Part shown: in pieces, positions 1-41,326 of the stretch | How positions within the stretch are numbered: the stretch's first letter is position 1 | Layout of the letters: every line of letters starts with the position of its first letter | From: a virus | Lineage: Duplodnaviria > Heunggongvirae > Uroviricota > Caudoviricetes | DNA length: 41,326 nt | Strand: one strand, 5' to 3' | IMG/VR virus record: IMGVR_UViG_2718218397_000001 | Program-made: the position numbers and the translations under genes | The notes under the pieces: model-generated | What the model was told of the DNA's origin: nothing | Databases searched by the model: none | What the model saw: only the letters and a program-made list of their open reading frames with translations

Positions 1-1248
1 ATGGCACTGAATATTCCATTCAGAAATGCGTACTATCGTTTTGCATCCAGTTACTCATTTCTCTTTTTTATTTCCTGGTCGCTGTGGTGGTCGTTATACG
101 CTATTTGGCTGAAAGGACATCTAGGGTTGACAGGGACGGAATTAGGTACACTTTATTCGGTCAACCAGTTTACCAGCATTCTATTTATGATGTTCTACGG
201 CATCGTTCAGGATAAACTCGGTCTGAAGAAACCGCTCATCTGGTGTATGAGTTTCATCCTGGTCTTGACCGGACCGTTTATGATTTACGTTTATGAACCG
301 TTACTGCAAAGCAATTTTTCTGTAGGTCTAATTCTGGGGGCGCTATTTTTTGGCTTGGGGTATCTGGCGGGATGCGGTTTGCTTGATAGCTTCACCGAAA
401 AAATGGCGCGAAATTTTCATTTCGAATATGGAACAGCGCGCGCCTGGGGATCTTTTGGCTATGCTATTGGCGCGTTCTTTGCCGGCATATTTTTTAGTAT
501 CAGTCCCCATATCAACTTCTGGTTGGTCTCGCTATTTGGCGCTGTATTTATGATGATCAACATGCGTTTTAAAGATAAGGATCACCAGTGCGTAGCGGCA
601 GATGCGGGAGGGGTAAAAAAAGAGGATTTTATCGCAGTTTTCAAGGATCGAAACTTCTGGGTTTTCGTCATATTTATTGTGGGGACGTGGTCTTTCTATA
701 ACATTTTTGATCAACAACTTTTTCCTGTCTTTTATGCAGGTTTATTCGAATCACACGATGTAGGAACGCGCCTGTATGGTTATCTCAACTCATTCCAGGT
801 GGTACTCGAAGCGCTGTGCATGGCGATTATTCCTTTCTTTGTGAATCGGGTAGGGCCAAAAAATGCATTACTTATCGGAGTTGTGATTATGGCGTTGCGT
901 ATCCTTTCCTGCGCGCTGTTCGTTAACCCCTGGATTATTTCATTAGTGAAGTTGTTACATGCCATTGAGGTTCCACTTTGTGTCATATCCGTCTTCAAAT
1001 ACAGCGTGGCAAACTTTGATAAGCGCCTGTCGTCGACGATCTTTCTGATTGGTTTTCAAATTGCCAGTTCGCTTGGGATTGTGCTGCTTTCAACGCCGAC
1101 TGGGATACTCTTTGACCACGCAGGCTACCAGACAGTTTTCTTCGCAATTTCGGGTATTGTCTGCCTGATGTTGCTATTTGGCATTTTCTTCTTGAGTAAA
1201 AAACGCGAGCAAATAGTTATGGAAACGCCTGTACCTTCAGCAATATAG
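1..1248 (+). CDS. cscB: LacY-family oligosaccharide/H+ symporter, sucrose permease-like (host gene)
   Basis: 415-aa ORF, multi-pass hydrophobic profile, LacY-like motifs; I recall this sequence as CscB, and csc loci are known to sit next to argW. Confidence 0.75.
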   Translation: MALNIPFRNAYYRFASSYSFLFFISWSLWWSLYAIWLKGHLGLTGTELGTLYSVNQFTSILFMMFYGIVQDKLGLKKPLIWCMSFILVLTGPFMIYVYEPLLQSNFSVGLILGALFFGLGYLAGCGLLDSFTEKMARNFHFEYGTARAWGSFGYAIGAFFAGIFFSISPHINFWLVSLFGAVFMMINMRFKDKDHQCVAADAGGVKKEDFIAVFKDRNFWVFVIFIVGTWSFYNIFDQQLFPVFYAGLFESHDVGTRLYGYLNSFQVVLEALCMAIIPFFVNRVGPKNALLIGVVIMALRILSCALFVNPWIISLVKLLHAIEVPLCVISVFKYSVANFDKRLSSTIFLIGFQIASSLGIVLLSTPTGILFDHAGYQTVFFAISGIVCLMLLFGIFFLSKKREQIVMETPVPSAI

Positions 1249-1689
1249 ACGTAAACTTTTTCCGGTTGTTGTCGATAGCTCTATATCCCTCAACCGGAAA
1301 ATAATAATAGTAAAATGCTTAGCCCTGCTAATAATCGCCTAATCCAAACGCCTCATTCATGTTCTGGTACAGTCGCTCAAATGTACTTCAGATGCGCGGT
1401 TCGCTGATTTCCAGGACATTGTCGTCATTCAGTGACCTGTCCCGTGTATCACGGTCCTGCGAATTCATCAAGGAATGCATTGCGGAGTGAAGTATCGAGT
1501 CACGCCATATTTCGCTATCAGGATTCTGTGTGATGGTTACATCGCCCGGCCCAGGGCTGTTTAGTCATCAGCGCTTTCTGACAGTGCTGAGATTTCAACC
1601 TGTTGCAGTAAAAATGAGTAGATATAAGGCAAGTGTGCTGCCAAACCCATCTTTTACGGGGTGAAGGTAGATTTCGTTTGAAGGGTATC

Positions 1690-1704
1690 TGGTGTCCCCT
1701 GCAG
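1690..1704 (-). other. Prophage attachment core: 15-nt copy of the 3' end of tRNA-Arg (argW), reverse complement CTGCAGGGGACACCA
   Basis: Plus strand reads tggtgtcccctgcag; the tRNA-like sequence breaks immediately to the right, where phage DNA begins. Confidence 0.55.
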
Positions 1705-1777
1705 ACATCTACTTGACGAGGCAGGGGATTGATTAGAATGGTGTTTTTTAGATGTGAGAAATATTTTACCCGCTATT

Positions 1778-1978
1778 TTACCCATTGGCGCGGCTTAAAA
1801 GCTTATTTTTGAATTCACAATGGTCACGATATAACCATCTTGCTCGTCCGTGGATAACTTTGGCTTTAGGCAGGTCTCCGGACTTAATCCGGTCATAGAT
1901 GAAGGTTTTACCAAAGCCAGTATCAGCCATGATGAATTTCAAATCAACCAGTGAATCAGGCTGTAGTTCGTGTTGCAT
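1778..1978 (-). CDS. AlpA-like excisionase / DNA-binding regulator
   Basis: 66-aa ORF, small HTH-type protein adjacent to att core; resembles the AlpA/Xis family. Confidence 0.55.
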   Translation of the reverse strand: MQHELQPDSLVDLKFIMADTGFGKTFIYDRIKSGDLPKAKVIHGRARWLYRDHCEFKNKLLSRANG

Positions 1979-2023
1979 GAGTGCTATCTCCGAATAGGGA
2001 ATCGAACCTGCAAATCAGGTAAT

Positions 2024-2043
2024 AAAAAACCGCCATCAGGCGG
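2024..2043 (-). terminator. Putative intrinsic terminator (minus strand)
   Basis: ccgcc-atca-ggcgg hairpin followed on the minus strand by a T-run (plus aaaaaa). Confidence 0.4.
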
Positions 2044-2203
2044 CTTGGTGTTCTTTCAGTTCTTCAATTCGAATATTGGTTACGTCTGCATTCGCTATCT
2101 GCGCCCATATCATCCAGTGGTTATAGCAGTCGTTGATGTCCTCTGCTTCGATAACCCTGTCGAATGGCTCTCCATTCCATTCACCTGTGACTCGGAAGTG
2201 CAT
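2036..2203 (-). CDS. Hypothetical small protein (55 aa)
   Basis: ATG-initiated ORF read by hand, ends in the terminator hairpin; not in the ORF track (below 60 aa). Confidence 0.3.
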   Translation of the reverse strand: MHFRVTGEWNGEPFDRVIEAEDINDCYNHWMIWAQIANADVTNIRIEELKEHQAA

Positions 2204-2361
2204 TTATCATCTCCATAAAACAAAACTCGCCGTAGCGAGTTCAGATAAAAGAAATCCCCGCGAGTGCGAGGAATGTTATTGTCTTTTCTTCGTGCATTTG
2301 TCGCACTTTCGGCACCATCCAGATAGGCACATCCGTCCGCAATTAACACATATAGGCCACA

Positions 2362-2640
2362 TCATTTTTCCTCTTTTGGTTTATGAATCTGAATGGTCAT
2401 GCCGCTTTGAGTGGTGACTACAATGACAGAACCAGGCTGAAGACTGTTAAGATTGAATGCTTCGTAAAACGAATCCAATGCCAGTGCTTTTTTATTCTTT
2501 CGGTTCCACCAACGCCATCCCCTGCTACAGGCCATGTTGACAATCCACTGCCCACTCCTGTAAGCCATATAAAACCAGATAAGCAAAACCTGAAGGAATG
2601 CTATCCAGTCAATGATCGTATATTTCGCGAAGGAGTCCAT
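2362..2640 (-). CDS. Hypothetical small membrane protein
   Basis: ORF 2362..2691; internal Met at 2640 overlaps the stop of the upstream gene; hydrophobic segment IIDWIAFLQVLLIWFYMAY. Confidence 0.4.
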   Translation of the reverse strand: MDSFAKYTIIDWIAFLQVLLIWFYMAYRSGQWIVNMACSRGWRWWNRKNKKALALDSFYEAFNLNSLQPGSVIVVTTQSGMTIQIHKPKEEK

Positions 2641-2852
2641 CACTTCACCTCCTGCGCCGTTTTGATGATTGCTGCCAGACAATTCTTGCAAGGAACAAGC
2701 AGCGTTCCCTGCTCAATGCTCAATAGCGCATGCTGAGCATCCTGAAAAAGCCATTCGAATGACCCTGGCCGATGACCGCACCATGTCTCAATCTCGTGCT
2801 TAGGGAGTTTAACTCCCTCTCGATAGTCATATTTGATGATGTGCTTGCTCAC
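2640..2852 (-). CDS. Hypothetical protein (70 aa)
   Basis: ORF in the early-left gene string, overlapping neighbours in the usual phage manner. Confidence 0.4.
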   Translation of the reverse strand: MSKHIIKYDYREGVKLPKHEIETWCGHRPGSFEWLFQDAQHALLSIEQGTLLVPCKNCLAAIIKTAQEVK

Positions 2853-3376
2853 GACTTCACCTCCTGTTTCGGCGCTGCTGGCATTTCACGCCAGTGCGTA
2901 ACTGAGTGCGGATCCGGATATTCGGTGCCATCATCCCAGCGATTGCCATTCCACATTGCAGACCACATCTCACCGTCTTCATACATGACCATTACCGGAA
3001 TTAACTTATCTGGCATTCGCTCACTACAGCTTATCCAACCATCCGGAGTTACCGGCACTGGCTGGGCGGTATAAAGCGGTGTTATATCTGCCCGAAAATT
3101 ACATGCTTTATGCATCCGCACCCACCGTTCGACTTCTGCTTTGTCAGGATACATGCCAGTGAACGTGTTATATTCACGGTCAATTTGCGTGAAGGTTACC
3201 TTCCACGCCACCGGCTCTGCTTCCAGAGATGCCAGTGCAATTCGTGCCAGTTCCATTTGTTCGCCACGAGTAAGTCCGTTATCAAGCGGATTTTTAATGA
3301 ATAATTTGATACGTTCTTTGGTTATAGCGCTCATATCACTCTCCTTTGATGCGAATGCCAGTAGCGCGGATTGCAT
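2849..3376 (-). CDS. DUF551-like phage protein
   Basis: 175-aa ORF with a Trp-rich C-terminus (MWSAMWNGNRWDDGTEYPD) that I read as DUF551-like. Confidence 0.5.
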   Translation of the reverse strand: MQSALLAFASKESDMSAITKERIKLFIKNPLDNGLTRGEQMELARIALASLEAEPVAWKVTFTQIDREYNTFTGMYPDKAEVERWVRMHKACNFRADITPLYTAQPVPVTPDGWISCSERMPDKLIPVMVMYEDGEMWSAMWNGNRWDDGTEYPDPHSVTHWREMPAAPKQEVKS

Positions 3377-3743
3377 CGATGACTTCAGAAACTTTGTATG
3401 CCATTACCGTTTGGTAATCATCGTGAAAATCTGTTCGATGAAGCATGCTGCTACGTTCCGGGAGCAGTATTTCCCGCGCTTTCAGTTCTGCAATGCGCTT
3501 TTTTGCTGCTTCCAGTTCATCCAGTAATTCCAGCACGGTAGCCGGATTAGCCTTGGCAACAAAATCCCGGACTTGCTTACAATCAATCTCCGCAATGGGT
3601 TGATACGATGTGTAGCCATGCTGTCTTGTATAACTACCGTGACGAATAACGAAAAAATCACCATTTATTTTTTTAGCCTGCCACTTATCTTCACCGGCTT
3701 TCTCTGCCGCTTCACGCAGTGCCTGATAGTTAATTTCGCTCAC
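3336..3743 (-). CDS. Ead/Ea22-like phage protein
   Basis: 135-aa ORF with coiled-coil C-terminus (ELLDELEAAKKRIAELKAR) typical of ead/Ea22 family. Confidence 0.45.
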   Translation of the reverse strand: MSEINYQALREAAEKAGEDKWQAKKINGDFFVIRHGSYTRQHGYTSYQPIAEIDCKQVRDFVAKANPATVLELLDELEAAKKRIAELKAREILLPERSSMLHRTDFHDDYQTVMAYKVSEVIDAIRATGIRIKGE

Positions 3744-4047
3744 TGGCTGCCTCCTTTGCTGGGCTTTCTAACTTCTGAGTGGTTGTATCAAACTCAAACA
3801 ACTTAACCACGTCATCAAACAGGACATAATCGCCATCAGAATCTTCAGTCATGTCAGCGCCACAATCCTGACCGAACGAGTCACAACCATCCATATCAAG
3901 CTCGTATCGCTTGAGTTTTGCGATATTTGATAAATTCAGCGCCAGTACAGCAAGGTCATAAACCTCATCAGCGGTATACCCGGCACCATGCCCATACATT
4001 TCAATACGGGATATGATTTCTTCTACACGTTGTTTTGTGATCGTCAT
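3730..4047 (-). CDS. Hypothetical acidic phage protein
   Basis: 105-aa ORF in the early-left string. Confidence 0.4.
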   Translation of the reverse strand: MTITKQRVEEIISRIEMYGHGAGYTADEVYDLAVLALNLSNIAKLKRYELDMDGCDSFGQDCGADMTEDSDGDYVLFDDVVKLFEFDTTTQKLESPAKEAASERN

Positions 4048-4049
4048 TT

Positions 4050-4568
4050 TTACTCACCTTCCTGTTCTTCCAGAAAAATACGCATAGCCTCAAGCATCTC
4101 TTCGGTGTCATACGGTGACAACTTGTCACGCAGGATGTGTTCAATGCTGTTAATGAACTTGCGGATTGCTTTGCGTTCAATTTCAGCAAGGAATGCGTCG
4201 GTGGCCGGGGTTTTGATTTCGTTAAGTGCATCACTGAATCCACCTCTCTCCATACCTAGCTCTGCTTCGTAATCGGCATCGAATGCAGCGTCTTTGCAGA
4301 ACTTCTTCAGCTTTGCATTCTCCGCTGCCAGCGCCGAAAACTTCTCGTGTGCCAACTTAACAGCCGAATCAGCCTGCTTAATTGATTCAATCGCTTTCTG
4401 TTGGTCTTCGGACAGAGCTGAAATCTTGGCCTCCGCTTCAGCAAATTTACGCACAAGATATTCAGCGTTTGTTTCGTTAACCTTTAAATCACATGGGATG
4501 CATTTACCTTTCAGAAATCCATCCATCTCAATTAGTGTCATTTGTTTCATTTTTTCCCACTCCGCCAC
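4050..4568 (-). CDS. Ead/Ea22-like coiled-coil phage protein
   Basis: 172-aa ORF, long Ala/Glu/Lys-rich helical region. Confidence 0.45.
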
Positions 4569-4711
4569 ATCGCATTCAGATATTTGTTTTGATTCACTGA
4601 TGGAAAAGAATTTCTCTTAAGTAATTCTTCTCTCGATGGCATTGGCTTTACGCGTTGGCGAATAATCATTTCTGCCGGAAGAATGCCGGGATTGTATGCA
4701 AGCCCTCTCAT
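4544..4711 (-). CDS. Hypothetical small basic protein (55 aa)
   Basis: Hand-read ORF with ggagag SD and ATGA overlap with the upstream stop; not in ORF track. Confidence 0.3.
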
Positions 4712-4998
4712 GATTTACTCTCCACGAACTGGTCAATAGCCATGCTAAGTGACACACCTAAAGTCTCGATATGTTGCTGAATATCCTGTAGCGTCTGCGC
4801 CTGAGATAACAGGATTTCACGGTTGCATAACTCTTTAACCAGATGCTCAAACTTGCTGTAATAACCGATACGGCTTAGTGTTTCTTTCCCTGCATTCTCG
4901 CCTTCTTTGATAATTCCTCTTTCGCTAAGAATCAGATCGTGTTTTGTTCCGGTAATAACGTATTTTCCGAGGTCGATGTTTAGCTTCATTGTTTTCAT
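4708..4998 (-). CDS. Hypothetical protein (about 96 aa)
   Basis: ORF 4708..5151; likely start at the internal Met ([14 protein letters not shown]) preceded by a gagga SD. Confidence 0.4.
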
Positions 4999-5008
4999 TG
5001 TTAATTCC

Positions 5009-5305
5009 TCAGTCATTACTGATAGCGCCATAGCGTGAGCGGTAATTACGCAGGCGCGGGTCGATATATTCAGGGAAGTGGGTATATGTGGCTTTGCGGA
5101 ATGGTCGGATTGATGTCTGGTAAATTCGCTCTCGTTCTTCTTTCTCTGCAAGCCATATACAGTGGCGAAATTCCTTTTCCTCTTTCGTTTCCTGCGGTAG
5201 CGACATTATCAGGTCGTAGTTTTTTCTGAATTTATCCAGCACCTCCGATACGGAATTGCCGGAACAGCGGCGCGGGTCATCCGCACCATACAGAGGCGCT
5301 GGCAT
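5009..5305 (-). CDS. Hypothetical protein (98 aa)
   Basis: ORF with aggaga SD directly downstream of the exonuclease gene. Confidence 0.45.
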   Translation of the reverse strand: MPAPLYGADDPRRCSGNSVSEVLDKFRKNYDLIMSLPQETKEEKEFRHCIWLAEKEERERIYQTSIRPFRKATYTHFPEYIDPRLRNYRSRYGAISND

Positions 5306-5321
5306 ATTTTTCTCCTGTTGA

Positions 5322-5870
5322 TTATTTAGCTAATTTTTTCCAGATCGCTGAAACGTATTTGGCTTGGTGGATGGCATCATCAAGCGCGTTGTGGCGAGTT
5401 CCTTTGAATGGCATATCTCGCTTAGGATCGAATCCTATTACCTTCCCAAGTTCGACGATTGTTCTTACGTCGCGGTCATTCCACCACTGCCACGGAACTG
5501 GCTGCCCTGTCAGCGAATAACTGTTGCGGAGAATAACGCAGTCAAATGATGCTCCATTCCCCCAAACCTGAACGAATTTGTGGTTAGCGTTCTTTATGAT
5601 GAATTCAGATAACCATGAAAGAGCCGTTGAAAGCTCCTGAGTGTTGCTGGTTAGCGATTTTCTGGCTTCTTCACTCTGTTCCATCCACCATAAAATCGTT
5701 GAAGCGTCAGGACGCGCTCGATATCGCATTGATGATTCAAGCGAGATATTTACCGAGAACTCTTCTCCTGTTTCTCCGGTATTCGGGTCAAAGAATACCG
5801 CCCCAATAGAAATAACAGGCGCGTATGGCCCGTTGCCCATTGTTTCAAGGTCAACCATTAAGTGATTCAT
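5322..5870 (-). CDS. DnaQ-like 3'-5' exonuclease (recombination module)
   Basis: 182-aa ORF starting MNHLMVDLETMGN (DEDD exonuclease motif I-like), next to SSB and annealase. Confidence 0.7.
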   Translation of the reverse strand: MNHLMVDLETMGNGPYAPVISIGAVFFDPNTGETGEEFSVNISLESSMRYRARPDASTILWWMEQSEEARKSLTSNTQELSTALSWLSEFIIKNANHKFVQVWGNGASFDCVILRNSYSLTGQPVPWQWWNDRDVRTIVELGKVIGFDPKRDMPFKGTRHNALDDAIHQAKYVSAIWKKLAK

Positions 5871-5878
5871 GTAAGTCC

Positions 5879-6394
5879 TTAAATTGCGTGAATAGCGTGA
5901 CGAGGGAAGGGGAGAGTTACTGGTGCAAAGGGTATATCGTCGTCAAAATCCATAGGTGGTTCGCTGTGATTCCCTTGCTGCTGAGGTTGCTGTCTTTGTT
6001 GCTGACCGTTATTTCGCTGAGGTGAAGACTGTTCATTGCCTCCTTGCTTGCCACCAATCATTTGCATAGTTCCACCAACGCCCACGATGACTTCAGTAGT
6101 GAACCGATCCTGTCCGCTTTGATCCTGCCATTTTCTTGTCCGCAATTTGCCTTCAAGATAAACCTCAGAGCCTTTTCGCAGATATTCGCTGGCAATTTCT
6201 GCCAGTTTCCCGCTCATTACCACGCGGTGCCACTCCGTCTGCTCCTTTTGCTCTCCAGTTTGCTTATCACGCCATTGTTCTGACGTAGCAACTGTAAGGT
6301 TTGCAAATGCCGTTCCTGATGGTGAATATCTGATTTCTGGATCATGCCCAAGGCGACCAATAATGATCACCTTATTTACGCCTCTGCTTGCCAT
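5879..6394 (-). CDS. ssb: Single-stranded DNA-binding protein with 15-aa extension after the DDDIPF tail
   Basis: Strong similarity to E. coli SSB along the OB fold and acidic tail; ORF continues past DIPF as [15 protein letters not shown]. Confidence 0.85.
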
Positions 6395-7102
6395 TTATGC
6401 CGCCTGTTTTAGCTCGTTAACTCTGATGTTCATTACCTGAACGCATTTAGCCTGCGCCTCCTCGTTTCCAGCCATTAATTGCCAGTCACGCTGATAACGC
6501 TCGATGAGTTTTTTCTTATCAGTTTCTTTCGATGCATAATCGCTGAAGTCTTTCAGGATTTGTTCGCAGTCAACCGATGGAGATTTCTGGTTGGTATTTT
6601 CTGGTGATGGTTTGTTATCTGATGCTGGGATTGCCCAGCCGGGCAGCGTTGGAGGGAGCCAGTAAAACCCTGTTCCATCCTTCAGTTTTGCCCTGTGCCA
6701 CCCCTGCTTTTTATCGAGAGATGTTTGTGCGAAACCTTCCTCAAGGTTATACAGATACCGACCGATTCCCCATTGAACGGCAGCGCGCTTCATTGCACCG
6801 GAACGACCACCTTTGACGGCTTCTACTTGCGTGTTTTCAGCAGCATCCCATTTGGTTACCCATTCGGAATCAATCTTGATTGATATGCCGCATTCAACTC
6901 CGCCGTTGTTGGGAATATCGCGGTATTCATTGCGCCATCCTGCTTTGCCGCAAACATCGTCCAGGCGTTTCATGATTGCCCTGTTCGTGACATAAGCCAG
7001 CACCATAGCCCACACTTTTCCATCGCGTGTTTTACCGCTTTGCTGTATTCGCCATTCGATATCTTCAGGGCTGAATGGCTCATCGAATTTATTCAAATCC
7101 AT
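6395..7102 (-). CDS. Rad52/Sak-like single-strand annealing protein
   Basis: 235-aa ORF with KGGRSGAMKRAAVQWGIGRYLY motif, positioned where lambda carries bet. Confidence 0.6.
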   Translation of the reverse strand: MDLNKFDEPFSPEDIEWRIQQSGKTRDGKVWAMVLAYVTNRAIMKRLDDVCGKAGWRNEYRDIPNNGGVECGISIKIDSEWVTKWDAAENTQVEAVKGGRSGAMKRAAVQWGIGRYLYNLEEGFAQTSLDKKQGWHRAKLKDGTGFYWLPPTLPGWAIPASDNKPSPENTNQKSPSVDCEQILKDFSDYASKETDKKKLIERYQRDWQLMAGNEEAQAKCVQVMNIRVNELKQAA

Positions 7103-7201
7103 AATTCACCTCAGAATGGACATGGCCCAAGGAAATAACGCTGGTTTAATACTTCGACTCTGGACAAATTAAGGCATACCCGCATTCCTTCGCGGTCACC
7201 A

Positions 7202-7360
7202 TTATGGCGATACCAGAGAGCTTTCTGCGTGTACATGCGTCTCTGTAACTTGCTCTCCTTCACTGTGGTTGCAAGTGGCATGAATATCTCCTTCGTTACC
7301 GATTAATTCTTTCATCTGACGAATGAATTCTTCGTCTGACCAGTTATCTGTAAAACTCAT
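7202..7360 (-). CDS. Hypothetical small acidic protein (52 aa)
   Basis: Hand-read ORF with ATGA overlap to the kil stop; occupies the lambda gam position. Confidence 0.35.
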   Translation of the reverse strand: MSFTDNWSDEEFIRQMKELIGNEGDIHATCNHSEGEQVTETHVHAESSLVSP

Positions 7361-7509
7361 TTCCTGCGATACCACGGAAGGTTGATAGCTGATTTCATCG
7401 CTTTATTTGCTTCAAGCCACATTTTTGAATCACCAATAAATCTGGCTATTACTGCTTTGTTCTGTGCAGCACGAAGCATCTGGTGATTAATGGCTATTTC
7501 ATTGCGCAT
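7357..7509 (-). CDS. kil: Kil-like protein
   Basis: 50-aa hand-read ORF; IARFIGDSKMW resembles lambda Kil IATFIGDEKMF; sits next to cIII. Confidence 0.55.
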   Translation of the reverse strand: MRNEIAINHQMLRAAQNKAVIARFIGDSKMWLEANKAMKSAINLPWYRRK

Positions 7510-7628
7510 AACGCCTCCAGTTGTTTCTTTGCTGCTCTGATTAATTGTTTAACTCGGCGTGATAATTCAGATTCGTGCGGGTAGAAAGCGGACATGACGC
7601 CGCTACCCGCGAGCTGAAAGTGCATCAT
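7494..7628 (-). CDS. cIII: cIII-like protease inhibitor
   Basis: 44-aa product MMHFQLAGSGVMSAFYPHESELSRRVKQLIRAAKKQL resembles lambda/P22 CIII; aaggag SD. Confidence 0.65.
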   Translation of the reverse strand: MMHFQLAGSGVMSAFYPHESELSRRVKQLIRAAKKQLEALCAMK

Positions 7629-7694
7629 GGGTAACTCCTTATATTTGATTGCATAACGAAAACGCCTCGAGTGAAGCGTTATTGGTATGCATAT

Positions 7695-7718
7695 AAAAAA
7701 GCCCTCACACTGGAGGGC
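7695..7718 (-). terminator. Intrinsic terminator (tL1-like) upstream of cIII
   Basis: gccctc-acactg-gagggc hairpin followed on the minus strand by a T-run. Confidence 0.55.
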
Positions 7719-7852
7719 AAAGAAGATTTCCAATAATCAGAACAAGTCGGCTCCTGTTTAGTTACGAGCGACATTGCTCCGTGTATTCACTCGTTGGAAT
7801 GAATACACAGTGCAGTGTTTATTCTGTTGTTTATGTCAAAAATAAAGGTCGA

Positions 7853-8311
7853 CTATGCGGCCTCGGAAGGAAGTCCAATCATCTTATTCAAATCTTCTAC
7901 CCGTAAAGCAGGAAGTGCTGTACTTGCTTTATCTGCTTCTTTTGGTAGCAATTCTTTGCTTTCAGGCCAAACCTCAATAAGTCGCTTAACTGTTGTGACT
8001 GAGTTCAAAGCAGCCCATACATTTGATTCGATATCCTTTTTCTTGGCTTCAAGTTTTTGTTGCAATGCGCAGATTTCATCAAACCTTTTTGTTATTTCGT
8101 GTTCTGCGCTAAACATGCATTTATCTTTGTTCGGAGTAGGGAGCAATATATCTTCGCCGTTGCCGTCTTTCCCATATGAAAGCCATCCAACCCTTCTGCC
8201 AGATACAGTCAGATAAATTGAAGTAGAACGAACATCGTATGAGTAAAATGAACATCCAATCTTTCCAAGTTCTTCACTTATAGCTACCAACTTGGATGAT
8301 AACTGATCCAC
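7853..8311 (-). CDS. Hypothetical accessory protein in the N-proximal slot; frame continues upstream through an in-frame TAA to an SD+ATG at 8476
   Basis: 152-aa ORF from GTG; the upstream 12 codons (MSSIRLTTRMKE) in the same frame end at TAA 8438..8440. Confidence 0.45.
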   Translation of the reverse strand: MDQLSSKLVAISEELGKIGCSFYSYDVRSTSIYLTVSGRRVGWLSYGKDGNGEDILLPTPNKDKCMFSAEHEITKRFDEICALQQKLEAKKKDIESNVWAALNSVTTVKRLIEVWPESKELLPKEADKASTALPALRVEDLNKMIGLPSEAA

Positions 8312-8487
8312 TTCCTCAGTTTTCTTTTTACCGCCAAACGCAATAACTCTGGCGTCAAGTGCAAGCTGGTTCTTTAACTTTGTTACTTCTTCAAGTTCAG
8401 TGAAAACCCCAGACTTAATTAAAGCGTTACGAGCGATTTACTCTTTCATTCTCGTAGTTAAGCGGATTGATGACATATTAATTCCTC

Positions 8488-8814
8488 TCAAATAAGTGGT
8501 TTGCTGCCTAATTTCATTTTCTGGCGACCAACACAAGTCACACCCATTTCACTGCGTGGCTTGCTGTACCATGTGCGCTGATTCTTGCGCTCAATACGTT
8601 GCAGGTTGCTTTCAATCTGTTCGTGGTATTCAGCCAGTACCGTAAGGTCTATCGGATTCAGTGCGCTTTCTACTCGTGATTTCGGTTTGCGATTCAGCGA
8701 GAGAATAGGGCGGTTAACCGGTTTTGCGCTTACCCCAACCAACAGGGGATTTGCTGCTTTCCATTGAGCCTGTTTCTCTGCGCGACGTTCGCGGCGGCGT
8801 GTTTGTGCATCCAT
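8488..8814 (-). CDS. N: Antiterminator N (lambda type)
   Basis: 108-aa product matches lambda N (MDAQTRRRERRAEKQAQWKAANPLL...) from recall. Confidence 0.9.
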   Translation of the reverse strand: MDAQTRRRERRAEKQAQWKAANPLLVGVSAKPVNRPILSLNRKPKSRVESALNPIDLTVLAEYHEQIESNLQRIERKNQRTWYSKPRSEMGVTCVGRQKMKLGSKPLI

Positions 8815-9082
8815 CTGGATTCTCCTGTCAGTTAGCTTTGGTGGTGTGGTGGCTGGTAGTCTAGCTCCAGCTTGTTGAGTCTCATTCGGAGGGGTATAAC
8901 CGGCACCCCAGCGATTTTTCCATGCGACAACGTGCGCGTTATGGCGGCCTTATCGCCCGCGGCTCCCCATCTCGTCCACGCTATTGCTAGCGTTGGGAGC
9001 GCTTCACCGCTCAACAGTAGGTAAGCACTTGCCAGTGACTAGCTGGCTTCACCACACCCCAAAGCCTTCTGCTTTGAATGCT

Positions 9083-9112
9083 GCCCTTCTTCAGGGCTTA
9101 ATTTTTAAGAGC
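9083..9112 (-). promoter_or_regulatory. nutL (boxA GCTCTTAAA and boxB GCCCTGAAGAAGGGC on minus strand)
   Basis: Matches the lambda nutL boxA/boxB hairpin motif. Confidence 0.75.
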
Positions 9113-9157
9113 CTCACCTTCATGGTGGTCAGTGCGTCCTGCTGATGGCTTAAAATT

Positions 9158-9225
9158 ACAAGAAAGATTGTATATTGTAAACAAGAAATATTGTAAAAAT
9201 GGGCGTGAAAAACAAACTCCATTGT
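9158..9225 (-). promoter_or_regulatory. OL operator cluster (three 14-bp 434-type sites ACAA-N6-TTGT) with pL
   Basis: acaagaaagattgt, acaagaaatattgt, acaaactccattgt. Confidence 0.7.
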
Positions 9226-9275
9226 TTTTAAACGGAAAATAGTTTGTTTTTTGGTTGTCGAAATTGAGGTGAGGA

Positions 9276-10628
<1,353 letters not shown>

Positions 10629-10636
10629 GACATTCC

Positions 10637-10668
10637 CGCTCTTACACATCCCAGCCCTGAAAAAGGGC
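10637..10668 (+). promoter_or_regulatory. nutR (boxA CGCTCTTACA, boxB GCCCTGAAAAAGGGC), lambda type
   Basis: Sequence motif match to lambda nutR. Confidence 0.8.
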
Positions 10669-10747
10669 ATCAAATTAAACCACACCTATGGTGTATGCAT
10701 TTATTTGCATACATTCAATCAATTGTTATCTAAGGAAATACTTACAT

Positions 10748-11026
10748 ATGCAACTTACAAGTACTCGCAAGAAAGCGAATGCAATTACAAGCAACATCCT
10801 GAATCGAATTGCTGTACGTGGTCAGCGAAAGGTTGCCGACGCGTTAGGGATTAATGAATCGCAAATTTCGCGATGGAAAGACAGCTTCATCCCAAAAATG
10901 GGAATGCTTCTGGCTGTTCTTGAATGGGGTGTTGAAGACGAGGAGTTGGCGGAGCTGGCTAAGAAAGTAGCCAGAATGCTGACAAAAGAAAAAGCCCCGA
11001 AGAACGGCGAATTCTTCGAGGCCTGA
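10748..11026 (+). CDS. cII: CII-like transcriptional activator
   Basis: 92-aa product with conserved SQISRWK..MLLAVLEWGV core; lambda-like cII leader upstream. Confidence 0.75.
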   Translation: MQLTSTRKKANAITSNILNRIAVRGQRKVADALGINESQISRWKDSFIPKMGMLLAVLEWGVEDEELAELAKKVARMLTKEKAPKNGEFFEA

Positions 11027-11060
11027 TGTAGAAAGACTGGATCAATCCACAGGAGTAATT

Positions 11061-11222
11061 ATGACAAAACGTCGTAAGAAATACCAGGAAAAAGAAGAGA
11101 TTCGACACCCTGATTCACCTGAGGGATTAGTGGTAGCCGCAGCAAATAACAGGGCGTTCGCAGAGCGCCTTGTTGGTGTTTACAGACTAGCCAAAGCAGG
11201 AGTGAAACATGGGCGTCGTTAA
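11061..11222 (+). CDS. Hypothetical small basic protein (53 aa)
   Basis: Hand-read ORF with aggagt SD between cII and the replication initiator. Confidence 0.3.
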   Translation: MTKRRKKYQEKEEIRHPDSPEGLVVAAANNRAFAERLVGVYRLAKAGVKHGRR

Positions 11223-11271
11223 GTTAGCTGATTACAGGCATAACCCTGTACAACATCAGGAGGCATCCAGT

Positions 11272-12099
11272 ATGGGGTATGTCTCTATACACCGCCAGTT
11301 TATGGACAGCAGGCTCTATAAGGACTCTCAGGCAGTACATCTTTGGCTTCACTTAATCCTCAAGGCTAATCACGAATCTACTGTCGTCAATACGGATATC
11401 GGTCCGATAACTGTTGATCGCGGGCAGATGATAACTGGACGCCCGTCGCTGGTCAGAGAAACATTCATCCCCGACAACAAAGTTCGGAGCTTATTACGGA
11501 CTTTTGAGTCGAAAGGGATGCTTAATATTTGCTCGATGGGGAAGAAATTTAGCCTGTTTACAATCGTTAAATATGACGATTTTCAGGCAAAAAATTGTCC
11601 AACAGTTGTCCAACGGTTGTCCAACGCAAACACCAGTAATGGCGCGGCTCTCAGCGGAGATTGTCCAACGGCTGTCCAACGGTTGTCCATAAACAATAAT
11701 ATAAATAATATCTCTAATACTGACGTATTAGAGAGTGCCACAGCAGACAAAAAGTCTGACAAGAAAAAACCTTCCGTTAGCTGTCAGGATGTTGTCGATG
11801 CTTACCACGAAATCCTTCCTGAAGCGCCAAGAATCCGCGCACTGAATGACAAGCGTAAAAACCAGATCCGAACGTTCTGGCGCAAAGCCGGAGTGATAAC
11901 CCGCCAGCTTGACGGGCATGGGTTCACGATGCAGGACTGGAGAAATTATTTGAGCTACGTAGGCGAAAATTGCCGATGGATGTTCGAAGAGCGCCCAAAC
12001 CATCAGCGCGGAACCGTCTGGCACAAAAAGGGATTTGATTTCCTGCTTAACGATAATACCTACCTGAAAGTTCGTGAGGGTGAACACGATGACCGATAA
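11272..12099 (+). CDS. Replication initiator (lambda O / P22 gp18 functional analogue) containing ori iterons
   Basis: ORF 11209..12099; internal Met at 11272 has an aggagg SD; iterons inside the coding region. Confidence 0.65.
   Translation: MGYVSIHRQFMDSRLYKDSQAVHLWLHLILKANHESTVVNTDIGPITVDRGQMITGRPSLVRETFIPDNKVRSLLRTFESKGMLNICSMGKKFSLFTIVKYDDFQAKNCPTVVQRLSNANTSNGAALSGDCPTAVQRLSINNNINNISNTDVLESATADKKSDKKKPSVSCQDVVDAYHEILPEAPRIRALNDKRKNQIRTFWRKAGVITRQLDGHGFTMQDWRNYLSYVGENCRWMFEERPNHQRGTVWHKKGFDFLLNDNTYLKVREGEHDDR
11594..11690 (+). repeat. Origin iterons: six copies of TGTCCAAC(A/G)G in two clusters, followed by AT-rich stretch
   Basis: ttgtccaacagttgtccaacggttgtccaacg and ttgtccaacggctgtccaacggttgtccat. 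Confidence 0.8.
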
Positions 12100-13525
12100 T
12101 TTTTATGCGCCGCCCCATAGCATCGAGGCAGAGCAGGCGGTGATTGGTGGATTGCTTCTGGATGATGACAGCAGTGAGCGCGTCCAGAAAGTTCTGGCGA
12201 TGCTGAAGCCTGATTCATTTTACAGCCGACCACACAAAATCATTTTCGAAGAAATAACCAGAATGCACCGTGAGCAAAAGCCAGTAGATGGCCTGACGCT
12301 TTTCGATGAACTGGAGCGTAAATCGTTAACGGCGTCTGTTGGCGGTTTTGCTTATATCGCTGAGATCGCAAAGAACACGCCAAGCGCAGCAAACATCGTT
12401 GCCTATGCAATGCAGGTTCGTGAAACCGCAATGGAACGCTACGCCATCAACCGCATGACTGAAGCGACGGAATTGCTCTATTCCCGCAACGGAATGACTG
12501 CAACGCAGAAGTACGAAGCTATTCAGTCGATTTTCACGCAACTGACAGACCATGCAAAAACCGGATCGCGTCGCGGCCTTCGCTCATTTGGTGAGGTCAT
12601 GGAAGACTGGGTTAGCGACCTTGAGAAGCGATTTGACCCGTCAGGCGAACAACGAGGAATGAGCACAGGGATCCCATCGCTGGACAGGATGCTGTCACCG
12701 AAAGGTCTGGTGAAAGGCTCTCTGTTTGTCATTGGCGCTCGCCCTAAGATGGGGAAAACGACGCTATACAGCCAGATGGCAATCAACTGCGCAGTGCATG
12801 AGAAAAAGCCCGCTCTGATGTTCAGCCTTGAAATGCCCGGTGACCAGATACTGGAAAAACTGGTAGGACAGAAGTCAGGTGTTAACCCGAATATTTTTTA
12901 CCTTCCGGCGACAAATGACGCTGATGACGGCTATCAGGGTGATTACGATGGTGACTTCAACAGGGCGATCGAAACAGCTAATCGCTTGAGTGAAATCGAC
13001 ATGCTTTACATCGACGACACGCCGGGATTATCTCTGGCTCAAATCGTCAGCGAAAGCCGTCGAATCAAGCGAGAAAAAGGATGTGTTGGCATGATTCTGG
13101 TCGATTACCTGACACTAATGACCGCTGAAAAGGCCGATCGCAACGACCTTGCTTACGGCATGATCACCAAAGGACTGAAGAACCTTGCCAAAGAGCTTGA
13201 TTGCGTTGTTGTGCTTCTGACACAGCTTAACCGCGCACTGGAAAGCCGAACCAATAAACGCCCATTACCAAGTGACTCACGAGATACAGGGCAGATTGAA
13301 CAGGATTGCGATTATTGGGTGGGGATCCATCGTGAAGGTGCTTTTGATGACAGCGTTCCTCCTGGTGAAACCGAACTAATCCTTCGCCTCAATCGTCATG
13401 GCAATACCGGCACGGTGTATTGCATTCAGGCAAATGGCGCTATTTATGACACAGACCAACAGTCTGCTGAAATGCGCCGCCGTGAACGTGAGGAACCGCA
13501 GTCCAAGAAGAAAGGAGGATTCTGA
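12074..13525 (+). CDS. Replicative DNA helicase (DnaB family, P22 gene 12-like)
   Basis: 483-aa ORF with Walker A GARPKMGKTT and DnaB-like N-terminus. Confidence 0.85.
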   Translation: MRVNTMTDNFYAPPHSIEAEQAVIGGLLLDDDSSERVQKVLAMLKPDSFYSRPHKIIFEEITRMHREQKPVDGLTLFDELERKSLTASVGGFAYIAEIAKNTPSAANIVAYAMQVRETAMERYAINRMTEATELLYSRNGMTATQKYEAIQSIFTQLTDHAKTGSRRGLRSFGEVMEDWVSDLEKRFDPSGEQRGMSTGIPSLDRMLSPKGLVKGSLFVIGARPKMGKTTLYSQMAINCAVHEKKPALMFSLEMPGDQILEKLVGQKSGVNPNIFYLPATNDADDGYQGDYDGDFNRAIETANRLSEIDMLYIDDTPGLSLAQIVSESRRIKREKGCVGMILVDYLTLMTAEKADRNDLAYGMITKGLKNLAKELDCVVVLLTQLNRALESRTNKRPLPSDSRDTGQIEQDCDYWVGIHREGAFDDSVPPGETELILRLNRHGNTGTVYCIQANGAIYDTDQQSAEMRRREREEPQSKKKGGF

Positions 13526-13552
13526 TGACCATCTACATCACTGAGCTAATAA

Positions 13553-13583
13553 CAGGCCTGCTGGTAATCGCAGGCCTTTTTAT
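13553..13583 (+). terminator. Intrinsic terminator (tR2-like) between helicase and ninB
   Basis: aggcctgc-tggtaatc-gcaggcct hairpin followed by ttttatttg. Confidence 0.55.
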
Positions 13584-13601
13584 TTGGGGGAGAGGGAAGT
13601 C

Positions 13602-14042
13602 ATGAAAAAACTAACCTTTGAAATTCGATCTCCAGCACATCAGCAAAACGCTATTCACGCAGTACAGCAAATCCTTCCAGACACAACCAAACCAATCGTA
13701 GTAACCATTCAGGAGCGCAACCGCAGCTTAGACCAGAATCGGAAGCTTTGGGCTTGCCTTGGTGACGTCTCTCGTCAGGTTGAATGGCATGGTCGCTGGC
13801 TGGATGCAGAAAGCTGGAAGTGTGTGTTTACCGCAGCATTAAAGCAGCAGGACGTTGTTCCTAACCTTGCCGGGAATGGCTTTGTGGTAATAGGCCAGTC
13901 AACCAGCAGGATGCGTGTAAGCGAATTTGCGGAGCTATTAGAGCTTATACAGGCATTCGGTACAGAGCGTGGCGTTAAGTGGTCAGACGAAGCGAGACTG
14001 GCTCTGGAGTGGAAAGCGAGATGGGGAGATCGGGCTGCATGA
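13602..14042 (+). CDS. ninB: NinB (Orf family recombination mediator)
   Basis: Product MKKLTFEIRSPAHQQNAIHAVQQILPD... matches lambda NinB from recall. Confidence 0.85.
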   Translation: MKKLTFEIRSPAHQQNAIHAVQQILPDTTKPIVVTIQERNRSLDQNRKLWACLGDVSRQVEWHGRWLDAESWKCVFTAALKQQDVVPNLAGNGFVVIGQSTSRMRVSEFAELLELIQAFGTERGVKWSDEARLALEWKARWGDRAA

Positions 14043-14911
14043 TAAATGTCGTTAGTTTCTCCGGTGGCAGGACGTCAGCATATTTGCTCTGGCTAATGGA
14101 GCAAAAGCGACTGGCAGGTAAAGACGTGCATTACGTTTTCATGGATACAGGTTGTGAACATCCAATGACATATCGGTTTGTCAGGGAAGTTGTGAAGTTC
14201 TGGGATATACCGCTCACCGTATTGCAGGTTGATATCAACCCGGAGCTTGGACAGCCAAATGGTTATACGGTATGGGAACCAAAGGATATTCAGACGCGAA
14301 TGCCTGTTCTGAAGCCATTTATCGATATGGTAAAGAAATATGGCACTCCATACGTCGGCGGCGCGTTCTGCACTGACAGATTAAAACTCGTTCCCTTCAC
14401 CAAATACTGTGATGACCATTTCGGGCGAGGGAATTACACCACGTGGATTGGCATCAGAGCTGATGAACCGAAGCGGCTAAAGCCAAAGCCTGGAATCAGA
14501 TATCTTGCTGAACTGTCAGACTTTGAGAAGGAAGATATCCTCGCATGGTGGAAGCAACAACCATTCGATTTGCAAATACCGGAACATCTCGGTAACTGCA
14601 TATTCTGCATTAAAAAATCAACGCAAAAAATCGGACTTGCCTGCAAAGATGAGGAGGGATTGCAGCGTGTTTTTAATGAGGTCATCACGGGATCCCATGT
14701 GCGTGACGGACATCGGGAAACGCCAAAGGAGATTATGTACCGAGGAAGAATGTCGCTGGACGGTATCGCGAAAATGTATTCAGAAAATGATTATCAAGCC
14801 CTGTATCAGGACATGGTACGAGCTAAAAGATTCGATACCGGCTCTTGTTCTGAGTCATGCGAAATATTTGGAGGGCAGCTTGATTTCGACTTCGGGAGGG
14901 AAGCTGCATGA
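14039..14911 (+). CDS. ninC: NinC-like protein (PAPS-reductase-like fold, 290 aa)
   Basis: 290 aa as lambda orf-290; SFSGGRTS P-loop-like motif; ATGA overlap with ninB. Confidence 0.65.
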
Positions 14912-15081
14912 TGCGATGTTATCGGTGCGGTGAATGCAAAGAAGATAACCGCTTCCGACCAAATCAACCTTACTGGAATCGATGGTGTCTCCGGTGTGAA
15001 AGAACACCAACAGGGGTGTTACCACTACCGCAGGAAAAGGAGGACGTGTGGCGAGACAGCGACGAAGTATCACCGACATAA
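14908..15081 (+). CDS. ninD: NinD (Cys-rich, 57 aa)
   Basis: Hand-read [16 protein letters not shown]...; size and position as lambda NinD. Confidence 0.6.
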
Positions 15082-15224
15082 TCTGCGAAAACTGCAAATA
15101 CCTTCCAACGAAACGCACCAGAAATAAACCCAAGCCAATCCCAAAAGAATCTGACGTAAAAACCTTCAACTACACGGCTCACCTGTGGGATATCCGGTGG
15201 CTAAGACATCGTGCGAGGAAATAA
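15048..15224 (+). CDS. ninE: NinE (58 aa, GTG start)
   Basis: Hand-read (V)[57 protein letters not shown] matches recalled lambda NinE. Confidence 0.7.
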
Positions 15225-15226
15225 CA

Positions 15227-15628
15227 ATGCTTTTAATTCAACCTGGATTTGGCCTTAGCATCAAAAAAGGGCACATGTTTGGCGAGAAAGAGTCTCAACG
15301 AAAAATGGTGTCGATACAGTTGCCATTTATCAGTATTTATTGGCTAAACAGGGAGGCAACAAATTATTGGTATACATGCGCCAGAGCAGCATTTAACGAC
15401 CCTGACTGGTTTGTGAAAAACCACCACGCAGTTCGTCAGGCAAAGAGAAAGGCCAATACGACATACATGAAGGCGTATCGAAAAGCATGGAAAGAACACC
15501 GCGATCGATACCAACAAGACATGGAAAAGCTTGAATCAGAAAACATGGAATTAAGACGAAAGCTTGGTGAAGCAAAACGAGACATTGATGCTTACAAGCG
15601 ACTTTTTAATGGTGAAAGCCATGCTTAG
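15227..15628 (+). CDS. Hypothetical protein inserted between ninE and ninF (possible NinX analogue)
   Basis: ORF 15185..15628; probable start MLLIQPG at 15227; basic coiled-coil C-terminus. Confidence 0.45.
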   Translation: MLLIQPGFGLSIKKGHMFGEKESQRKMVSIQLPFISIYWLNREATNYWYTCARAAFNDPDWFVKNHHAVRQAKRKANTTYMKAYRKAWKEHRDRYQQDMEKLESENMELRRKLGEAKRDIDAYKRLFNGESHA

Positions 15629-15797
15629 TCCATCCCAATCCCTTCAATACCAGAAAGAAAGCGTCGAGCGGGCTTTAACGTGCGCTAACTGCGGTCAAAA
15701 GCTGCATGTGCTGGAAGTTCACGTGTGTGAGCACTGCTGTGCAGAACTGATGAGCGATCCGAATAGCTCAATGTACGAGGAAGAAGACGATGAGTGA
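15621..15797 (+). CDS. ninF: NinF (58 aa)
   Basis: MLSPSQSLQYQKESVERALTCANCGQKLHVLEVHVCEHCCAELMSDPNSSM matches recalled lambda NinF. Confidence 0.8.
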   Translation: MLSPSQSLQYQKESVERALTCANCGQKLHVLEVHVCEHCCAELMSDPNSSMYEEEDDE

Positions 15798-16059
15798 TTT
15801 CTCTGAGCTTATTTCCTTCAAAAAAGACAGAGAAGAAATGCGGACTGAATCTGTCTATTACGTTCAACACCGGAATAAACGCTCGGTGCTTGATCAGGAG
15901 CTGGTTATTACCGGAGACCTGGCATTCAGAACATATAAGGCCAGCATGGAAATGAAGGATTTCCCTAAATGTGGTTCTGAAAGAGAAGCCGCGTTAAAGC
16001 TGGCAGAGTGGATGCAGAGAATGGCTGCTGCAATTGAGAATTACTGGAGCGAACCATAA
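15790..16059 (+). CDS. Hypothetical protein (89 aa) inserted between ninF and ninG
   Basis: ORF with overlapping start/stop coupling to neighbours; no family recognised. Confidence 0.45.
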
Positions 16060-16670
16060 TGGCTAAACCAGCGCGAAGACGATGTAAAAACGAAGAATGT
16101 CGGGAATGGTTTCACCCTGCATTCGCTAATCAGTGGTGGTGCTCTCCAGAGTGTGGAACAAAGATAGCACTCGAACGACGAAGCAAAGAACGCGAAAAAG
16201 CGGAAAAAGCAGCAGAGAAGAAACGGCGACGAGAGGAGCAGAAACAGAAAGATAAACTTAAGATTCGAAAACTCGCCTTAAAGCCCCGCAGTTACTGGAT
16301 TAAACAAGCCCAACAAGCCGTAAACGCCTTCATCAGAGAAAGAGACCGCGACTTACCATGTATCTCGTGCGGAACGCTCACGTCTGCTCAGTGGGATGCC
16401 GGACATTACCGGACAACTGCTGCGGCACCTCAACTCCGATTTGATGAACGCAATATTCACAAGCAATGCGTGGTGTGCAACCAGCACAAAAGCGGAAATC
16501 TCGTTCCGTATCGCGTCGAACTGATTAACCGCATCGGGCAGGAAGCAGTAGACGAAATCGAATCAAACCATAGCCGCCATCGCTGGACTATCGAAGAGTG
16601 CAAGGCGATCAAGGCAGAGTACCAACAGAAACTCAAAGACCTGCGAAATAGCAGAAGTGAGGCCGCATGA
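16059..16670 (+). CDS. ninG: NinG/Rap-like recombination-associated endonuclease
   Basis: 203 aa, Cys-rich HNH-like region; size and position as lambda NinG. Confidence 0.8.
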
Positions 16671-16873
16671 CGTTCTCAGTAAAAACCATTCCAGACATGC
16701 TCGTTGAAGCATACGGAAACCAGACAGAAGTAGCACGCAGACTGAAATGTAGTCGCGGTACGGTCAGAAAATACGTTGATGATAAAGACGGGAAAATGCA
16801 CGCCATCGTCAACGACGTTCTCATGGTTCATCGCGGATGGAGTGAAAGAGATGCGCTATTACGAAAGAATTGA
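16667..16873 (+). CDS. ninH: NinH (68 aa)
   Basis: [37 protein letters not shown]... HTH-like, as lambda NinH. Confidence 0.75.
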
Positions 16874-17516
16874 TGGCAGCAAATACCGAAATATTTGGGT
16901 AGCTGGCGACCTGCACGGATGCTACACGAACCTGATGAACAAACTGGATACGATTGGATTCGACAACAAAAAAGACCTGCTCATCTCGGTTGGCGATTTG
17001 GTTGATCGCGGTACAGAGAACGTCGAATGTCTGGAATTAATCACATTCCCCTGGTTCAGAGCTGTACGTGGAAACCATGAGCAAATGATGATTGATGGCT
17101 TATCAGAGCGTGGAAACGTCAATCACTGGCTGTTTAATGGCGGTGGCTGGTTCTTTAATCTCGATTACGACAAAGAAATTCTGGCTAAAGCTCTTGCCCA
17201 TAAAGCAGATGAACTTCCGTTAATCATTGAACTGGTGAGTAAAGGTAAAAAATATGTCATCTGTCACGCCGATTATCCTTGTGACGAATACGAGTTTGGA
17301 AAGCCAGTTGATCATCAGCAGGTAATCTGGAACCGCGAACGAATCAGCAACTCACAAGACGGGATCGTGAAAGAAATCAAAGGCGCGGACACGTTCATCT
17401 TTGGTCATACGCCAGCAGTGAAACCACTCAAGTTTGCCAACCAGATGTATATCGATACCGGCGCAGTGTTCTGCGGAAACCTCACATTGATTCAGGTACA
17501 GGGAGAAGGCGCATGA
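16851..17516 (+). CDS. ninI: Ser/Thr protein phosphatase (lambda NinI-like, 221 aa)
   Basis: GDLHG, GDLVDRG, GNHE metallophosphatase motifs; internal start at 16851. Confidence 0.85.
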
Positions 17517-18136
17517 GACTCGAAAGCGTAGCTAAATTTCATTCGCCAAAAAGCCCGATGATGAGCGACTCACCACGGGCTACGGCTTCTGACTCTCTTT
17601 CCGGTACTGATGTGATGGCTGCTATGGGGATGGCGCAATCACAAGCCGGATTCGGAATGGCTGCATTCTGTGGTAAGCACGAACTCAGCCAGAATGACAA
17701 ACAAAAGGCTATCAACTATCTGATGCAATTTGCACACAAGGTATCGGGGAAATACCGTGGCGTTGCAAAGCTTGAAGGAAATACTAAGGCAAAGGTACTG
17801 CAAGTGCTCGCAACATTCGCTTATGCGGATTATTGCCGTAGTGCCGCGACGCCGGGTGCAAGATGCAGAGATTGCCACGGTACAGGCCGTGCGGTTGATA
17901 TAGCAAAAACAGAGCAGTGGGGGAGAGTTGTTGAGAAAGAGTGCGGAAGATGCAAAGGTGTCGGCTATTCAAGAATGCCAGCAAGCGCCGCATATCGCGC
18001 TGTAACGATGCTAATCCCAAACCTTACTCAACCCACCTGGTCACGCACTGTTAAGCCGCTGTATGACGCTCTGGTGGTGCAATGCCACAAAGAAGAGTCA
18101 ATCGCAGACAACATTTTGAATGCGGTCACACGTTAG
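17513..18136 (+). CDS. Q: Late antiterminator Q (lambda type)
   Basis: 207 aa, [26 protein letters not shown]... matches lambda Q from recall. Confidence 0.9.
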
Positions 18137-18178
18137 CAGCATGATTGCCACGGATGGCAACATATTAACGGCATAATA

Positions 18179-18208
18179 TTGACTTTTTGAATAAAGTTGG
18201 GTAAATTT
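18179..18208 (+). promoter_or_regulatory. Late promoter pR' (ttgact ... taaatt) with qut region
   Basis: Near-identity to recalled lambda pR' sequence. Confidence 0.7.
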
Positions 18209-18350
18209 GACCAAACAATGGGGCAATTCGCTCGTTGTGGTAGTGAGGTAAAAAGAGGCGGCGCTTACTACCGATTCCGCCTAGTTGGTCACTTCGACGT
18301 ATCGTCTGGAACTCCAACCATAGCAGGCTGAGAGGTCTGCAAAATGCAAT

Positions 18351-18408
18351 CCCGAAACAGTTCGCAGGTAATAGTTAGAGCCTGCACAACGGTTTCGGGA
18401 TTTTTTAT
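18351..18408 (+). terminator. tR' terminator (6S RNA 3' end)
   Basis: cccgaaac...gtttcggg hairpin followed by tttttt, as in lambda. Confidence 0.7.
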
Positions 18409-18410
18409 TT

Positions 18411-18485
18411 GGGTCAGTCGTATAAAGGTCATTACGGAAGGCTGTTAACCTTCTTATCGTGGTTCGAGTCCACGCTGTCCCGCCA
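18411..18485 (+). tRNA. tRNA-like gene, anticodon GUU (Asn) by manual folding; two stem mismatches
   Basis: Cloverleaf folds by hand: anticodon loop CUGUUAA, T-arm cgtgg-TTCGAGT-ccacg, 3' CCA; U-U mismatch in acceptor stem. Confidence 0.5.
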
Positions 18486-18490
18486 AATAT

Positions 18491-18566
18491 GCTGGTTTAG
18501 CTCCAATGGTAGAGCAGTCGCCTTGTAAGCGAATGGGTAGCGGTTCAAGTCCGTTAACCAGCACCA
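18491..18566 (+). tRNA. tRNA-Thr (anticodon UGU) by manual folding
   Basis: Perfect 7-bp acceptor stem, D-arm gctc/gagc, anticodon loop CUUGUAA, T-loop TTCAAGT, encoded CCA. Confidence 0.6.
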
Positions 18567-18808
18567 TAACTGAGCCGTAGCCACTGGCTATCCTGAATTC
18601 ATCAGTGATAGTTACGCTGCGGCCTTCTACACATGATCTTCGTGAAAGCGGGTAGCAAGAAGTTGCGCTAACAACCTCCTGCCGTTTTGCCCGTGCATAT
18701 CGGTCACGAACAAATCTGATTACTAAACACAGTAGCCTGGATTTGTTCTATCAGTAATCGACCTTATTCCTAATTAAATAGAGCAAATCCCCTTATTGGG
18801 GGTAAGAC

Positions 18809-19132
18809 ATGAAGATGCCAGAAAAACATGACCTGTTAGCCGCCATTCTCGCGGCAAAGGAACAAGGCATCGGGGCAATCCTTGCGTTTGCAATGGCGTA
18901 CCTTCGCGGCAGATATAATGGCGGTGCGTTTACAAAAACAGTAATCGACGCAACGATGTGCGCCATTATCGCCTGGTTCATTCGTGACCTTCTCGACTTC
19001 GCCGGACTAAGTAGCAATCTCGCTTATATAACGAGCGTGTTTATCGGCTACATCGGTACTGACTCGATTGGTTCGCTTATCAAACGCTTCGCTGCTAAAA
19101 AAGCCGGAGTAGAAGATGGTGGAAATCAATAA
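18809..19132 (+). CDS. S: Holin S (lambda type, dual-start)
   Basis: 107 aa [34 protein letters not shown]... matches lambda S. Confidence 0.9.
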
Positions 19133-19592
19133 TCAACGTAAGGCGTTCCTCGATATGCTGGCGTGGTCAGAGGGAACTGATAACGGACGTCAAAAAACCA
19201 GAAATCATGGTTATGACGTCATTGTTGGCGGAGAGCTATTCACTGATTACTCCGATCACCCTCGCAAACTTGTCACGCTAAACCCCAAACTCAAATCAAC
19301 AGCAGCCGGACGTTACCAGCTTCTTTCCCGTTGGTGGGATGCCTATCGCAATCAGCTTGGCCTGAAAGACTTCTCTCCGAAAAGCCAGGACGCTGTGGCG
19401 CTGCAACAGATTAAAGAACGTGGCGCTTTACCGATGATTGATCGCGGTGATATTCGTCAGGCTATCGACCGTTGCAGCAATATCTGGGCTTCACTGCCGG
19501 GGGCTGGTTATGGTCAGTTCGAGCATAAGGCTGACAACCTGATTGCAAAATTCAAAGAGGCTGGCGGAACGGTCAGAGAGATTGAGGTATGA
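19116..19592 (+). CDS. R: Endolysin R (lytic transglycosylase, lambda type)
   Basis: 158 aa matching recalled lambda R. Confidence 0.9.
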
Positions 19593-20056
19593 GCAGAGTA
19601 ACCGCGATTATCTCCGCTCTGGTTATCTGCATCATCGTTTGCCTGTCATGGGCTGTTAATCACTACCGTGATAACGCCATCGCCTACAAAGAACAGCGAG
19701 ATAAAAAAGTCAGTGAGCTGAAGCAGGCGACCGCCACCATTACTGACATGCAGCAACGCCAGCGTGCTGCTGATGCACTCGATGCTAAATACACGAAGGA
19801 GTTAGCTGATGCGAAAGCTGAAAATGATGCTCTTCGGCGCAAGCTTGATAATGGTGGCAGGGTGCTCGTCAAAGGAAAATGCCCTGTGCCATCCTCAGCC
19901 GAAACCTCCGGCGCCTCCGGCATGGGCAATGATGCCACCGTCGAACTCTCTCCAGTTGCTGGACGAAACGTTCTCGGTGTCCGGGACGGAATTATCCGCG
20001 ACCAAACAGCACTGAGAACGCTTCAGGAATACATCAGGACGCAATGCCTTCGATGA
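19589..20056 (+). CDS. Rz: Spanin inner-membrane subunit Rz
   Basis: 155 aa, N-terminal TM then coiled coil; position after R. Confidence 0.85.
19809..20015 (+). CDS. Rz1: Spanin outer-membrane lipoprotein Rz1 (embedded in Rz, +1 frame)
   Basis: Lipobox VAGC and Pro-rich mature region, fully embedded in Rz. Confidence 0.75.
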
Positions 20057-20230
20057 TAGCGATAATTTTACTCATCATCCTTCACATCTGGCTCTGTAGA
20101 CAGGGTGATGATCACTTCTGGAGTGAATCCAGATTAAACATCTCATTGCTGATGCTTGATATTGAGCATCTGGCGCGCGGTAAGGGGCTGCGTTGAGATA
20201 AGAGCCAGTCATTACAAATACCAGGATTTA

Positions 20231-20255
20231 GCCTCGCATTTGCGGGGCTTTTTTA
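20231..20255 (+). terminator. Putative intrinsic terminator downstream of Rz
   Basis: gcctcgca..tgcggggc hairpin followed by ttttttac. Confidence 0.4.
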
Positions 20256-20402
20256 CATCTGCAGTAAACCGCGCATCGCAGCGCGTAACAATCCCGAGTC
20301 TTTCAGAAAGCTGAGCCTGAGAATTGCCGTATATGGTGGCGACCATCTCGGGGACGGCTTTTCTGTGCGAACAGGCTCATCTTTCTAAAAGGTAAAGACG
20401 CA

Positions 20403-20945
20403 ATGAACTACCCAACCGTTGTTAACGATATAGATTTCAGAGACCTAATTTTTGTAGCAAACAACGATCCGGTTACAGATTCTTTTATGGTGGCAAAAGC
20501 ATTTGGAAAGCTGCCGAAGAACGTGGTTCGTGACATTGAACGAACCATAGAAGCTTGCCCTCCTGAGTTTGATACAAAGCTCAACTTTGAGCTTTGCTAT
20601 AAAAACAATGAGTTACAGAATGGTAAGCCGCAAAAATTCTACCGTCTCCGCAAGGATGGGTTGATGCTTTTGGTTATGTCCTACACCAAAAAAGAAGCAA
20701 TGCGTATCAAAATTGCTTACATCAACGCATTCAACTGGATGTACGCCATGCTTCAGGTTGGTCATCGTCAATTTGAAGAAGAGAGAAATGCCGTAATGCT
20801 GGAGTACATGAAAGAGAAGGATGTTGCCAGCATGTCAGGCCGCCTGCTTAATCGCTGGGGAAAAATTAAGAAGCCTCAGCTGCTGGCGAGAATTGAACGC
20901 CTTGAACAGCACGGGCAAACCGTAATCCCCGGACTCACCAATTAA
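20403..20945 (+). CDS. rha: Rha-family phage regulatory protein
   Basis: N-terminal TDSFMVAKAFGKLPKNVVRDIERTIE resembles the Phage_pRha domain. Confidence 0.65.
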   Translation: MNYPTVVNDIDFRDLIFVANNDPVTDSFMVAKAFGKLPKNVVRDIERTIEACPPEFDTKLNFELCYKNNELQNGKPQKFYRLRKDGLMLLVMSYTKKEAMRIKIAYINAFNWMYAMLQVGHRQFEEERNAVMLEYMKEKDVASMSGRLLNRWGKIKKPQLLARIERLEQHGQTVIPGLTN

Positions 20946-21103
20946 CGGCAGTACAGCGAAACAACCCAAGCCAGTAAGTGGGGAAATAACACTGGCAGCC
21001 ACTGAAAGATGAACCTCCAGCCTTATGGCAAAAAAGATTCTTTGTGGTGGCGGACTGATGGAAAGACATCCTAATCAAGCAACCACTCCACAGGGTCATA
21101 ATT

Positions 21104-21484
21104 ATGAACGACCAGCAAATCGAAAAAGAAATCGTTGAGAAAGGCAAAACCGCTCCGCGAGTTACCCCGCAGCACATCGAAGACGTGATTAAAAGCGAGC
21201 ATTACTTTACTGCTTATGATGGACGAAATGGTGCCATTTCCAGCAACGAATATTGTGGCAGGGAAAAACCAGAAGAAGGCGATCGTGATTTATCACCATT
21301 GAAGTTGCTCACTTTCTGCGTACTGGTGCTGAAGAATGGCTTCACCGTCACCGGAGAGAGTGCCTGTGCAAGCCCTGAAAACTTTGATGCAGAAATTGGT
21401 CGGAAGATTGCCAGGCAGAATGCTGTAAACAAAATCTGGATGCTTGAAGGTTACTTGCTGAAGCAGAAGCTAAGCGAACAGTAG
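21104..21484 (+). CDS. Hypothetical phage protein (126 aa; possibly Gp49-like family)
   Basis: ORF between rha and terminase; family assignment from weak recall only. Confidence 0.4.
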   Translation: MNDQQIEKEIVEKGKTAPRVTPQHIEDVIKSEHYFTAYDGRNGAISSNEYCGREKPEEGDRDLSPLKLLTFCVLVLKNGFTVTGESACASPENFDAEIGRKIARQNAVNKIWMLEGYLLKQKLSEQ

Positions 21485-21587
21485 TTATTACAAAAGCCAT
21501 TCCCTACAGAGTGGCTTTGATAATGGCTTATACCCTACACGGGATAACTTAACTGATATCCCTTTTAACGGATAAACGGAGCCAACA

Positions 21588-21830
21588 ATGGCAGAGATTA
21601 TTCCCATGACTGAAGAACAGAAATTCCAGTTAGAGATTTACAAACTGGTCATGAACCAGAACGCAGCCGCAGAAGAAGCATTTCAGTTCATTGGCACTGA
21701 CGAACTGAAGCTTGAGCTATTCAAAATTCACTTTCAGTCAGGCGGCGCTAATTCAGATATCACGACCCGCACTATCGAAGCGGTGCGTAAATCGAAGGAA
21801 GCGTTAGACCTGTTCACTACCGGAGCATAA
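21588..21830 (+). CDS. Hypothetical phage protein (80 aa)
   Basis: ORF with upstream SD (aaacggag), just upstream of the terminase genes. Confidence 0.4.
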   Translation: MAEIIPMTEEQKFQLEIYKLVMNQNAAAEEAFQFIGTDELKLELFKIHFQSGGANSDITTRTIEAVRKSKEALDLFTTGA

Positions 21831-21909
21831 ACATGGCAACTCAAGGTTTCGACAACCCATCCAAATTCCGCGATGAATGGGATAAGCAAGCAGAACGGAA
21901 ATAATCAAT

Positions 21910-22335
21910 ATGGCGACTGAGAAAAAGAACGTCGGTCGCCCTTCGGATTACCTGCCGGAGGTGGCTGATGATATCTGTGCGCTGCTTGCCTCCGGGGAAA
22001 GTCTGGTTAAGGTTTGCAAGCGCCCCGGCATGCCAGCAAAGGCTACTGTATTTCGCTGGCTGTCAGAGCATGACGAATTTAGAGACAAGTACGCGAAGGC
22101 AACTGAGGCACGAGCTGATTCTATTTTCGAAGAGATATTCGAAATTGCTGACAATGCGATTCCAGATGCTGCTGAGGTGGCAAAGGCAAGACTTCGCGTT
22201 GATACCCGCAAATGGGCGCTGGCCCGAATGAATCCACGTAAGTATGGCGACAAGGTAACTAATGAGCTTGTCGGCAAAGACGGCGGCGCAATCCAGATTG
22301 AAACATCACCGATGAGCACTCTATTCGGAAAATGA
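21910..22335 (+). CDS. Terminase small subunit (Sf6 gp1-like)
   Basis: 141 aa; GRPSDYLPEVADDICALLASGESLVKVCKRPGMP matches recalled Sf6 small terminase. Confidence 0.85.
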   Translation: MATEKKNVGRPSDYLPEVADDICALLASGESLVKVCKRPGMPAKATVFRWLSEHDEFRDKYAKATEARADSIFEEIFEIADNAIPDAAEVAKARLRVDTRKWALARMNPRKYGDKVTNELVGKDGGAIQIETSPMSTLFGK

Positions 22336-23747
22336 CCTCGATTAATCCTATCTTTGAACCGTTCATTGAGGCGCATCGCTACAAAGTCGCCAAAGGCGGT
22401 CGAGGTAGCGGTAAATCATGGGCAATTGCGAGGCTGCTTGTTGAAGCGGCGCGTCGGCAGCCGGTGCGTATTCTTTGCGCTAGAGAACTGCAAAACAGTA
22501 TCAGCGATTCGGTAATCCGGTTGCTTGAAGACACCATAGAGCGGGAAGGGTATTCGGCTGAGTTTGAAATTCAGCGTTCCATGATTCGTCATCTCGGAAC
22601 GAATGCTGAATTCATGTTCTACGGCATCAAAAACAACCCGACGAAGATTAAATCGCTCGAAGGCATTGATATCTGCTGGGTGGAAGAAGCGGAAGCGGTA
22701 ACGAAGGAATCGTGGGATATCCTGATTCCAACCATCCGCAAGCCGTTCTCTGAAATATGGGTAAGTTTCAACCCGAAAAACATCCTCGACGATACCTATC
22801 AGCGATTCGTCGTAAATCCTCCCGATGATATTTGCCTGCTGACGGTGAACTACACCGACAACCCGCATTTTCCTGAAGTCCTCCGTCTGGAGATGGAAGA
22901 GTGTAAACGCAGAAACCCGACACTGTATCGTCACATCTGGCTTGGTGAGCCAGTAAGCGCAAGTGATATGGCAATCATCAAACGTGAATGGCTTGAAGCC
23001 GCAACCGATGCGCACAAGAAACTCGGATGGAAAGCGAAAGGCGCTGTTGTCTCTGCGCATGACCCATCAGATACAGGGCCAGATGCTAAAGGTTATGCAT
23101 CGCGTCACGGTTCGGTAGTTAAGCGCATTGCCGAAGGTCTGCTGATGGACATCAACGAGGGTGCTGACTGGGCTACTTCGCTGGCAATTGAAGACGGCGC
23201 TGACCATTACCTGTGGGATGGTGATGGCGTCGGTGCGGGCCTACGCAGACAGACAACGGAAGCGTTCTCCGGCAAGAAAATCACCGCCACGATGTTCAAG
23301 GGCAGTGAATCGCCATTCGATGAAGATGCGCCGTATCAGGCCGGAGCATGGGCTGATGAAGTCGTACAGGGCGACAACGTTCGCACTATTGGTGATGTGT
23401 TCCGCAATAAGCGAGCGCAATTCTATTACGCGCTGGCTGACAGGCTGTATCTGACATATCGGGCGGTTGTTTACGGTGAGTATGCAGACCCCGACGACAT
23501 GCTGAGTTTCGACAAAGAAGCGATAGGCGAGAATATGCTGGAGAAGCTGTTTGCAGAACTGACGCAGATTCAGCGCAAATTCAATAACAACGGGAAGCTG
23601 GAGCTTATGACTAAGGTCGAAATGAAGCAGAAGCTCGGTATTCCATCTCCTAACCTGGCTGATGCGCTGATGATGTGTATGCATTGCCCAGAGTCGGCTG
23701 CGCAACCCGACTATTCCAGTTACTCAATTCCTTGTGGTGTAGGTTGA
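22332..23747 (+). CDS. Terminase large subunit
   Basis: 471 aa, Walker A-like KGGRGSGKS, coupled to the small subunit. Confidence 0.85.
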   Translation: MTSINPIFEPFIEAHRYKVAKGGRGSGKSWAIARLLVEAARRQPVRILCARELQNSISDSVIRLLEDTIEREGYSAEFEIQRSMIRHLGTNAEFMFYGIKNNPTKIKSLEGIDICWVEEAEAVTKESWDILIPTIRKPFSEIWVSFNPKNILDDTYQRFVVNPPDDICLLTVNYTDNPHFPEVLRLEMEECKRRNPTLYRHIWLGEPVSASDMAIIKREWLEAATDAHKKLGWKAKGAVVSAHDPSDTGPDAKGYASRHGSVVKRIAEGLLMDINEGADWATSLAIEDGADHYLWDGDGVGAGLRRQTTEAFSGKKITATMFKGSESPFDEDAPYQAGAWADEVVQGDNVRTIGDVFRNKRAQFYYALADRLYLTYRAVVYGEYADPDDMLSFDKEAIGENMLEKLFAELTQIQRKFNNNGKLELMTKVEMKQKLGIPSPNLADALMMCMHCPESAAQPDYSSYSIPCGVG

Positions 23748-23748
23748 T

Positions 23749-25947
23749 ATGGCAGAAAAAAAGATGACTGACTGGCATCGCAAGGTGCTGTGCAACTTTG
23801 ATAATGCCTGGTCAGCAACGCAGGATATGCGTGAGCAGATTATTGAGGCTCAACGTTTCGTCCGGGTGTCCGGCGCACAGTGGGAAGGCAGCACAAACGC
23901 TGGTTACTCATTTGATGAAGGCAGGTTCGAGCATTATCCGCGTTTTGAATTGAATAAGATTGCCCGTGAATGTGATCGCATCATTGGCGAGTATCGACAG
24001 AATCGCATCAGCGTTAAATTCAGGCCGAAGGATGACAAGGCATCGGAAGCGTTAGCCGAAAAGATGAACGGCAAATTCCGCGCTGACTATCAGGAAACAT
24101 CCGGTGGCGAAGCGTGTGATAACGCATTTGATGATGCTGTAACGGGCGGATTCGGTTGTTTCCGCATGTGTGCCGATTACGAAGATGAAATGGATCCGAG
24201 TAACGAGCAACGCCGTATAAGCCTTCTTCCTGTTTACGACCCAGCGACATGCGTCTTCTTCGATCAGGACAGCAAGCAATATGACCGCTCTGATGCTATG
24301 TGGGCTATGGAAATGTTCTCCATGACGCCTAAAGCGTTCGAAGCTGAATACCCTGATTCCATCGCTGCAAGTCTTTCTCGTGATGACACTGGCACTCAAT
24401 ATGACTGGTCAACTCCTGATGCTATCTATGTTGGTCGCTACTATGAAGTCCGCATAGAGAAGGTGAAGCTCACGGCGTGGCGCAACCCTGTTAGCGGAGA
24501 AACGGCAATCTATGATGAAGAGCAAATCAAAGATATTGTCGACGAGCTAACCGATGGCGCATTCGAACTGATTGGTGAGCGAACTGTGAAGAAACGCCGC
24601 GTTTATTGCGGCCTTCTGTCTGGCGCTGAATGGCTGGAAGAACCGAAGCGTATTCCGGGCGAACATATTCCACTCATCCCGGTATATGGGCGTCGCTCAT
24701 TTGTTGATAATCAGGAGCGAATCGAAGGCCACGCAGCAAAAGCGATGGATGCACAGCGTCTTGAGAACCTGATGGTTTCCATGATTGCAGATAACGCTAC
24801 TCAGGCTGGCGGTGATGGCATTCCTATCGTGGATGTTGATTTCATTCCCGGCCCATTAATGAATCACTGGGCAGAGAGGAATAAGAAAAGACCTGCAGTT
24901 CTTCCCATGACCAGCAAGAAGGACAAAAACGGAACGGTCATTTCAGAGGCTCAGGTTGCTGGCTGGACACCTCCGACACAAATGCCTCCTGCTCTTGCCG
25001 GGCTATTGCAGTACACCGGAACGGCTATTCAGCAAATTACAGGTGCGTCGCAGCTTGAGAACATGCCGAGCAACGTCGCTACCGATACCGTTGATAGCAT
25101 CTTTAACCGGATGGACACGCAGTCCTATATCTACATGGACAACATGGCTAAATCCATGCGCCGTGCTGGCGTCGTGTGGCTTTCTATGGCTCGTGAAGTC
25201 TATGGCAGTGATACGCCGATGCGTATCGTTAATGAGGACGGCAGCGATGACGTGGCGCTGATGACTGGTGAAGTGGTTGACCGTCAGACAGGGCAGGTTA
25301 TCGCGCTTAATGACCTTTCGCAGGGTAACTATGAAGTGACTGTCGATGTTGGCCAGTCGTTCGCTACTCGCCGTGATGCAACGGTTAAGTCGTTACTTTC
25401 CATGCTGGCACTTATCCCACCAGGAACTCCGAAGCACGACCTTGTATCGTCGATGATTCTCGACAATATGGACGGCGAAGGGATGGACGACCTGAAAGAA
25501 TACAACCGCAATCAGTTGCTTCTGTCTGGCGTCATCAAGCCGAGAACGCCTGAAGAACAGCAGATGGTTGAACAGGCGAAACAACAACAGGCCAGTCAGC
25601 CAGATCCGGCTATGGTTGCAGCGCAAGGTCAGCTTCTTGCTGGTCAGGCTGAATTGCAGAAAGCGCAGAACGAACAAGCAGCCATTCAGGTTAAAGCATT
25701 CCAGGCACAGACGGATGCTCAGGTTGCTGCGGCAAATGTTGTGAAAATCCTCGCATCTGCCGATAGCCAGCAAAAATCTGATATCCGTGAGGCGCTGAAA
25801 CTGCTCGGACAGTTCCAGCAACAGCAAGGAGATAATGCCCGTGCTGATGCAGAGCTTGTCCTGAAAAGTCAGGCACAGGGCCATGCGCAGCGCATGGACA
25901 TCAGCAGCATCCTGCAAAAATCAACTCAGCAACAACCACAGCAGTAA
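23749..25947 (+). CDS. Portal protein (P22 gp1-like)
   Basis: 732 aa, Gln-rich C-terminal barrel region, position after terminase. Confidence 0.8.
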   Translation: MAEKKMTDWHRKVLCNFDNAWSATQDMREQIIEAQRFVRVSGAQWEGSTNAGYSFDEGRFEHYPRFELNKIARECDRIIGEYRQNRISVKFRPKDDKASEALAEKMNGKFRADYQETSGGEACDNAFDDAVTGGFGCFRMCADYEDEMDPSNEQRRISLLPVYDPATCVFFDQDSKQYDRSDAMWAMEMFSMTPKAFEAEYPDSIAASLSRDDTGTQYDWSTPDAIYVGRYYEVRIEKVKLTAWRNPVSGETAIYDEEQIKDIVDELTDGAFELIGERTVKKRRVYCGLLSGAEWLEEPKRIPGEHIPLIPVYGRRSFVDNQERIEGHAAKAMDAQRLENLMVSMIADNATQAGGDGIPIVDVDFIPGPLMNHWAERNKKRPAVLPMTSKKDKNGTVISEAQVAGWTPPTQMPPALAGLLQYTGTAIQQITGASQLENMPSNVATDTVDSIFNRMDTQSYIYMDNMAKSMRRAGVVWLSMAREVYGSDTPMRIVNEDGSDDVALMTGEVVDRQTGQVIALNDLSQGNYEVTVDVGQSFATRRDATVKSLLSMLALIPPGTPKHDLVSSMILDNMDGEGMDDLKEYNRNQLLLSGVIKPRTPEEQQMVEQAKQQQASQPDPAMVAAQGQLLAGQAELQKAQNEQAAIQVKAFQAQTDAQVAAANVVKILASADSQQKSDIREALKLLGQFQQQQGDNARADAELVLKSQAQGHAQRMDISSILQKSTQQQPQQ

Positions 25948-26037
25948 TTAACCCATAACGTGCAATGGCTGTCTTTATGAGGCCTGGCACCCTATTGCCT
26001 TCCGATGGGCTGAACATCGAGTAAACAGGGGTAACAA

Positions 26038-26931
26038 ATGGACCAGATGGCAGAAAACACACCAGAAGTTGAAATCGAAACCGACGCGTCAGAGCAGATT
26101 CCTGATGATGTCGAACTGGCTGAAGAAGTCGAAACAGAAGATGGCAGTGAGTCCTCTGGCAATGATGCAAAGGAAGCTACTGAAACTGATGACGACGAAT
26201 CAGAACAGGAATTCTACTTTGGTGACGAAAAGCTGGATTCGCCAACCAGCGAAGATAGCGCAGAGCATGGACTGGTAAAACACCTGCGCAAGACGATTAA
26301 AGAGAAAGACCGTGAGCTGAAAGAGCTGATGCGTCAGTCTCAGAAACCCGTCGAGCAGCAGCCGGTAATCACTCAACCACCGCGAATGCCAAAACTGGAT
26401 GATGAGGACATCGGTTTCGATGAAGAAATCTACCAGCAACGCATGGCTAAGTGGGCAGAGGATAACGGCAAGTACCAGCAACAGGAGATGGCTCGCAAGC
26501 AGAAGGAGCAGGAGCTTCAGGCTGCCTATCAAGAGCGATTATCCAAATATCAGCAACGTGTTAAGGCTCTCAAGGTTCCTGGCTATCAGGAAGCAGAACA
26601 GGCCGTACTCGAGGAAATCCCCATCGAGACACAAAACGCGATCCTGTTTGAGTCAGAGAAGCCGGAAATCGTTGTTCTGGCGCTTGGTCGCAACGCTGAA
26701 CTGCGCAAGCAACTGGCAGAAGCTACCAACCCCGTAGCAATTGGTCGTCTGCTGGAACGTATCGAATCGAAGGCCAGAATCATGCCAAAAGCAAAAACCA
26801 CGGCAGCCACAACCCCGACAGTTAAGGGGAGCAACGGCGCAGTAATCAATAACCTCGACAAACTGAAAGCCAAGGCGCTGGAAACTGGTGACTGGACGCC
26901 GTATTTCGCCGCTAAAAAGGCAAAAAAATAA
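26038..26931 (+). CDS. Scaffolding protein (P22 gp8-like)
   Basis: 297 aa, acidic N-terminus, helical Gln/Glu/Lys-rich body, basic C-terminus. Confidence 0.75.
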   Translation: MDQMAENTPEVEIETDASEQIPDDVELAEEVETEDGSESSGNDAKEATETDDDESEQEFYFGDEKLDSPTSEDSAEHGLVKHLRKTIKEKDRELKELMRQSQKPVEQQPVITQPPRMPKLDDEDIGFDEEIYQQRMAKWAEDNGKYQQQEMARKQKEQELQAAYQERLSKYQQRVKALKVPGYQEAEQAVLEEIPIETQNAILFESEKPEIVVLALGRNAELRKQLAEATNPVAIGRLLERIESKARIMPKAKTTAATTPTVKGSNGAVINNLDKLKAKALETGDWTPYFAAKKAKK

Positions 26932-26949
26932 CCTATCGGAGCATTAAGC

Positions 26950-28203
26950 ATGGCTAACCAATTAGCAAAAGACCTTGAAATCATGTTCGAAAACTACGTT
27001 GAAGGCTTTGAGGCCGCCTGCGTAGTTTCCCGTAACGCTAAAAAATTCCGTCCCGGTGATACAGCAATGCAGCGAGCAGGTGATGTTCTGTATCGTCCGC
27101 AGCATTACCACATGAACATTGAGGAAGGGCTAGACCTCAGCGACAAAACGCCAACAGCACTGGTTCAGCGCCTTGTTCCTTCTGTGTTCAAGGAGCCGAA
27201 AAACATTCTGTACACTCTGGATGCGCGTGAAATGCGTGACCCGGAACATAAAACTGAAGCTGGTCGCGCCGCAGGTATGCGCCTTGCTGCACAGATTGAC
27301 TCTGACCTGATTTCCATGGTCGCGCAGCGTGCTACTAACGTGATCACGATGGCTGACTCAACCACAGGTACACAGGGCCGTGATTTGTGGAACTGTGCGG
27401 CAGGTATTGATGCCACCATGACGGCGATTGGTGTACCTCAGGGTATCAACCGTCGCTCTTTCTGGAACCCCTTCAACTACAAAGACCTTGCTGGCGAGCT
27501 TGGTCACCGTGCCTATGCTCAGGGCGCAACCCTGACAGCATACGAAAAAGCGCAGATCCCTCCGGTTGCGTCCTTCGATAGCTACAAGACCGATATTTCT
27601 GGTCGTGTTCCGAAGGGTACAGCAACTTCCCTGACGCTGGCGGCTGAACCTGCGCACAAGGTTGAAGCGAAAGATGCCAACGATATGCCAGTGGATAACC
27701 GACAGGGGACCATTACGGTATCTGCATCTGGTTTGCAGGTTGGCGATGCGTTTACCATCGCAGGGGTGAATTCCGTACACCAGATCACCAAAGATACCAC
27801 CGGGCAGCCGCAGGTATTCCGCGTTCTGGCAGTAAGCGGAACGACAGTAACTATCTCCCCGAAAATTCTGCCGCCCGACAACGCGGATGTCGCCAGCCGA
27901 CCATATGCAAACGTTGATGCTAACGCGGCAAATGGTGCAGCAATTACCATTCTCAACAAAAATGCCGCACCGGCTAACCTATTCTGGGCTGATGGTTCTG
28001 TTGAGCTGATGTACGGCAAACTGGCGTTCCCGACTGGTCAGGGTCCACAGGTAATGACAGCAACCACCGAGCAGGGCGCTACGCTGATCATGTCTTACGC
28101 CTTCGACCACATCAAAGGCGTAACCACTGCGCGTTTCACCACTCTGTACGGTTGCTCTGTACTGGTTCCTGAATATACGGGCATCGTTATTGCCGGGCAG
28201 TAA
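26950..28203 (+). CDS. Major coat protein (P22 gp5-like)
   Basis: 417 aa, position after scaffold, strong SD. Confidence 0.8.
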   Translation: MANQLAKDLEIMFENYVEGFEAACVVSRNAKKFRPGDTAMQRAGDVLYRPQHYHMNIEEGLDLSDKTPTALVQRLVPSVFKEPKNILYTLDAREMRDPEHKTEAGRAAGMRLAAQIDSDLISMVAQRATNVITMADSTTGTQGRDLWNCAAGIDATMTAIGVPQGINRRSFWNPFNYKDLAGELGHRAYAQGATLTAYEKAQIPPVASFDSYKTDISGRVPKGTATSLTLAAEPAHKVEAKDANDMPVDNRQGTITVSASGLQVGDAFTIAGVNSVHQITKDTTGQPQVFRVLAVSGTTVTISPKILPPDNADVASRPYANVDANAANGAAITILNKNAAPANLFWADGSVELMYGKLAFPTGQGPQVMTATTEQGATLIMSYAFDHIKGVTTARFTTLYGCSVLVPEYTGIVIAGQ

Positions 28204-28210
28204 TTTTAGT

Positions 28211-28231
28211 GGGGCTTCGGCCCCATTTTTA
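28211..28231 (+). terminator. Hairpin/attenuator after the coat gene
   Basis: ggggcttcggcccc hairpin followed by attttta. Confidence 0.5.
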
Positions 28232-28244
28232 TTGGGAGAAGACA

Positions 28245-28433
28245 ATGGCACGAACAATGCTCTATAAGCCTGGCAACATGATCACCTGTGGTCAGTTTGC
28301 TGTCGATTACATCATTGTTGATGACGAAGAAGTTAAATCTCACCTGAAAAAAGGCTGGGTAAAAACTCCTGAAGAAACCGCAGCGAAGCAAAAAGTGGCT
28401 AAGGCGGAAGAAGATGGCGAAAACGAAGGGTGA
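28245..28433 (+). CDS. Hypothetical small protein (62 aa)
   Basis: ORF 28209..28433; probable start MARTMLYK with gggagaag SD. Confidence 0.4.
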   Translation: MARTMLYKPGNMITCGQFAVDYIIVDDEEVKSHLKKGWVKTPEETAAKQKVAKAEEDGENEG

Positions 28434-28875
28434 TCTCGTTCTAAAGGCTTTACGAAAAGCCGGGCTGTATTCCAATGCCACGTTGACAGATGCTGACCCT
28501 CAGGCAATTGAAGATGCCATTAATGACCTCGAAGACATGATGGCAGCATGGCAGGCTAAAGGTATCGAGCTTGGGTATCAGTTTGCTGATACAGAAAACG
28601 GCATCATGCCGTTACCGGACGATGATTCAGGTATCCCTGCATGGGCAAATGATGGCGTCGCTTTGAAACTCGCTGTGCAAGTGTGCATGGATAACGTCAT
28701 TCAGCCGTCGGATGCTCTCCTGACCGCTGCTGACAGTGCATATCAGACAATCTGTATCGCTTTAACCAAAATACCACCACTTGAGCGACGAAATGACATG
28801 CCTCGAGGTAGTGGTAACAAAAGCGCGTTTACGTGGAATCGGTTTTACATCGAGAAAGATGATCCGAGTACGTGA
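28414..28875 (+). CDS. Head completion / tail adaptor protein (P22 gp4-like)
   Basis: 153 aa, KTKGDLVLKALRKAG N-terminus resembles P22 gp4. Confidence 0.75.
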   Translation: MAKTKGDLVLKALRKAGLYSNATLTDADPQAIEDAINDLEDMMAAWQAKGIELGYQFADTENGIMPLPDDDSGIPAWANDGVALKLAVQVCMDNVIQPSDALLTAADSAYQTICIALTKIPPLERRNDMPRGSGNKSAFTWNRFYIEKDDPST

Positions 28876-28884
28876 GGTGAATAA

Positions 28885-30303
28885 ATGCCGATTCAGCAAC
28901 TTCCGCTCATGAAAGGTGTCGGCAAAGACTTCCGAAACGCCGACTATATCGACTATCTGCCAGTGAATATGTTGGCTACACCCAAAGAAATCCTTAACAG
29001 CAGCGGATATCTTCGCTCATTCCCGGGCATTGCCAAACGTTATGATGTGAATGGTGTATCTCGAGGCGTCGAGTACAACATGGCGCAGAATGCTGTCTAT
29101 CGCGTGTGTGGTGGCAAGCTCTACAAAGGCGAAAGCGAAGTCGGTGACGTCGCCGGAAGTGGTCGCGTATCAATGGCGCATGGTCGGACATCTCAGGCTG
29201 TAGGCGTTAATGGTCAACTGGTCGAGTATCGTTATGATGGCACGGTTAAAACCGTCTCAAACTGGCCTACAGACAGCGGATTCACGCAGTATGAGTTAGG
29301 TTCGGTTCGTGACATTACGCGCTTACGTGGGCGTTATGCGTGGTCAAAAGATGGTACTGATTCATGGTTCATCACTGACCTTGAAGACGAATCGCATCCT
29401 GACCGTTACAGCGCACAATATCGTGCCGAGTCTCAGCCTGACGGTATTATCGGCATCGGAACATGGCGAGACTTCATCGTCTGCTTTGGTTCATCGACGA
29501 TTGAATATTTCTCCCTGACTGGTGCAACCACAGTTGGTGCTGCTTTGTATGTCGCACAGCCATCGCTGATGGTGCAAAAAGGCATCGCCGGGACTTACTG
29601 CAAAACGCCGTTTGCTGATTCGTATGCGTTCATCAGCAATCCGGCAACGGGTGCGCCGTCTGTATACATCATCGGCTCCGGTCAGGTGTCACCAATCGCC
29701 AGCGCGAGCATTGAGAAAATCCTCCGCTCCTACACTGCTGATGAACTGGCTGATGGTGTGATGGAATCGCTGCGATTTGATGCTCATGAGTTGCTGATTA
29801 TCCACCTTCCGCGCCATGTTCTCGTGTACGACGCATCTTCAAGCGCCAATGGTCCGCAATGGTGTGTGTTGAAAACAGGCCTGTATGACGATGTGTACCG
29901 CGCTATCGACTTCATTTACGAAGGCAATCAGATAACGTGCGGCGATAAGCTGGAGTCCGTGACCGGGAAATTGCAATTCGACATCAGCAGCCAGTACGAC
30001 AAGCAACAGGAACACCTGCTGTTTACTCCACTGTTCAAAGCGGATAACGCCAGATGCTTCGATCTGGAGGTGGAATCATCCACTGGCGTAGCTCAGTACG
30101 CCGACCGCCTGTTCCTCTCTGCAACCACTGACGGCATAAATTACGGGCGTGAGCAGATGATTGAACAGAATGAACCGTTCATTTACGACAAACGTGTTTT
30201 GTGGAAGCGTGTCGGGCGCATCAGGAAAAATGTCGGCTTCAAATTGCGCGTTATCACGAAGTCACCTGTCACTCTGTCAGGCTGCCAGATAAGGATTGAG
30301 TAA
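28885..30303 (+). CDS. Packaged-DNA stabilization / tail hub protein (P22 gp10-like)
   Basis: 472 aa, same length as P22 gp10, correct position. Confidence 0.75.
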
Positions 30304-31004
30304 TGGCTGATTCGAATCTCAACACCCCTGTTATTGTGCAGGCGACGCGGCTCGATACATCAATCCTTCCACGCAATATATTCAGCCAGTCTTACCTGCT
30401 TTACGTTATCGCACAGGGTACTGATGTTGGTAACGTGGCGAACAAGGCCAACGAGGCCGGACAGGGCGCTTATGACGCACAAGTCAGGAACGATGAGCAG
30501 GATGTGATTCTGGTCGATCACGAAGAAAGAATTCGTCAGCTCCGCATCGACGTAGACGACCATGAAATCCGTATTACTGCAAATACCAATGCAATCGCGT
30601 CGCTGGATGTCAGACTAACCACGGCTGAAGGTGAAATAGTCACCTTGCAGGCTGATGTCAGTGCTCTCGATGGTAGAGTGACGGAGGCTGAAGGAAATAT
30701 TTCTGCATTGCAGGACGATTACGTATCGAAAACAGCCACAGCAACACAATCGCTGGCATCCCCCCTCAACGTAACAACATCCTATTCAGTCGGCGGCACC
30801 AAGGTTATCGGTGCTCGTCAGACAGGATGGACAGCAGCAACCGGAACGGCACTCCTCGGCTCATTCAACGCTAACCAGTCATACACTGTCGGCACTACGT
30901 ACACACAATCCGAAGTCGCAACTCTCGCTACAGGTTTGCAGCAGGCGCGGCAGCGTATTCTGGCGCTTGAAACGGCACTTAGATTACATGGGCTGATTGA
31001 CTGA
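30303..31004 (+). CDS. Tail needle (P22 gp26-like)
   Basis: 233 aa; strong match to recalled P22 gp26 throughout. Confidence 0.85.
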
Positions 31005-31459
31005 TGATTACATTCAAACCAACGCGAAACATCGACCTGATAGAAGCAGTCGGAAATCACCCTGACATTATTGCCGGGAGCAACAACGGCGATGGATACG
31101 ACTACAAACCTGATTGCCGTTACTTTGAGGTGAACGTGCACGGTCAGTTTGGCGGCATTGTTTACTATCAGGAGATTCAGCCGCTGACCCTCGATTGCCA
31201 CGCCATGTACCTGCCAGAGATTCGCGGCTTCAGCAAGGAAATCGGGCTGGCGTTCTGGCGATACATTCTGACTAACACCACCGTTCAGTGCGTCACATCG
31301 TTCGCTGCGCGCAAATTCCGCCACGGTCAGATGTATTGCGCAATGATTGGCCTTAAGCGTGTCGGAACCATCAAGAAATACTTTAAAGGCGTGGATGACG
31401 TGACTTTTTACAGCGCCACACGCGAAGAACTAATCGACTTCCTGAATCACAGGAGATAG
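31004..31459 (+). CDS. gp14-like head assembly / ejection-associated protein
   Basis: 151 aa; gene order as P22 (26-14-7-20-16). Confidence 0.6.
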   Translation: MITFKPTRNIDLIEAVGNHPDIIAGSNNGDGYDYKPDCRYFEVNVHGQFGGIVYYQEIQPLTLDCHAMYLPEIRGFSKEIGLAFWRYILTNTTVQCVTSFAARKFRHGQMYCAMIGLKRVGTIKKYFKGVDDVTFYSATREELIDFLNHRR

Positions 31460-31461
31460 CC

Positions 31462-32154
31462 ATGTTATATGCATTTAAGCTGGGCAGAAAACTGCGCGGC
31501 GAGGAACCTTATTGCCCTGAAAAAGGCGGGAAAGGTGGCAGCTCTGATAAAAGCGCAAAGTATGCCGCAGAAGCTCAGAAGTATGCAGCAGACCTGCAAA
31601 ATCAGCAGTGGCAGACGATCATGAAAAACCTTGCTCCGTTCACGCCGCTTGCGGAGCAGTATGTTAACCAGCTTCAGAATATTTCCAGTTTAGAAGGTCA
31701 GGGGCAGGCACTTAATCAGTATTACAATTCTCAGCAGTATAAAGACCTTGCAGGTCAGGCTCGTTACCAGAGTCTTGCTGCTGCGGAGGCGACTGGTGGA
31801 CTTGGTTCGACAGCTACAAGCAATCAACTGGCTACGATCGCGCCGACACTCGGTCAGTCTTGGTTATCAAATCAGATGAGCAATTACAACAATCTGGCAA
31901 ACGTTGGGCTTGGTGCACTGCAAGGTCAGGCAAACGCCGGGCAGACGTACGCCAACAACATGAGCAGCATTGCACAGCAAAGCGCAGCACTTGCCGCTGC
32001 TAATGCCAATAAACCATCAAGTCTTCAAACTGCAATTAGCGGTGGCACGTCTGGTGCGATTGCCGGTGCAGGTCTTGCCAGCCTTTTGGGAACATCAACG
32101 CCTTGGGGCGCTGGCATTGGTGCTGGTATCGGATTGCTTGGCTCGTTGTTTTAA
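31462..32154 (+). CDS. Ejection protein (P22 gp7-like)
   Basis: 230 aa, Gln/Ala/Gly-rich with hydrophobic C-terminus; gene order. Confidence 0.65.
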   Translation: MLYAFKLGRKLRGEEPYCPEKGGKGGSSDKSAKYAAEAQKYAADLQNQQWQTIMKNLAPFTPLAEQYVNQLQNISSLEGQGQALNQYYNSQQYKDLAGQARYQSLAAAEATGGLGSTATSNQLATIAPTLGQSWLSNQMSNYNNLANVGLGALQGQANAGQTYANNMSSIAQQSAALAAANANKPSSLQTAISGGTSGAIAGAGLASLLGTSTPWGAGIGAGIGLLGSLF

Positions 32155-32163
32155 GGGGTAATC

Positions 32164-33429
32164 ATGGCTACTTGGCAAGGAACAAACGGCGGATTGTTGG
32201 CTGGTATCGGCGGCGTCAACTCAAACGCTCCGAGCGTAAATGACATCAGCAATACGCTTCAGCTTATCAGGCAGAACAATGATATTGAGCATTCAGGCGC
32301 TAACAATGTTGGGCTGACTGCTTTGCAAGGCCTTTCAGGTATTGCAGGGGTGTTTCAGCAGGAAAAGCAGGCTCAGCGGCAGAAAGAATTTCAGCAGGCG
32401 TACGCTAATGCTTATGCGTCTGGTGATCGCGGTGCTTTGCGTCAGTTGGCTACTCAATATCCAGACCAGATTGAATCCGTTCGTAAAGGCATGGGGTTCA
32501 TTGATGAAGACCAGCGTAATTCTATCGGCACCTTAGCGGCTGGCGCACGCCTTGCGTCATCGTCTCCAGAAGCAATGCAATCATGGCTGCAAAACAACGC
32601 CAAGGAACTTACTCGCGTCGGTGTTGACCCTAACAGCGTTGCTCAGATGTATCGGCAGAACCCTTCAGGATTTGGTGAGTTTGTTGATCACCTTGGAATG
32701 GCTGCTCTTGGTCCGATTGATTACTTCAATGTTCAGGACAAGATGGTAGGTCGCCAGCAGGATCAGCAAAGAATTAACGAAACAATCCGTAATAATGACA
32801 TGACAAATGCCAGAGGGTGGGCAAGCAACAATATTGCGCAACAAAATGTCAATCTTCGGCGGATGGAATTAGAGGACAAGAAATACGACAGACTCATCGC
32901 AAATGAAACTAATGCATTAAAACTTGCTGAATTGCAGGACAAGAGATTGCAGAATCAGCAAGCTATGGAGCAGGCAAAGCGAGATAAGGCCGATGCGTAC
33001 AACTCTGGAATGGATAATCTCTCCAGAACGATAGAGACGGCTACAAAAGTTCTTAATAGCCCAGGATTCACGGGATATTTCGGAACAAACCTAAACCCAC
33101 TATCGAGTAGATTCATTCCAGGAACAGAGGCTGCTGACACAGAAACTCTGGTTGACACACTGAAATCTCAGGGATTCTTATCTGGCATTCAGCAGATGAA
33201 AGGGATGGGGGCTTTAAGTAATGCCGAGGGGCAAAAGGTAATGGATGCTATTGGTAGTTTGTCCCCAAATCAGTCTGAAAAATCAGCCAGAGAAGCTATT
33301 AAAACAATCATAAAAACCACTGAGATGGCTCAGAAACGTATGCAACAGAAATACGGGAAGGACATACAACCGTCTCAACAGCAGCTTTCTGATGATGACC
33401 TGATTAATAAATATCTCGGAGGGCAGTAA
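32164..33429 (+). CDS. Ejection protein (P22 gp20-like)
   Basis: 421 aa; gene order. Confidence 0.65.
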
Positions 33430-35543
33430 TGGCCTATAGTCGTGAACAGTTGATGACGGCGTTAAGGAATGCTGATGCTGCCGGCGATACTGAGGGAGCA
33501 CGTCGCATTGCTCAGATGTTGTCTTCTGGTGATCAATCCACTCAAAACCAATCGCAGCCAGGAGAACAATCTCTGGTAGGAAAAGCCACTGACTGGCTCA
33601 CTGGTGGTCAAAGCGCAGGGCAAATTGCAGAACAGGCTGGCCGTGGTCTGGTAAACATACCATTTGACGTATTGCAGGGTGGCGCAAGTCTGATTAATGC
33701 AATCAGCCAGGGGCTTGGTGGCCCCAAGGTTTTGGATGATGTCTATCGTCCAGTCGATAGACCGACAGACCCTTACGCGCAAGCCGGTGAAACAATTGGT
33801 GGGTATCTCCTGCCAATTGGCACAGCGGCAAAAGCTGCTGGAGCGCCAGCAAAGCTCGCAGGAGACATCGGTTCCGCAGGAAACATGATTGCCGGTTCTC
33901 TTGCTGATGCTGCAAATCAGGAGGGTGATTTTGCACAAAATGCTGCCATTAACGGTGGTATCAATATTGGTGCTCAAGGCGTTCTTTCAGGTGTTGGGCG
34001 CGTTATTGCGCCAAGGGTTTCACAGGCTCTTGGTGGTGCAGCACTGAATTCTGCTAATGATGTTTCCAGGATGGCAAAGTCAGGTGCTGGGCGTCAGTCA
34101 ATTGCCAGTCAGGCCGCTAATGTGTCCGAAGATGTAGCAAAAGCGGCTGAGTCTGCTGGAATTGATATAAACGCATTAACACCAGGAATGCGATCTGGAA
34201 GTCGTGGAATTGCACAAGCCGAAGGCGCATTGGCATCAACACCAGGAATTGTTCAGGACGCCCATCAGGCAGCATTTAACGAAATATCATCAAAGTTAAG
34301 TCGAAACCTTGATGAATTTGGGGCCGCATCTGGAACGGCATCAGAAAAAAGTGCGGCTATAAAACAAAGGATTCTTCAAAATCTTGATCAGATGAAGGAT
34401 GCCGAGCGCGCGGCATGGGATGACGTGCGGTCAACGATGCCAAATCAAAAAGCAAGAATGCTAAATGGTAATGCCGTTATTCAGGCAGAGCGATCTGCTG
34501 GCATACCGCTTACTCCTGAAATGAAACAGTTTGTTCAGGCAAACAATCAAGGTGGAGTAACATTTGATGGCATGAAAGCATGGAGAGCGAAATTTGCTGA
34601 TGCGGAGCAAAAATATAAGCGTAGCGGAGAGGCAAATGCGGCAAGGAGAGCAGGGGAAATACGCCGGGCAATTACTGATGATATGCGCACAATGGCGGAA
34701 AACGGCGGATTTCTTGATAACTGGCAAAAAGCTAATGATCTGTCTAAAGCGAGGTTATCAGCACAAGAGAGTGCAGAGTCTGTTTTCGGGCGTGATTTGG
34801 CAACAGATGCACTGATTACGAATGGAGTAAAATCCCTTCAATCATCGTCAGCTAAAGGTCTTAATGGTCCTTCTGGATTCCATTCTATGATCCGCGCGCT
34901 GCCAGAATCAGAGCGTGTTCCTGCTATATCATCAATGTTGCAAGATGCTATCTCGCATGGTGTACGTGGTGGTAAAGCTGATGCAGCAGGAATTAACCAT
35001 ATCGCAGAGATACTCACTCCACAAAATGTAAAAGCCATTAGCCGATATTCCTCAGAGCTTGGAAGAATTGCTGATGCATATGGCACTCTTGCAAGAGCAG
35101 CAGTGAAACCTCAGCAGTATATTGAAAGAACAGGGAGAACTGCCAATGTACTACGCGATCTGGATGCTGGTTTATCCAACGTCACATCAACAGTGTTAAA
35201 TGCAATTGCCAACTCAACATCAGGTGCCATTGTTGGTGGTGCTGGAGGAGGCATTGCAGGCGCTGCAGCAGGTGCTTTAGTTGGCGCTGGGTTAAAAGGC
35301 GCTGTATCTAAAATTGCCACCACACGTAGTGGTCGATATGCGATAGAGAAAGCTGTTCAGGAAGCCACCAAAGCAGTAAGAGCAGGCGGAAGCAAAGAAG
35401 CATTAGCGGCGGCTGAACGCAGATTTATGGCAAATAAAGCCGCCGTAAAAGCAATACGCGATGCTATTGGTAGCGATGAATTCAATCGCTTGTCGAGAGC
35501 TGGTATTGTCGCCTCGTTAAGCGGTATGAATGAATATGAATAG
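33429..35543 (+). CDS. Ejection protein (P22 gp16-like)
   Basis: 704 aa, Ala/Gly-rich; gene order. Confidence 0.65.
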
Positions 35544-35545
35544 CT

Positions 35546-36031
35546 TTATCTAATGTTGCTGCTACTGTTGCATGTGACGGTATTTCCAAATCCTGAATTG
35601 CAGTTTGTATAGGTGTCAACACGCGTTGGGTAAGGTTGAGTTATAACAGGCTGTCTCGCTTTTTGCTCGATCGCTTGCATTGTGTTTACAGCCTGATAAT
35701 TCAATAAAGCCTGCTGGAATGCTTGGCTTTGTGCTATTTGTTGGGCTTGTTCTTGGCTTTGTAATTGAACATAAAGATTCTGAAGCTCAAGTCTTGCCTG
35801 TGCGTCACTTATCTTGCCTTCATCGACACCTTGCCCGAGCATCTTCGCAGCAAGGACATACAGCTTAGGTGTTGGTGCTGATGCCATGCGTGAGTCGTTC
35901 TTCACGCTGGCATCAAGGCAATTAGCCATATCACTAAGCTTTGGATAGCGTTGTTCGCAACTTGCTTGATAGTCACTTACTTTTGCGCATCCAACCAGCA
36001 GAAGCGGGATAATTAACAGTGATTTTTTCAT
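35546..36031 (-). CDS. Lipoprotein of unknown function (immI/sieA-equivalent slot)
   Basis: ORF 35546..36067; start MKKSLLIIPLLLVGC with lipobox LVGC and aaggagag SD; Gln-rich coiled-coil middle. Confidence 0.6.
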   Translation of the reverse strand: MKKSLLIIPLLLVGCAKVSDYQASCEQRYPKLSDMANCLDASVKNDSRMASAPTPKLYVLAAKMLGQGVDEGKISDAQARLELQNLYVQLQSQEQAQQIAQSQAFQQALLNYQAVNTMQAIEQKARQPVITQPYPTRVDTYTNCNSGFGNTVTCNSSSNIR

Positions 36032-36101
36032 ATGGTTAACTCTCCTTAGTTTTTCACAGGATATCATGAAGGCAATGCCATTTTAGCCGGAAACTAGATT
36101 T

Positions 36102-36368
36102 CTATGTTTCCTTTTTATTATTGCTATACATGGTCTTAAGCGTTTCAAAAACCATTTTCTTAACCATATCAGATTGTTGTTCTGCCATACGCTCTGCATC
36201 GTCAATGTAAACGGATGCAGAGCTTTGTTTAGCCAATGATTCTTCAATCGCTGCAATTATCTCTGAGTTCAGCGACCTGTTATTCATCTTCGCACGCTGC
36301 TTAATTTTCGCGTGGAGTTCATGCGGAAGTCTCAAGTGAAACTGCGCCTCGTCGTATTTGCTGTACAT
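36102..36368 (-). CDS. mnt: Mnt-like ribbon-helix-helix repressor
   Basis: FHLRLPHELHAKIKQRA and C-terminal DAERMAEQQSDMVKKMVFETLK resemble P22 Mnt. Confidence 0.7.
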   Translation of the reverse strand: MYSKYDEAQFHLRLPHELHAKIKQRAKMNNRSLNSEIIAAIEESLAKQSSASVYIDDAERMAEQQSDMVKKMVFETLKTMYSNNKKET

Positions 36369-36489
36369 CCTTGATGCCTCACCAGTTGGGTGGAATGGCA
36401 TCGTAACTTACTGGATAAATACTCAATAGTACCATTTCGGTATGCAATCACATCATGGTTGCATCATATCATTCGTCTGGAGCAATGAA

Positions 36490-38691
36490 ATGTCAGATAT
36501 CACCGCAAATGTTGTGGTAAGCATGCCTTCGCAACTCTTCACTATGGCTCGTTCTTTTAAAGCCGTAGCCAATGGCAAAATTTATATCGGTAAAATTGAC
36601 ACGGACCCGGTAAATCCTGAAAACCAGATTCAGGTTTATGTGGAGAACGAAGATGGTTCTCACGTCCCTGTTTCGCAACCAATCATCATTAATGCTGCTG
36701 GTTATCCGGTATATAACGGACAGATTGCCAAATTCGTAACTGTGCAAGGCCATTCTATGGCTGTTTACGATGCGTATGGCGTACAGCAATTCTATTTCCC
36801 TAATGTGCTGAAGTATGACCCTGACAGATTACAACAGCGACTTATTAGTCACTTGGATGGAAATGGAGATGCTTTAGTTGCTACTAAGCAACCTATTGCA
36901 GGGGCGAAAGATAAAACAGTACATGATTGGATTGCTGAGCATGTTTCTATTAAAGACATGTATGGTGTTATTGGTGATGGTGTTAACGATGATGCGCCTT
37001 ATATAATTACTGCACTATCCAACCTATTGATATCCTGTAATCCTATTGTATTTGTCCCTGGAACATATCTCATAAATTCAGACATTACATTTGATATCCC
37101 TGTGACATTTATTCGTGGAGCTGTATTAAAAGTAAGAAATGGTGCCGTAGTTAAATTTAATGCAGAAATTGATGCTGGAAGGTATGAGATATTTGACACA
37201 GAAGATGACTTTTTCAATAATTACTTAGAAACTCCATCTGTTAAGATACCAAATGGACCTGTTCGTATTGAGTGGTTTGGAGCTAAATCAGTAAGTAGTT
37301 ATGCAGATATAGCGTCAGCACATGATTGTTCAGATGCTTTTTTAAAGGCATGGCATGCAACATGCGGAGAATTTAATGTGGAAATAACTCCTGGTGCTCT
37401 TTATCAGTCAGAGTTTTATCATTCATATGTATCTTTATCATCAGGAAAATATAGAATGGATAAAAATCTAAAACTATGGCATAGGGTTATTTCGCCATCT
37501 ATCATCAGATATAATAAAAATGGAGGGGGGATAATTGGTGATGGAATGGGGTTGTCAATTCTTGTTTTTACAGATCCTAAGTATGAAGGAAATGCTTATG
37601 TTGAACTCAGTGATATGAGCGGAGAGATGCATGAGTTTCGTGATTTTAAAGTGACATTCTATGATCCAAATGCTACAGGAGATGATATATATTTTGGTAG
37701 AGCTGGGGCTTGCATTCTGTTCTCTAGCGCAGATAGTATAGTTACAAAGAATATATGGGCTGCTGGAGCAAAATATCTTCGCACTGATATTGATGGGGTT
37801 CGTAGGGGTGGTGTGGGTATACAATTTGAGTCATTGGTAGACCATTTTTTCGAGAATCTATTAGTAGAGCACTGTATAAACGGTATTGCATTTAGTTCCT
37901 GTGTTTCAAATGGTTTTAACATTAAGGGATTCTCTAATAGAGTATCTGATCTGGCATTTGGTAATTATATACCAGCATGGCCAGATCTAATCACGCAAAA
38001 TGGCGTAAATCTTGTATCTGTTTCTGGCATGGAGAGCAAGGCATGTCCTGCAACTCCTATTTATTTTGGGACGGTTGATAACAGGGTTAACATAACTAAT
38101 GTTAATATTAAAGGAAATGCAGAATCATCATCTTCAATAGTAACATTTAGAGCCATTGCGTTTAACCATGCTGGGGCCGGTGCAGTAGGATTGATTCAGG
38201 GCAATGTTATGAATGTGAACTACGGTCTTATTGATGACGGTGGAACAGCTTTTGCTGGTAAATCTGGTTCACCATTAAGACTAACTTTTAATGTTTATAA
38301 TGTTGCAGGGAATTCCGCAACAGAAACAGCTGTTGCTGTATTCAAAAACCCTTTGTCTAATGTCGATATTGATTTAGGTGTGAATGGCGCATTGTTTCCT
38401 GCGCTTATTAGCTCATGTAATTACGCCATAGCCAGAATTAATATTGTTGGTATCACTGGGTCAAACTCAGCTCCCTACGTGGCATTCGGATGCAATGCAG
38501 GAATATTAATAATTAGAAGTTTGAAAGCATCAGGAAGTTCAGCGGCATACCTTGGCTATGCAGGAGGATCGTCTCAAGTCATTCTTCCATCTGCAATGTC
38601 AGCTGATATCACACTGGTTAGGAAAGGTTCAGGCTCTTCTGCTGATATAAGGCAGGAATCATCTTCACCTTACAACAATATTCAGTCTTAA
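36490..38691 (+). CDS. Tailspike: P22-type N-terminal head-binding domain fused to a different receptor-binding domain
   Basis: [43 protein letters not shown] matches P22 gp9 N-terminus; remainder Gly/Asn/Ser-rich and AT-rich. Confidence 0.85.
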
Positions 38692-38725
38692 ATTCAAAAA
38701 ATAAATATCATTTTTTAATAAAAAA

Positions 38726-38760
38726 GGCATGCATACAAACTATAACTGCATGCCATTTTT
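38726..38760. terminator. Bidirectional terminator between convergent tailspike and oac
   Basis: ggcatgca...tgcatgcc hairpin flanked by A-run upstream and T-run downstream. Confidence 0.55.
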
Positions 38761-38762
38761 AA

Positions 38763-39755
38763 TCAATTGCTTATTTTATTGTATATTTTTATTGTTGTAA
38801 AATATGCGATAAAGAAACATAAGAAAGTGTATAATATAGTGTCTATAGAGTTATGCAGATACACCTTCAAACCAATCATTTTGAAAGATGAATAAATAAA
38901 TGTTTTAAGCATTTGCTCTGTTCCGCAAAGCACTAGAGTTGATTGCCCTATTAATATAACTTGCTTTATCTTTATGCGCTTTGCAATGGTAATGTTTGGG
39001 ATAAATAGCGCTGCCGTTATAATAAACGATGCAAGTATTTTTAAATATTCGTTTTTAATTCCATTATATATTGAGGCTGCCCCATAAAAATAAACATAAA
39101 TAAATAACGCCATCGACAATGAGCAAATTATGTAAGAGGTTATTTTTGATGTTAGGTTGCCATTATATTCTTGTGGCTCTTTAATATAACAGGAAAGGTA
39201 TGCGCCCAAAGCATAATAAGCAATATACCTTAAAGCGCTGTCAATATTAAAAAACAACTTTGGCTGAACACCTATTTTCATAATTGAAGAAACAAAGAAT
39301 ATCGCAATGCATGTTATGAAAATAAGATGCCTATTCTTTATTATAAGCTGTATAAATGAGTGCATCATTATAATAACAAACAAACATGGAAGAAACCAAA
39401 GTGATGCAGCAAATATGTGGTTTCTGATTCCTGGTATTATCTGGCTGGCAAGCTCTCTTACCTGATGGAAGTCATAATTATAGTATAGAGAAAAGAAAAT
39501 AAGGGAAATAAGCGAGAATGTAAAATACGGTATCAGTATCCTTTTTGAGGATTTAATCGCTATAATATTAAAATCATATAGAGAAGAGCATTTTTTAAAA
39601 AAAATCCCGGAAATAAAAAAGAATAACGGGACGTGAAATGAAAACACAAAAGGATATAACTGCTTTGCATTATCGCCAAAGTGTCCTAAGTAAATCCAAA
39701 ATATGGCCACTGCCTTTAATGAATCAATCCATTCTAAACGATGGTTGGCATTCAT
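38763..39755 (-). CDS. oac: O-antigen acetyltransferase (acyltransferase-3 family, Sf6 Oac-like)
   Basis: 330 aa, many TM segments, N-terminal RLEWIDSLKAVAIFWIYLGHF motif; very AT-rich; next to tailspike and int. Confidence 0.75.
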   Translation of the reverse strand: MNANHRLEWIDSLKAVAIFWIYLGHFGDNAKQLYPFVFSFHVPLFFFISGIFFKKCSSLYDFNIIAIKSSKRILIPYFTFSLISLIFFSLYYNYDFHQVRELASQIIPGIRNHIFAASLWFLPCLFVIIMMHSFIQLIIKNRHLIFITCIAIFFVSSIMKIGVQPKLFFNIDSALRYIAYYALGAYLSCYIKEPQEYNGNLTSKITSYIICSLSMALFIYVYFYGAASIYNGIKNEYLKILASFIITAALFIPNITIAKRIKIKQVILIGQSTLVLCGTEQMLKTFIYSSFKMIGLKVYLHNSIDTILYTFLCFFIAYFTTIKIYNKISN

Positions 39756-40168
39756 GAAATCTCCTAAATAATATTATTTATATTTAATGGCATAGGATGA
39801 TAGCACATAGACAAACTATCATCACCATGTGCTCAACAATGCTGACTAGCATTACTGTGTTAATATACAGTGCATATGGGAAGTGAGTTATTTGGTTCAC
39901 AAACTAGATAAAGAATGCATTAAATTAACTGTCAAGCTGGAGATTCTTTGCGTACTAGTATCTTACAGCTACGTTATTGAGATGTGATGAAGGCAATGCC
40001 AGGTAGCTATTACATAATTCGTGCTAAGGTGGTTGTCACTTTGCCAAGCGTATAGGTAATTCTTTTAGAACAGTAGATGGTGAAATTCTGGAGGGTGAGG
40101 TGGACGTGAAGGTGATTCTGACACATCTGATTAACCTGGTCACCGATGACGATAACCAGGGAATTTAA

Positions 40169-41326
40169 TCAGGAGAACTTTTCATCAATCCAGTCCGCCC
40201 ACCACTGCATCATTTCTCTGCGCTTATCGAGATACTGAGCATGGTTGTAAATACCGCGCACAGATCCGCCGTTGGCATGTGCAAGTTGCACTTCAATGGC
40301 GTCGGCAGGCCATTCGTGCTCGTTCATAATCGTGCTGAATTCATGCCTGAATCCGTGACCGCTTTCCAGACCCTCATAGCCGATTTGTTTGATCACAAGT
40401 AGCACCGCGTTCTCGCAGATTGGCTTTTTCTTATCGTTGCGCCCGGCAAAAACAAACTCTGATACTGGTTTAGTGATGGAGCTTAGCGTAGTGAGAAGTT
40501 CAACCACCTGGTCCGACATCGGGACCACATGAATTTTGCGGCCCTTCATCACACTGGCGTCGATGGTGATAATCCTGTTTTCAAAATCGACGTTCTTCCA
40601 TAGCATAGAACGAAGCTCTTTCGTTCTTAGGGCTGTGTAGCGTAAAACTTTGGTCGCAATGAGCGATACGATACTTCCTGAAAATGTTGCCAGTGCTTTG
40701 TTGAATGCAGGGATCTGGTCTGCAGGTAAAAACGGGAAGTTCTTCTTGCGGTATCCCTTCATGGCGTCTGCAAGGTCAGGTGCCGGGTTATATTTAGCCC
40801 TTCCGGTGACAATAGCGTAACGGAAAACCTCGCCGCATCTTCTGCGTGCTTTGTTGGCTCGCTCCATTGCACCGCGATCTTCAAATCTGCGGATTACTTC
40901 CAGCAGTTGCATCGGCTCAATATCCTGAATTTCAAGACCACCGATGATGGGTAAAATGTCGTCATCAAACATTTTGGCAAGTTCAGTTGCATAGCCTACT
41001 GACCAGACTTGCTTCTTGTGCTCGTACCATTCCTTGTAAATGGCACTAAAGGAATTGTTGTTAGACGAAGCCTTTTTCGCTTTTACCGGATCGATGCCAA
41101 CCGAGATGTCTTTCCTCGCGGTCCATGCTTTATCTCTTGCCTCCTGCAAAGTCATAAGCGGATATTTTCCTACGGTCAGTATTTTTTCCTTACCGTCAAT
41201 CTTGTAGCGAAGCTGCCATACCTTTTTCCCGGATACAGGGACATAAAGGTACAGGCCATTACCATCGAGAAGGCGGTATGGTTTTTCTTTCGGCTTTGCT
41301 GCTTCAATCTGCTTAACGGTGAGCAT
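40169..41326 (-). CDS. intS: Tyrosine integrase, P4 type (IntS-like); start at window edge
   Basis: 385-aa ORF I recognise as E. coli CPS-53 IntS-like (MLTVKQIEAAKPKEKPYRLLDGNGLYLYV...). Confidence 0.85.
   Translation of the reverse strand: MLTVKQIEAAKPKEKPYRLLDGNGLYLYVPVSGKKVWQLRYKIDGKEKILTVGKYPLMTLQEARDKAWTARKDISVGIDPVKAKKASSNNNSFSAIYKEWYEHKKQVWSVGYATELAKMFDDDILPIIGGLEIQDIEPMQLLEVIRRFEDRGAMERANKARRRCGEVFRYAIVTGRAKYNPAPDLADAMKGYRKKNFPFLPADQIPAFNKALATFSGSIVSLIATKVLRYTALRTKELRSMLWKNVDFENRIITIDASVMKGRKIHVVPMSDQVVELLTTLSSITKPVSEFVFAGRNDKKKPICENAVLLVIKQIGYEGLESGHGFRHEFSTIMNEHEWPADAIEVQLAHANGGSVRGIYNHAQYLDKRREMMQWWADWIDEKFS

Follow-up and report, generated by a model that had tools for sequence, protein, structure and literature searches.

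The IntS/TorI recombination module

Lambda-type att sites consist of a C-O-C' core, arm-type sites and Xis sites. The attR/pawZ site of the Escherichia coli K-12 prophage KplE1, together with torI, was reportedly described by Panis, Mejean and Ansaldi in 2007. KplE1 (CPS-53) lies in argW, is bordered by a duplicated 16-nt core, CTGCAGGGGACACCAT, and carries intS and torI at opposite ends, and its recombination module is common to HK620, Sf6 and CUS-3 (Panis et al. 2010, PMC2951348). Kapi1 uses the same site and has the same split between int and xis (preprint 10.1101/2021.11.03.467220). The published P' arm-type sites of the integrase carry a conserved TAAA. The sites for TorI are 8-mers with GTTCG, GATCG or GTCCG as their basis, five of which lie on the P' arm and overlap PintS, the promoter that TorI represses, and excision in this family is regarded as being switched mainly by the control of torI expression (PMC2951348). 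The module is like the att site of a lambda-type heterobivalent integrase in its P-arm arm-type repeats, its core with a short overlap and its DNA-bending recombination directionality factor (PMC2951348), but differs in having the Xis sites on the P' arm and in having xis separated from int by attP.

The DNA analysed here is a stretch of 41,326 nt from a virus of the Caudoviricetes (IMG/VR record IMGVR_UViG_2718218397_000001), referred to as a whole as the window. It contains the attR, the int-distal junction, of a P22-like prophage with the published IntS/TorI module of KplE1/CPS-53, HK620, Sf6 and Kapi1, and the prophage sits in the 3' end of argW, upstream of the csc (sucrose) locus. The att junction is already known and confirms a textbook module; a first-pass annotation made from the sequence had correctly read an att junction here but did not recognise the region as the published KplE1/HK620/Sf6 module. 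What appears to be an undescribed though conserved element of this well-studied module is a copy of the argW T-arm, the T-arm box, in the leader of torI. The account as a whole, an attR of the IntS/TorI module with a constrained box derived from the argW T-arm and an inferred role for that box as an integrase half-site, is on balance probable.

The locus shares with KplE1 attR/pawZ the core, the argW target, two GGGTAAAA arm sites, the T-arm box, the leader and the split int/xis layout across attP. It differs in belonging to a full-length P22-like phage whereas KplE1 is a 10-kb remnant, in its chromosomal flank, which is csc here and dsdC at KplE1, and in the tL4-type terminator that precedes the box, where K-12 has ypdJ/yfdT sequence. 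The attP regions of HK620, Sf6 and Kapi1 are 96-97% identical in DNA over 1690..2083 or further and have the same order of box, torI, arm sites and core, but in the free phage DNA the core runs on into the P' arm and int.

The attR junction in argW

The attR core, CTGCAGGGGACACCA, occupies 1690..1704 on the minus strand and equals the last 15 nt of the tRNA-Arg(CCU) gene argW as read in a relative, strain JNE082640. It occurs once in the window, even allowing two mismatches (0.03 occurrences expected), and represents 15 of the 16 bases of the published att core of KplE1/CPS-53, HK620 and Sf6 (PMC2951348). The 16-mer is labelled 'attP core' in the HK620 record and the 15-mer is labelled as the pseudogene pawZ in K-12. 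Base 1689 is a G of the csc chromosomal background where the published core has T, and the att identity is therefore 15 nt here and not 16. Similarity to the tRNA stops at 1705, where the window reads agtagatgt against GTTCGATTC in the tRNA, just as had been noted from the sequence. The part common to the tRNA and to every attP and attR variant examined, from other genera and from phages, is TGCAGGGGACA (1703..1693), which confines strand exchange to that interval.

The boundary was placed by means of a synthetic empty site of 542 nt, in which the yfdC-argW sequence of JNE082640 up to the CCA was joined to the window from 1689 downward. This sequence is present in one piece and at 100% identity in many E. 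coli genomes, with 1415 genomes matching at a coverage of at least 80%, and the reconstruction sets the boundary between prophage and chromosome at 1689|1690. The uninterrupted argW locus thus aligns exactly to the junction, which bears out the first-pass reading of 1690..1704 as the argW 3' end at the att site distal to the integrase. The chromosomal flank (B' side) is 1249..1689, between the prophage junction and a gene at 1..1248 (plus strand) for a 415-aa MFS permease, which we take to be CscB-like. The window segment 1250..2300 matches more than 4,000 E. coli genomes, in which the features under the match are annotated as torI or 'response regulator inhibitor TorI'.

At the other end the window stops on the start codon of int, and the position of argW was therefore read in JNE082640, the closest relative, and not in the source genome. 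In that strain intS is followed by 162 bp, tRNA-Arg (argW) and then yfdC, and argW reads ...GGGCTAATTGCAGGTTCGATTCCTGCAGGGGACACCA, after which comes TTTATCAG, from the P' arm of the phage. The window edge at 41326 would be followed closely by PintS, the P' arm, attL and argW; the expected arrangement is PintS and a P' arm with five GTTCG-type sites, then an intact argW ending ...TTGCAGGTTCGATTCCTGCAGGGGACACCATTTATC. The TorI sites can be read in the relative (L004) as CAGTTCGC, CAGTCCGC, TAGTTCGT, TGGTTCGC and CAGATCGT.

Some attR regions end differently. In Escherichia sp. E1V33 (L010, about 3275..3300) and in two further loci (L013 and L021) the tRNA identity stops at ...GGGGACA, with no CCA, and these flanks may represent the arm of another element, inserted in tandem, or a secondary site. 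The attP sites of phiEt88 and Chronis also have no CCA, so that an argW gene with no CCA of its own encoded would result at their attL.

Organisation of the integration module

Read on the minus strand, in the direction of the tRNA, the order is early-left genes, a tL4-type terminator, the T-arm box, a Shine-Dalgarno sequence and torI, and then, on the same strand, two GGGTAAAA arm-type integrase sites, an inverted repeat, the putative C site, the 15-nt core and the chromosome. The torI gene (hkaC, Sf6 gene 18) occupies 1778..1978 on the minus strand and encodes a 66-aa excisionase, the recombination directionality factor, as assigned by homology and from PMC3509656. Its product begins MQHELQPDSLVDLKFIMADTGFGK and is 98-100% identical to proteins named TorI, and its Shine-Dalgarno sequence GGAG, read directly at 1988..1991 (minus strand), is kept in the leader alignment. 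At the opposite end of the prophage is intS (40169..41326, minus strand), transcribed in the direction of the tRNA and encoding a 385-aa tyrosine integrase of the P4 family, the start codon of which is the last three bases of the window; the match of this end to annotated intS is at 94-98% DNA identity. The placement of int and xis at opposite ends is as had been proposed, and the two flank attP.

A search for arm-type integrase repeats near 1700..1780, which the first-pass annotation had suggested, found GGGTAAAA twice in direct orientation on the minus strand, at 1783..1776, where it overlaps the torI stop codon, and at 1771..1764. Both repeats are invariant in an alignment of 13 diverged modules and match the TAAA of the published P' arm-type sites. 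Between the arm and the core is a putative P-side core-type integrase site (C), AAGTAGATGT at 1705..1714 (minus strand), so assigned from the alignment and from its location beside the overlap region; in most other genera the site is ATTCGATGT, a degenerate copy of the T-loop, whereas E. coli has AAGTAGATGT. The P arm is connected with the core by an inverted repeat, TCCCCTGC at 1721..1728 (minus strand), which is separated by 18 nt from the GCAGGGGA of the core (1702..1695). This repeat is 89% complementary in the 13 modules and shows two compensatory changes, in Rouxiella (CCCCTAC/GTAGGGG) and in Edwardsiella (TCCCTGC/GCAGGGA), and is possibly an extra integrase site or an RNA hairpin after torI. 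A 43-aa open reading frame at 1654..1785 (minus strand), equivalent to hkaB of HK620 and gene 17 of Sf6, which cross attP in the free phage, spans the att core; its 3' part is replaced by chromosomal sequence in the prophage and it is therefore probably not a gene.

Upstream of the box an intrinsic terminator at 2020..2046 (minus strand), a homologue of the HK022 'tL4', closes the early-left (ea) region. In lambdoid phages that carry a different integration module, HK022, mEp213 and Stx phages among them, homology to the window begins only at about 2016..2024 (query position 327-335) and runs rightward, and the stretch shared with them consists of the tL4-type terminator and the upstream early-left gene. 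This left mosaic edge makes the T-arm box the first element of the integration module.

Elsewhere in the window two phage-borne tRNA genes, tRNA-Asn(GTT) and tRNA-Thr(TGT), lie 5 nt apart at 18411..18566 (plus strand), and a pair of tRNAs immediately ahead of the lysis genes has been described in Kapi1. The interval 36442..39755, with the tail genes on one side and intS on the other, holds an open reading frame for a 749-aa tailspike-like protein (plus strand) and one for a 330-aa membrane acyltransferase (minus strand). In Sf6- and Kapi1-like phages this is where genes for O-antigen modification (seroconversion) usually lie.

The T-arm box in the torI leader

The T-arm box, TTGCAGGTTCGATTCC, lies at 1998..2013 on the minus strand, with a conserved centre, AGGTTCGATTCC, at 2009..1998. 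It occurs only once in the window and is an exact 16-nt copy of argW, comprising the TT of the variable loop, the 5' strand of the T-stem, the T-loop and CC. The first-pass annotation had read a T-arm-like 19-mer, atttgcaggttcgattccc, at about 1998..2016; the reading of the bases was correct but the match to argW is limited to the inner 16 nt. Box and core together tile the tRNA's 3' end as ...TTGCAGGTTCGATTC|CTGCAGGGGACACCA, with one C in common. By our own estimate (about 1,000 positions multiplied by 4^-16), the chance expectation is about 1e-7 for an exact 16-mer of the target tRNA that has the same orientation, is contiguous in tRNA coordinates and lies about 290 bp from the core. The exactness of the match, its orientation and its tiling with the core show that the box is no chance resemblance and that it derives from the argW T-arm; the suggestion that it might be a coincidental T-loop consensus is thereby rejected.

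The box falls in the 5' UTR of torI, 6-7 nt upstream of the Shine-Dalgarno sequence in all haplotypes, and is identical in K-12 KplE1, Sf6, HK620 and S88. In the HK620 and Sf6 records its bases are annotated as a putative pI promoter/cII site or fall within 'boundary sequence bsq2', and not as tRNA-derived. No tRNA gene was found by ARAGORN near 1690..2016, the only ones in the window being the tRNA-Asn and tRNA-Thr genes described above. A tRNA gene or pseudogene was rejected for this region: the tRNA sequence is split into a 15-nt and a 16-nt piece, the 3' strand of the T-arm is missing after the box and there is no cloverleaf. Tandem integration, integration into a phage-borne pseudo-attB and Int-mediated exchange between attP and attR were likewise considered as origins of the box and rejected, since none of them gives the order of box, torI, P arm and core without an extra illegitimate join.

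Conservation of the T-arm box

Homologues of TorI were collected and aligned, the loci from other species were fetched and phage records and IMG/VR cases were added. In Enterobacter, a MAG, Serratia fonticola, Citrobacter, two Pantoea and Edwardsiella the sequence (A)GGTTCGATT(C/T)C is kept while the rest of the leader is unalignable, and all eight modules compared keep GGTTCGATT(C/T)C. These modules are well diverged: at third codon positions of torI most pairs are 48-68% identical, with Edwardsiella and P. stewartii the closest at 0.86, only 8 of 35 synonymous third positions are invariant and the longest invariant coding run is 9 nt. Among nine leader haplotypes from several genera pairwise identity is 0.96 in the motif, against 0.31 and 0.41 in the 12-nt flanks. 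The probability of nine consecutive invariant neutral sites is about 2e-6, or about 3e-4 after scanning 150 positions.

Further carriers of the box are a Hafnia-type leader, the phages Midgardsormr38 and phiEt88 and a prophage end (L052). In Erwinia phage Midgardsormr38 (L031, 1952..1990) the box is in tandem with a 16-nt period, CAGGTTCGATTCCCGT CAGGTTCGATTCCCAC, directly before the Shine-Dalgarno sequence of xis. The Erwinia phage phiEt88 keeps the box with an Xis only 39% identical and with P'-arm sites of a GTAAC type, not a GTTCG type; its integrase is 74% identical to IntS, with the greatest divergence in the N-terminal arm-binding part, and the TGCAGGGGACA core is shared. In L052 the box accompanies a xis that is TorI-like but only distantly related (phmmer E=7e-15), and the arm sites differ. 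L015 and L052 have near-identical leaders despite their different xis genes, and part of the conservation accordingly reflects mosaic exchange rather than independent retention.

The box is missing from several apparently intact modules, those of Klebsiella phage Chronis, Erwinia EhrS_49, Salmonella Emek and the Dryocola, Arsenophonus and Proteus loci, which indicates that it is dispensable for recombination. The near-invariance of AGGTTCGATTCC in nine xis leaders that are otherwise unalignable shows that this 12-nt centre is under sequence constraint across the modules of Enterobacterales, and the box is accordingly constrained where it is present and not essential to the module. It tracks the integrase family and the tRNA target, and not Xis. 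The conserved feature is the primary sequence and not an RNA structure.

Two caveats of scope apply to the searches. The IMG/VR search pattern fixed the motif itself, and those matches are uninformative on polymorphism of the box within E. coli. A scan of IMG/VR for an analogous box with the common T-loop, GGTTCGAATCC followed by a Shine-Dalgarno sequence and ATG, returned only true tRNA genes before unrelated open reading frames, none of which matched the TorI profile, the pattern being narrow and of low power. Comparators at other tRNAs were sought in AlpA genes of the Pseudomonas F116/phi297 type, which are convergent with int and have no attP between, and these are not comparable.

Possible functions of the T-arm box

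The preferred reading, which is put forward tentatively, is that the box acts at the level of the DNA, as an additional left core half-site of the attB type (B) for an integrase of the IntS family. The AGGTTCGATTCC box may, with the same reserve, be seen as a functional cis element borrowed from the T-arm of the target tRNA, an isolated attB-type integrase half-site that restrains the excisionase or shapes the intasome. This is suggested by the way in which the box tracks the integrase and the tRNA target and by its identity with the segment of the tRNA immediately left of the core, the segment where the B core-type site of attB must lie; the C site of attP is likewise TTCGAT-like in most genera. 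The C and C' sites suggest that the integrase recognises roughly GRTGT beside the overlap, whereas the box has GATTC and would therefore be a weak site. The conservation of AGG at the 5' side of the box is not obviously explained by integrase recognition and counts against the half-site. A predicted isolated attB-like half-site 290 bp from the core has no counterpart in lambda.

Integrase is made constitutively in lysogens and could contact the box with its core-binding and catalytic domains and at the same time, with its N-terminal domain, hold the arm sites just downstream of torI. Bound in this manner to the box and the arm sites it would enclose torI from both sides and dampen expression of the excisionase by read-through. 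Alternatively, the box would contribute to the architecture of the intasome in vivo.

Autoregulation of the excisionase, with the box as an operator for TorI (Xis), is unlikely. TorI, whose sites are 8-mers that use GTTCG, GATCG or GTCCG, represses PintS (PMC2951348), and the GGTTCG of the box is the same as the middle of site I4 (TGGTTCGC); another pentamer resembling GTTCG (ATTCG, GTTCG or GTCCG) follows 12 nt downstream in five of the eight leaders and an inverted TAGTTCGT is found at codons 3-6 of torI. However, the conserved stretch of 12 nt (AGGTTCGATTCC) goes well beyond a degenerate TorI 8-mer, the 12-nt spacing compares with 10 or 20 nt in known sites and there is no detectable promoter for the box to control. 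The persistence of the box in phiEt88, with its divergent Xis and GTAAC-type P'-arm sites, also counts against this candidate: the content of the box does not follow the DNA specificity of Xis.

Distinctly unlikely is a role in the leader of the torI mRNA, where the box would control translation or processing as a mimic of the T-arm or as an anti-Shine-Dalgarno sequence in which UUCC pairs with GGAG. The location in the 5' UTR, at a constant 6-7 nt from the Shine-Dalgarno sequence, would suit such a role, the UUCC/GGAG pairing can form in all eight sequences and a T-arm-like hairpin is possible in the phiEt88, Edwardsiella and Serratia versions. The consensus fold of the eight sequences, however, amounts to only -0.68 kcal/mol with no compensatory change or covariation, a T-arm helix test gave 60% pairing where shuffled sequences gave 59.4%, the terminator is the only fold of the E. 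coli leader and no Rfam family reaches threshold. The Rfam search of 1928..2055 (plus strand) returned only a sub-threshold match to STnc130, a Salmonella sRNA, with 24 bits against a gathering score of 55. This match runs antisense to the box and to the start of torI, seems to owe its score to the bidirectional hairpin of the terminator and probably has no meaning.

There is a similarly small chance that the box is a functionless, neutral relic of an ancestral attP in which the whole argW T-arm was contiguous with the core, its survival being due solely to recent common ancestry and mosaic exchange of the leader. The box is indeed derived from the tRNA and similarity fades outward from it, the 5' side reading TTGC, TTCC, TTAC or TGAC and the CCTG of the 3' side being retained only in Serratia and Pantoea. 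It is also missing from several modules, Enterobacter L012 and Dryocola L016 differing by a clean indel of about 34 nt, and the near-identical leaders of L015 and L052 precede different xis genes. Against a relic stand the contrast between motif and unalignable flanks in the nine haplotypes (0.96 against 0.31 and 0.41), the near-saturated synonymous sites in the adjacent torI, the low probability of the invariant run (about 2e-6, or 3e-4 after scanning) and the tandem duplication of the box in Midgardsormr38. The first-pass suggestion of a relic of an ancestral attP was thus right as to derivation from argW, but the 12-nt centre, near invariant across modules with unalignable flanks, is not a decaying sequence.

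That the box belongs to a promoter ('pI', with a cII site) is very improbable. The GenBank records of HK620 and Sf6 do place a putative integration promoter and cII site over it, and by our own reading several haplotypes have a -35-like TTGCAG, TTCCAG, TTTACA or TGACAG 17-18 nt upstream of GAGATA. Nevertheless, a scan of 1600..2400 found no sigma-70-like site, the would-be -10, GAGATA, has no T at its sixth position and overlaps the Shine-Dalgarno sequence, so that transcripts would be made without a ribosome-binding site, and direct reading finds a single TTGC in place of TTGC-N6-TTGC. A promoter upstream of xis would moreover co-express Xis with Int, contrary to what an integration promoter is for, and a promoter of intS itself has been mapped in the P' arm (PMC2951348).

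That the box is a real or alternative att crossover core, as in the GenBank record of CUS-3 (CP000711), where box and argW T-arm, a perfect 16-nt direct repeat when the latter is taken at attL, are labelled 'attR core' and 'attL core' and the record stops at the box, is scarcely credible: the empty site sets the junction at 1689|1690 with torI and the P arm between it and the box, torI also lies between box and core in the free-phage attP of HK620, Sf6 and Kapi1, K-12 carries torI and the true core beyond the box as well, and a 135-bp attR that excludes the box, starting at the torI 3' end with primer attR-IHF2, recombines in vitro (PMC3509656).

Implications for CUS-3 and for control of excision

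CUS-3 is among the phages with the KplE1 module (PMC2951348) and CP000711 shows the same integrase family, argW site and box. Its record, bounded by the 16-nt T-arm repeat (L001 1..16, L002 1..16), was compared with a CUS-3-type prophage in S88 (L030, 870..1195), in which torI and the CTGCAGGGGACACCAT core are found about 300 bp past the end of the record. It follows that CP000711 mis-delimits the prophage and omits torI, the P arm and the true core, all three of which CUS-3-type prophages of sequenced K1 strains do carry. The repeat shared by the box and argW has therefore already caused at least one reference prophage to be wrongly delimited, leaving CUS-3 without its excisionase and true attR, and automated att callers that use terminal direct repeats at argW will repeat the 300-bp error.

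With regard to the biology of the family, a constrained, tRNA-derived box between the terminator and the ribosome-binding site of torI is an obvious candidate for a part in the control of torI. If the box does act as an integrase half-site, it would add a third layer of control to the 'split int/xis' paradigm described for KplE1.

Follow-up and report, generated by a model that had tools for sequence, protein, structure and literature searches.

Host RecBCD may be blocked, hijacked or relied upon by a lambdoid phage, according to its recombination module; such modules are also monitored by abortive-infection systems that include OLD, Gabija and some retrons. Modules combining Abc2 with an SSB, a nuclease and an annealase have been catalogued, in 25 phages, as the 'ES18' functional type of class C (modules with anti-RecBCD); epsilon34 has the DnaQ nuclease (Zheng et al. 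2025, PMC12315714), and its genes 33-36 were given a like description in 2008 (Villafane et al. 2008, PMC2629481). Abc2 is a known hijacker of RecBCD that binds RecC and blocks the response to Chi, and RecBCD bound by Abc2 still makes ssDNA for the phage annealase (PMC9836394); the P22 protein modifies RecBCD rather than blocking it, and in P22-like phages it fills the role of Gam.

Upstream of the annealase, P22 carries arf, which was described in 1991; no mechanism has since been established for the small acidic genes that occupy its slot. A recent preprint reported that the small protein Gp33 of phage HK75, on its own, triggers OLD defence, as do Gam and T7 gp5.9 (bioRxiv 10.64898/2026.07.10.737580; July 2026, not peer-reviewed), and proposed that Gp33 is an inhibitor or manipulator of RecBCD (bioRxiv 10.64898/2026.07.10.737580). 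Here we describe a locus in which a Gp33-like ORF lies in an ES18-type module that also encodes Abc2.

The locus is a further member of a known module type

The window, by which we mean the whole 41,326-nt stretch of DNA analysed, had been given an initial annotation that listed cIII, kil, an acidic 52-aa ORF, a Rad52-like annealase, an SSB and a DnaQ-fold exonuclease; Pfam searches and ORF calls recovered each of these where it had been placed, all on the minus strand. In the order of transcription, the genes are cIII, kil, the acidic ORF, a 56-aa HkaM-like ORF, the annealase, the SSB, the DnaQ-type exonuclease and abc2 (Table 1), and matches in Pfam, PHROG and the PDB back each assignment. 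The start of cIII was picked by comparison with the mEp235 annotation.

Table 1 Genes of the recombination module and the matches that identify them
Feature	Coordinates	Strand	Evidence
cIII (44 aa)	7494..7628	-	Pfam PF08134 cIII, E 7.8e-30; AAGGAG Shine-Dalgarno upstream
kil (50 aa)	7357..7509	-	Pfam PF06301 Lambda_Kil, E 1.7e-20
52-aa acidic ORF, HK75/HK446 Gp33 family	7202..7360	-	phrog_2123, E 4e-41
56-aa basic ORF, HK620 HkaM family	7111..7281	-	phrog_1723, E 4.5e-35
Rad52-type annealase	6395..7102	-	PF04098, E 4.9e-26; phrog_1097, E 1e-129
SSB, bacterial type	5879..6394	-	PF00436, E 2.6e-38
DnaQ-fold (DEDDh) exonuclease, Rv2179c-like	5322..5870	-	PF16473, E 2.8e-73; phrog_255 'exonuclease', E 2e-86
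abc2, anti-RecBCD protein 2	5009..5305	-	PF11043, E 4.4e-63; outside the coordinates of the initial annotation's finding

We are confident that this region is the homologous-recombination (Rec) module of an E. coli phage like P22, and that it lies in the leftward early (pL) operon. The DNA from 5000 to 7800 is 92-97% identical to mEp235, mEpX2, ECP1 and Sf6, where the annotated gene set is identical. Judged from its predicted products, the module is of the previously catalogued type made up of an anti-RecBCD protein, an SSB, a nuclease and a strand-annealing protein. It has these four functions in common with the epsilon34/ES18-type lambdoid Rec module; gene order also matches epsilon34 (Abc2, DnaQ nuclease, SSB, chimeric annealase), whose DNA is 86% identical across 76% of the query. 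We found no substantive difference from the epsilon34/ES18 type, of which the window is a further mosaic member: the recombination gene cluster is ordinary and was known before, and the window contributes no new gene to it.

Gene spacing and Shine-Dalgarno sequences fit an operon that, on its sequence, is tightly packed and partly translationally coupled. No Chi site was observed against 0.9 expected; the direction is as reported for anti-RecBCD phages, a count that is not informative alone. For the locus as a whole, the explanation that we favour, and consider fairly probable, is a catalogued Rec module joined by a Gp33-like ORF that may act on the host RecBCD pathway.

Annealase, SSB and exonuclease

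Residues 4-136 of the annealase match PF04098 (91.9 bits; cut-off 20.3), and the last ~79 aa of the protein share 62% identity with residues 134-205 of P22 Erf. By homology, the protein joins an N-terminal domain of the Rad52 type to a C-terminal domain of the P22-Erf type; an equivalent domain swap was reported for the epsilon34 annealase (PMC2629481). The SSB, which would assist annealing, has an OB domain and a DDDIPF motif followed by 15 extra residues, meaning that the DDDIPF tip is not C-terminal; TIGR00621 aligns with residues 4-156 only. This tail is common to 31 related loci. We considered whether the extension is tied to the DnaQ exonuclease and rejected the idea, the next gene being the exonuclease in 14 of these loci and abc2 in 17.

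The exonuclease scores 245.8 bits against PF16473, has a complete DEDDh site (D7, E9, D110, H160 and D165) and finds its nearest solved structure in 8KEL ('Exodeoxyribonuclease', E 6.8e-14). It is predicted to be a 3'-5' enzyme of the DnaQ fold, which may trim 3' ends or flaps; 3'-5' nucleases of this kind usually inhibit recombination (Zheng et al. 2025, PMC12315714).

The acidic ORF is Gp33-like and may act on RecBCD

The acidic ORF (pI 4.4, net charge -9) is 90% identical to HK75 Gp33 (47/52 residues, E 2e-35). The HK75 gene has the same setting as that of the window, directly after kil with an ATGA start/stop overlap and itself overlapped by an HkaM-like ORF, and Abc2 lies alongside in the HK75 and HK446 Gp33 modules as it does here. 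The proteins part at the C-terminal end, where the last ~7 residues of the window ORF differ (ESSLVSP, compared with AGVNVSPEGRS in HK75 Gp33). The downstream modules are also not the same: the window's has a Rad52-type annealase plus a DnaQ exonuclease, that of HK75 has the annealase and SSB types of the window and no exonuclease, and in that of HK446 the annealase is of the Erf type and the SSB of the gp40 type.

An action on RecBCD independent of Abc2 would account for the ability of Gp33, on its own, to trigger OLD, a system that monitors RecBCD. The acidic ORF is found also in modules with no Abc2 detected in the flank covered, which fits an independent function. We suggest that the product of the window's ORF would most likely be a second, Abc2-independent inhibitor or manipulator of the host RecBCD pathway; that it acts on host RecBCD is a proposal we hold tentatively, at a little short of even confidence. 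The need for a second RecBCD-directed protein beside Abc2 is not obvious.

The DNA-mimic inhibitors of RecBCD, T7 gp5.9 and lambda Gam, are small acidic phage proteins like the product of the window ORF, and gp5.9, reported to inhibit at low nanomolar concentrations, equals it in length at 52 aa. Both are OLD triggers like Gp33, but neither has sequence similarity to the acidic ORF. For gp5.9, a dimer has been described that forms a parallel coiled coil, with residues 1-49 modelled (PMC9836394); by contrast, an AlphaFold2 monomer of the acidic ORF has a 12-residue helix at residues 9-20, of moderate confidence, with low confidence elsewhere (mean pLDDT 61), and the protein is accordingly predicted to consist of a single short helix and, after it, an acidic tail that is disordered. 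Searched as a profile against the PDB, the acidic ORF returned no inhibitor, the best match being colicin E8 immunity protein at a non-significant E of 0.36. The working part of the protein may be an acidic amphipathic helix at the N-terminus (~residues 1-26, net charge -5) together with the disordered tail, whose sequence would drift freely while net-negative charge is retained; all homologues examined, including 35-aa forms that lack an overlap, have net charges of -5 to -9.

The initial annotation had suggested that a small acidic protein in this place could be a nuclease inhibitor or a DNA mimic. The first suggestion gains indirect backing from the 90% identity to a protein that triggers OLD. 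The second fares less evenly: DNA mimicry has been floated for P22 Arf, the positional equivalent (PMC9836394), but the helix and tail of the monomer model are unlike the Gam or gp5.9 dimers, and the C-terminal half is unconstrained. The anti-nuclease idea is in any case not new, being in the literature already.

The likeness to Arf raises an alternative that we judge unlikely, namely that the acidic ORF encodes an Arf-type accessory recombination factor whose target is the phage annealase (perhaps by way of the Erf-type C-terminal domain that the window annealase bears) and not RecBCD. P22 Arf (PF17585) is likewise small and very acidic, and the window ORF sits exactly in its slot between kil and the annealase (c3-kil-arf-erf in P22, cIII-kil-ORF-annealase here); close to the N-terminus both carry (F/W)SDEEFI, the PHROG Arf family gives a weak match (PHROG 2445, E 0.059), and one database cluster is labelled 'accessory recombination function protein'. 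The remaining C-terminal two-thirds of Arf is, however, unrelated to the window ORF. Pfam Phage_Arf (PF17585) does not match it even at E <= 10, where P22 Arf itself scores 121 bits, and profile-profile alignment by hhalign gives a probability of 0.9% (E 0.061, 18 columns). We rejected homology to P22 Arf, the similarity being confined to a 7-residue motif and the Pfam, hhalign and BLAST comparisons all being non-significant. The acidic ORF moreover precedes Erf-type, Rad52-type and Sak4-type recombinases alike, a distribution that ties it neither to a single annealase nor to the C-terminal domain of Erf. Because Arf has itself been suggested to be a DNA mimic (eLife 2022, PMC9836394), an Arf-type role may not be distinct from the RecBCD-directed one.

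Two small ORFs overlap in the gam position

As the initial annotation had it, the position of lambda gam holds the acidic ORF; what it missed is the second, basic ORF of 56 aa, which lies in the +1 frame and shares 80 nt with the acidic ORF. Pooling 63 unique sequences, with non-independent pairs and no tree correction, we obtained a pN/pS of 0.44 in frame for codons 1-25 of the acidic ORF, compared with 1.2-1.3 for the two alternative frames. Where the 56-aa gene overlaps it, the acidic frame rose to 1.6; the 56-aa frame gave 0.31 inside the overlap and 0.11 outside it. Purifying selection on the acidic ORF is limited to the first ~26 codons and its C-terminal half is without amino-acid constraint; the 56-aa ORF is the better conserved of the two.

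We consider it very probable that the acidic ORF is a real gene. The opposite reading, that it is a non-functional chance frame open across the kil junction and the 5' end of the 56-aa gene, with only the HkaM-like protein being made, draws on the contrast of 1.6 with 0.31 in the overlap, on several annotated records that leave out one ORF or the other, and on the only upstream AGGA, which stops one base before the ATG and so provides no well-spaced Shine-Dalgarno. It is hard to reconcile with the frame-specific constraint on the first 25 codons, which do not overlap the 56-aa gene, or with retention of the N-terminal peptide in diverged phages and in 35-aa versions without an HkaM-like overlap; residues 1-36 are kept at ~47% identity in an Enterobacter phage as well as in related viral contigs from metagenomes. 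The ATG overlaps the TGA stop of kil as ATGA, making coupled translation of the acidic ORF possible, and Gp33 expressed alone gives a phenotype. We regard a non-functional frame as very improbable.

A strong Shine-Dalgarno of its own (AAGGAG) stands 6 nt before the ATG of the 56-aa gene, and hhalign relates the product of this gene to HkaM of HK620 with a probability of 96.6% (E 5.4e-10). In HK620, hkaM is an orphan gene upstream of sak4, adjoining the recombinase gene on its upstream side as the 56-aa ORF does here; HK620 differs in having no acidic ORF ahead of HkaM and in having Sak4 as its recombinase. HkaM gave no gain in oligonucleotide recombineering with Sak4 and SSB. AlphaFold2 places helices at residues 3-27 and 30-49 (mean pLDDT 87), predicting a helical hairpin, and a C-terminal Pro-Phe (PF) is invariant in homologues down to 41% identity. 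Among solved structures the best match was RNase III at an E of 0.94, which is noise; Foldseek with the hairpin returned generic helical hairpins only (E > 3), and a search of 1.8 billion representatives for wider relatives found only ~12 small clusters of similar length. If cut to the annotated ORF, the gp33 clone of the preprint includes the first 30 HkaM-like codons and their own Shine-Dalgarno.

Could the two ORFs instead be halves of one ~82-aa protein, joined when ribosomes shift to the +1 frame within the 80 shared nucleotides, or derived from a single ancestral gene that was split? HK97 has a single 83-aa ORF in which the acidic N-terminus runs on into the C-terminal region of the 56-aa protein, and several 82-aa fusions, differing in junction point, are present in a large protein database. 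Each fusion, however, is a one-member cluster from 1-4 contigs, and the varying junctions fit scattered indels or errors of sequencing; HK97 itself looks like a frameshift mutant, since its normal 56-aa start runs into another frame. The 56-aa gene also stands alone in HK620, an Erwinia phage and several metagenomic viral contigs. On the varying junctions, these stand-alone genes and the gene's own Shine-Dalgarno, programmed frameshifting between the ORFs is not supported, and a single protein in two halves is highly improbable.

Abc2 would already account for control of RecBCD

The abc2 gene begins 16 nt past the end of the exonuclease gene, and is not the gene that the initial annotation highlighted. 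Its product is 93.9% identical to P22 Abc2 over its full length (tblastn, E 8e-60), scores 210 bits against a PF11043 cut-off of 25 and matches PDB 8B1T, 'Anti-RecBCD protein 2', at E 1.8e-57. Aligned with 8B1T, residues 1-64 are identical, residue 65 is Ser for Ala and Pro68 is kept; of the residues modelled on RecC/PpiB (3-66), all are conserved bar residue 65. From the 94% identity to the P22 protein (PDB 8B1T/8B1U), we infer that the window's Abc2 would bind RecC and abolish the response to Chi. End resection would then be carried out by Abc2-modified RecBCD and not by the 3'-5' exonuclease. No P22 Abc1 was found in the window by tblastn.

The statement that no Gam homologue is recognisable extends to the rest of the element. 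By tblastn in six frames over the whole window, the best E was 1.5 for lambda Gam (PF06064) and 3.1 for a Mu-Gam-type protein (HK140 MuGam; PF07352), and Pfam Gam matched none of the 16 pL-operon ORFs scanned between 3336 and 8814. The sole Pfam Mu_Gam trace, at 12.7 bits (cut-off 28.3), came from a 172-aa ORF at 4050-4568; we rejected it as Mu-Gam-like, this ORF being 42% identical to HK446 gp27 (Oad2), which is related to P22 EaE and to EaD/Ea22 fusions (bioRxiv 10.64898/2026.07.10.737580).

The element nonetheless does not lack an anti-RecBCD function, contrary to what had been implied: the Abc2 gene was overlooked, and with a protein 94% identical to P22 Abc2 present, control of RecBCD would already be accounted for. 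That the acidic ORF stands in for Gam as the sole defence of the element against RecBCD, a model suggested by its place in the lambda gam position and by the missing Gam and Mu Gam homologues, is contradicted by this intact abc2, 94% identical to a characterised protein, and is scarcely credible.

Implications

A bolder proposal, which as a joint claim we find doubtful, is that the Gp33-like ORF could encode a direct RecBCD-binding inhibitor of a new minimal structural class, which has no relation to Gam, gp5.9 or Abc2, is built of a short acidic helix and an acidic, disordered tail, and would include P22 Arf as a divergent member; and that, separately, the Pro-Phe end of the HkaM-like protein could imitate the SSB tip FxxxxPF-COOH and engage host SSB-partner proteins. 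The analysis narrows the functional unit of the acidic ORF to ~26 residues. It also indicates that the annotated gp33 ORF holds part of a second, better-conserved gene, which matters for the reading of gp33 experiments. If the Gp33 family were a direct inhibitor of RecBCD, it would be both very small and portable, which would make it useful in recombineering, and would explain how phages that carry Abc2 still set off the defences that guard RecBCD.

The early operon and its recombination module

An E. coli podovirus of P22-like (CUS-3/Sf6-like) type, either a genome or a prophage, makes up the window; ORF listing and family scans placed its leftward early operon on the minus strand and bore out every gene that the initial annotation had named, positions included. 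Shine-Dalgarno sequences precede most genes and gaps between genes are 0-16 nt; the operon is one tightly packed expression unit. An ORF between N and cIII in this pL operon matches nucleotide modification associated domain 5 (Nmad5; E 1e-51).

Genes of the leftward early operon
Gene	Coordinates	Strand	Family match (E-value)
N	8488-8814	-	PF11438
Nmad5-domain ORF	7853-8311	-	PF18757
cIII	7494-7628	-	PF08134 (7.8e-30)
kil	7357-7509	-	PF06301 (1.7e-20)
52-aa acidic ORF	7202-7360	-	
56-aa basic ORF	7111-7281	-	
Rad52-type annealase	6395-7102	-	PF04098 (4.9e-26)
SSB	5879-6394	-	PF00436 (2.6e-38)
DnaQ-fold exonuclease	5322-5870	-	PF16473 (2.8e-73)
abc2	5009-5305	-	PF11043 (4.4e-63)
DUF5405 gene	4708-4998	-	PF17399
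DUF2737 gene	4547-4711	-	PF10930
Ead/Ea22-type genes	3336-4568	-	PF13935 on 3336-3743; PHROG families common to 3336-3743 and 4050-4568

Between 5000 and 7800 the window matches mEp235 end to end at 92.5% DNA identity, and large stretches match ECP1, IME10 and Sf6 at 97%; all are annotated with the same genes. The locus is a near-identical copy of described modules: for epsilon34 genes 33-36, a 2008 description gave Abc2, then a possible nuclease that it called ‘unusual in this context’, then SSB and a domain-swapped Erf (PMC2629481), and Zheng, Casjens, Davidson, Amundsen and Smith, who classified 246 lambdoid Rec modules in 2025, placed in class C (modules with anti-RecBCD) an ES18 functional type of 25 phages combining anti-RecBCD, SSB, nuclease and annealase, and drew attention to the DnaQ-like 3'-5' nuclease of epsilon34, which they regard as legitimate there yet puzzling (PMC12315714). 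The module itself is already catalogued.

All five DEDDh residues are present in the exonuclease; among solved structures its nearest relative is 8KEL, an ‘Exodeoxyribonuclease’ of 227 aa, a length that matches T4 DexA. The annealase is a chimera of a Rad52-type N-terminal domain and a C-terminal stretch of ~79 residues (6395-6634, minus strand) matching the P22 Erf C-terminal domain at 62% identity, confirming here the ‘Erf domain swap’ noted before in epsilon34. The 3' end of the SSB gene (5879-5926) encodes a further 15 residues after DDDIPF, the canonical tip; E. coli SSB needs this tip at its C-terminus to bind partner proteins. The extended allele occurs in 31 related loci, of which 14 have the DnaQ exonuclease as the next gene and 17 have abc2; in 17 loci with an SSB ending at IPF neither gene comes next, and in the listed examples of these a 159-aa ORF does, presumably the HNH endonuclease of the Sf6 annotation.

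Abc2, the predicted source of anti-RecBCD function

Six-frame searches of the whole window gave no match to lambda Gam (best E 1.5) or to the Mu-Gam-type protein of HK140 (best E 3.1), upholding the reported lack of Gam. The premise that Gam function was missing was nevertheless wrong: abc2 begins 16 nt past the end of the exonuclease gene, one gene beyond the stretch initially described. Its product is 93.9% identical to P22 Abc2 and matches cryo-EM chain 8B1T (E 1.8e-57), with residues 1-64 identical and Pro68 kept; an anti-RecBCD function is therefore not missing from the element. The Chi-recognition domains of RecC are where Abc2 binds, and RecBCD is redirected, not blocked (PMC9836394). 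The Chi site (GCTGGTGG) occurs 0 times on both strands of the 41.3-kb window against 0.9 expected, which is not significant alone; the direction is that reported for lambdoid phages with an anti-RecBCD gene.

Two overlapping genes at the gam position

The single acidic ORF proposed at the gam position is there, but as one of two overlapping genes, both widespread among lambdoid phages. Its ATG overlaps the kil stop codon as ATGA, and its 3' half shares 80 nt with the 56-aa ORF, which lies in the +1 frame and has an AAGGAG Shine-Dalgarno sequence 6 nt before its ATG. Of the sequences from 107 related loci, the 63 that were unique and shared this geometry were used to calculate pN/pS in all three frames.

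Frame-specific pN/pS (pooled Nei-Gojobori; the pooled pairs are non-independent)
Region	Acidic frame	56-aa frame	Other frame
Acidic ORF codons 1-25 (no overlap)	0.44	1.17	1.32
80-nt overlap	1.60	0.31	0.85
Rest of 56-aa gene	1.19	0.11	2.43

Because its own frame gave low values in both regions, the 56-aa gene is under strong constraint throughout; by the same measure, constraint on the acidic ORF is limited to its first ~26 residues. In HK97 (locus L087, 3366-3617) the two ORFs are joined as one 83-aa ORF, and the protein database holds 82-aa fusions with differing junctions (P0007, P0014, P0039, P0046, P0049); natural frameshifts or errors in sequencing could account for them.

The 56-aa protein, which AlphaFold2 predicted as a confident helical hairpin (monomer; mean pLDDT 87), is by profile comparison a homologue of HK620 HkaM (hhalign probability 96.6%, E 5.4e-10). 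A Pro-Phe C-terminus is invariant in 13/13 aligned family members and HkaM; 10 of the 13, but not HkaM, also space these residues as FxxxxPF-COOH, like the C-terminal tip of SSB. This small family, confined to phages of enteric bacteria, precedes Erf-, Rad52- and Sak4-type recombinases alike. HkaM is an orphan, formerly labelled ‘arf’ by position, that brought no gain to Sak4+SSB oligonucleotide recombineering (PMC5928155).

The constrained N-terminus of the acidic protein reads MS(F/I)xDxWS(D/E)xxF(I/V)R(Q/L)M(K/Q)(E/D)LIGxEG; the tail drifts freely in sequence and is net-negative in every homologue, including natural 35-aa versions that have no overlapping HkaM-like gene. An unannotated 35-aa version (MSFTDNWSDEEFIRQMNKMLNQHKEQEKDDDSDSE) lies between a cIII-like gene and gp42 in HK140 (locus L089, 3524-3631), whose module is RecT plus MuGam, so that the N-terminal peptide also occurs beside a different anti-RecBCD protein. 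The AlphaFold2 monomer has a predicted helix at residues 9-20 and low confidence elsewhere (mean pLDDT 61; block means 73 and 82 over residues 1-20), a model that agrees with constraint confined to the N-terminus.

P22 arf occupies the same slot and shares a (F/W)SDEEFI motif, but homology was not demonstrable: Pfam Phage_Arf gave no match even at E <= 10, PHROG Arf reached only E 0.059 and hhalign a probability of 0.9%. The decisive link for identity is instead HK75 Gp33, identical at 47/52 residues and at the same location, with HK446 Gp33 nearly as close; on this match we assign the acidic ORF as Gp33-like.

Gp33, OLD and a possible mechanism

According to a single preprint of July 2026 (bioRxiv 10.64898/2026.07.10.737580), loss or inhibition of RecBCD activates OLD, the abortive-infection nuclease of P2, lambda Gam and T7 gp5.9 trigger it, and within the HK75 locus of Gp33, Erf, Gp31 and Abc2, Gp33 suffices on its own. 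Cloning the gp33 ORF as annotated would bring along the Shine-Dalgarno sequence of the HkaM-like gene and its first 30 codons. The OLD triggering gives indirect and partial support to the anti-nuclease role first suggested for the acidic ORF, although the missing-Gam premise behind it failed; the idea was already anticipated in the literature. Separately, Wilkinson et al. (2022) had suggested the small acidic Arf as a possible DNA mimic (PMC9836394).

Directly after the DUF2737 gene, a 172-aa ORF (4050-4568, minus strand) is 42% identical (E 1e-40) to HK446 gp27, the OLD inhibitor Oad2 of the same preprint; the phage therefore carries homologues of both an OLD trigger and Oad2. The HK75 homologue, at 54% identity, was reported as non-protective (bioRxiv 10.64898/2026.07.10.737580).

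By homology, Abc2 would re-programme RecBCD, and the resulting ssDNA would be annealed by the phage annealase with help from its cognate SSB, as a headful-packaging phage requires for circularisation; the DEDDh exonuclease would probably trim 3' ends or flaps, not perform resection. The result with HK75 suggests that the Gp33-like peptide may perturb the RecBCD pathway independently of Abc2, using the acidic helix at its N-terminus together with the acidic tail, whether by direct RecBCD contact, DNA mimicry or another partner. The interest of the locus now lies in how the Gp33/Arf-slot peptides and the HkaM-like gene overlapping them work.

Follow-up and report, generated by a model that had tools for sequence, protein, structure and literature searches.

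Single-stranded DNA-binding proteins with an internal DDDIPF tip and a conserved 15-residue appendix on phages and plasmids of Enterobacterales and Vibrio

The window (the whole stretch of 41,326 nucleotides in the virus record IMGVR_UViG_2718218397_000001) carries on its minus strand a gene for an SSB (single-stranded DNA-binding protein), whose parts and neighbors are listed in Table 1. The SSB matched PF00436 (E 2.6e-38, 130.7 bits at a cut-off of 26) and is a bona fide member of this family; a 171-residue cluster of 1,030 E. coli member sequences was 97% identical to it. Identities of 60–70% to characterized SSBs suggest that the protein would form tetramers and bind single-stranded DNA (ssDNA). 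The first-pass annotation, which had seen the letters only, described an SSB with OB fold, Gly/Gln linker and acidic DFDDDIPF, followed by 15 in-frame residues before TAA, and both the Pfam match and our reading of the DNA agreed with this description. The linker was of low complexity and modeled with a pLDDT of about 30, while the tip MDFDDDIPF was, letter for letter, identical to the last residues of the E. coli SSB chain 1eqq_A. The codon of Phe156 is TTT (5929..5927), and reading through the window DNA from there to the TAA revealed neither a stop codon nor a change of frame. The E. coli chromosomal SSB thus shares the OB-fold domain, the linker type and the acidic tip with the window SSB, but ends with its Phe, whereas the Phe of the window SSB, at residue 156 of 171, has 15 conserved residues behind it. 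The window protein therefore lacks what defines the canonical SSB-Ct, namely a terminal Phe with a free α-carboxylate.

Table 1 Features at the ssb locus of the window
Feature	Position	Strand	Basis or detail
Rad52/22-family single-strand annealing protein, upstream of ssb	6395..7102	(-)	PF04098, E 4.9e-26
Complete SSB gene	5879..6394	(-)	ATG start, 171 codons + TAA; ORF list
OB-fold ssDNA-binding/tetramerization domain	6080..6379	(-)	Residues 6–105; Pfam PF00436
Disordered Gly/Gln/Pro-rich linker	5954..6079	(-)	Residues 106–147; sequence, pLDDT 30–34
Acidic tip MDFDDDIPF, internal	5927..5953	(-)	Residues 148–156
15-residue appendix	5882..5926	(-)	Residues 157–171; codons GCA to ATT at 5926..5882
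TAA stop (5881..5879) overlapping an AAGGA Shine–Dalgarno-like site (5880..5876)	5876..5881	(-)	DNA reading
Rv2179c-like 3'-5' exonuclease, downstream of ssb	5322..5870	(-)	PF16473, E 2.8e-73; ATG at 5870
Abc2 anti-RecBCD protein, last gene of the module	5009..5305	(-)	PF11043, E 4.4e-63

The co-directional genes follow each other in the order Rad52-like annealing protein, SSB, 3'-5' exonuclease and Abc2, with the TAA stop of the annealing-protein gene abutting the ATG of the SSB gene (TAAATG). The domain match corroborated the earlier reading of the downstream gene as an exonuclease. The extension had also been described as overlapping the Shine–Dalgarno site of that gene; this applies to two bases at the end of the stop codon (5880..5879), but to no sense codon of the extension. 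An E. coli chromosomal locus with 99.3% identity displayed the same order with N, cIII and kil upstream, and the order of the module, again with kil, cIII and N upstream, was also found in Sf6, HK75 and ES18. Because the order is shared with the 99.3%-identical locus, which lies downstream of N, cIII and kil, we assigned the genes to the early-left operon of a prophage of the lambdoid/P22-like type. The SSB gene, part of the recombination module of this operon, is intact and functional.

Besides the SSB reading, the first-pass annotation had considered that a stop codon was lost in a decaying prophage, and had named a sequencing error, a frameshift or a rare strain-specific mutation as findings that would count against its reading. 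Apart from the fact that textbook SSBs end at the Phe, nothing supported this group of explanations. The 1.8-kb module was matched in 438 of 5,426 complete E. coli genomes. A 90-nucleotide probe spanning tip, appendix and stop (coverage of at least 80%) found the junction intact in at least 298 of these 5,426 genomes, and a frequency of about 5% is at odds with a sequencing error or a rare mutation. As to the conservation of the extension among homologous SSBs, which had been proposed as a check, among the 120 protein clusters closest to the window SSB in a collection of 5.8 billion sequences, 116 had the same 15-residue end. These 116 clusters, from E. coli, Klebsiella, Citrobacter, Salmonella and Enterobacter, were 74–97% identical to the window SSB with a freely variable linker; the four exceptions comprised three canonical proteins ending in IPF and one aberrant sequence. 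Among isolated phages, the appendix was found in HK75, mEp235, mEpX2, epsilon34, g341c, ECP1, HZ41 and NM-3, and a query of tail plus appendix was covered to at least 80% in about 169 phage and 123 plasmid records. Furthermore, a degenerate DNA pattern for DIPFAPxxLP revealed 120 viral loci, of which the complete ones all extended 15 residues of the same motif past the Phe, except for a single chance match with 36 residues; such agreement greatly exceeds what chance would produce. When the same pattern was run against one genome per species (596 Gb of contigs), most matches were due to chance, as expected, and were filtered by reading frame. True matches were confined to Enterobacterales (Providencia, Proteus, Moellerella, Trabulsiella, Kluyvera, Buttiauxella, Lelliottia, Atlantibacter, Enterobacter and Escherichia), the remaining ones lying in unrelated reading frames.

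The occurrence of the appendix was not limited to E. coli-like SSBs. Tip and appendix were carried by E. coli-like PF00436 proteins, by PF00436 SSBs with only 33–37% identity to the window protein, by phrog_743 'SSB' proteins of 243–277 residues without a Pfam domain, and by a 406-residue phrog_4477 protein, equally without a Pfam match, of rV5-like (Vequintavirinae) lytic phages. Vibrio phage SSBs end in APVGLQYGRNLLHVI or APVGLQFGKKFMHVI, and extended SSBs were also encoded on the IncN conjugative plasmids pTR4 and pKPC_CAV1596-97. At the level of sequence, these occurrences show the appendix to be portable between at least four unrelated ssDNA-binding scaffolds on phages and plasmids of Enterobacterales and Vibrio. 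All variants pooled, the consensus reads [AS]-P-phi-x-L-[PQ]-[FY]-[PG]-x-x-x-phi-[HY]-x-phi-COOH, and the only length variant among complete proteins was a 14-residue form in one small cluster (P0123). The last five residues were free of Asp, Glu, Lys and Arg in every variant (AIHAI, AIYVI, SIYAL, FIHCI, LLHVI, FMHVI and AIHAL). A search of a representative library with the last 33 residues yielded 11 fragment clusters only, with new sequence variants and no new scaffolds; this small number is explained by the clustering at 50%, at which canonical SSBs stand for the full-length extended ones. In the first 50 kb of the rV5-like phage Seu621, we found the extended tail only and no second, canonical SSB-like tail.

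In a comparison of 93 distinct DNA sequences (Nei–Gojobori), pN/pS was lowest in the tip (0.07), amounted to 0.27 in the appendix and was highest in the linker (about 0.63). Positions 7 (F/Y), 8 (P), 10 (H) and 12 (I) of the appendix, which lie outside the search pattern, were conserved by means of several synonymous codons. The pattern itself prescribed positions 1, 2, 5 and 6, so that their invariance in the 93 sequences is by construction; all synonymous codons were in use at these positions, and their conservation extended to the independent protein search (except for position 1, A/S) and to the Vibrio variants (except for position 6, P/Q). As judged from these codon comparisons, the appendix is under purifying selection at the protein level. 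A decayed gene is expected to show a lineage-restricted lesion and relaxed selection; what we found was a widespread, length-invariant end under constraint, and we are highly confident that this C-terminus is a selected, functional module rather than a damaged canonical tail. Given the same frame and length in hundreds of independent genomes, isolated phages and plasmids, its spread across genera and phage families, the purifying selection and the intact neighboring module, loss of a stop codon, frameshift or sequencing error in a decaying prophage is hardly credible.

Canonical and extended alleles co-occur in otherwise near-identical phages. The SSBs of P1, Sf6, ES18 and Huey are element-encoded and of the E. 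coli type, like the window SSB, but end in IPF; those of Sf6, ES18 and Huey are 92–93% identical to the window SSB over the shared part and belong to the same Rad52/Erf-like–SSB–Abc2 module. In Sf6, IME10, N7, Bas106 and Huey, homology to the window comprises the SSB body up to Met148 and sets in again with the Pro codon of the appendix, and the intervening DNA holds an HNH endonuclease gene. The Sf6 SSB (gp27) ends in a differently coded NFDDSDIPF followed by a stop, and gp26 starts nine nucleotides later. The last 14 codons of gp26 are identical to the appendix DNA of the window, and the Huey endonuclease, 48% identical to gp26 overall, has the same C-terminal end. As a side observation, the annotation of the Sf6 record mentions 14 residues common to gp26 and 'E. 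coli SSB', which is the sole prior notice that we found. The cassettes of Sf6 and Huey begin right after Met148 and supply a recoded NFDD(S)(D/E)IPF with stop, while the old PPMDFDDD tip seems to survive in scrambled form, minus the DIPFA codons, in the codons (AAACCTATCTACCCAGACGAGGAA) that precede the orphaned appendix. A scrambled old tip together with a recoded replacement is expected of a homing cassette that destroys its target. A different, T7 gp7.7-like HNH gene was situated directly after NFDDEIPF and stop in ES18, 103203_sal5 and S135. Altogether, an HNH endonuclease gene lay 3' of all five canonical IPF-stop alleles examined in the phage module, and the appendix was present in every endonuclease-free allele examined there. 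This identifies the tail-coding DNA as a recurrent target of homing endonucleases and explains the mixture of canonical and extended alleles by endonuclease insertion. The derived alleles of Sf6 and Huey fit the known homing cassettes with a recoded gene end, and the window represents the uninterrupted, endonuclease-free allele. Since Sf6, ES18 and Huey are viable isolates without the appendix, it is not essential. The first-pass annotation was silent on this link between canonical alleles and homing endonucleases and on the portability of the module.

The insertions also raised the reverse possibility that the 15 codons are a by-product of selfish DNA, i.e. the C-terminus of a homing endonuclease that became fused to ssb when the endonuclease was deleted, with the similarity being kept by repeated gene conversion instead of selection on the SSB. 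The ends of Sf6 gp26 and the Huey endonuclease are indeed coded by DNA identical to the window, and a recurrent insertion site in the tail-coding DNA would account for the constant DDDIPF junction. However, relatives of gp26 outside extended ssb genes lack the peptide: the Vibrio D53 protein ends in GEGKNAL, and alignments with Pectobacterium homologs stop at residue 151 of 159. Therefore, the endonuclease invaded an already extended ssb and not the other way round, by which the by-product explanation is largely refuted. The diverged forms (8–10 of 15 residues identical, with many synonymous codons), the four scaffolds, the plasmids without a nearby endonuclease and the pN/pS of the appendix likewise speak against it, so that we regard it as very improbable.

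We then compared the neighborhoods of extended ssb genes. The exonuclease gene is missing in HK75 and Sf6, where the extension-coding DNA is still there; in the window, the extended ssb is followed by the exonuclease gene and in HK75 by abc2, whereas IncN plasmids and rV5-like phages have a convergent gene at this place, for an SprT-like protease and a tail fiber, respectively. With the downstream gene differing or even convergent, a translational-coupling or regulatory role of the extra codons was rejected. The annealing protein beside the extended ssb belonged to the Rad52/22 family in the window, to RecT in a Providencia prophage and to ERF in a Proteus prophage and Vibrio phage V039C, and was a Sak4-like AAA ATPase in a Trabulsiella prophage; none was found beside ssb on the IncN plasmids, and none is annotated near the rV5-like gene. 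A phage-encoded partner was rejected as well, the neighbors and annealing-protein families being different. As the appendix is independent of both the downstream gene and the annealing-protein family, a dedicated partner encoded by the element is unlikely, and the partner, if any, is probably encoded by the host. What the carriers have in common is ssDNA and the host clade. The association of the appendix variants with the host was no stronger than that with the lineage of the protein, and there was no clear signal of co-evolution with a host partner. A known system for comparison is the SSB of HK620, the C-terminal residues of which are required to stimulate annealing and recombineering by the adjacent partner Sak4 (PMC5928155). 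Like the window SSB, it is a phage SSB encoded beside an annealing protein, but it is a distant homolog with a free NDYPPF terminus and without appendix, whereas the window-type appendix occurs beside four families of annealing proteins.

AF2 models of the window SSB displayed a β-barrel with one helix for the SSB domain. With an alignment of 35 sequences, short strands appeared at residues 159–160 and 166–170, and the appendix reached a pLDDT of about 53 compared to 30–34 for the linker. Such strands would fit an intramolecular or inter-tetramer cap: the hydrophobic appendix would fold back on the tip or the OB fold and hide DDDIPF until ssDNA is bound, or bridge tetramers for cooperativity. 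Alternating hydrophobic residues, a P/G-x-x turn and a hydrophobic end are compatible with a hairpin, and autoinhibition by the acidic tail is known for other SSBs (PMC5928155). The strands were gone, however, with the deeper alignment of 119 sequences (pLDDT about 30), and we dropped intramolecular docking as evidence. Moreover, the same appendix is found on PF00436, phrog_743 and phrog_4477 proteins, and since these show no detectable homology to one another, a shared docking surface in cis is unlikely. We consider a cap unlikely. A PDB sequence search with tip and appendix matched canonical SSB tips only, the appendix being in no structure. On the basis of the models, we regard the appendix as a disordered linear motif, the folding of which would require a partner.

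Canonical SSB-partner pockets bind the α-carboxyl group of the terminal Phe by a basic lip (PMC10238739). It is reasonable to expect that an internal DDDIPF, as the first-pass annotation had supposed, may alter which partners are engaged. Our favored explanation, which we hold tentatively and at somewhat less than even confidence, is that the appendix acts as a partner-selectivity switch. The tail would be a composite interaction peptide in which a tip identical to that of the host is followed by the appendix of fixed length. With Phe in an internal position, the free α-carboxylate would be lost to the pockets of ExoI, RecQ, RecO, χ, PriA, PriC and RNase HI, and ssDNA coated by the SSB of the element would recruit the general SSB interactome of the host poorly. 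For masking alone any sequence would do, and the strong conservation means that the switch model needs a second contact. The invariant kick of a small residue and Pro right behind the Phe could provide this contact, together with the uncharged C-terminus and the stretch of alternating hydrophobic residues, and the tail would thereby be guided to a single host protein that is conserved in these bacteria. The perfect conservation of DFDDDIPF in front of the appendix implies that the tip is still in use, and it could conceivably still dock in canonical pockets with the chain leaving over the basic lip. A more specific and on balance doubtful proposal is that internal SSB-Ct and appendix constitute an undescribed bipartite motif by which the ssDNA-binding proteins of the elements would turn from general hubs into dedicated hijackers or high-affinity blockers of a single host genome-maintenance protein. 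Candidates for such a host protein are an SSB-dependent nuclease or helicase, the restart primosome and the clamp.

Recruitment of the sliding clamp deserves separate consideration, as residues 2–7 of the appendix (PVTLPF, PIGLPY or PVGLQY) could be read as a β-clamp-binding hexapeptide. The SSB would then tether the host clamp or replisome to SSB-coated ssDNA, by which synthesis of the complementary strand or annealing at forks would be favored; plasmids and phages would presumably profit from priming and elongation on their own ssDNA. The pattern phi-x-L-x-[FYL] with Pro at position 5 resembles QLSLPL, a strengthened clamp-binding motif of which the exchange of Q to A is a deliberately weakened variant (PMC3664792). 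The appendix (e.g., PVTLPF) shares with such hexapeptides the phi-x-L-P-phi core and the location in a short, disordered terminal peptide, which is usual for these motifs. The anchors (V/I, L and F/Y) are present, but the key Gln at position 1 is absent in all variants and replaced by an invariant Pro. In addition, phi-x-L-x-phi is generic for any β-strand-forming peptide, and a clamp motif would leave unexplained why the appendix has eight more conserved residues (x-R/K-H/N-x-phi-[HY]-x-phi) and is obligatorily fused to the IPF junction of DDDIPF. Altogether, recruitment of the clamp appears improbable.

As a rule, non-polar C-terminal residues destabilize cytoplasmic proteins, as in ssrA-like and MuA-like ClpX signals, and the uncharged, largely non-polar pentapeptide at the end of the appendix might accordingly be a degradation tag for ClpXP, ClpAP, FtsH or Lon. 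By this means, a potentially toxic, host-interfering SSB would be confined to the time shortly after the infection, the induction or the entry of a plasmid. In favor of a tag, the motif never occurs away from the extreme C-terminus, has a fixed length and ends in five uncharged residues; it can move between unrelated proteins, an HNH endonuclease tolerates it, and a tag would need no partner encoded by the element. An uncharged C-terminus on a disordered tail is a necessary feature of a tag, but not a sufficient one. A tag also need not adjoin DDDIPF, and yet, products of endonuclease insertion aside, the appendix was found only there and with an invariant [AS]-P junction. The conservation extends to positions 1–8, far from the C-terminus, and timed removal is less obviously useful to the lytic rV5-like phages that carry the appendix. 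We therefore consider a degradation tag unlikely and retain the partner-selectivity switch as the preferred interpretation.

Keyword searches of the literature returned descriptions of canonical SSB tails only, and literal strings of the appendix peptide led to no relevant paper among 8 million full texts, a search that did not extend to subscription journals. The appendix is not described in the searchable literature; we are dealing with a known SSB family that has a new form of tail. Annotation pipelines label all extended SSBs 'single-stranded DNA-binding protein', so that the difference is invisible to users. SSB is the central organizer of bacterial genome maintenance, and a free DDDIPF at its C-terminus is, on current understanding, what its partners read. 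Capped tails contradict this working rule of the field, are widespread on mobile elements and suggest that these elements tune the access of host enzymes to their ssDNA, which matters for phage recombination and the establishment of plasmids as well as for SOS induction and anti-phage defense by SSB sensing. The capped tail is relevant as well to recombineering, in which portability from host to host is limited by how well the annealing protein and the SSB tail match, and SSB biochemistry gains a ready-made separation-of-function tail. If the bipartite motif proved true, SSB tails would have a new class of interaction that departs from the rule of a free terminal Phe; the motif would also be a natural reagent for dissecting the SSB interactome, and it would protect or privilege the ssDNA of phages and conjugative plasmids in Enterobacterales and Vibrio.

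Several changes to the SSB tail involved HNH endonuclease genes. In the ssb genes of Sf6 and Huey, an HNH endonuclease cassette was found inserted directly 3' of the codon for Met148, the first residue of the acidic tip MDFDDDIPF, and the cassette itself contributed a recoded SSB tail, NFDD(S)(D/E)IPF-stop. The endonuclease frame then crosses a scrambled copy of the former acidic tip and reads through into 14 orphaned codons of the appendix (the conserved extension that follows the tip), so that the endonuclease carries 14 appendix residues at its C-terminal end. In Vibrio phage D53, the SSB tail was interrupted by a 9-nt insertion (CGGTCTTAG), giving ...DFDDD-RS-stop followed by an in-frame DIPF-stop, and a related HNH endonuclease gene was located ca. 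80 nt downstream of the broken tail. This arrangement looks like a further endonuclease-associated disruption of the tail-coding target. A different HNH endonuclease, AT-rich and similar to T7 gp7.7, was encoded directly 3' of a canonical SSB ending in ...NFDDEIPF-stop in ES18 and in the Salmonella phages 103203_sal5 and S135; nothing of the appendix remains at these three ssb–HNH loci.

Coordinates of the features compared (L numbers denote compared loci, each in its own coordinates)
Feature	Location	Remark
Rad52-like gene/ssb junction	window 6394-6397 (-)	tight junction
ssb/exonuclease gene junction	window 5868-5881 (-)	tight junction
HNH endonuclease cassette in ssb	Sf6 L002:2490-3050; Huey L127:1440-1990	equivalent of window 5882-5953
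Disrupted SSB tail and HNH gene	Vibrio phage D53 L128:872-1926	likewise in many near-identical D-series Vibrio phages
Canonical SSB and HNH gene	ES18 L004:2687-3300; 103203_sal5 and S135 (L254, L255)	
Extended ssb of IncN plasmids	pTR4 L125:1939-3287; pKPC_CAV1596-97 L126	
Recombination module with appendix-bearing SSB	Trabulsiella guamensis prophage L150:478-2601	next to integrase
406-aa phrog_4477 "hypothetical protein"	Klebsiella phage Seu621 L001:1864-3084	also in other Vequintavirinae

The appendix-bearing ssb occurs in several gene neighborhoods. In the window, the TAA of the Rad52-like gene directly abuts the ATG of the SSB (TAAATG), and the SSB TAA shares bases with the Shine-Dalgarno-like AAGGA that precedes the exonuclease gene, with the exonuclease ATG 8 nt past this stop codon; at these junctions, the module is tightly coupled in translation. 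The Trabulsiella guamensis module differs in composition: its appendix-bearing SSB belongs to phrog_743 and is encoded together with a DnaQ-like exonuclease and an AAA ATPase resembling Sak4. The module is followed by a large cytosine methyltransferase-like gene. On the IncN plasmids, the extended ssb is adjoined by the antirestriction genes ardA and ardR, and a SprT-like zinc metalloprotease gene is convergent to it.

The tail was also encountered on unusual proteins. In the 120-aa protein P0122, an N-terminal part without SSB similarity is joined to the end of an SSB linker with its tip and appendix; this protein may be a rearrangement product. The sole length variant of the appendix, with 14 residues, was seen in cluster P0123. 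A Myxococcales MAG (L195) encodes an SSB-like ORF with a 6-residue extension before the stop; among the search-pattern matches this was the only non-gammaproteobacterial case with a preceding acidic tip, and the match probably arose by chance. The phrog_4477 protein carries a duplicated acidic tip plus the appendix, and its gene closes the block of replication genes in Seu621 and other Vequintavirinae, where a search with the tail sequence reported a second tail-like place. The phrog_4477 protein is probably the unannotated ssDNA-binding protein of these phages.

Follow-up and report, generated by a model that had tools for sequence, protein, structure and literature searches.

A recent, private ochre mutation (E13*) has very probably knocked out a dispensable Nmad5-family gene in the early left operon of the prophage analysed here, leaving a null or near-null allele. 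The whole stretch of DNA under study (the window; 41,326 nucleotides, IMG/VR record IMGVR_UViG_2718218397_000001) comes from an otherwise intact-looking P22/Sf6-like prophage, and the gene, now a pseudogene with a nonsense codon at position 13, occupies 7853..8476 on its minus strand (207 codons plus a stop). The pattern of a short ORF, a stop and a long ORF in the same frame comes from a point mutation, private to this copy, in an annotated family and needs no new mechanism to explain it; the gene family and this kind of feature are both already known.

Read directly from the sequence, the minus-strand frame opens with ATG at 8476..8474, the ancestral start, and runs for 12 codons (MSSIRLTTRMKE; remnant ORF 8441..8476) before meeting TAA at 8440..8438. 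Past this codon the frame remains open for 194 sense codons without a break and ends with TAG at 7855..7853, so that the presumably untranslated rest of the gene covers 7853..8437 of the same strand. A Shine-Dalgarno (SD) element, GAGAGGA (8483..8489, minus strand), lies 6 nt 5' of the ATG, overlapping the stop codon of the upstream gene N, and is identical in phages HK542, mEp235 and Kapi1. In a simple anti-SD pairing scan, the duplex at ATG 8476 was the best among the in-frame candidate starts (-6.0 kcal/mol). The first ATG, GTG or TTG in frame after the TAA is the GTG at 8311 (codon 56, 8309..8311, minus strand), 43 codons (129 nt) beyond the stop, from which a product of 152 aa would be predicted, one that matched no record in an exact look-up; its sole SD-like element is a GAGG 2 nt upstream, a spacing that is too short. 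The coordinates and SD of this frame given in the initial annotation were all correct, with the frame after the stop counted here as 194 codons, and its description of GTG 8311 as the only canonical restart, one lacking a good SD, is borne out.

The frame beyond the stop is readily assigned to a family. Codons 14-207 matched Pfam PF18757 (Nmad5, nucleotide modification associated domain 5) with 224 bits (E=2.3e-66) against a cut-off of 27 bits, spanning profile positions 11-206 of 206, and also matched PHROG 1965, annotated as unknown function (E=1e-81). Residues 4-203 of the intact HK542 protein aligned to profile positions 1-206 of 206 (E=3e-72); as this match reaches position 1 of the profile, the 12 codons before the TAA belong to the Nmad5 domain as well. 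Judged from its sequence, the open frame after the TAA is not due to chance. The locus retains a full-domain profile match and the invariant residues of the family, while an unbroken frame from the conserved start is missing due to the TAA at codon 13, and in these terms it is best described as a pseudogene copy of the Nmad5 family rather than a functional member. Searches of NCBIfam and PADLOC with the Nmad5 protein yielded no match. The initial annotation had suggested an anti-restriction or exclusion gene of the ral or sieB type, an idea left unsupported by the Pfam scan, which returned only Nmad5, and by PADLOC, which returned nothing. The lambda ral/sieB/ea10 region is comparable in position, both being accessory slots of variable content that lie between N and cIII in the pL operon, but there is no sequence relationship between them, the window ORF matching Nmad5 only in the Pfam scan. 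An antisense plus-strand ORF at 7815..8216, which had been put forward as the possible real gene, gave no Pfam match even at E<=1 and was rejected.

Intact relatives of the gene are numerous. The region was present in 333 phage records by megablast, and a 624-nt intact gene beginning at the identical ATG is annotated in HK542, mEp235 and E. coli ISHS7 in GenBank and RefSeq, with further intact 207-codon copies from the same ATG in approximately 200 complete E. coli genomes. For Kapi1, the annotated coding sequence starts 60 nt further upstream and contains this ATG in frame. In all four of these named relatives (HK542 gp33, YP_007151768.1; mEp235 gp37, YP_007111613.1; Kapi1_018; E. coli WP_052943655.1 for the ISHS7 copy) the gene directly follows an N-type gene, as it does in the window, and the DNA is collinear with the window gene at 96-99.7% identity. 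RefSeq names the E. coli copies (ISHS7; WP_052943655.1) "Nmad5 family putative nucleotide modification protein". Each of these relatives has the same SD, a GAA or AAA codon at position 13 and a product of 207 aa, whereas the window carries TAA together with a private M73I substitution. Codon 13 holds the one frame-breaking change in the alignment: at its first base the window has T, against G in HK542 and in a Shimwellia prophage and A in mEp235 and in Kapi1. The premature ochre codon (8438..8440, minus strand) is therefore a single first-position transversion from an ancestral GAA (Glu) or AAA (Lys).

The nearest intact allele, that of E. coli ISHS7 (99.7% identity), is just two bases away: its codon 13 is GAA where the window has TAA, and its codon 73 is ATG where the window has ATT (M73I; 8258..8260, minus strand). 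Both codons fall in variable columns of a 25-sequence alignment, in which the window allele keeps 29 of 29 invariant columns. With the rest of the frame still open and only one further base separating the gene from its nearest intact allele, the mutation would appear to be recent. The earlier suggestion of a recently inactivated accessory gene is thus upheld by intact 207-codon homologs that share the ATG, have GAA or AAA in place of TAA, and differ by as few as two bases. At codon 73, the nearest alleles have ATG and Kapi1 has CTG; like E13*, M73I replaces G by T on the coding strand, it eliminates an in-frame ATG, and its column is variable across the Nmad5 family.

In order to place the stop codon among other copies, several collections were searched. 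A 61-nt probe centred on the TAA had zero exact matches in 75 phage records and 202 E. coli records, every match having at least one mismatch, and the exact 32-mer containing the TAA was absent from IMG/VR and JGI metagenome contigs. A degenerate pattern run against GTDB genomes returned solely the Shimwellia copy, with GAA. A pattern left open (N) at the variable base retrieved 116 loci from IMG/VR, in which codon 13 was GAA in 90, AAA in 26 and TAA in none, and 103 of the 109 evaluable copies had 207 codons from the same ATG. Since the TAA was found in no other sequenced copy examined, the allele is, as far as these comparisons extend, private to this prophage among the copies searched.

Other copies of the gene have been inactivated in other ways. 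An IS3-family element of 1.3 kb lies after approximately codon 36 in 47-48 Stx2a-converting phage records and in E. coli O121:H19 FWSEC0006, where the two halves are RefSeq pseudogenes; the insertion spans 1374..2682 in the retrieved locus of Stx2a phage Stx2_EH1965 (L005) and 1234..2447 in that of FWSEC0006 (L010), with a 4-bp overlap at the junctions. The copy in E. coli strain E15 is annotated as "frameshifted", and a Logan sequence (SRR9720094) carries a T4-to-T3 frameshift. Among the IMG/VR loci, L050 (IMGVR_UViG_2537561946_000003) has S3* (TCA to TAA) and L095 has E55* (GAA to TAA), both being otherwise full length, while L045 has a rearrangement junction after nt 448 and L081 a duplication of approximately 47 bp. 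The IS3, S3*, E55* and frameshift alleles resemble the window gene in being inactivated near the 5' end with the remainder recognisable, but they represent different mutational events on different allele backgrounds, and E13* occurs in none of them. Strain APC_JM3.2 was considered as a further interrupted copy and rejected, its extra 450 bp lying downstream of an intact gene. By this comparison of alleles, the Nmad5 gene is dispensable and has been lost several times independently. Across the same 116 loci, disruption of Nmad5 (3-4 of 109) could not be distinguished from that of N, Rad52 and cIII (0 of 24), a comparison limited by mosaicism, with 4-39 copies of each control gene that could be compared, and by the scoring of natural length variants as disrupted.

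These alleles also bear on the possibility that sequencing or assembly produced the TAA in error, the real gene being intact with GAA at codon 13, which we consider unlikely. An error would account for an allele that is unique among the copies searched and for a single base change in a gene that is otherwise intact. However, the change is a substitution and not a homopolymer indel, which is not the usual type of error, and the same gene carries a second private substitution in M73I. In addition, the single-base nonsense alleles S3* and E55* in independent public contigs show that real nonsense alleles of this gene exist, and the gene map over the rest of the window is dense, with no obvious breaks.

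The consequence of the mutation for the protein depends on what its N-terminus contributes. Across 25 aligned full-length homologs, the most distant at 32% identity, M1, R5, L6, A18, K21, G23, A39, R43, G48 and G49 are invariant and T7 is nearly so; by alignment, then, the N-terminus ranks among the best conserved parts of the Nmad5 family. The initial annotation had noted that its reading would fall if homologs began at the GTG or another internal site, an arrangement contradicted by the invariance of M1, R5 and L6. An AlphaFold2 model of the intact protein (mean pLDDT 84, pTM 0.69) shows three confident helices within residues 8-72 (8-22, 24-47 and 50-72), the first two of which (residues 8-47) have pLDDT 89-96; beyond them come a small sheet (86-100), a long helix (127-158) and short helices near the C-terminus. 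In outline, the intact product is predicted to have three long helices at its N-terminus, then a small beta-sheet and a helical C-terminal region that is strongly conserved.

Among close alleles (the window and loci L001, L002, L003, L006 and L007), dN/dS was approximately 0-0.1 in the C-terminal 82 codons (126-207) and approximately 0.2-1 in codons 1-125, and the intact alleles appear on this basis to be under purifying selection, very strong in the C-terminal 82 codons and weaker in codons 1-125. Amino-acid changes among the close alleles are concentrated in codons 1-125, with recurrently variable sites at 13, 48, 71, 73, 99, 116 and 123, while codons 126-207 are near-invariant as protein; the charge at codon 13 switches between E and K from lineage to lineage. 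Using tblastn, the family was found in Vibrio, Klebsiella, Salmonella, Pseudomonas (Yua/M6-type) and Bordetella phages, with the C-terminal 87 residues as its most widely shared part; it is these 87 residues that the Pseudomonas Yua-type phages have in common with lambdoid Nmad5.

It is very unlikely that the gene is still expressed, whether by reinitiation at GTG 8311 to give the 152-aa product or by UAA readthrough in an ochre-suppressor host. The 194 codons left open past the TAA and the GAGG just before GTG 8311 are compatible with continued expression, as is the prediction of this 152-aa ORF by gene callers in other broken copies of the gene (cluster P0008, with 232 member sequences). Those calls, however, come from genes broken by a frameshift or an IS insertion and do not represent a natural short isoform; the one representative of the cluster that was examined is the frameshifted Logan SRR9720094 gene. 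The spacing between GAGG and GTG and the 43-codon distance of the restart from the TAA also argue against reinitiation, and a protein begun there would miss 55 conserved residues, including the two confidently predicted helices 1 and 2 and all ten invariant residues listed above (M1 and the nine others). As to readthrough, there is no suppressor tRNA gene in the window, whose sole tRNA genes are Asn(GTT) and Thr(TGT), and the stop is present in no other copy examined. The two tRNA genes are located at 18411..18566 on the plus strand, just 5' of the lysis region.

That the TAA might be a programmed recoding site or a regulatory device, such as a leader peptide controlling a downstream gene, is brought to mind by the well-placed start and SD and the short upstream ORF, but is hardly credible when the 12 codons encode the conserved beginning of the Nmad5 protein itself, the stop occurs in 0 of 116 IMG/VR loci and 0 of 277 phage or E. 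coli records, and natural copies (the 103 of 109 noted above) read through as 207 codons. The locus has neither a conserved in-frame stop nor a suppressor tRNA or stop reassignment to go with it, and TAA terminates 20 of the 48 window ORFs of at least 80 aa, making it an ordinary stop here. The unusual expression mechanism offered as an alternative in the initial annotation therefore finds no support.

The knocked-out Nmad5 gene sits in a recognisable lambda-type early left operon. Directly upstream, in the same leftward operon, is the lambda-type antiterminator gene N (8488..8814, minus strand, with its TGA at 8490..8488; Pfam PF11438 N36, E=1.5e-26), and the next gene downstream is cIII (7494..7628, minus strand; Pfam cIII, E=2e-30), followed by kil (7357..7509, minus strand; Pfam Lambda_Kil, E=1.7e-20) and then, on the same strand as Nmad5, by genes for a Rad52-type recombinase (6395..7102), an SSB (5879..6394) and an exonuclease (5322..5870). 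A consensus scan placed a terminator-like hairpin, GCCCTC-CAGTGT-GAGGGC plus a T-run (7691..7718, hairpin 7718..7701, minus strand), between the Nmad5 stop and cIII, in what we take to be the position of lambda tL1, and a consensus match to a lambda-like boxB hairpin at 9083..9097 presumably marks nutL. The closest prophage backbone to the window, that of strain XYEH3934 (92% covered, 96.7% identity), carries in place of Nmad5 an unrelated hypothetical gene of 252 nt between N and cIII (2844..3095 of its retrieved locus, L009), which indicates that this slot exchanges cargo. Elsewhere, the Nmad5 cassette is found behind different N types and before different downstream genes.

Several features outside the early left operon were also recorded. 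The two edges of the window coincide exactly with start codons: the window opens with that of a LacY-family permease gene (1..1248, plus strand), apparently cscB of the chromosomal sucrose locus as in ON470594.1, and closes with that of a tyrosine integrase gene (40169..41326, minus strand). A candidate xis ORF (1778..1978; the aligned region is the excisionase hkaC in ON470594.1) and int lie at opposite ends. The window probably represents an integrated prophage cut at gene boundaries, at the argW/csc site used by Kapi1. An Acyl_transf_3 acyltransferase gene (38763..39755, minus strand), probably encoding an O-antigen acetylase like Sf6 oac, adjoins a P22-type tailspike gene with a head-binding domain (36442..38691, plus strand). 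Directly downstream of the cI-type repressor gene (9677..10309), and overlapping it, is a 158-aa ORF (9276..9752, minus strand) with no Pfam or NCBIfam match, in which an internal Met followed by a hydrophobic, signal-peptide-like stretch can be seen by eye. A location by the cI-type repressor gene is usual for lysogen-expressed exclusion genes such as rex.

As for what the intact protein might do, no study of the lambdoid copy was found in the literature, which yielded only the Dhillonvirus and M6/SN1 contexts, and the proteins recovered from BFVD were all uncharacterised Nmad5 members themselves, of Edwardsiella, Vibrio and Escherichia phages. In the M6-like phage SN1, Nmad5 is given as part of a thymidine-hypermodification cassette (PMC9476957). 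The nmad5 gene of Dhillonvirus, located near the capsid gene, was reported to be toxic to clone, and a Lys-to-Glu change in it, rather than a deletion, escapes the Tmn defence (PMC11846954); residue numbering there extends up to K296, which means that the protein is longer than lambdoid Nmad5. The Dhillonvirus protein and that of the M6/SN1-type cassette belong to the same Pfam family as the window gene, and an Nmad-annotated protein of Escherichia phage C130_2 is a fold match to the model (Foldseek E=1.7e-7). By analogy with the Dhillonvirus nmad5 mutations that escape Tmn, loss of the lambdoid gene, through independent early lesions (S3*, E13*, E55*, the IS3 insertion and frameshifts), might be repeatedly selected rather than a matter of neutral decay, with a protein that may be toxic or sensed by host defence; we regard this as doubtful.

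The name Nmad5 derives from a base-modification neighbourhood (aGPT-Pplase, nucleotide kinase, hydroxymethylase) that was not found around the window gene, and which is a contextual rather than a sequence-defining property of the family. Pfam scans of 20 selected window ORFs detected no such hypermodification partner, aGPT-Pplase and nucleotide kinase included. The "nucleotide modification" label is thus a prediction for the lambdoid copy. A PAPS-reductase domain was detected in a 310-aa ORF of the nin region (13979..14911, plus strand; E=2.7e-8), the only window gene examined with a possible nucleotide- or DNA-modification flavour.

Taken together, the Nmad5-family gene is an accessory gene carried right after N in the leftward early operon by many lambdoid and P22-like phages, and in this prophage one substitution, GAA to TAA at codon 13, has very probably interrupted it. 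Translation would still initiate at the intact SD and ATG and then end after the 12 residues of MSSIRLTTRMKE, leaving the remaining 194 codons essentially untranslated and the allele null or near-null. On the model of lambda, Nmad5 would be transcribed with N as part of an immediate-early message. In lambda, N-modified polymerase overcomes Rho-dependent polarity, and because such a polymerase would resist polarity here, expression of the downstream cIII, kil and recombination genes should be little affected.

What has been lost in this prophage is an early protein whose intact form belongs to the Nmad5 family. Natural null alleles such as this one show that a prophage can be maintained without Nmad5, an early protein widespread among phages, and the TAA and GAA alleles would provide ready isogenic material for probing the role of Nmad5 in infection, including the response of host defences.

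Follow-up and report, generated by a model that had tools for sequence, protein, structure and literature searches.

A known phage-21-type tRNA-Asn/tRNA-Thr cassette behind a lambda-type late promoter in a P22-like prophage: candidate nuclease-resistant replacement tRNAs

The late leader of a P22-like prophage carries two tandem tRNA genes, tRNA-Asn(GUU) followed by tRNA-Thr(UGU), in the slot between the terminator tR' and the holin gene. This pair is not new. It is the already-known phage-21-type Asn/Thr cassette, linked here to a lambda-type Q/pR'/tR' module. We favour, with moderate confidence, the reading that the cassette is functional and transcribed late, and that its chief benefit is to provide replacement tRNAs that withstand tRNA-cutting nucleases. 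The stretch of DNA analysed, called the window throughout, is the whole of the 41,326-nucleotide IMG/VR virus record IMGVR_UViG_2718218397_000001, and its features are listed in Table 1.

Table 1. Features of the window that bear on the tRNA cassette and its prophage context.
Feature	Position	Strand	Evidence or remark
Abc2, anti-RecBCD, full-length	5009-5305	-	phrog_656, E = 1e-56
Erf recombinase	6395-7102	-	
Q, late antiterminator, lambda type	17513-18136	+	207-aa ORF; Pfam Antiterm PF03589, E = 1e-57
pR' late promoter (TTGACT-17-TAAATT)	18179-18207	+	promoter scan; aligns to lambda pR'
tR' terminator	18349-18410	+	hairpin 18349-18401, T-tract TTTTTTATTT 18401-18410; dG -28.3 kcal/mol
tRNA-Asn(GUU)	18411-18485	+	75 nt; ARAGORN; Rfam RF00005 55.3 bits, E = 2e-9
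Spacer AATAT	18486-18490	+	5 nt between tRNA-Asn and tRNA-Thr
tRNA-Thr(UGU)	18491-18566	+	76 nt; ARAGORN; Rfam RF00005 61.5 bits, E = 5e-11
S leader, lambda-homologous	18567-18808	+	alignments; starts with TAACTGAGCCGTAGCC, which forms the cassette's conserved right-hand boundary
S, R, Rz lysis genes, lambda type	18809-20056	+	ORFs; homologous annotation in Kapi1 and Sf6
Rha-family regulator (Phage_pRha + ORF11CD3)	20403-20945		between Rz and terminase genes
Arc/Mnt-like repressor	36102-36401	-	upstream of tailspike
Acyl_transf_3 protein	38763-39755	-	adjoins integrase
Integrase	40169-41326	-	far right end of window

ARAGORN detects exactly two tRNA genes in the 41-kb window, both on the + strand, and Rfam agrees, both scores lying above the RF00005 gathering score of 29. 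Both sequences have the features of that family: a 7-nt anticodon loop with U33 and a purine at position 37, the GG of the D-loop and a TTCRA T-loop. Both genes also encode CCA. An initial annotation, made from the letters of the sequence, had described two tRNA-like genes 5 nt apart at this location, and the tRNA finders accept both. Its structural details hold as well. The first gene has the anticodon GUU, with one mismatch in the acceptor stem (U4.U69) and one in the D-stem (U13.U22), while the second is a clean cloverleaf with the anticodon UGU, apart from a G27.A43 mismatch that tops the anticodon stem. The anticodon arms read GAAGG-CUGUUAA-CCUUC in tRNA-Asn and GUCGC-CUUGUAA-GCGAA in tRNA-Thr. 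In E. coli, aminoacylation studies have established that the identity of tRNA-Asn is determined by the anticodon G34-U35-U36 and the discriminator G73, and that of tRNA-Thr by G1-C72, C2-G71, G35 and U36. All of these elements are present in the window, including G73 in tRNA-Asn and both terminal pairs in tRNA-Thr.

The D-arm of the tRNA-Thr, GCTC-CAATGGTA-GAGC, is unusual in appearance. An identical arm (TAGCTCCAATGGTAGAGC) occurs, among the matches listed, in chromosomal tRNAs of Helicobacter, Sulfurimonas and Arcobacter (Campylobacterota) and of Coriobacteriia, and the arm is, on the strength of such matches, best regarded as a natural variant. As a probe for diverged copies of the cassette in genome contigs it is non-specific, since it matched these chromosomal tRNAs. 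The likeness may hint at a distant origin of the phage Thr gene. The P1 record likewise remarks on the similarity of the P1 tRNA-Thr to Campylobacter.

The surroundings of the cassette are those of a lambda-type late leader. The initial annotation placed the tRNAs among pR', the tR' hairpin and the S leader, and this context is recovered by promoter scanning, RNA folding and alignment to lambda, respectively. The Q DNA of the window is about 96-98% identical to that of lambda and HK446. The terminator scan missed tR', which has a long, interrupted stem, and the terminator was confirmed by RNA folding. The late transcript bears the tRNAs, and its first protein genes are S, R and Rz. A scan of both strands from 18000 to 18900 returned the pR'-like site as its single match, and thus no promoter belonging to the cassette itself. 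Because the cassette has no promoter of its own, and because tRNA-Asn begins right after the tR' T-tract, the tRNAs would be made within the Q-antiterminated late transcript. In the transcriptome of a Kapi1 lysogen, a clear antisense signal lies opposite these tRNAs, and a similar signal is seen in the Salmonella prophage BTP1 (PMC12922286). The consensus scan of 18000-18900 detected no - strand promoter behind such a signal.

The junctions with lambda are sharp. Identity ends at position 18408 and restarts at 18568, so that 159 bp stand in place of about 163 bp of lambda (J02459, ~44782-44944), a stretch that takes in the 3' end of orf-64 and continues past it. This matches the replacement of about 160 bp just past the tR' T-run that had been recognised at the outset. 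The interval had also been described as otherwise lambda-identical. Its flanks are indeed of lambda type, but they are only about 95.6% identical to lambda. At the left junction, the window and phage 21 both read TTTTTTAT-TT, and lambda reads TTTTTTAT-AT. Since the window agrees here with phage 21 and not with lambda, the crossover is placed inside the T-tract TTTTTTAT, which is common to both terminators. The slot between tR' and AACTGAGCCGTAGCC is variable in general, comprising 163 bp in lambda, about 200 bp in E212, about 300 bp in IME10 and the tRNA pair in the window. The E212 and IME10 inserts are unrelated or partly related sequence without a tRNA. No tRNA-like sequence was detected in the slot of lambda, IME10 or E212 by ARAGORN or by Rfam at E <= 10. 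The idea that the ~163 bp of lambda are a decayed tRNA pair was accordingly rejected.

The window as a whole is a mosaic P22-like (Lederbergvirus) prophage at argW, with Sf6, IME10, CUS-3 and Kapi1 among its kin, into which a lambda-type Q-lysis module has been incorporated. Bases 1 to ~1690 are host chromosome and form the left flank, and TGGTGTCCCCTGCAG at 1690-1704 agrees with the argW att core described for Kapi1. Together, this host flank and att core indicate that the window is an integrated prophage. A LacY-family 'oligosaccharide MFS transporter' gene at 1-1248, which is carried by 2714 of 5426 E. coli genomes, was considered as phage cargo and rejected, as it belongs to the host flank adjoining the att core. 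The highly expressed 'Tad2-like' gene of Kapi1 was also considered as a constituent of the window and rejected, as the ORF at that place belongs to the Rha family. The Acyl_transf_3 protein could, as in Sf6, be an acetylase of the O-antigen.

Three properties characterise the phage-21-type cassette: a tandem order of Asn then Thr, a slot between terminator and holin, and high sequence identity. The window has all three. Against phage 21 (AJ237660), 165 of 166 bases are equal and both mature tRNAs are 100% identical, the sole difference being T18488 (C in phage 21), which lies in the spacer. The order of the genes, the length of the 5-nt spacer, the slot directly after the tR' T-tract and the right junction TAACTGAGCC are also common to both, whereas the upstream module is Q21 in phage 21 and lambda-type Q/pR'/tR' in the window. 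Copies in Sf6, SfI, Kapi1, mEp506, HK446, Bas106 and E. coli are 97.6-100% identical and occupy the same Q-to-holin slot; Sf6 and SfI, unlike the window, have Q21-type sequence upstream, and the cassette junctions of Sf6 are those of the window. The 701-bp Q-S interval is 98% identical in HK446, mEp506, phiv205-1 and Kapi1.

Annotation of the cassette is uneven. The pair is annotated in Sf6, SfI, Kapi1 and mEp506, and the Sf6 record places it directly after tR' as 'similar to phage 21'. Among the four records that share the 701-bp interval, two annotate tRNA-Asn and tRNA-Thr. The HK446 (JQ086372/NC_019714) and phage 21 (AJ237660) records contain the cassette at 99-100% with the tRNAs unannotated, and that of phage 21 bears only an 'aRNA' label that overlaps the cassette start. 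According to the SfI genome paper, Asn(GUU) and Thr(UGU) genes stand in tandem downstream of Q; the paper lists one or both tRNAs as common to Sf6, ST64T, PS3 and phage 21, and cites Guo, Kainz and Roberts (1991) for the description of the phage 21 cassette (PMC3636060).

The cassette is widespread. Among 5426 complete E. coli genomes, 368 (~7%) contain the 166-bp pair, which PGAP annotates there as tRNA-Thr and tRNA-Asn, and 213 phage records have it as well. Variation was sampled from 120 IMG/VR contigs that contain the Asn D-arm. The composition is Asn-Thr in 96 of these, and the rest mostly add Phe, Arg(UCU) or Gly(UCC). The upstream terminator is of phage-21 type in ~89 of 115 copies, of lambda type in ~15 and of Klebsiella type in ~10, which makes the lambda-type linkage of the window a minority form. 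The downstream junction is conserved, with one 20-mer common to ~92 of 103 copies.

The initial annotation had allowed that the Asn gene, given its mismatches, might be either functional or decaying. Comparison of 17 full-length Asn and 20 full-length Thr variants drawn from the same contigs addresses this directly. The Asn cloverleaf is paired in 90% of cells, and 6 pairs have changed on both sides, among them 5-68, 6-67, 7-66, 28-42 and 29-41. The Thr cloverleaf is paired in 94.5% of cells, with 4 pairs changed on both sides (3-70, 5-68, 6-67 and 49-65). When the 3' partners were slid by 1-3 columns as a control, pairing fell to 22-53% (33-53% for Asn). The covariation score was reached in 0 of 500 shuffles, although the variants are closely related and this control therefore overstates significance. 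The mismatches themselves are stable. All 17 Asn variants have U13.U22 and all 20 Thr variants have G27.A43, and in 15 of the 17 Asn variants, over three acceptor-stem backgrounds, U4.U69 is unpaired. C39 is similarly kept by 16 of the 17 Asn variants, even as compensated changes accumulate in the acceptor stems. Since the mismatches are lineage-stable and the neighbouring pairs covary, the question resolves towards a functional tRNA-Asn, as the conserved GUU anticodon and G73 would also suggest, and the suspicion of decay falls away. The mismatches are traits conserved in the family, and neither gene has the look of a relic.

Two families of defence nuclease are known to cut tRNAs with these anticodons. 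P2 Old, the nuclease responsible for the classic P2-lambda interference, kills by cleaving host tRNA-Thr(UGU) where its anticodon stem has a paired CNG motif (28-30/40-42), and attacks tRNA-Asn(GUU), Lys and Val more slowly (PMC12445682). The AriB nuclease of PARIS cuts between positions 40 and 41, and its host targets are Lys(UUU), Thr(UGU) and Asn(GUU). Its determinants are U36-A-A-U39-C40, position 41 and U16, and rescue from PARIS requires the resistant T5 Lys, Thr and Asn tRNAs jointly (PMC12409363). The anticodons of the window, UGU and GUU, are thus those of host targets of both P2-Old and AriB, and both window tRNAs carry substitutions at the determinants of the two enzymes. The tRNA-Thr has U28-A42 and G27.A43 in place of the C28-G42 and A27-U43 of host thrU, giving UCG/CGA at the position of the CNG motif, with G39 and G41 (positions 36-41 are UAAGCG, against UAAUCA in the host). 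The tRNA-Asn has AAG/CUU, C39 and U41 (UAACCU, against UAAUCC in the host). Both tRNAs have A at the base that counting along the D-loop assigns to position 16, a numbering that is approximate because loop lengths differ. G39 replaces U39 in the tRNA-Thr of T5, N4, P1 and the window, and U39 has also been lost from the tRNA-Asn of T5, N4 and the window.

For the tRNA-Thr, experimental results on an identical molecule are available. The phage 21 tRNA, named tRNA-Thr21, gives protection to Old+Gam+ cells and withstands the purified P2-Old enzyme. This is ascribed to C28U/G42A together with a shorter anticodon stem, and phage tRNA-Thr gave only partial rescue in that study (PMC12445682). Dependence of rescue on the anticodon has been shown for the analogous Thr6 tRNA. 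The U28-A42 pair and G27.A43 mismatch of the window tRNA-Thr are exactly the features credited for this resistance. That both window tRNAs differ from the host at published cleavage determinants favours the replacement-tRNA reading. A limited literature search returned no paper that ties the phage-21-type tRNA-Asn to Old or PARIS. Colicin E5, which targets tRNA-Asn, was considered as a source of selection and rejected by reasoning, as phage and host tRNA share the anticodon loop CUGUUAA, which would offer no escape.

In the favoured reading, a phage-21-type cassette would have recombined behind the lambda-type Q/pR'/tR' of this prophage. Transcription from pR' and Q-dependent read-through of tR' would then produce the tRNAs, perhaps supplemented at a low level by natural read-through, and host tRNA-processing enzymes (RNase P and 3' trimming) would release them from the late-mRNA leader, as is standard in tRNA biology. 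Toprim nucleases such as P2 Old and PARIS AriB, encoded by P2-like prophages and P4-like satellites, cut host Thr(UGU) and, more weakly, Asn(GUU). The phage copies, which share the anticodons and identity elements of the host tRNAs and differ from them in anticodon stem and D-loop, would be spared, and the ACA and AAY codons that are frequent in late genes would still be readable after cleavage of the host tRNAs. From these considerations we infer resistance of the tRNA-Asn, AriB resistance of either tRNA, and a benefit to this particular phage.

Some features of the prophage and of the cassette family sit less easily with defence. The window has Abc2 instead of Gam, and Abc2, unlike Gam, does not activate P2-Old (PMC12445682). 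Consequently, P2-Old itself may never fire in response to this phage, and the pressure acting on it may come from PARIS or another Old-family system. Two further points count against the defence model. The tRNAs are late-only and the Q gene contains 4 ACA codons, so a nuclease that acts quickly could prevent the tRNAs from being made. In addition, the 28-42 pair is C-G in the Klebsiella-type Asn variants, which restores the paired CNG motif, and loss of this motif is therefore not conserved for tRNA-Asn.

The cassette might instead serve pure codon supply, increasing the amount of tRNA-Thr(UGU), a single-copy, low-abundance species in the host, and of tRNA-Asn for the benefit of ACA- and AAU-rich late genes, independently of any defence system. 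We regard this as unlikely to be the whole explanation, yet it has a real basis. A comparison of codon usage finds ACA enriched about 2-fold, with 15.4 occurrences per 1000 codons in the window, where it makes up 30% of Thr codons, against 7.2 per 1000 and 12% in a K-12 sample processed by the same method (Fisher p = 3e-10). AAU is also enriched, and the tailspike gene alone contains 15 ACA and 41 AAU codons. The late genes of lambda, which has no such tRNAs, are host-like in their use of ACA (8.1 per 1000), and this difference makes codon supply a viable alternative. The same ACA bias was found in SfI (PMC3636060). Placement on the late transcript also fits a need of the late genes. The codons read by the window tRNAs are ACA, ACG and ACU, and AAC and AAU. 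However, the rarest and most enriched codons, AGA, AUA and AGG, receive no phage tRNA, even though they are about 3-fold enriched (9.8 vs 3.5, 11.7 vs 3.4 and 4.7 vs 2.3 per 1000, window vs K-12). The use of Asn is barely raised, with total Asn codons just 1.2-fold up, and E. coli has four asn genes. The SfI authors likewise found no bias that would explain the tRNA-Asn, and in 2013 called its significance 'not clear' (PMC3636060). IME10, which has the same late gene set and an equal ACA load (14.7 vs 15.6 per 1000), lacks the cassette. Given the uncovered AGA, AUA and AGG codons, the near-normal Asn usage and the example of IME10, this pair of tRNAs is not what codon need alone would predict, and codon need leaves the invariant G27.A43 and the divergent anticodon stems unexplained. 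Defence and codon supply are not exclusive, since the more a phage relies on ACA, the more it stands to gain from a resistant tRNA, and codon supply may be regarded as either a contributor or a rival.

Explanations in which decoding is incidental or absent fare less well. A role in RNA processing, with RNase P or RNase E sites that part the pR' leader from the S-R-Rz mRNA, or as a module marking a recombination boundary, would fit the position of the cassette exactly between tR' and the S leader, its sharp and reused junctions, and its association with at least three different types of upstream terminator. Chimeras are also in keeping with such a role. The second tRNA gene of JLK-2012 joins a phage-21-type Thr 5' half to a degenerate 3' half of host thrU and receives no ARAGORN call, and one IMG/VR contig has the same chimera with an exact thrU half, both of which suggest that the phage tRNA gene has recombined with its host counterpart. 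Nevertheless, we consider this role improbable. Anticodons, identity elements and CCA are conserved, and would be needless in a mere processing site; rescue by the identical Thr tRNA requires UGU-type function, if the anticodon dependence seen with Thr6 applies; and lambda, IME10 and E212 manage without a tRNA at this slot. It is more improbable still, to the point of being hardly credible, that the cassette is a neutral or decaying passenger in which one or both genes, and especially the Asn gene, are relics. The U4.U69 and U13.U22 mismatches would agree with this, as would damage to relatives of the second gene. In phage L, ST64T, PS3 and ST-32 that gene has a 4-nt deletion and many substitutions and is not called by ARAGORN, JLK-2012 carries the degenerate chimera, and SPN9CC has a G1.A72 change. 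The phage L record labels its damaged gene tRNA-Leu(TAA), which may represent a decayed Thr gene or a mis-annotation. In the window, by contrast, both tRNAs score far above the Rfam threshold, and in the family the mismatches persist over three acceptor-stem backgrounds while the flanking pairs covary. The cassette is at least 99% identical in 253 of 374 matching E. coli records (from the 368 genomes), and in vivo activity is on record for the identical Thr tRNA (PMC12445682). Replacement tRNAs that escape cleavage are retained as the preferred account of the pair.

As a genome feature, the cassette is ordinary. What makes it useful is that it neatly illustrates how the understanding of phage tRNAs is currently shifting: for this minimal tRNA cargo of a temperate phage, the targets of tRNA-cutting defence nucleases are a better match than codon rarity. 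The point worth experiment is the tRNA-Asn, as a candidate nuclease-resistant partner of tRNA-Thr21. More tentatively, and with less confidence than we place in the replacement role itself, the Asn-Thr pair could be a matched two-tRNA counter-defence unit that mirrors the shared secondary targets of Old-family and PARIS nucleases, in which tRNA-Asn is the predicted resistant half.

Other phages provide several points of comparison. Stx phages of the 933W type carry an ileZ-argN-argO cargo downstream of Q, in the late leader after the Q-dependent terminator and before the first late genes. These tRNAs read AUA, AGA and AGG, which are among the host's rarest codons and are over-used in phage or toxin genes, as codon supply would predict. 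The window was initially likened to this Stx-type cargo with different tRNAs, and the likeness is sound, as the same late-leader slot is used for Asn(GUU) and Thr(UGU). It does not extend to rare-codon decoding, since the window has Asn and Thr tRNAs and leaves AUA, AGA and AGG uncovered. The Lys, Thr and Asn tRNAs with which T5 counters PARIS (PMC11464382, PMC12409363) combine the anticodons of the host targets with substitutions at the determinants, as do those of the window. The T5 tRNAs are only 62-66% identical to the window tRNAs, however, and the window differs in having no tRNA-Lys, in being temperate and in expressing its tRNAs late.

P1 and P7, with tandem Asn/Thr genes, and N4, with Asn-Ser-Thr, also have a minimal tRNA set in which Asn(GUU) lies beside or near Thr(UGU). 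The N4 record (EF056009) has no annotated features over the stretch containing Asn-Ser-Thr. The Thr genes of P1 and N4 are 83-88% identical to that of the window (88% for N4). Between P1 and N4 the Asn genes agree at 91%, but with the lambdoid Asn they reach only 59-64% identity, which suggests that the pairing of these two tRNAs arose more than once. The genomic context in P1 and N4 differs from that of the window, and the P1 Asn keeps a host-like UAAUCA. If the Asn-Thr pair does prove to be a counter-defence unit, the same pressure would explain why Asn(GUU) is found beside or near Thr(UGU) independently in lambdoid phages, P1 and N4.

What the first reader, a model, noticed from the sequence alone, without database searches (positions are those of the whole stretch)
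20403..21830. Rha regulator and two small unknown proteins between the lysis cassette and the terminase
After Rz/Rz1 and a probable terminator there is a Rha-family regulatory protein, then 126-aa and 80-aa ORFs of unknown function, just before the small terminase. In lambda this interval holds bor and other morons. Rha proteins are implicated in lysis-lysogeny interference and the flanking small ORFs are uncharacterised.
Basis: inference. Interest (0 to 1): 0.35.

Follow-up and report, generated by a model that had tools for sequence, protein, structure and literature searches.

The report
Accessory slot with anti-CBASS sponge gene
Between the lysis and DNA-packaging genes of this P22/Sf6-like E. 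coli prophage lie a Rha-type regulator, a catalogued Acb4-family gene predicted to soak up bacterial CBASS immune signals, and a conserved small gene of unknown role, all already present and named in public phage genomes.

Summary
Rha (20403-20945), a 126-aa ORF (21104-21484) and an 80-aa ORF (21588-21830) lie between Rz/Rz1 plus a terminator-like hairpin and an Sf6-type small terminase.

The 126-aa ORF is no longer uncharacterised. It belongs to Pfam PF13876, the Acb4 (anti-CBASS 4) family of cyclic-dinucleotide sponges. It differs at 2 of 126 residues from Sf6 gp66, which is listed in the published Acb4 family table. Its predicted fold matches only the SPO1 Acb4 crystal structure.

The 80-aa ORF is DUF2560 (P22 orf80, HK620 hkbM, Sf6 gp67). 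It is a narrow, strongly constrained family that always sits just upstream of the small terminase. No function could be found.

A survey of 72 related loci shows a combinatorial accessory slot upstream of DUF2560. It holds Rha, KilA-N, GIY-YIG or Tad2-like genes, with or without Acb4, or an Acb2/Tad1-like gene, or nothing. The strict moron reading is not supported, because no own promoter was detected.

One small extra: a covariation-supported RNA hairpin (21484-21527) marks the left edge of the DUF2560 module.

Verdict: real, mostly already known, modest interest.

The parts
17513..18136 (+). Q-type late antiterminator (context: defines the late operon that contains the finding)
   Evidence: PF03589 Antiterm, 1.3e-57
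18179..18207 (+). Late-promoter-like site (TTGACT-17-TAAATT) just downstream of Q
   Evidence: Consensus scan, 9 of 12 matches; position is as in lambdoid PR'. Inferred, not shown.
19589..20056 (+). Rz i-spanin, with Rz1 o-spanin embedded at 19809-20015; end of the lysis cassette
   Evidence: ORF list; Rz1 matches PF06085 at 3.8e-21; homologous to Rz of CUS-3, Sf6 and HK620
20044..20196 (+). 50-aa ORF with a hydrophobic N-terminus, homologue of Sf6 gp65 and epsilon34 gp67; function unknown
   Evidence: phrog_11822 at 5.5e-38; 94-98% identical in CUS-3, Sf6, Huey, HK620 and epsilon34
20230..20255 (+). Intrinsic-terminator-like hairpin (8 bp, 6 GC) plus a T6 run; left mosaic junction of the Rha cassette
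   Evidence: the equivalent site is annotated as a terminator in epsilon34; homology to Sf6 and Huey breaks at 20218/20253
20403..20945 (+). Rha-family (Bro-network) regulator, 180 aa, pI 9.3: N-terminal Phage_pRha domain and C-terminal ORF11CD3 domain
   Evidence: PF09669 1.6e-21, PF10549 4.7e-26, TIGR02681 3.8e-24, phrog_518 1.5e-81; 100% identical to CUS-3 ECRS218_0024 and 56% to P22 Rha; pI
20946..21070 (+). Conserved non-coding spacer shared with CUS-3, Sf6, Huey and phiKp_30
   Evidence: Pairwise blastn junctions
21071..21483 (+). 413-bp Acb4 cassette, present or absent as a unit relative to CUS-3; the CDS is 21104-21484 (126 aa, PF13876 = Acb4 anti-CBASS sponge family)
   Evidence: CUS-3 is contiguous across this gap (subject 2546 to 2548). 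PF13876 at 6.2e-35. 2 of 126 residues differ from Sf6 gp66 (Q716B1), listed in Chang et al. Table S3. Clade profile to PDB 9E4W gives E 7.6e-5. AF2 model pLDDT 84.8. Foldseek top 13 hits are all 9E4W, probability 1.00. 45-46% identical over the aligned positions to the N4 and Bas69 Acb4 proteins.
21484..21527 (+). Conserved RNA hairpin (5-8 bp lower stem, small internal loop, 10 bp upper stem). It starts in the Acb4 stop codon and marks the left edge of the DUF2560 module.
   Evidence: MFE -20.6 kcal/mol, z -4.9. Across 19 haplotypes, 15 pairs are 98.9% paired, against 93.1% in shuffles (0 of 500 reach the observed value) and 30-47% when partners are slid. Five pairs change on both sides. G-U pairs place the structure on the + strand.
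21588..21830 (+). DUF2560 protein, 80 aa, acidic (pI 4.7), four helices; equals P22 orf80, HK620 hkbM and Sf6 gp67. Conserved anchor gene just upstream of the small terminase.
   Evidence: PF10834 at 1.1e-43; 100% identical protein in 6 reference phages; AF2 pLDDT 85.7; pI; no informative fold or sequence match
21910..22335 (+). Sf6-type small terminase (right boundary of the interval)
   Evidence: PF20901 at 1.3e-44, phrog_1482 at 1.4e-66

Best explanation
The interval is the accessory-gene slot of the late operon of a P22/Sf6-like E. coli prophage. It is built from three independently exchangeable cassettes.

(1) Rha is a basic, two-domain Bro-network DNA-binding regulator of the phi80/P22 rha type. 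Its biochemical role is not known. The only documented phenotype of the family is inhibition of lambdoid phage growth in IHF-deficient hosts.

(2) The 126-aa protein is an Acb4-family sponge. By homology it should form a homotetramer whose inter-subunit pockets sequester cyclic dinucleotides made by host CBASS cyclases (3'3'-cGAMP and, in homologues from phages of Gram-negative hosts, also 3'3'-c-di-AMP). The CBASS effector would then not be activated and the phage would complete its cycle. The same activity should make the phage vulnerable to sponge-sensing systems such as PanDA.

(3) DUF2560 is a strongly constrained 9-kDa acidic four-helix protein that accompanies the small terminase gene in nearly all enterobacterial P22-like phages. 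The identical protein is paired with different terminase types. A P22 deletion named orf25-orf80 is viable. I therefore infer that DUF2560 acts on a conserved host or phage component late in infection, and is not a specific terminase partner.

What is shown: gene identities, family and fold membership, cassette boundaries, distribution, and purifying selection. What is inferred: ligand binding, CBASS inhibition, late-only expression by Q-mediated readthrough of the 20230 terminator, and any role for Rha or DUF2560.

My confidence differs by part: about 0.95 for the family assignments and the slot architecture, about 0.75 for Acb4 acting as a CBASS-signal sponge, and 0.35 or less for any specific role of Rha or DUF2560.
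For: Acb4:
- PF13876 at E 6.2e-35, 120 bits against a cut-off of 27.
- Chang et al. equate PF13876 with the Acb4 family. They report that all eight homologues they tested bind 3'3'-cGAMP and that only those from phages of Gram-negative hosts bind 3'3'-cAA.
- Sf6 gp66 is in their Table S3 and differs from the window protein at 2 of 126 residues.
- Against PDB 9E4W, phmmer gives E 0.007 and the clade profile gives 7.6e-5.
- The AF2 model has pLDDT 84.8. The top 13 Foldseek hits in the PDB are all 9E4W (probability 1.00, target TM 0.56-0.71). The next hit has E 0.16.
- It is 45-46% identical over the aligned positions (about 41% by tblastn) to N4 and Bas69 Acb4. N4 Acb4 binds c-di-AMP with Kd 111 nM, and both proteins trigger PanDA.
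- The hydrophobic ligand contacts of SPO1 Acb4 are kept: F48, F62, I66 and L89 correspond to F80, F94, I98 and L123.

Slot:
- Cassette junctions fall at 20218-20253, 20935/6, 21070/1, 21483/4 and about 21837.
- In 72 IMG/VR loci, Acb4 is present in 16, in combination with Rha, KilA-N, GIY-YIG, Tad2-like or no slot-1 gene. The window-type Rha is present in 25.
- The same slot holds a Tad2-like gene in phage Huey (PF11195, 1.7e-24) and an Acb2/Tad1-hairpin protein in L029 (PF24729, 3.5e-18).
- The P22 pid moron lies in the same place.

Late operon:
- Q antiterminator, a promoter-like site, and an unbroken run of + strand genes.

DUF2560:
- 171 phage records carry it.
- Divergent members still sit directly upstream of the small terminase in phages with other terminase and portal types.
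- 4-12 synonymous against 0-1 non-synonymous differences per pair.
- The same protein allele is found next to Sf6-type, CUS-3-type and P22-type small terminases.
- P22 carrying the deletion named orf25-orf80 gives viable phage.
Against: - No binding or defence assay exists for this clade of Acb4.
- The polar, base-specific contacts of SPO1 Acb4 are not conserved. K36, E49, Y57, T70 and K81 correspond to L68, T81, A89, I102 and M113, so ligand specificity cannot be read off.
- Relative to N4 Acb4, the protein has a conserved 17-residue N-terminal extension and a low-confidence insert (residues about 47-60) of unknown significance.
- Tetramer formation could not be modelled with these tools.
- Late expression seems an odd time for a sponge. 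It is inferred only from a simple promoter scan.
- No IHF consensus lies near rha.
- For DUF2560 nothing beyond synteny and constraint is available. It is unclear whether the P22 orf25-orf80 deletion removes orf80 itself.
- The 80 IMG/VR loci were selected as the best DUF2560 matches, so the frequencies are not population estimates.
Confidence: 0.75

Rival explanations
1. One reading: the three ORFs are morons or lysogenic-conversion genes, like lambda bor. They would be expressed from the prophage and would interfere with lysis-lysogeny or superinfection.
For: - The slot is variable and dispensable.
- P22 carries the autonomously transcribed pid moron at the same position.
- A terminator precedes Rha.
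- GC content of the three genes (0.44-0.46) is a little below the flanking lysis and terminase genes (0.51).
- RefSeq names P22 Rha an anti-repressor.
Against: - No sigma-70-like promoter was found upstream of Rha or Acb4. The only + strand site in the interval lies inside the Acb4 gene.
- All three genes are co-oriented with the late operon, whereas pid is antisense to it.
- No U-tract terminator follows Acb4.
- DUF2560 is near-universal in P22-like phages rather than sporadic.
- Acb4 acts for an infecting phage against CBASS, not for the lysogen.
Confidence: 0.12
2. The 126-aa protein has the Acb4 fold but a different main job in enterobacteria. It could sequester another nucleotide signal (for example type III CRISPR cyclic oligoadenylates or a Thoeris signal), or act as an anti-CRISPR as annotated in phage Huey. 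The conserved N-terminal extension would provide the new function.
For: - Base-specific ligand residues differ from SPO1 Acb4.
- The N-terminal motif (E7, I10, K13, G14, R19, T21) is invariant within the clade and absent from N4 Acb4.
- Chang et al. note extensions in some homologues that may add functions.
- The Huey record labels the 99% identical protein as an anti-CRISPR protein.
Against: - All eight diverse homologues tested by Chang et al. bound 3'3'-cGAMP.
- N4 Acb4 shares the GFT(V/I)TG-SAC core and binds c-di-AMP at 111 nM.
- The Huey label also sits on a Tad2-like protein, so it looks like an automatic annotation transfer and not a tested result.
Confidence: 0.15
3. All three are core late genes needed for lysis or DNA packaging in Sf6-like phages.
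For: - They lie within the late operon between lysis and terminase genes.
- DUF2560 is conserved, strongly constrained, and separated from the small terminase start by only 2-13 nt in CUS-3 and metagenomic relatives.
Against: - Rha and Acb4 are absent from many otherwise similar phages. The slot can shrink to 308 bp.
- Only 8 phage records carry a protein at least 95% identical to this Acb4.
- The P22 deletion named orf25-orf80 is viable.
- The identical DUF2560 allele is found next to unrelated small terminase types.
Confidence: 0.05

Closest known systems
Acb4 (anti-CBASS 4) of Bacillus phage SPO1, PDB 9E4W; Pfam PF13876
   Same: Same Pfam family and same predicted fold (three antiparallel strands with flanking helices). 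The ENF-x-EIG-R core and the hydrophobic and stacking ligand contacts F48, F62, I66 and L89 are conserved. Both are phage-encoded small proteins.
   Different: Only about 25% identical. The window protein is 126 aa against 96 aa, with an N-terminal extension and an internal insert. The guanine-specific and phosphate contacts (K36, E49, Y57, T70, K81) are replaced. SPO1 Acb4 does not bind c-di-AMP, whereas homologues from phages of Gram-negative hosts do.
Acb4 of coliphages N4 and Bas69 (Schitoviridae)
   Same: 45-46% identical over the aligned positions, about 41% by tblastn. Shares the GFT(V/I)TG-SAC...W-LEGYLLKQ motifs and the E. coli host. In N4 the gene is followed directly by a Tad2-like gene, and a Tad2-like gene occupies the neighbouring slot in the P22-like phage Huey.
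   Different: The N4 and Bas69 proteins lack the N-terminal 17 residues and carry a C-terminal Cys-rich tail. Their c-di-AMP binding (111 nM) and PanDA triggering are measured; nothing is measured for the window protein. The genomic context differs: a virulent phage against the late operon of a temperate phage.
Shigella phage Sf6 gp66 / gp67
   Same: gp66 is 124 of 126 residues identical and gp67 is 80 of 80 identical. The order is the same, upstream of the same type of small terminase.
   Different: Sf6 has no Rha. About 107 bp of Sf6 sequence replaces window 20219-20935. Sf6 also has an extra small gene, gp68 (hkbN-like), after gp67.
rha of phages phi80 and P22 (orf201); CUS-3 ECRS218_0024
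   Same: Same Pfam/TIGRFAM family and the same position between the lysis and packaging genes. 100% identical to the CUS-3 protein and 56% to P22 Rha.
   Different: The IHF-dependent growth-inhibition phenotype is known only for phi80 and P22 (PMC4936722). No IHF consensus site lies near this copy.
Lambda bor-type morons and the P22 pid locus
   Same: Dispensable insertions in the same part of the late region. pid lies between orf25 and orf80, exactly where Acb4 lies here.
   Different: pid is antisense to the late operon and has its own promoter and terminator. Rha and Acb4 here are sense-oriented, and no own promoter was detected.

Membership tests
Acb4 / PF13876 viral sponge family | Significant match to the PF13876 profile | tested here: met
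   E 6.2e-35, 120 bits against a cut-off of 27, covering residues 20-123. The near-identical Sf6 gp66 is listed in the published family table.
Acb4 / PF13876 viral sponge family | Acb4 protomer fold (beta1-beta3 core flanked by N-terminal helices and long C-terminal helices) | tested here: met
   The AF2 model (pLDDT 84.8) has strands 29-36, 70-76 and 81-86 and a C-terminal helix 96-125. The top 13 Foldseek PDB hits are all 9E4W, probability 1.00, target TM 0.56-0.71.
Acb4 / PF13876 viral sponge family | Homotetrameric pinwheel assembly with ligand pockets at subunit interfaces | not testable with these tools
   Only monomer prediction is available. Chang et al. report confident AF3 tetramers for all eight homologues they modelled.
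Acb4 / PF13876 viral sponge family | Conservation of the ligand-contacting residues of SPO1 Acb4 | tested here: inconclusive
   Four contacts are kept: F48/F80, F62/F94, I66/I98 and L89/L123. N63 becomes D95, a backbone contact. K36, E49, V56, Y57, T70 and K81 are replaced. N4 Acb4, a proven binder, shows the same replacements at K36 and E49.
Acb4 / PF13876 viral sponge family | High-affinity binding of CBASS cyclic dinucleotides and rescue of phage from CBASS | not testable with these tools
   Requires EMSA or ITC and plaque assays.
Rha family (PF09669 / TIGR02681) | Phage_pRha domain above the curated threshold | tested here: met
   PF09669 at 77.1 bits (cut-off 29.9); TIGR02681 at 84.8 bits (cut-off 45.95).
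Rha family (PF09669 / TIGR02681) | Late-operon position between lysis and packaging genes, as for phi80 and P22 rha | tested here: met
   Same position as P22 rha and the CUS-3 homologue.
Rha family (PF09669 / TIGR02681) | IHF-regulated; inhibits phage growth in IHF-deficient hosts | tested here: inconclusive
   No WATCARNNNNTTR site lies within 20197-20402. The window holds 5 sites in all, none nearby, and that is the chance level. The phenotype itself needs experiments.
DUF2560 (PF10834) | Full-length match to PF10834 | tested here: met
   E 1.1e-43, positions 1-72 of 72 in the profile. 98.8-100% identical to P22 orf80, HK620 hkbM and Sf6 gp67.
Moron (Hendrix-type autonomous insertion) | Present or absent as a discrete unit between genes that are adjacent in related phages | tested here: met
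   The 413-bp Acb4 cassette is absent from CUS-3 with a clean junction. The Rha cassette is absent from Sf6.
Moron (Hendrix-type autonomous insertion) | Own promoter and own terminator, allowing expression from the repressed prophage | tested here: not met
   No promoter-like site lies upstream of Rha or Acb4, and no U-tract terminator follows either gene. The hairpin after Acb4 belongs to the DUF2560 module and is present in phages without Acb4. The scan is simple, so weak promoters are not excluded.
Sequestin (PF21825) sponge family, considered for the 80-aa ORF | Profile similarity to the PF21825 domain | tested here: not met
   hhalign of the DUF2560 alignment against a PF21825-Acb4 fusion protein gives probability 0.3%. 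The Pfam scan gives no PF21825 hit.

The most novel reading that the evidence does not exclude
DUF2560 and the covarying RNA hairpin just upstream of it form a previously undescribed conserved module at the head of the packaging genes of P22-like phages. The hairpin (lower stem, small internal loop, 10-bp upper stem, + strand only) would be an RNase III-type processing or stability signal. It would uncouple the swappable counter-defence cassettes from the DUF2560-terminase message. DUF2560 would be a host-directed late protein, for example one that shields packaging from a host defence, and not a terminase subunit.
Probability: 0.2. Interest if true: 0.5.

Novelty: already known. Interest (0 to 1): 0.25.

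Why it matters
The practical value is annotation. The 'Gp49 family protein' or 'hypothetical protein' in this slot of Sf6/CUS-3-like prophages should be read as a predicted anti-CBASS sponge.

The interval between the lysis and terminase genes of P22-like phages is a place to look for further counter-defence genes. In different phages it holds Acb4, Tad2-like and Acb2/Tad1-like genes.

Sponge carriage also predicts sensitivity to sponge-sensing systems such as PanDA and Panoptes. This matters for choosing or engineering temperate phages of E. coli, Shigella and Salmonella.

DUF2560 remains one of the few near-universal P22-like genes without a function.

Tried and rejected
Attempts to give DUF2560 a function all failed:
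- phmmer and a family profile against PDB sequences gave a best E of 0.06-0.14.
- Foldseek against BFVD returned only uncharacterised relatives.
- An exhaustive HMMER profile search of 1.84 billion representatives found 74 hits. All were short proteins of the same family or repeat-protein noise.
- A relationship to the Sequestin sponge family was rejected.
- The apparent 'fusions' P0219 and P0236 look like frameshifted or chimeric gene calls.
- The 72-aa DUF2560 variants are +1 frameshift pseudogenes, not C-terminal mosaics.

Other negative results:
- Rfam gives nothing above noise in 19900-22000.
- No IHF consensus lies near rha.
- P22 has no Acb4 remnant in its orf25-orf80 gap.
- Literature searches for DUF2560 and orf80 gave no functional study.
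- Searches on Rha found only the phi80/P22 IHF work cited second-hand.
Full report
**What the window is.** The window is an integrated P22/Sf6-like (Lederbergvirus-type) prophage of E. coli.
- A host oligosaccharide MFS transporter gene lies at 1-1248.
- The region from about 1.3 to 2.6 kb matches E. coli genomes where torI and DUF4752 genes are annotated. This is taken from the annotation under the matches and was not checked on the window ORFs.
- A C2-type repressor lies at 9677-10309.
- A Q-type antiterminator lies at 17513-18136, followed by tRNA-Asn and tRNA-Thr.
- Then come the lysis genes, terminase, portal, head and tail genes, a tailspike (36442-38691), an acyltransferase-family gene (38763-39755) and IntS at 40169-41326.
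- All genes from the holin (18809) to about 35.5 kb are on the + strand. They lie downstream of Q and of a promoter-like site at 18179-18207. The finding therefore sits inside the late operon.

**Observation.**
- Rz is at 19589-20056, with Rz1 embedded at 19809-20015 (PF06085, 3.8e-21).
- A terminator-like hairpin at 20230-20249 is followed by T6. The equivalent site in epsilon34 is annotated as a Rho-independent terminator.
- Rha is at 20403-20945 (PF09669 plus PF10549; TIGR02681).
- The 126-aa ORF is at 21104-21484 and the 80-aa ORF at 21588-21830.
- An Sf6-type small terminase is at 21910-22335.
It is the homologue of Sf6 gp65.

**The 126-aa ORF is an Acb4-family protein.**
- It matches Pfam PF13876 ('N4 Gp49 / Sf6 gene 66') at E 6.2e-35.
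- Chang et al. (bioRxiv 10.1101/2024.12.30.630793) showed that SPO1 Acb4 founds this family. It is a tetrameric sponge that sequesters 3'3'-cGAMP and blocks CBASS. All eight diverse homologues they purified bind 3'3'-cGAMP. None binds c-di-GMP. Only those from phages of Gram-negative hosts also bind c-di-AMP.
- Their Table S3 lists Sf6 gp66 (Q716B1), which differs from the window protein at two residues, G3D and I20V.
- Direct sequence search against the PDB finds only 9E4W, at E 0.007. A profile of the enterobacterial clade improves this to 7.6e-5.
- An AlphaFold2 model (pLDDT 84.8) returns 9E4W chains as its top 13 Foldseek hits (probability 1.00, target TM 0.56-0.71). A gap to E 0.16 follows.
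- The protein is 45-46% identical over the aligned positions (about 41% by tblastn) to the Acb4 proteins of coliphages N4 and Bas69. N4 Acb4 binds c-di-AMP with Kd 111 nM. Both proteins trigger the sponge-sensing PanDA system (bioRxiv 10.64898/2026.08.10.743972).

**Ligand contacts.** I mapped the SPO1 ligand contacts listed onto the alignments.
- The stacking and hydrophobic contacts are kept: F48/F80, F62/F94, I66/I98 and L89/L123.
- The polar, base- or phosphate-specific contacts are replaced: K36/L68, E49/T81, Y57/A89, T70/I102 and K81/M113.
- N4 Acb4 shows the same loss of K36 and E49.
- Family and fold membership are therefore established. Ligand range is inferred to resemble the homologues from phages of Gram-negative hosts (cGAMP plus c-di-AMP). 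Tetramer formation and binding are untested.
- Relative to N4, the clade has a 17-residue N-terminal extension with invariant residues and a low-confidence insert. Their significance is unknown.

**Rha.**
- The 180-aa basic protein (pI 9.3) has a Phage_pRha domain (residues 25-113) and an ORF11CD3 domain (residues 125-176). Both belong to the domain-shuffling 'Bro network' (PMC10111431).
- It is 100% identical to CUS-3 ECRS218_0024, about 63% identical to Stx-phage homologues and 56% to P22 Rha (orf201).
- The only documented biology is that phi80 and P22 rha are late-operon genes whose product blocks phage growth in IHF-deficient hosts (as summarised in PMC4936722).
- No IHF consensus lies near this copy.
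- I treat it as a DNA-binding regulator or antirepressor-like protein of unknown target, with low confidence in any specific mechanism.

**DUF2560.**
- The 80-aa protein is 100% identical in CUS-3, Sf6, Huey, HK620, epsilon34 and phiKp_30, and differs by one residue in P22 orf80. The DNA differs at 4-12 synonymous sites per pair, which indicates strong purifying selection.
- The family is small. It has 93 clusters at 90% identity in 5.8 billion proteins and 74 representatives in an exhaustive profile search of 1.84 billion.
- It occurs in 171 phage records, against 182 records with a P22-type portal.
- Divergent members are still found directly upstream of the small terminase in phages with Terminase_2/P22-portal modules and with a Phage_portal_3 module.
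- The identical allele is found next to Sf6-type, CUS-3-type and P22-type small terminases. This argues against a specific physical partnership with the small terminase.
- A P22 deletion named orf25-orf80 gives viable, lysogenising phage (PMC11016777). It is unclear whether orf80 itself is removed.
- The function is unknown. My best guess is a non-essential late protein acting on a conserved host or phage component.

**The interval as an accessory slot.** Pairwise comparison gives clean cassette junctions.
- Against CUS-3, the window has an extra 413 bp (21071-21483), which is exactly the Acb4 gene with its ribosome-binding region.
- Against Sf6 and Huey, window 20219-20935 (terminator plus Rha) replaces other sequence.

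I surveyed 72 IMG/VR loci that contain both Rz and DUF2560.
- The first sub-slot holds window-type Rha (25 loci), P22-type Rha (3), KilA-N (14), GIY-YIG nuclease (3), Tad2-like (4), or none of these (23).
- Acb4 is present in 16 loci and combines freely with every type.
- The Rz-to-DUF2560 distance can be as short as 308 bp.
- Other occupants include a second Rha type, another KilA-N, DUF551, and a protein with the Acb2/Tad1 hairpin domain (PF24729, 3.5e-18).
- Phage Huey carries a Tad2-like gene (PF11195, 1.7e-24) followed by Acb4.
- In N4, Acb4 is immediately followed by a Tad2-like gene.
- In P22 the pid moron sits where Acb4 sits here (PMC8835761).

These loci were selected as the best DUF2560 matches, so the counts show combinatorics and not population frequencies. 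The whole Rha-Acb4-DUF2560 arrangement is found in 12 of 5,426 complete E. coli genomes. RefSeq already labels it 'Rha family transcriptional regulator | Gp49 family protein | DUF2560 family protein'.

**Moron or late gene?**
- The simple promoter scan finds no site upstream of Rha or Acb4.
- The genes are sense-oriented in the late operon.
- Their GC content (0.44-0.46) is only slightly below that of the neighbours (0.51).
- I infer expression by Q-modified polymerase reading through the 20230 terminator. This needs transcript mapping.

**An extra feature.** A hairpin at 21484-21527 begins in the Acb4 stop codon and lies about 60 nt upstream of the DUF2560 start.
- Its folding energy is -20.6 kcal/mol, z -4.9.
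- It is present whether or not Acb4 precedes it.
- Across 19 distinct haplotypes, its 15 pairs are 98.9% paired. Column shuffles give 93.1% (0 of 500 reach the observed value) and slid registers give 30-47%. Five pairs change on both sides.
- G-U pairs place the structure on the + strand, that is in the late mRNA.
- It marks the left edge of the conserved DUF2560 module.
- Its shape recalls phage RNase III processing sites. This comparison comes from my own knowledge and is untested. The haplotypes are related, so the covariation reflects few independent events.

**Verdict.** It is outdated for the 126-aa ORF, which is a catalogued Acb4 sponge homologue. It is wrong in spirit for the 80-aa ORF, which is a conserved late gene and not a sporadic moron. 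Nothing here falls outside known families. The small additions are the description of this slot as a mixing site for signal-sponge genes in P22-like phages and the covarying hairpin upstream of DUF2560.

Noticed in passing
window 21484-21527 (+): Covariation-supported RNA hairpin that starts in the Acb4 stop codon, about 60 nt upstream of DUF2560. It is present in P22-like phages with or without Acb4 and marks the left edge of the conserved DUF2560 module. It may be a processing or stability signal.
   Followed up: yes
window 21543-21570 (+): A second small hairpin, GGGATA-N10-TATCCC, followed by TTTT, just upstream of the DUF2560 ribosome-binding site. The terminator scan missed it because the loop is longer than 8 nt. 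Read off the sequence by eye and not folded.
   Followed up: no
window 20044-20196 (+): Conserved 50-aa ORF overlapping the end of Rz, with a hydrophobic N-terminal segment. It is the homologue of Sf6 gp65 and epsilon34 gp67 (phrog_11822).
   Followed up: partly
L004 (phage Huey) 1758-2258; L006 (phage N4) 14004-14486; L029 1923-2207: Other signal-sponge genes occupy the same slot or neighbourhood. Huey has a Tad2-like gene (PF11195) in the position of Rha. N4 has a Tad2-like gene directly after its Acb4. One IMG/VR P22-like phage has an Acb2/Tad1-hairpin protein (PF24729) in the slot.
   Followed up: partly
L004 (phage Huey) 1758-2258 and 2493-2873: The Huey GenBank record labels both the Tad2-like and the Acb4 homologue as 'anti-CRISPR protein'. 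This is probably an automatic annotation transfer and not a tested function.
   Followed up: partly
L006 (N4, NC_008720) 13633-14004 versus 14004-14486: In the N4 RefSeq record the Acb4 homologue carries locus tag gp48, and locus tag gp49 is the Tad2-like (DUF2829) protein. The Pfam family name 'N4 Gp49' therefore does not match the current locus tags.
   Followed up: no
phage records HK97, HK544, HK75, HK446, mEp234 and others: HK97-like lambdoid phages keep only the first 27-28 codons of DUF2560 (92-96% identical) near their right end. This looks like a remnant of recombination with P22-like phages.
   Followed up: no
proteins P0059, P0072, P0086; window alternative frame 21712-21807: Several database DUF2560 'variants' of 72 aa end in the +1 frame of the gene (...SKRCVNRRKR). 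They are frameshifted copies, not a second isoform.
   Followed up: partly
window 1-1248 and 40169-41326: The window starts at the ATG of a host oligosaccharide MFS transporter gene and ends at the start codon of intS. The integrase and the torI-like excisionase region lie at opposite ends of the prophage, as I recall for KplE1.
   Followed up: partly
window 18411-18566 (+): tRNA-Asn(GTT) and tRNA-Thr(TGT) lie between the Q antiterminator and the holin, as annotated for Sf6. N4-like Bas69 also carries tRNA-Asn and tRNA-Thr about 1 kb upstream of its acb4, which is probably coincidence.
   Followed up: no
window 38763-39755 (-): An Acyl_transf_3 family acyltransferase lies between the tailspike and the integrase. 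It is possibly an O-antigen or capsule acetylase for lysogenic conversion.
   Followed up: no
window 20334-20402 versus L002 (CUS-3) 1810-1878: CUS-3 annotates its identical Rha with a start 69 nt further upstream (203 aa). In the window the ORF listing gives 20403 as the first start codon after a stop, so it begins at 20403 (180 aa).
   Followed up: no

What the first reader, a model, noticed from the sequence alone, without database searches (positions are those of the whole stretch)
35546..36401. Lipoprotein plus orphan Mnt-like repressor in the immI/sieA-equivalent slot
Between the last ejection-protein gene and the tailspike, where P22 carries sieA-mnt-arc-ant, this phage has on the minus strand a 161-aa lipoprotein (lipobox LLVGC, Gln-rich coiled coil, Cys-containing C-terminus) and an Mnt-like RHH repressor. 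No arc or ant follows: the tailspike starts about 90 bp beyond mnt. The repressor therefore has no obvious antirepressor target. The lipoprotein is a candidate envelope-located superinfection-exclusion factor, by analogy with Cor and Llp-type lipoproteins.
Basis: partly seen in the sequence, partly recalled or inferred. Interest (0 to 1): 0.65.

Follow-up and report, generated by a model that had tools for sequence, protein, structure and literature searches.

The report
Prophage lipoprotein beside an antirepressor-less Mnt repressor
Between the DNA-ejection genes and the tailspike gene of this P22-like E. coli prophage sit a conserved envelope lipoprotein of unknown function and an Mnt repressor that has lost its antirepressor partner; the lone Mnt is already documented, and the lipoprotein is an untested candidate for blocking infection by other phages.

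Summary
Window 35546-36031 (-) encodes a 161-aa lipoprotein. Window 36102-36368 (-) encodes a true Mnt homologue with both the DNA-binding and the tetramerisation domain. The tailspike starts at 36490, and no arc or ant homologue is in the window.

The region is the known hypervariable "ant moron" of P22-like phages. A lone mnt was already described for ST64T, ST104 and Para1 in 2008. Mnt is not a relic. It keeps a promoter and an operator (GTACCATTTCGGTAT, 36429-36443) at the position of P22 Omnt. Operator sequence co-varies with the Mnt beta-strand across three classes. 64 of 66 fully readable copies are intact, with median dN/dS 0.125. The Pant-type promoter facing the tailspike has decayed. 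An ant remnant in one relative points to arc-ant deletion.

The lipoprotein belongs to phrog_6067 (function unknown) and has no Pfam or PADLOC hit and no informative fold match. It is under strong purifying selection (dN/dS 0.03-0.04). In P22-like prophages of many Enterobacterales it always sits in the sieA position. Remote relatives occur in a satellite-like island and at chromosomal loci.

Superinfection exclusion is the best guess, but it rests on context only, and the protein is not a Cor, Llp or Bor homologue. Moderate interest.

The parts
33429..35543 (+). gp16-type DNA-ejection (transfer) protein, last gene of the late operon before the slot (context)
   Evidence: 704-aa ORF. PGAP names it 'DNA transfer protein'. 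phmmer hit to P22 gp16 / own family.
35546..36031 (-). 161-aa lipoprotein gene (phrog_6067, function unknown). Its stop codon lies 2 nt from the gp16 stop codon.
   Evidence: ORF. phrog_6067 at 1.5e-110 over its full length. No Pfam or PADLOC hit. 94 homologous clusters. dN/dS 0.03-0.04.
35987..36031 (-). Signal peptide plus lipobox (MKKSLLIIPLLLVGC). Cys15 is the lipidated residue, and Ala at +2 predicts outer-membrane sorting.
   Evidence: Sequence. Cys15 is invariant in the alignments. The sorting rule is established knowledge; this is inference.
36042..36066 (-). Ribosome-binding site AAGGAG (36047->36042) and a candidate extended -10, TGaTATCCT (36066->36058), for the lipoprotein gene
   Evidence: Sequence. 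The block from the TGrTATCCT motif to the start codon is shared with VSe13, although the DNA further upstream is unrelated. The PWM score is only moderate, 6.5-7.9 bits. Predicted, not shown.
36102..36368 (-). mnt: 88-aa ribbon-helix-helix repressor with a C-terminal tetramerisation helix
   Evidence: Pfam Arc plus Repressor_Mnt. PDB 1MNT and 1QEY. 47% identical to P22 Mnt. PGAP coordinates. 64 of 66 fully readable related copies are intact, median dN/dS 0.125.
36400..36426 (-). Predicted mnt promoter: -35 TTGAGT (36426->36421), 15-nt spacer, -10 TACGAT (36405->36400). It is syntenic with P22 Pmnt.
   Evidence: PWM scan gives 8.5 bits, rank 109 of 413,000 positions. The positive control P22 Pmnt scores 14.3 and Pant 16.7. 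Syntenic promoters score 9.2-11.7 bits in VSe13, Gally, ST64T and L246.
36429..36443 (.). Candidate Mnt operator GTACCATTTCGGTAT, an imperfect form of GTACCA-TTT-TGGTAC
   Evidence: It occupies the same position as P22 Omnt, just after the conserved CTCAATA. TACC-N5-GGTA occurs once in the 41-kb window. It is a perfect palindrome in Buttiauxella L152 and in L246. It co-varies with the Mnt beta-strand class.
36442..36464 (.). Second palindrome ATGCAATCA-N5-TGGTTGCAT in the tailspike leader; role unknown
   Evidence: It is unique in the window. L148 carries a variant with a compensatory change.
36490..38691 (+). Tailspike gene with a P22-type head-binding domain (context)
   Evidence: Pfam Head_binding 2.3e-66. 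PGAP annotation.

Best explanation
This is one variant of the hypervariable 'ant moron' that P22-like phages carry between gene 16 and the tailspike gene. It holds two independent cassettes, both antisense to the late operon and both expected to be expressed from the prophage.

(1) mnt. It is a functional repressor left behind after deletion of arc-ant. It keeps its own promoter and an operator just upstream of the -35, so it most likely binds there as a tetramer and autoregulates. The Pant-type promoter that it represses in P22 has decayed, so it has no cis target other than itself. Transcripts from the mnt promoter can probably read on into the lipoprotein gene, because I saw no terminator in the 70-bp gap.

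(2) The lipoprotein. It is a moron gene for a Lol-sorted, probably outer-membrane-anchored, periplasmic protein. It has a disulfide-bonded helical domain, a long Gln-rich helix and a Cys-bridged C-terminal hairpin. I infer that it is an envelope factor made in the lysogen. Its most likely job is to interfere with DNA delivery by incoming phages at the outer membrane or periplasm, as a positional replacement for the inner-membrane protein SieA.

Shown here: gene identities, conservation, synteny, operator co-variation and loss of Pant. Inferred: operator occupancy, autoregulation, expression in the lysogen, outer-membrane location and the exclusion function.
For: Mnt identity.

Operator. It is syntenic with P22 Omnt and unique in the window. 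Three classes pair the Mnt recognition strand with the operator:
- PHFNFRMP with GGTCCACGGTGGACC (P22, eps34).
- PQFNLRLP with AGACCACnGTGGTCT (Gally, ST64T).
- QFHLRL with GTACCATTTnGGTAy (window, Sf101, VSe13, L148, L152, L246).

76 viral contigs carrying the class-III operator all place it next to an mnt, on the tailspike side wherever the contig reaches that far. None has an intact arc-ant after it.

Deletion origin. L125 keeps the last 110 codons of ant after the operator. VSe13, Gally and ST64T share the junction ...CTGCGGCGAT|TCCTTG....

Pant decay. P22 Pant scores 16.7 bits. The best plus-strand site here scores 6.9. The Pmnt-syntenic site scores 8.5-11.7 in all orphan-mnt phages examined.

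Selection. Median mnt dN/dS is 0.125 over 461 allele pairs, and 64 of 66 fully readable copies are intact. Lipoprotein dN/dS is 0.03-0.04.

Lipoprotein synteny. In Morganella, Yersinia, Citrobacter and Pantoea, and in the phages Gally, 720R6 and VSe13, it always lies between gene 16 and the tailspike, antisense, with or without mnt. MS2 LVA and Brookers also carry it, but I did not inspect their neighbourhoods.

The slot is a known home of prophage-expressed exclusion functions. SieA blocks DNA injection (PMC10883804). The BTP1 antisense RNA STnc6030 gives superinfection immunity (PMC7067206).

A remote homologue is cargo of an integrase/AlpA/primase island next to a T5orf172 gene. A Pantoea prophage remnant has kept only the acyltransferase, tailspike and lipoprotein genes.

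Against: The AlphaFold model is only moderately confident: mean pLDDT 65, with only residues about 17-100 above 80.

Remote family members sit at ordinary chromosomal loci. One is a fixed locus in Pectobacterium and one lies in a housekeeping neighbourhood. This fits a general envelope role at least as well as an anti-phage role.

P22-like phages adsorb to O-antigen, so a Cor/Llp-style receptor block is not the obvious route.

The promoters are consensus predictions of moderate strength, and the 15-nt spacer in the mnt promoter is short. The operator in this window is imperfect, with 2 mismatches to the palindrome. Why an autoregulated repressor with no other target should be kept under purifying selection is not explained.
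Confidence: 0.55

Rival explanations
1. The lipoprotein is a lysogenic-conversion factor that benefits the host for reasons unrelated to phage. Examples would be serum or stress resistance or envelope homeostasis, in the manner of lambda Bor. It simply rides in the only moron-tolerant site of the late operon.
For: Family members lie at stable chromosomal loci without phage genes. Pectobacterium has dsbB / theta-like / lipoprotein / minCDE, and one homologue sits in a housekeeping context. The gene lies close to an O-antigen acyltransferase, another conversion gene. It is retained in a decayed Pantoea prophage. No defence-model hit.
Against: No similarity to Bor, Iss or any characterised envelope lipoprotein. 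The same slot holds proven exclusion functions in P22 and BTP1. One homologue is island cargo next to a T5orf172 gene.
Confidence: 0.3
2. Mnt is kept because it acts in trans. It represses the ant promoter of incoming P22-like phages that share its operator, and so protects the resident prophage from antirepressor-driven induction (immI-type immunity without its own ant).
For: In P22 lysogens Mnt represses Pant (PMC2629481); that this also silences ant on superinfecting genomes is established P22 biology recalled from my own knowledge. The orphan mnt is under purifying selection. Phages with ant modules circulate in the same hosts.
Against: Among 76 viral contigs with the class-III operator, none has an intact arc or ant downstream of it, so no matching target was found. 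In L030-type phages a complete mnt-arc-ant module has its own, different Mnt.
Confidence: 0.2
3. Mnt controls tailspike expression. It would do so by repressing a weak promoter that overlaps the operator, or by acting as a roadblock to late transcripts entering gene 9.
For: The operator lies 47 bp upstream of the tailspike start codon, and this mnt-operator-tailspike unit persists down to 57% Mnt identity. [quoted passage not shown] The BTP1 tailspike gene has its own transcription start sites in the lysogen. A weak candidate, CTTACT-17-TACCAT, overlaps the operator (6.3 bits).
Against: No plus-strand promoter above 7 bits lies between mnt and the tailspike start in any orphan-mnt phage examined, against 16.7 bits for P22 Pant. 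Most P22-like prophages have no mnt before the tailspike at all, so such control is dispensable.
Confidence: 0.15
4. The functional product is antisense RNA rather than protein. Transcription running leftward through mnt and the lipoprotein gene into the 3' end of gene 16 would silence incoming homologous phages, as STnc6030 does in BTP1.
For: The lipoprotein stop is 2 nt from the gene 16 stop, and no terminator was found downstream on the minus strand, so its transcript must overlap gene 16 antisense. BTP1 gives a precedent in the same slot.
Against: Both ORFs show strong protein-level purifying selection. The lipoprotein keeps its lipobox, its Cys pattern and its architecture at 33-41% identity. 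An RNA effect could at most be additional.
Confidence: 0.07

Closest known systems
P22 immI region / 'ant moron' of P22-like phages (mnt-arc-sar-ant plus sieA, hkcC, orf59a)
   Same: It has the same location between genes 16 and 9. The same Mnt family is encoded antisense to the late operon. Promoter and operator are laid out as at P22 Pmnt/Omnt. The slot is a known site of rapid gene flux (PMC2629481).
   Different: arc, sar, ant, sieA, orf59a and hkcC are all absent. The Pant promoter is lost. Operator specificity differs (GTACCA-N3-TGGTAC class). A lipoprotein gene sits where sieA sits.
ST64T / ST104 / Para1 and Sf101 / IME10 mnt-only ant morons
   Same: mnt lies directly next to the tailspike gene with its operator and mnt promoter but no arc or ant. 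Sf101 Mnt and its intergenic region are about 90-96% identical to the window.
   Different: Those phages lack the lipoprotein. ST64T Mnt belongs to another specificity class (AGACCAC-N-GTGGTCT).
Phages Gally, vB_EcoP-720R6 and VSe13 (Lederbergvirus)
   Same: They carry the same lipoprotein (96-98% identical) in the same place, plus an orphan mnt.
   Different: They have an extra plus-strand gene between the two: a second lipoprotein in Gally and 720R6, and a gene annotated as an antirepressor in VSe13. Gally and 720R6 carry a class-II Mnt.
SieA of P22 (inner-membrane superinfection exclusion protein)
   Same: It has the same genomic position and orientation and is prophage-expressed. It blocks DNA delivery by P22-like phages (PMC10883804).
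   Different: SieA is a polytopic inner-membrane protein. This protein has a lipoprotein signal peptide and no other predicted membrane segment. There is no sequence similarity (no SieA hit).
Cor (phi80/N15/HK022), Llp (T5), Bor (lambda) and Ltp (TP-J34) phage lipoproteins
   Same: All are small phage-encoded lipoproteins made in the infected or lysogenic cell. Cor, Llp and Ltp exclude superinfecting phages.
   Different: No sequence or fold relationship was detected. Cor and Llp act by blocking FhuA, whereas P22-like phages use O-antigen. The architecture here (helical domain, long Gln-rich helix, Cys hairpin) is different.

Membership tests
Mnt repressor (ribbon-helix-helix, P22 type) | N-terminal Arc/Mnt ribbon-helix-helix DNA-binding domain | tested here: met
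   Pfam PF03869 Arc at 1.1e-14. PDB 1MNT at 5.7e-19 over residues 6-78.
Mnt repressor (ribbon-helix-helix, P22 type) | C-terminal tetramerisation helix (Repressor_Mnt) | tested here: met
   Pfam PF11423 at 3.9e-12. PDB 1QEY at 1.2e-6, residues 56-83.
Mnt repressor (ribbon-helix-helix, P22 type) | Palindromic operator next to its own divergent promoter region | tested here: met
   GTACCATTTCGGTAT at 36429-36443 is syntenic with P22 Omnt and co-varies with the recognition strand. Binding itself was not tested.
Mnt repressor (ribbon-helix-helix, P22 type) | Represses an antirepressor (ant) promoter in cis | tested here: not met
   No arc or ant in the window. No strong plus-strand promoter at the Pant position.
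Bacterial lipoprotein (Lgt/LspA/Lnt pathway) | Signal peptide with lipobox [LVI][ASTVI][GAS]C | tested here: met
   MKKSLLIIPLLLVGC. The Cys is invariant across 21 and 15 homologues. Lipidation itself is not testable with these tools.
Cor / Llp / Bor / Ltp / TraT phage or plasmid exclusion lipoproteins | Sequence or profile similarity to the family | tested here: not met
   No Pfam family at E<=0.01. The only PHROG matches are phrog_6067 (unknown function) and a signal-peptide-only match. No PADLOC model. This holds only as far as those families have models in the libraries searched.
Cor / Llp / Bor / Ltp / TraT phage or plasmid exclusion lipoproteins | Fold similarity | tested here: not met
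Superinfection exclusion factor (functional class) | Expression from the prophage lowers infection by incoming phage | not testable with these tools
   Only context is available: the sieA position, the antisense orientation, and precedents in the same slot.
SieA | Homology to SieA type A and a polytopic inner-membrane topology | tested here: not met
   phmmer with P22 SieA found no hit in the window or in 33 related loci. Apart from the signal peptide the protein is predicted to be soluble and helical. SieA types B and C were not available for testing.
Virion structural protein of P22-like phages | Conserved in all members and co-oriented with the late operon | tested here: not met
   It is encoded antisense. 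Only 5 phage records carry it. Most species-level P22-like loci have an empty gene 16-tailspike gap.

The most novel reading that the evidence does not exclude
The lipoprotein founds a new family of outer-membrane-anchored, periplasm-spanning exclusion proteins. They would block the trans-envelope ejection-protein conduit (gp7/gp20/gp16) of P22-like podophages, as an outer-membrane counterpart of the inner-membrane SieA. The family would be shared by prophages, satellite-like islands and domesticated chromosomal copies across Proteobacteria. The co-resident orphan Mnt would be a stand-alone immunity gene rather than debris.
Probability: 0.25. Interest if true: 0.6.

Novelty: new variant of a known kind. 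Interest (0 to 1): 0.4.

Why it matters
The gene 16-tailspike slot of P22-like phages is the one place in their late operon where prophage-expressed accessory genes accumulate. Two different exclusion mechanisms have already been found there: SieA protein and STnc6030 RNA.

A third occupant that is strongly conserved and envelope-targeted is a cheap, well-defined candidate for a new exclusion mechanism or a host-fitness mechanism. It is present in at least 2% of complete E. coli genomes, including O26:H11 strains.

The Mnt result has a different value. It gives three natural pairs of recognition-strand and operator sequence for a classic model repressor. It also shows that the lone mnt is maintained by selection, which poses a clear question: what does a repressor without its antirepressor do?

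Neither point overturns current understanding.

Tried and rejected
- Family libraries. Pfam, NCBIfam and PADLOC gave nothing usable. The NCBIfam GspK hit (18.9 bits against a cut-off of 130) is a Gln-rich-helix artefact. Remote relatives also have no Pfam domain and no informative names.
- A Pant-like promoter driving the tailspike. I looked for it and rejected it on PWM scores, with P22 as positive control.
- Other Mnt sites in the prophage. The operator occurs only once. The two near-matches (12423, 27707) lie inside coding regions, and the number of matches is within chance expectation. The Rha-family gene at 20403-20945 has no operator nearby.
- Lysis or spanin role. Rejected because the prophage has its own lysis cassette at 18809-20196 and the gene is antisense to the late operon.
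- Lipoprotein as a partner of Mnt. Rejected because each occurs without the other: Morganella and Yersinia carry the lipoprotein only, and Sf101 and ST64T carry mnt only.
- Census for co-occurrence with SieA. It was limited to SieA type A and found none in the 33 species-level loci, so mutual exclusivity could not be established.
Full report
**What is there**

The window is a complete P22-like (Lederbergvirus-type) prophage. It is identical to one in E. coli FORC_041.

After the last ejection-protein gene (33429-35543, +) come two minus-strand ORFs and then the tailspike (36490-38691, +; Pfam Head_binding 2.3e-66).
- ORF 1 (35546-36031) encodes a 161-aa protein that starts MKKSLLIIPLLLVGC|AK.
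- ORF 2 is an Mnt homologue. Pfam Arc scores 1.1e-14 and Repressor_Mnt 3.9e-12. It matches PDB 1MNT at 5.7e-19 and the tetramerisation peptide 1QEY at 1.2e-6. It is 47% identical to P22 Mnt.

The finding's right-hand coordinate, 36401, is the longest-ORF start. The start at 36368 (88 aa) fits better. It matches PGAP and the alignment to P22 Mnt, and by eye it has a GAGG ribosome-binding site. The 36399-36401 ATG falls inside the predicted -10 of the mnt promoter.

tblastn with P22 Arc and Ant finds nothing in the window.

**The slot is a known hypervariable region**

Villafane et al. 2008 named the interval between genes 16 and 9 the "ant moron". They found ten types in sixteen genomes and noted that ST64T, ST104 and Para1 carry mnt without arc or ant (PMC2629481).

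I confirmed mnt directly next to the tailspike in several phages:
- ST64T.
- Sf101 and IME10, whose Mnt is about 90% identical to the window's and whose intergenic region is almost the same.
- Gally, 720R6 and VSe13.

I also ran a census with one genome per species, giving 33 loci.
- Most P22-like prophages have nothing between gene 16 and the tailspike.
- Three have mnt as the only recognised gene there: an E. coli, Escherichia sp. E1V33 and a Symbiopectobacterium.
- Two have lipoprotein plus mnt: a Buttiauxella and Providencia alcalifaciens.

The "orphan Mnt" is therefore real but not new.

**Mnt still has a binding site and a promoter**

In P22 the order is mnt, then the overlapping Pmnt and Pant, then CTCAATA, then Omnt (GGTCCACGGTGGACC), then arc. 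The window keeps the CTCAATA landmark. It is followed at once by GTACCATTTCGGTAT (36429-36443).

The core TACC-N5-GGTA occurs only once in the 41 kb.

Across relatives the sequence at this position changes together with the Mnt recognition strand:

| Class | Recognition strand | Operator | Seen in |
|---|---|---|---|
| I | PHFNFRMP | GGTCCACGGTGGACC | P22, eps34 |
| II | PQFNLRLP | AGACCAC-N-GTGGTCT | Gally, ST64T |
| III | QFHLRL | GTACCATTTnGGTAy | window, Sf101, VSe13, Escherichia sp. E1V33, a Citrobacter |

In a Buttiauxella and in contig L246 the class-III site is a perfect palindrome, GTACCATTTTGGTAC. This co-variation is good comparative evidence for a real operator. Binding itself was not tested.

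I scanned the region with a sigma-70 weight matrix.
- It recovers P22 Pant (16.7 bits) and Pmnt (14.3 bits) as the top sites, which serves as a positive control.
- In the window the Pmnt-syntenic site TTGAGT-15-TACGAT scores 8.5 bits.
- No plus-strand site between mnt and the tailspike exceeds 6.9 bits.
- The pattern repeats in Gally, VSe13, Sf101, ST64T and L246: Pmnt is kept at 8.5-11.7 bits, and Pant is gone.

**How the orphan state arose, and whether it is decaying**

- One contig (L125) has a class-III mnt and operator followed by the last 110 codons of a P22-type ant, its terminator and the tailspike.
- VSe13, Gally and ST64T share a junction...CTGCGGCGAT|TCCTTG..., just before the tailspike ribosome-binding site.
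- These are footprints of deletions that removed arc-ant.

The gene is nevertheless maintained.
- Of the 66 fully readable class-III mnt copies next to the operator in viral contigs, 64 are intact, at 84-88 aa. Four more copies run off the end of their contig.
- The 53 distinct alleles give a median pairwise dN/dS of 0.125.
- The unit mnt-operator-tailspike persists down to 57% Mnt identity.
- None of 76 contigs with the class-III operator has an intact arc or ant behind it.
- Some phages have a complete mnt-arc-ant module and, in addition, a class-III mnt next to the tailspike.

My reading is that Mnt binds its operator and autoregulates. It may have a further role, either immunity in trans or modulation of transcription into gene 9, that I could not establish.

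**The lipoprotein**

Library searches:
- It matches phrog_6067 (function unknown) over its full length.
- It has no Pfam or PADLOC hit. The one NCBIfam hit, to GspK, is far below the cut-off.

Distribution:
- 94 clusters of close homologues occur in Escherichia, Citrobacter, Serratia, Klebsiella, Cronobacter, Yersinia, Pectobacterium, Morganella, Providencia and Tatumella.
- In every context examined the gene lies between gene 16 and the tailspike of a P22-like prophage, antisense, with or without mnt.
- Five sequenced phages carry it.
- At least 106 complete E. coli genomes carry the same lipoprotein-mnt arrangement.

Conservation and predicted structure:
- The lipid Cys, a Cys25/Cys38 pair and two C-terminal Cys are conserved.
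- dN/dS against VSe13 and Gally is 0.03-0.04.
- AlphaFold2 predicts a small helical domain (residues about 17-100, pLDDT 80-88), a long helix to residue 125, and a poorly defined linker and hairpin.

Wider family:
- A profile search of 1.8 billion representative proteins finds 251 clusters.
- Many are lipoproteins of about 128 aa with the same helical domain and the same C-terminal motif, TTxCxxxGNxxxCxSY.
- None has a Pfam domain or an informative name.

Contexts of the remote relatives are mixed:
- A fixed chromosomal locus in Pectobacterium.
- A housekeeping neighbourhood.
- The cargo position of an integrase/AlpA/primase island next to a T5orf172 gene.
- A Pantoea prophage remnant that kept only the acyltransferase, tailspike and lipoprotein genes.

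**How it most likely works**

Ala at +2 predicts Lol-dependent sorting to the outer membrane. This is an inference from the established sorting rule. The conserved Cys pattern implies periplasmic disulfides.

The gene carries its own ribosome-binding site and about 45 nt of conserved upstream DNA with a possible extended -10. It could also be read through from the mnt promoter. These features fit a moron expressed in the lysogen.

Its position is that of sieA, whose product blocks DNA injection by P22-like phages (PMC10883804). In BTP1 the same slot yields an antisense RNA that confers superinfection immunity (PMC7067206).

On that basis, interference with incoming phage at the envelope is the single most likely function, at roughly 35%. 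A Bor-like host-fitness role is nearly as likely. The protein is not a Cor, Llp, Bor or Ltp homologue. P22-like phages adsorb to O-antigen rather than to a protein receptor, so any mechanism would differ from the Cor/Llp receptor block.

A virion role is effectively excluded. The protein has a lipoprotein signal peptide, is encoded antisense to the late operon, and is absent from most P22-like phages.

**Verdict**

The description is accurate. The Mnt half is already documented in the literature, though it gains an operator and evidence of selection here. The lipoprotein half is a widespread, uncharacterised family whose function cannot be resolved by computation. This is a new variant of a known kind of region, of moderate interest.

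Noticed in passing
window 36442-36464: A second palindrome, ATGCAATCA-N5-TGGTTGCAT, lies in the tailspike leader and overlaps the right edge of the Mnt operator. Escherichia sp. E1V33 (L148) has ATTCAAT-N9-ATTGAAT at the same place, a compensatory change that keeps the symmetry. VSe13 and Gally lack it. Its role (RNA hairpin or second protein site) is unknown.
   Followed up: partly
L034 7387-7999; L054; L079; L110; L147 4305-5001: In several close relatives a minus-strand gene of 166-179 aa, which I read from its sequence as an HNH-type homing endonuclease, is inserted a few codons after the tailspike start. The first tailspike codons (ATGTCAGATATCACC) are left as a stub upstream, and the tailspike restarts about 610 bp later.
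   Followed up: no
L002 3121-3540 (Gally gp14); L014 2260-2679 (eps34 gp15): Another gene found in the same slot in other phages is also a lipoprotein (MKRIIGVVAGAILLSGC...). It is unrelated in sequence to the one in the window, so the slot collects envelope proteins repeatedly.
   Followed up: no
protein P0093 (E. coli, 167 aa): This is a chimeric ORF. The first 43 or so residues of the lipoprotein reading frame, including the upstream MISCEKLRRVNH extension, are fused to an ERF-type recombinase (PF04404). Presumably a large deletion in a decaying prophage produced it.
   Followed up: no
L139 / L140 (Pantoea sp.) 3928-8679: A prophage remnant consists only of the acyltransferase, tailspike and lipoprotein genes next to an integrase, inserted beside the flagellar fliE-fliF genes. 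The conversion end of the phage has outlived the rest.
   Followed up: no
L030 5036-8797 (also L085, L127): Some P22-like contigs have a full mnt-like / arc-like / two-antirepressor module and, in addition, a second class-III mnt with its operator right before the tailspike. The class-III mnt is therefore not simply the leftover of that module.
   Followed up: partly
window 36468-36496 (minus strand): A promoter-like site, CTGACA-17-AATGAT (8.7 bits), has its -35 inside the first tailspike codons and points leftward through the operator and mnt. It recalls the antisense start sites mapped at the 5' end of the BTP1 tailspike gene.
   Followed up: no
window 36102-36368: This Mnt is mosaic. Residues 1-33, the DNA-binding part, are nearly identical to the VSe13 type (one difference). 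The C-terminal tetramerisation part resembles the P22/Gally type. This implies recombination inside the gene.
   Followed up: no
window 7853-8437 and 14039-14911: The PGAP annotation of the identical prophage lists an Nmad5-family putative nucleotide-modification gene and a PAPS-reductase-family gene among the early genes. tRNA-Asn and tRNA-Thr lie at 18411-18566.
   Followed up: no
L137 6439-7408; L144; L146 (Pectobacterium): The chromosomal lipoprotein homologue in Pectobacterium always sits next to a small DNA-polymerase-III-theta-like gene. The same gene type appears near the integrase end of the Morganella P22-like prophages (L006, L007). The 'chromosomal' locus may therefore be a very old prophage remnant.
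   Followed up: no
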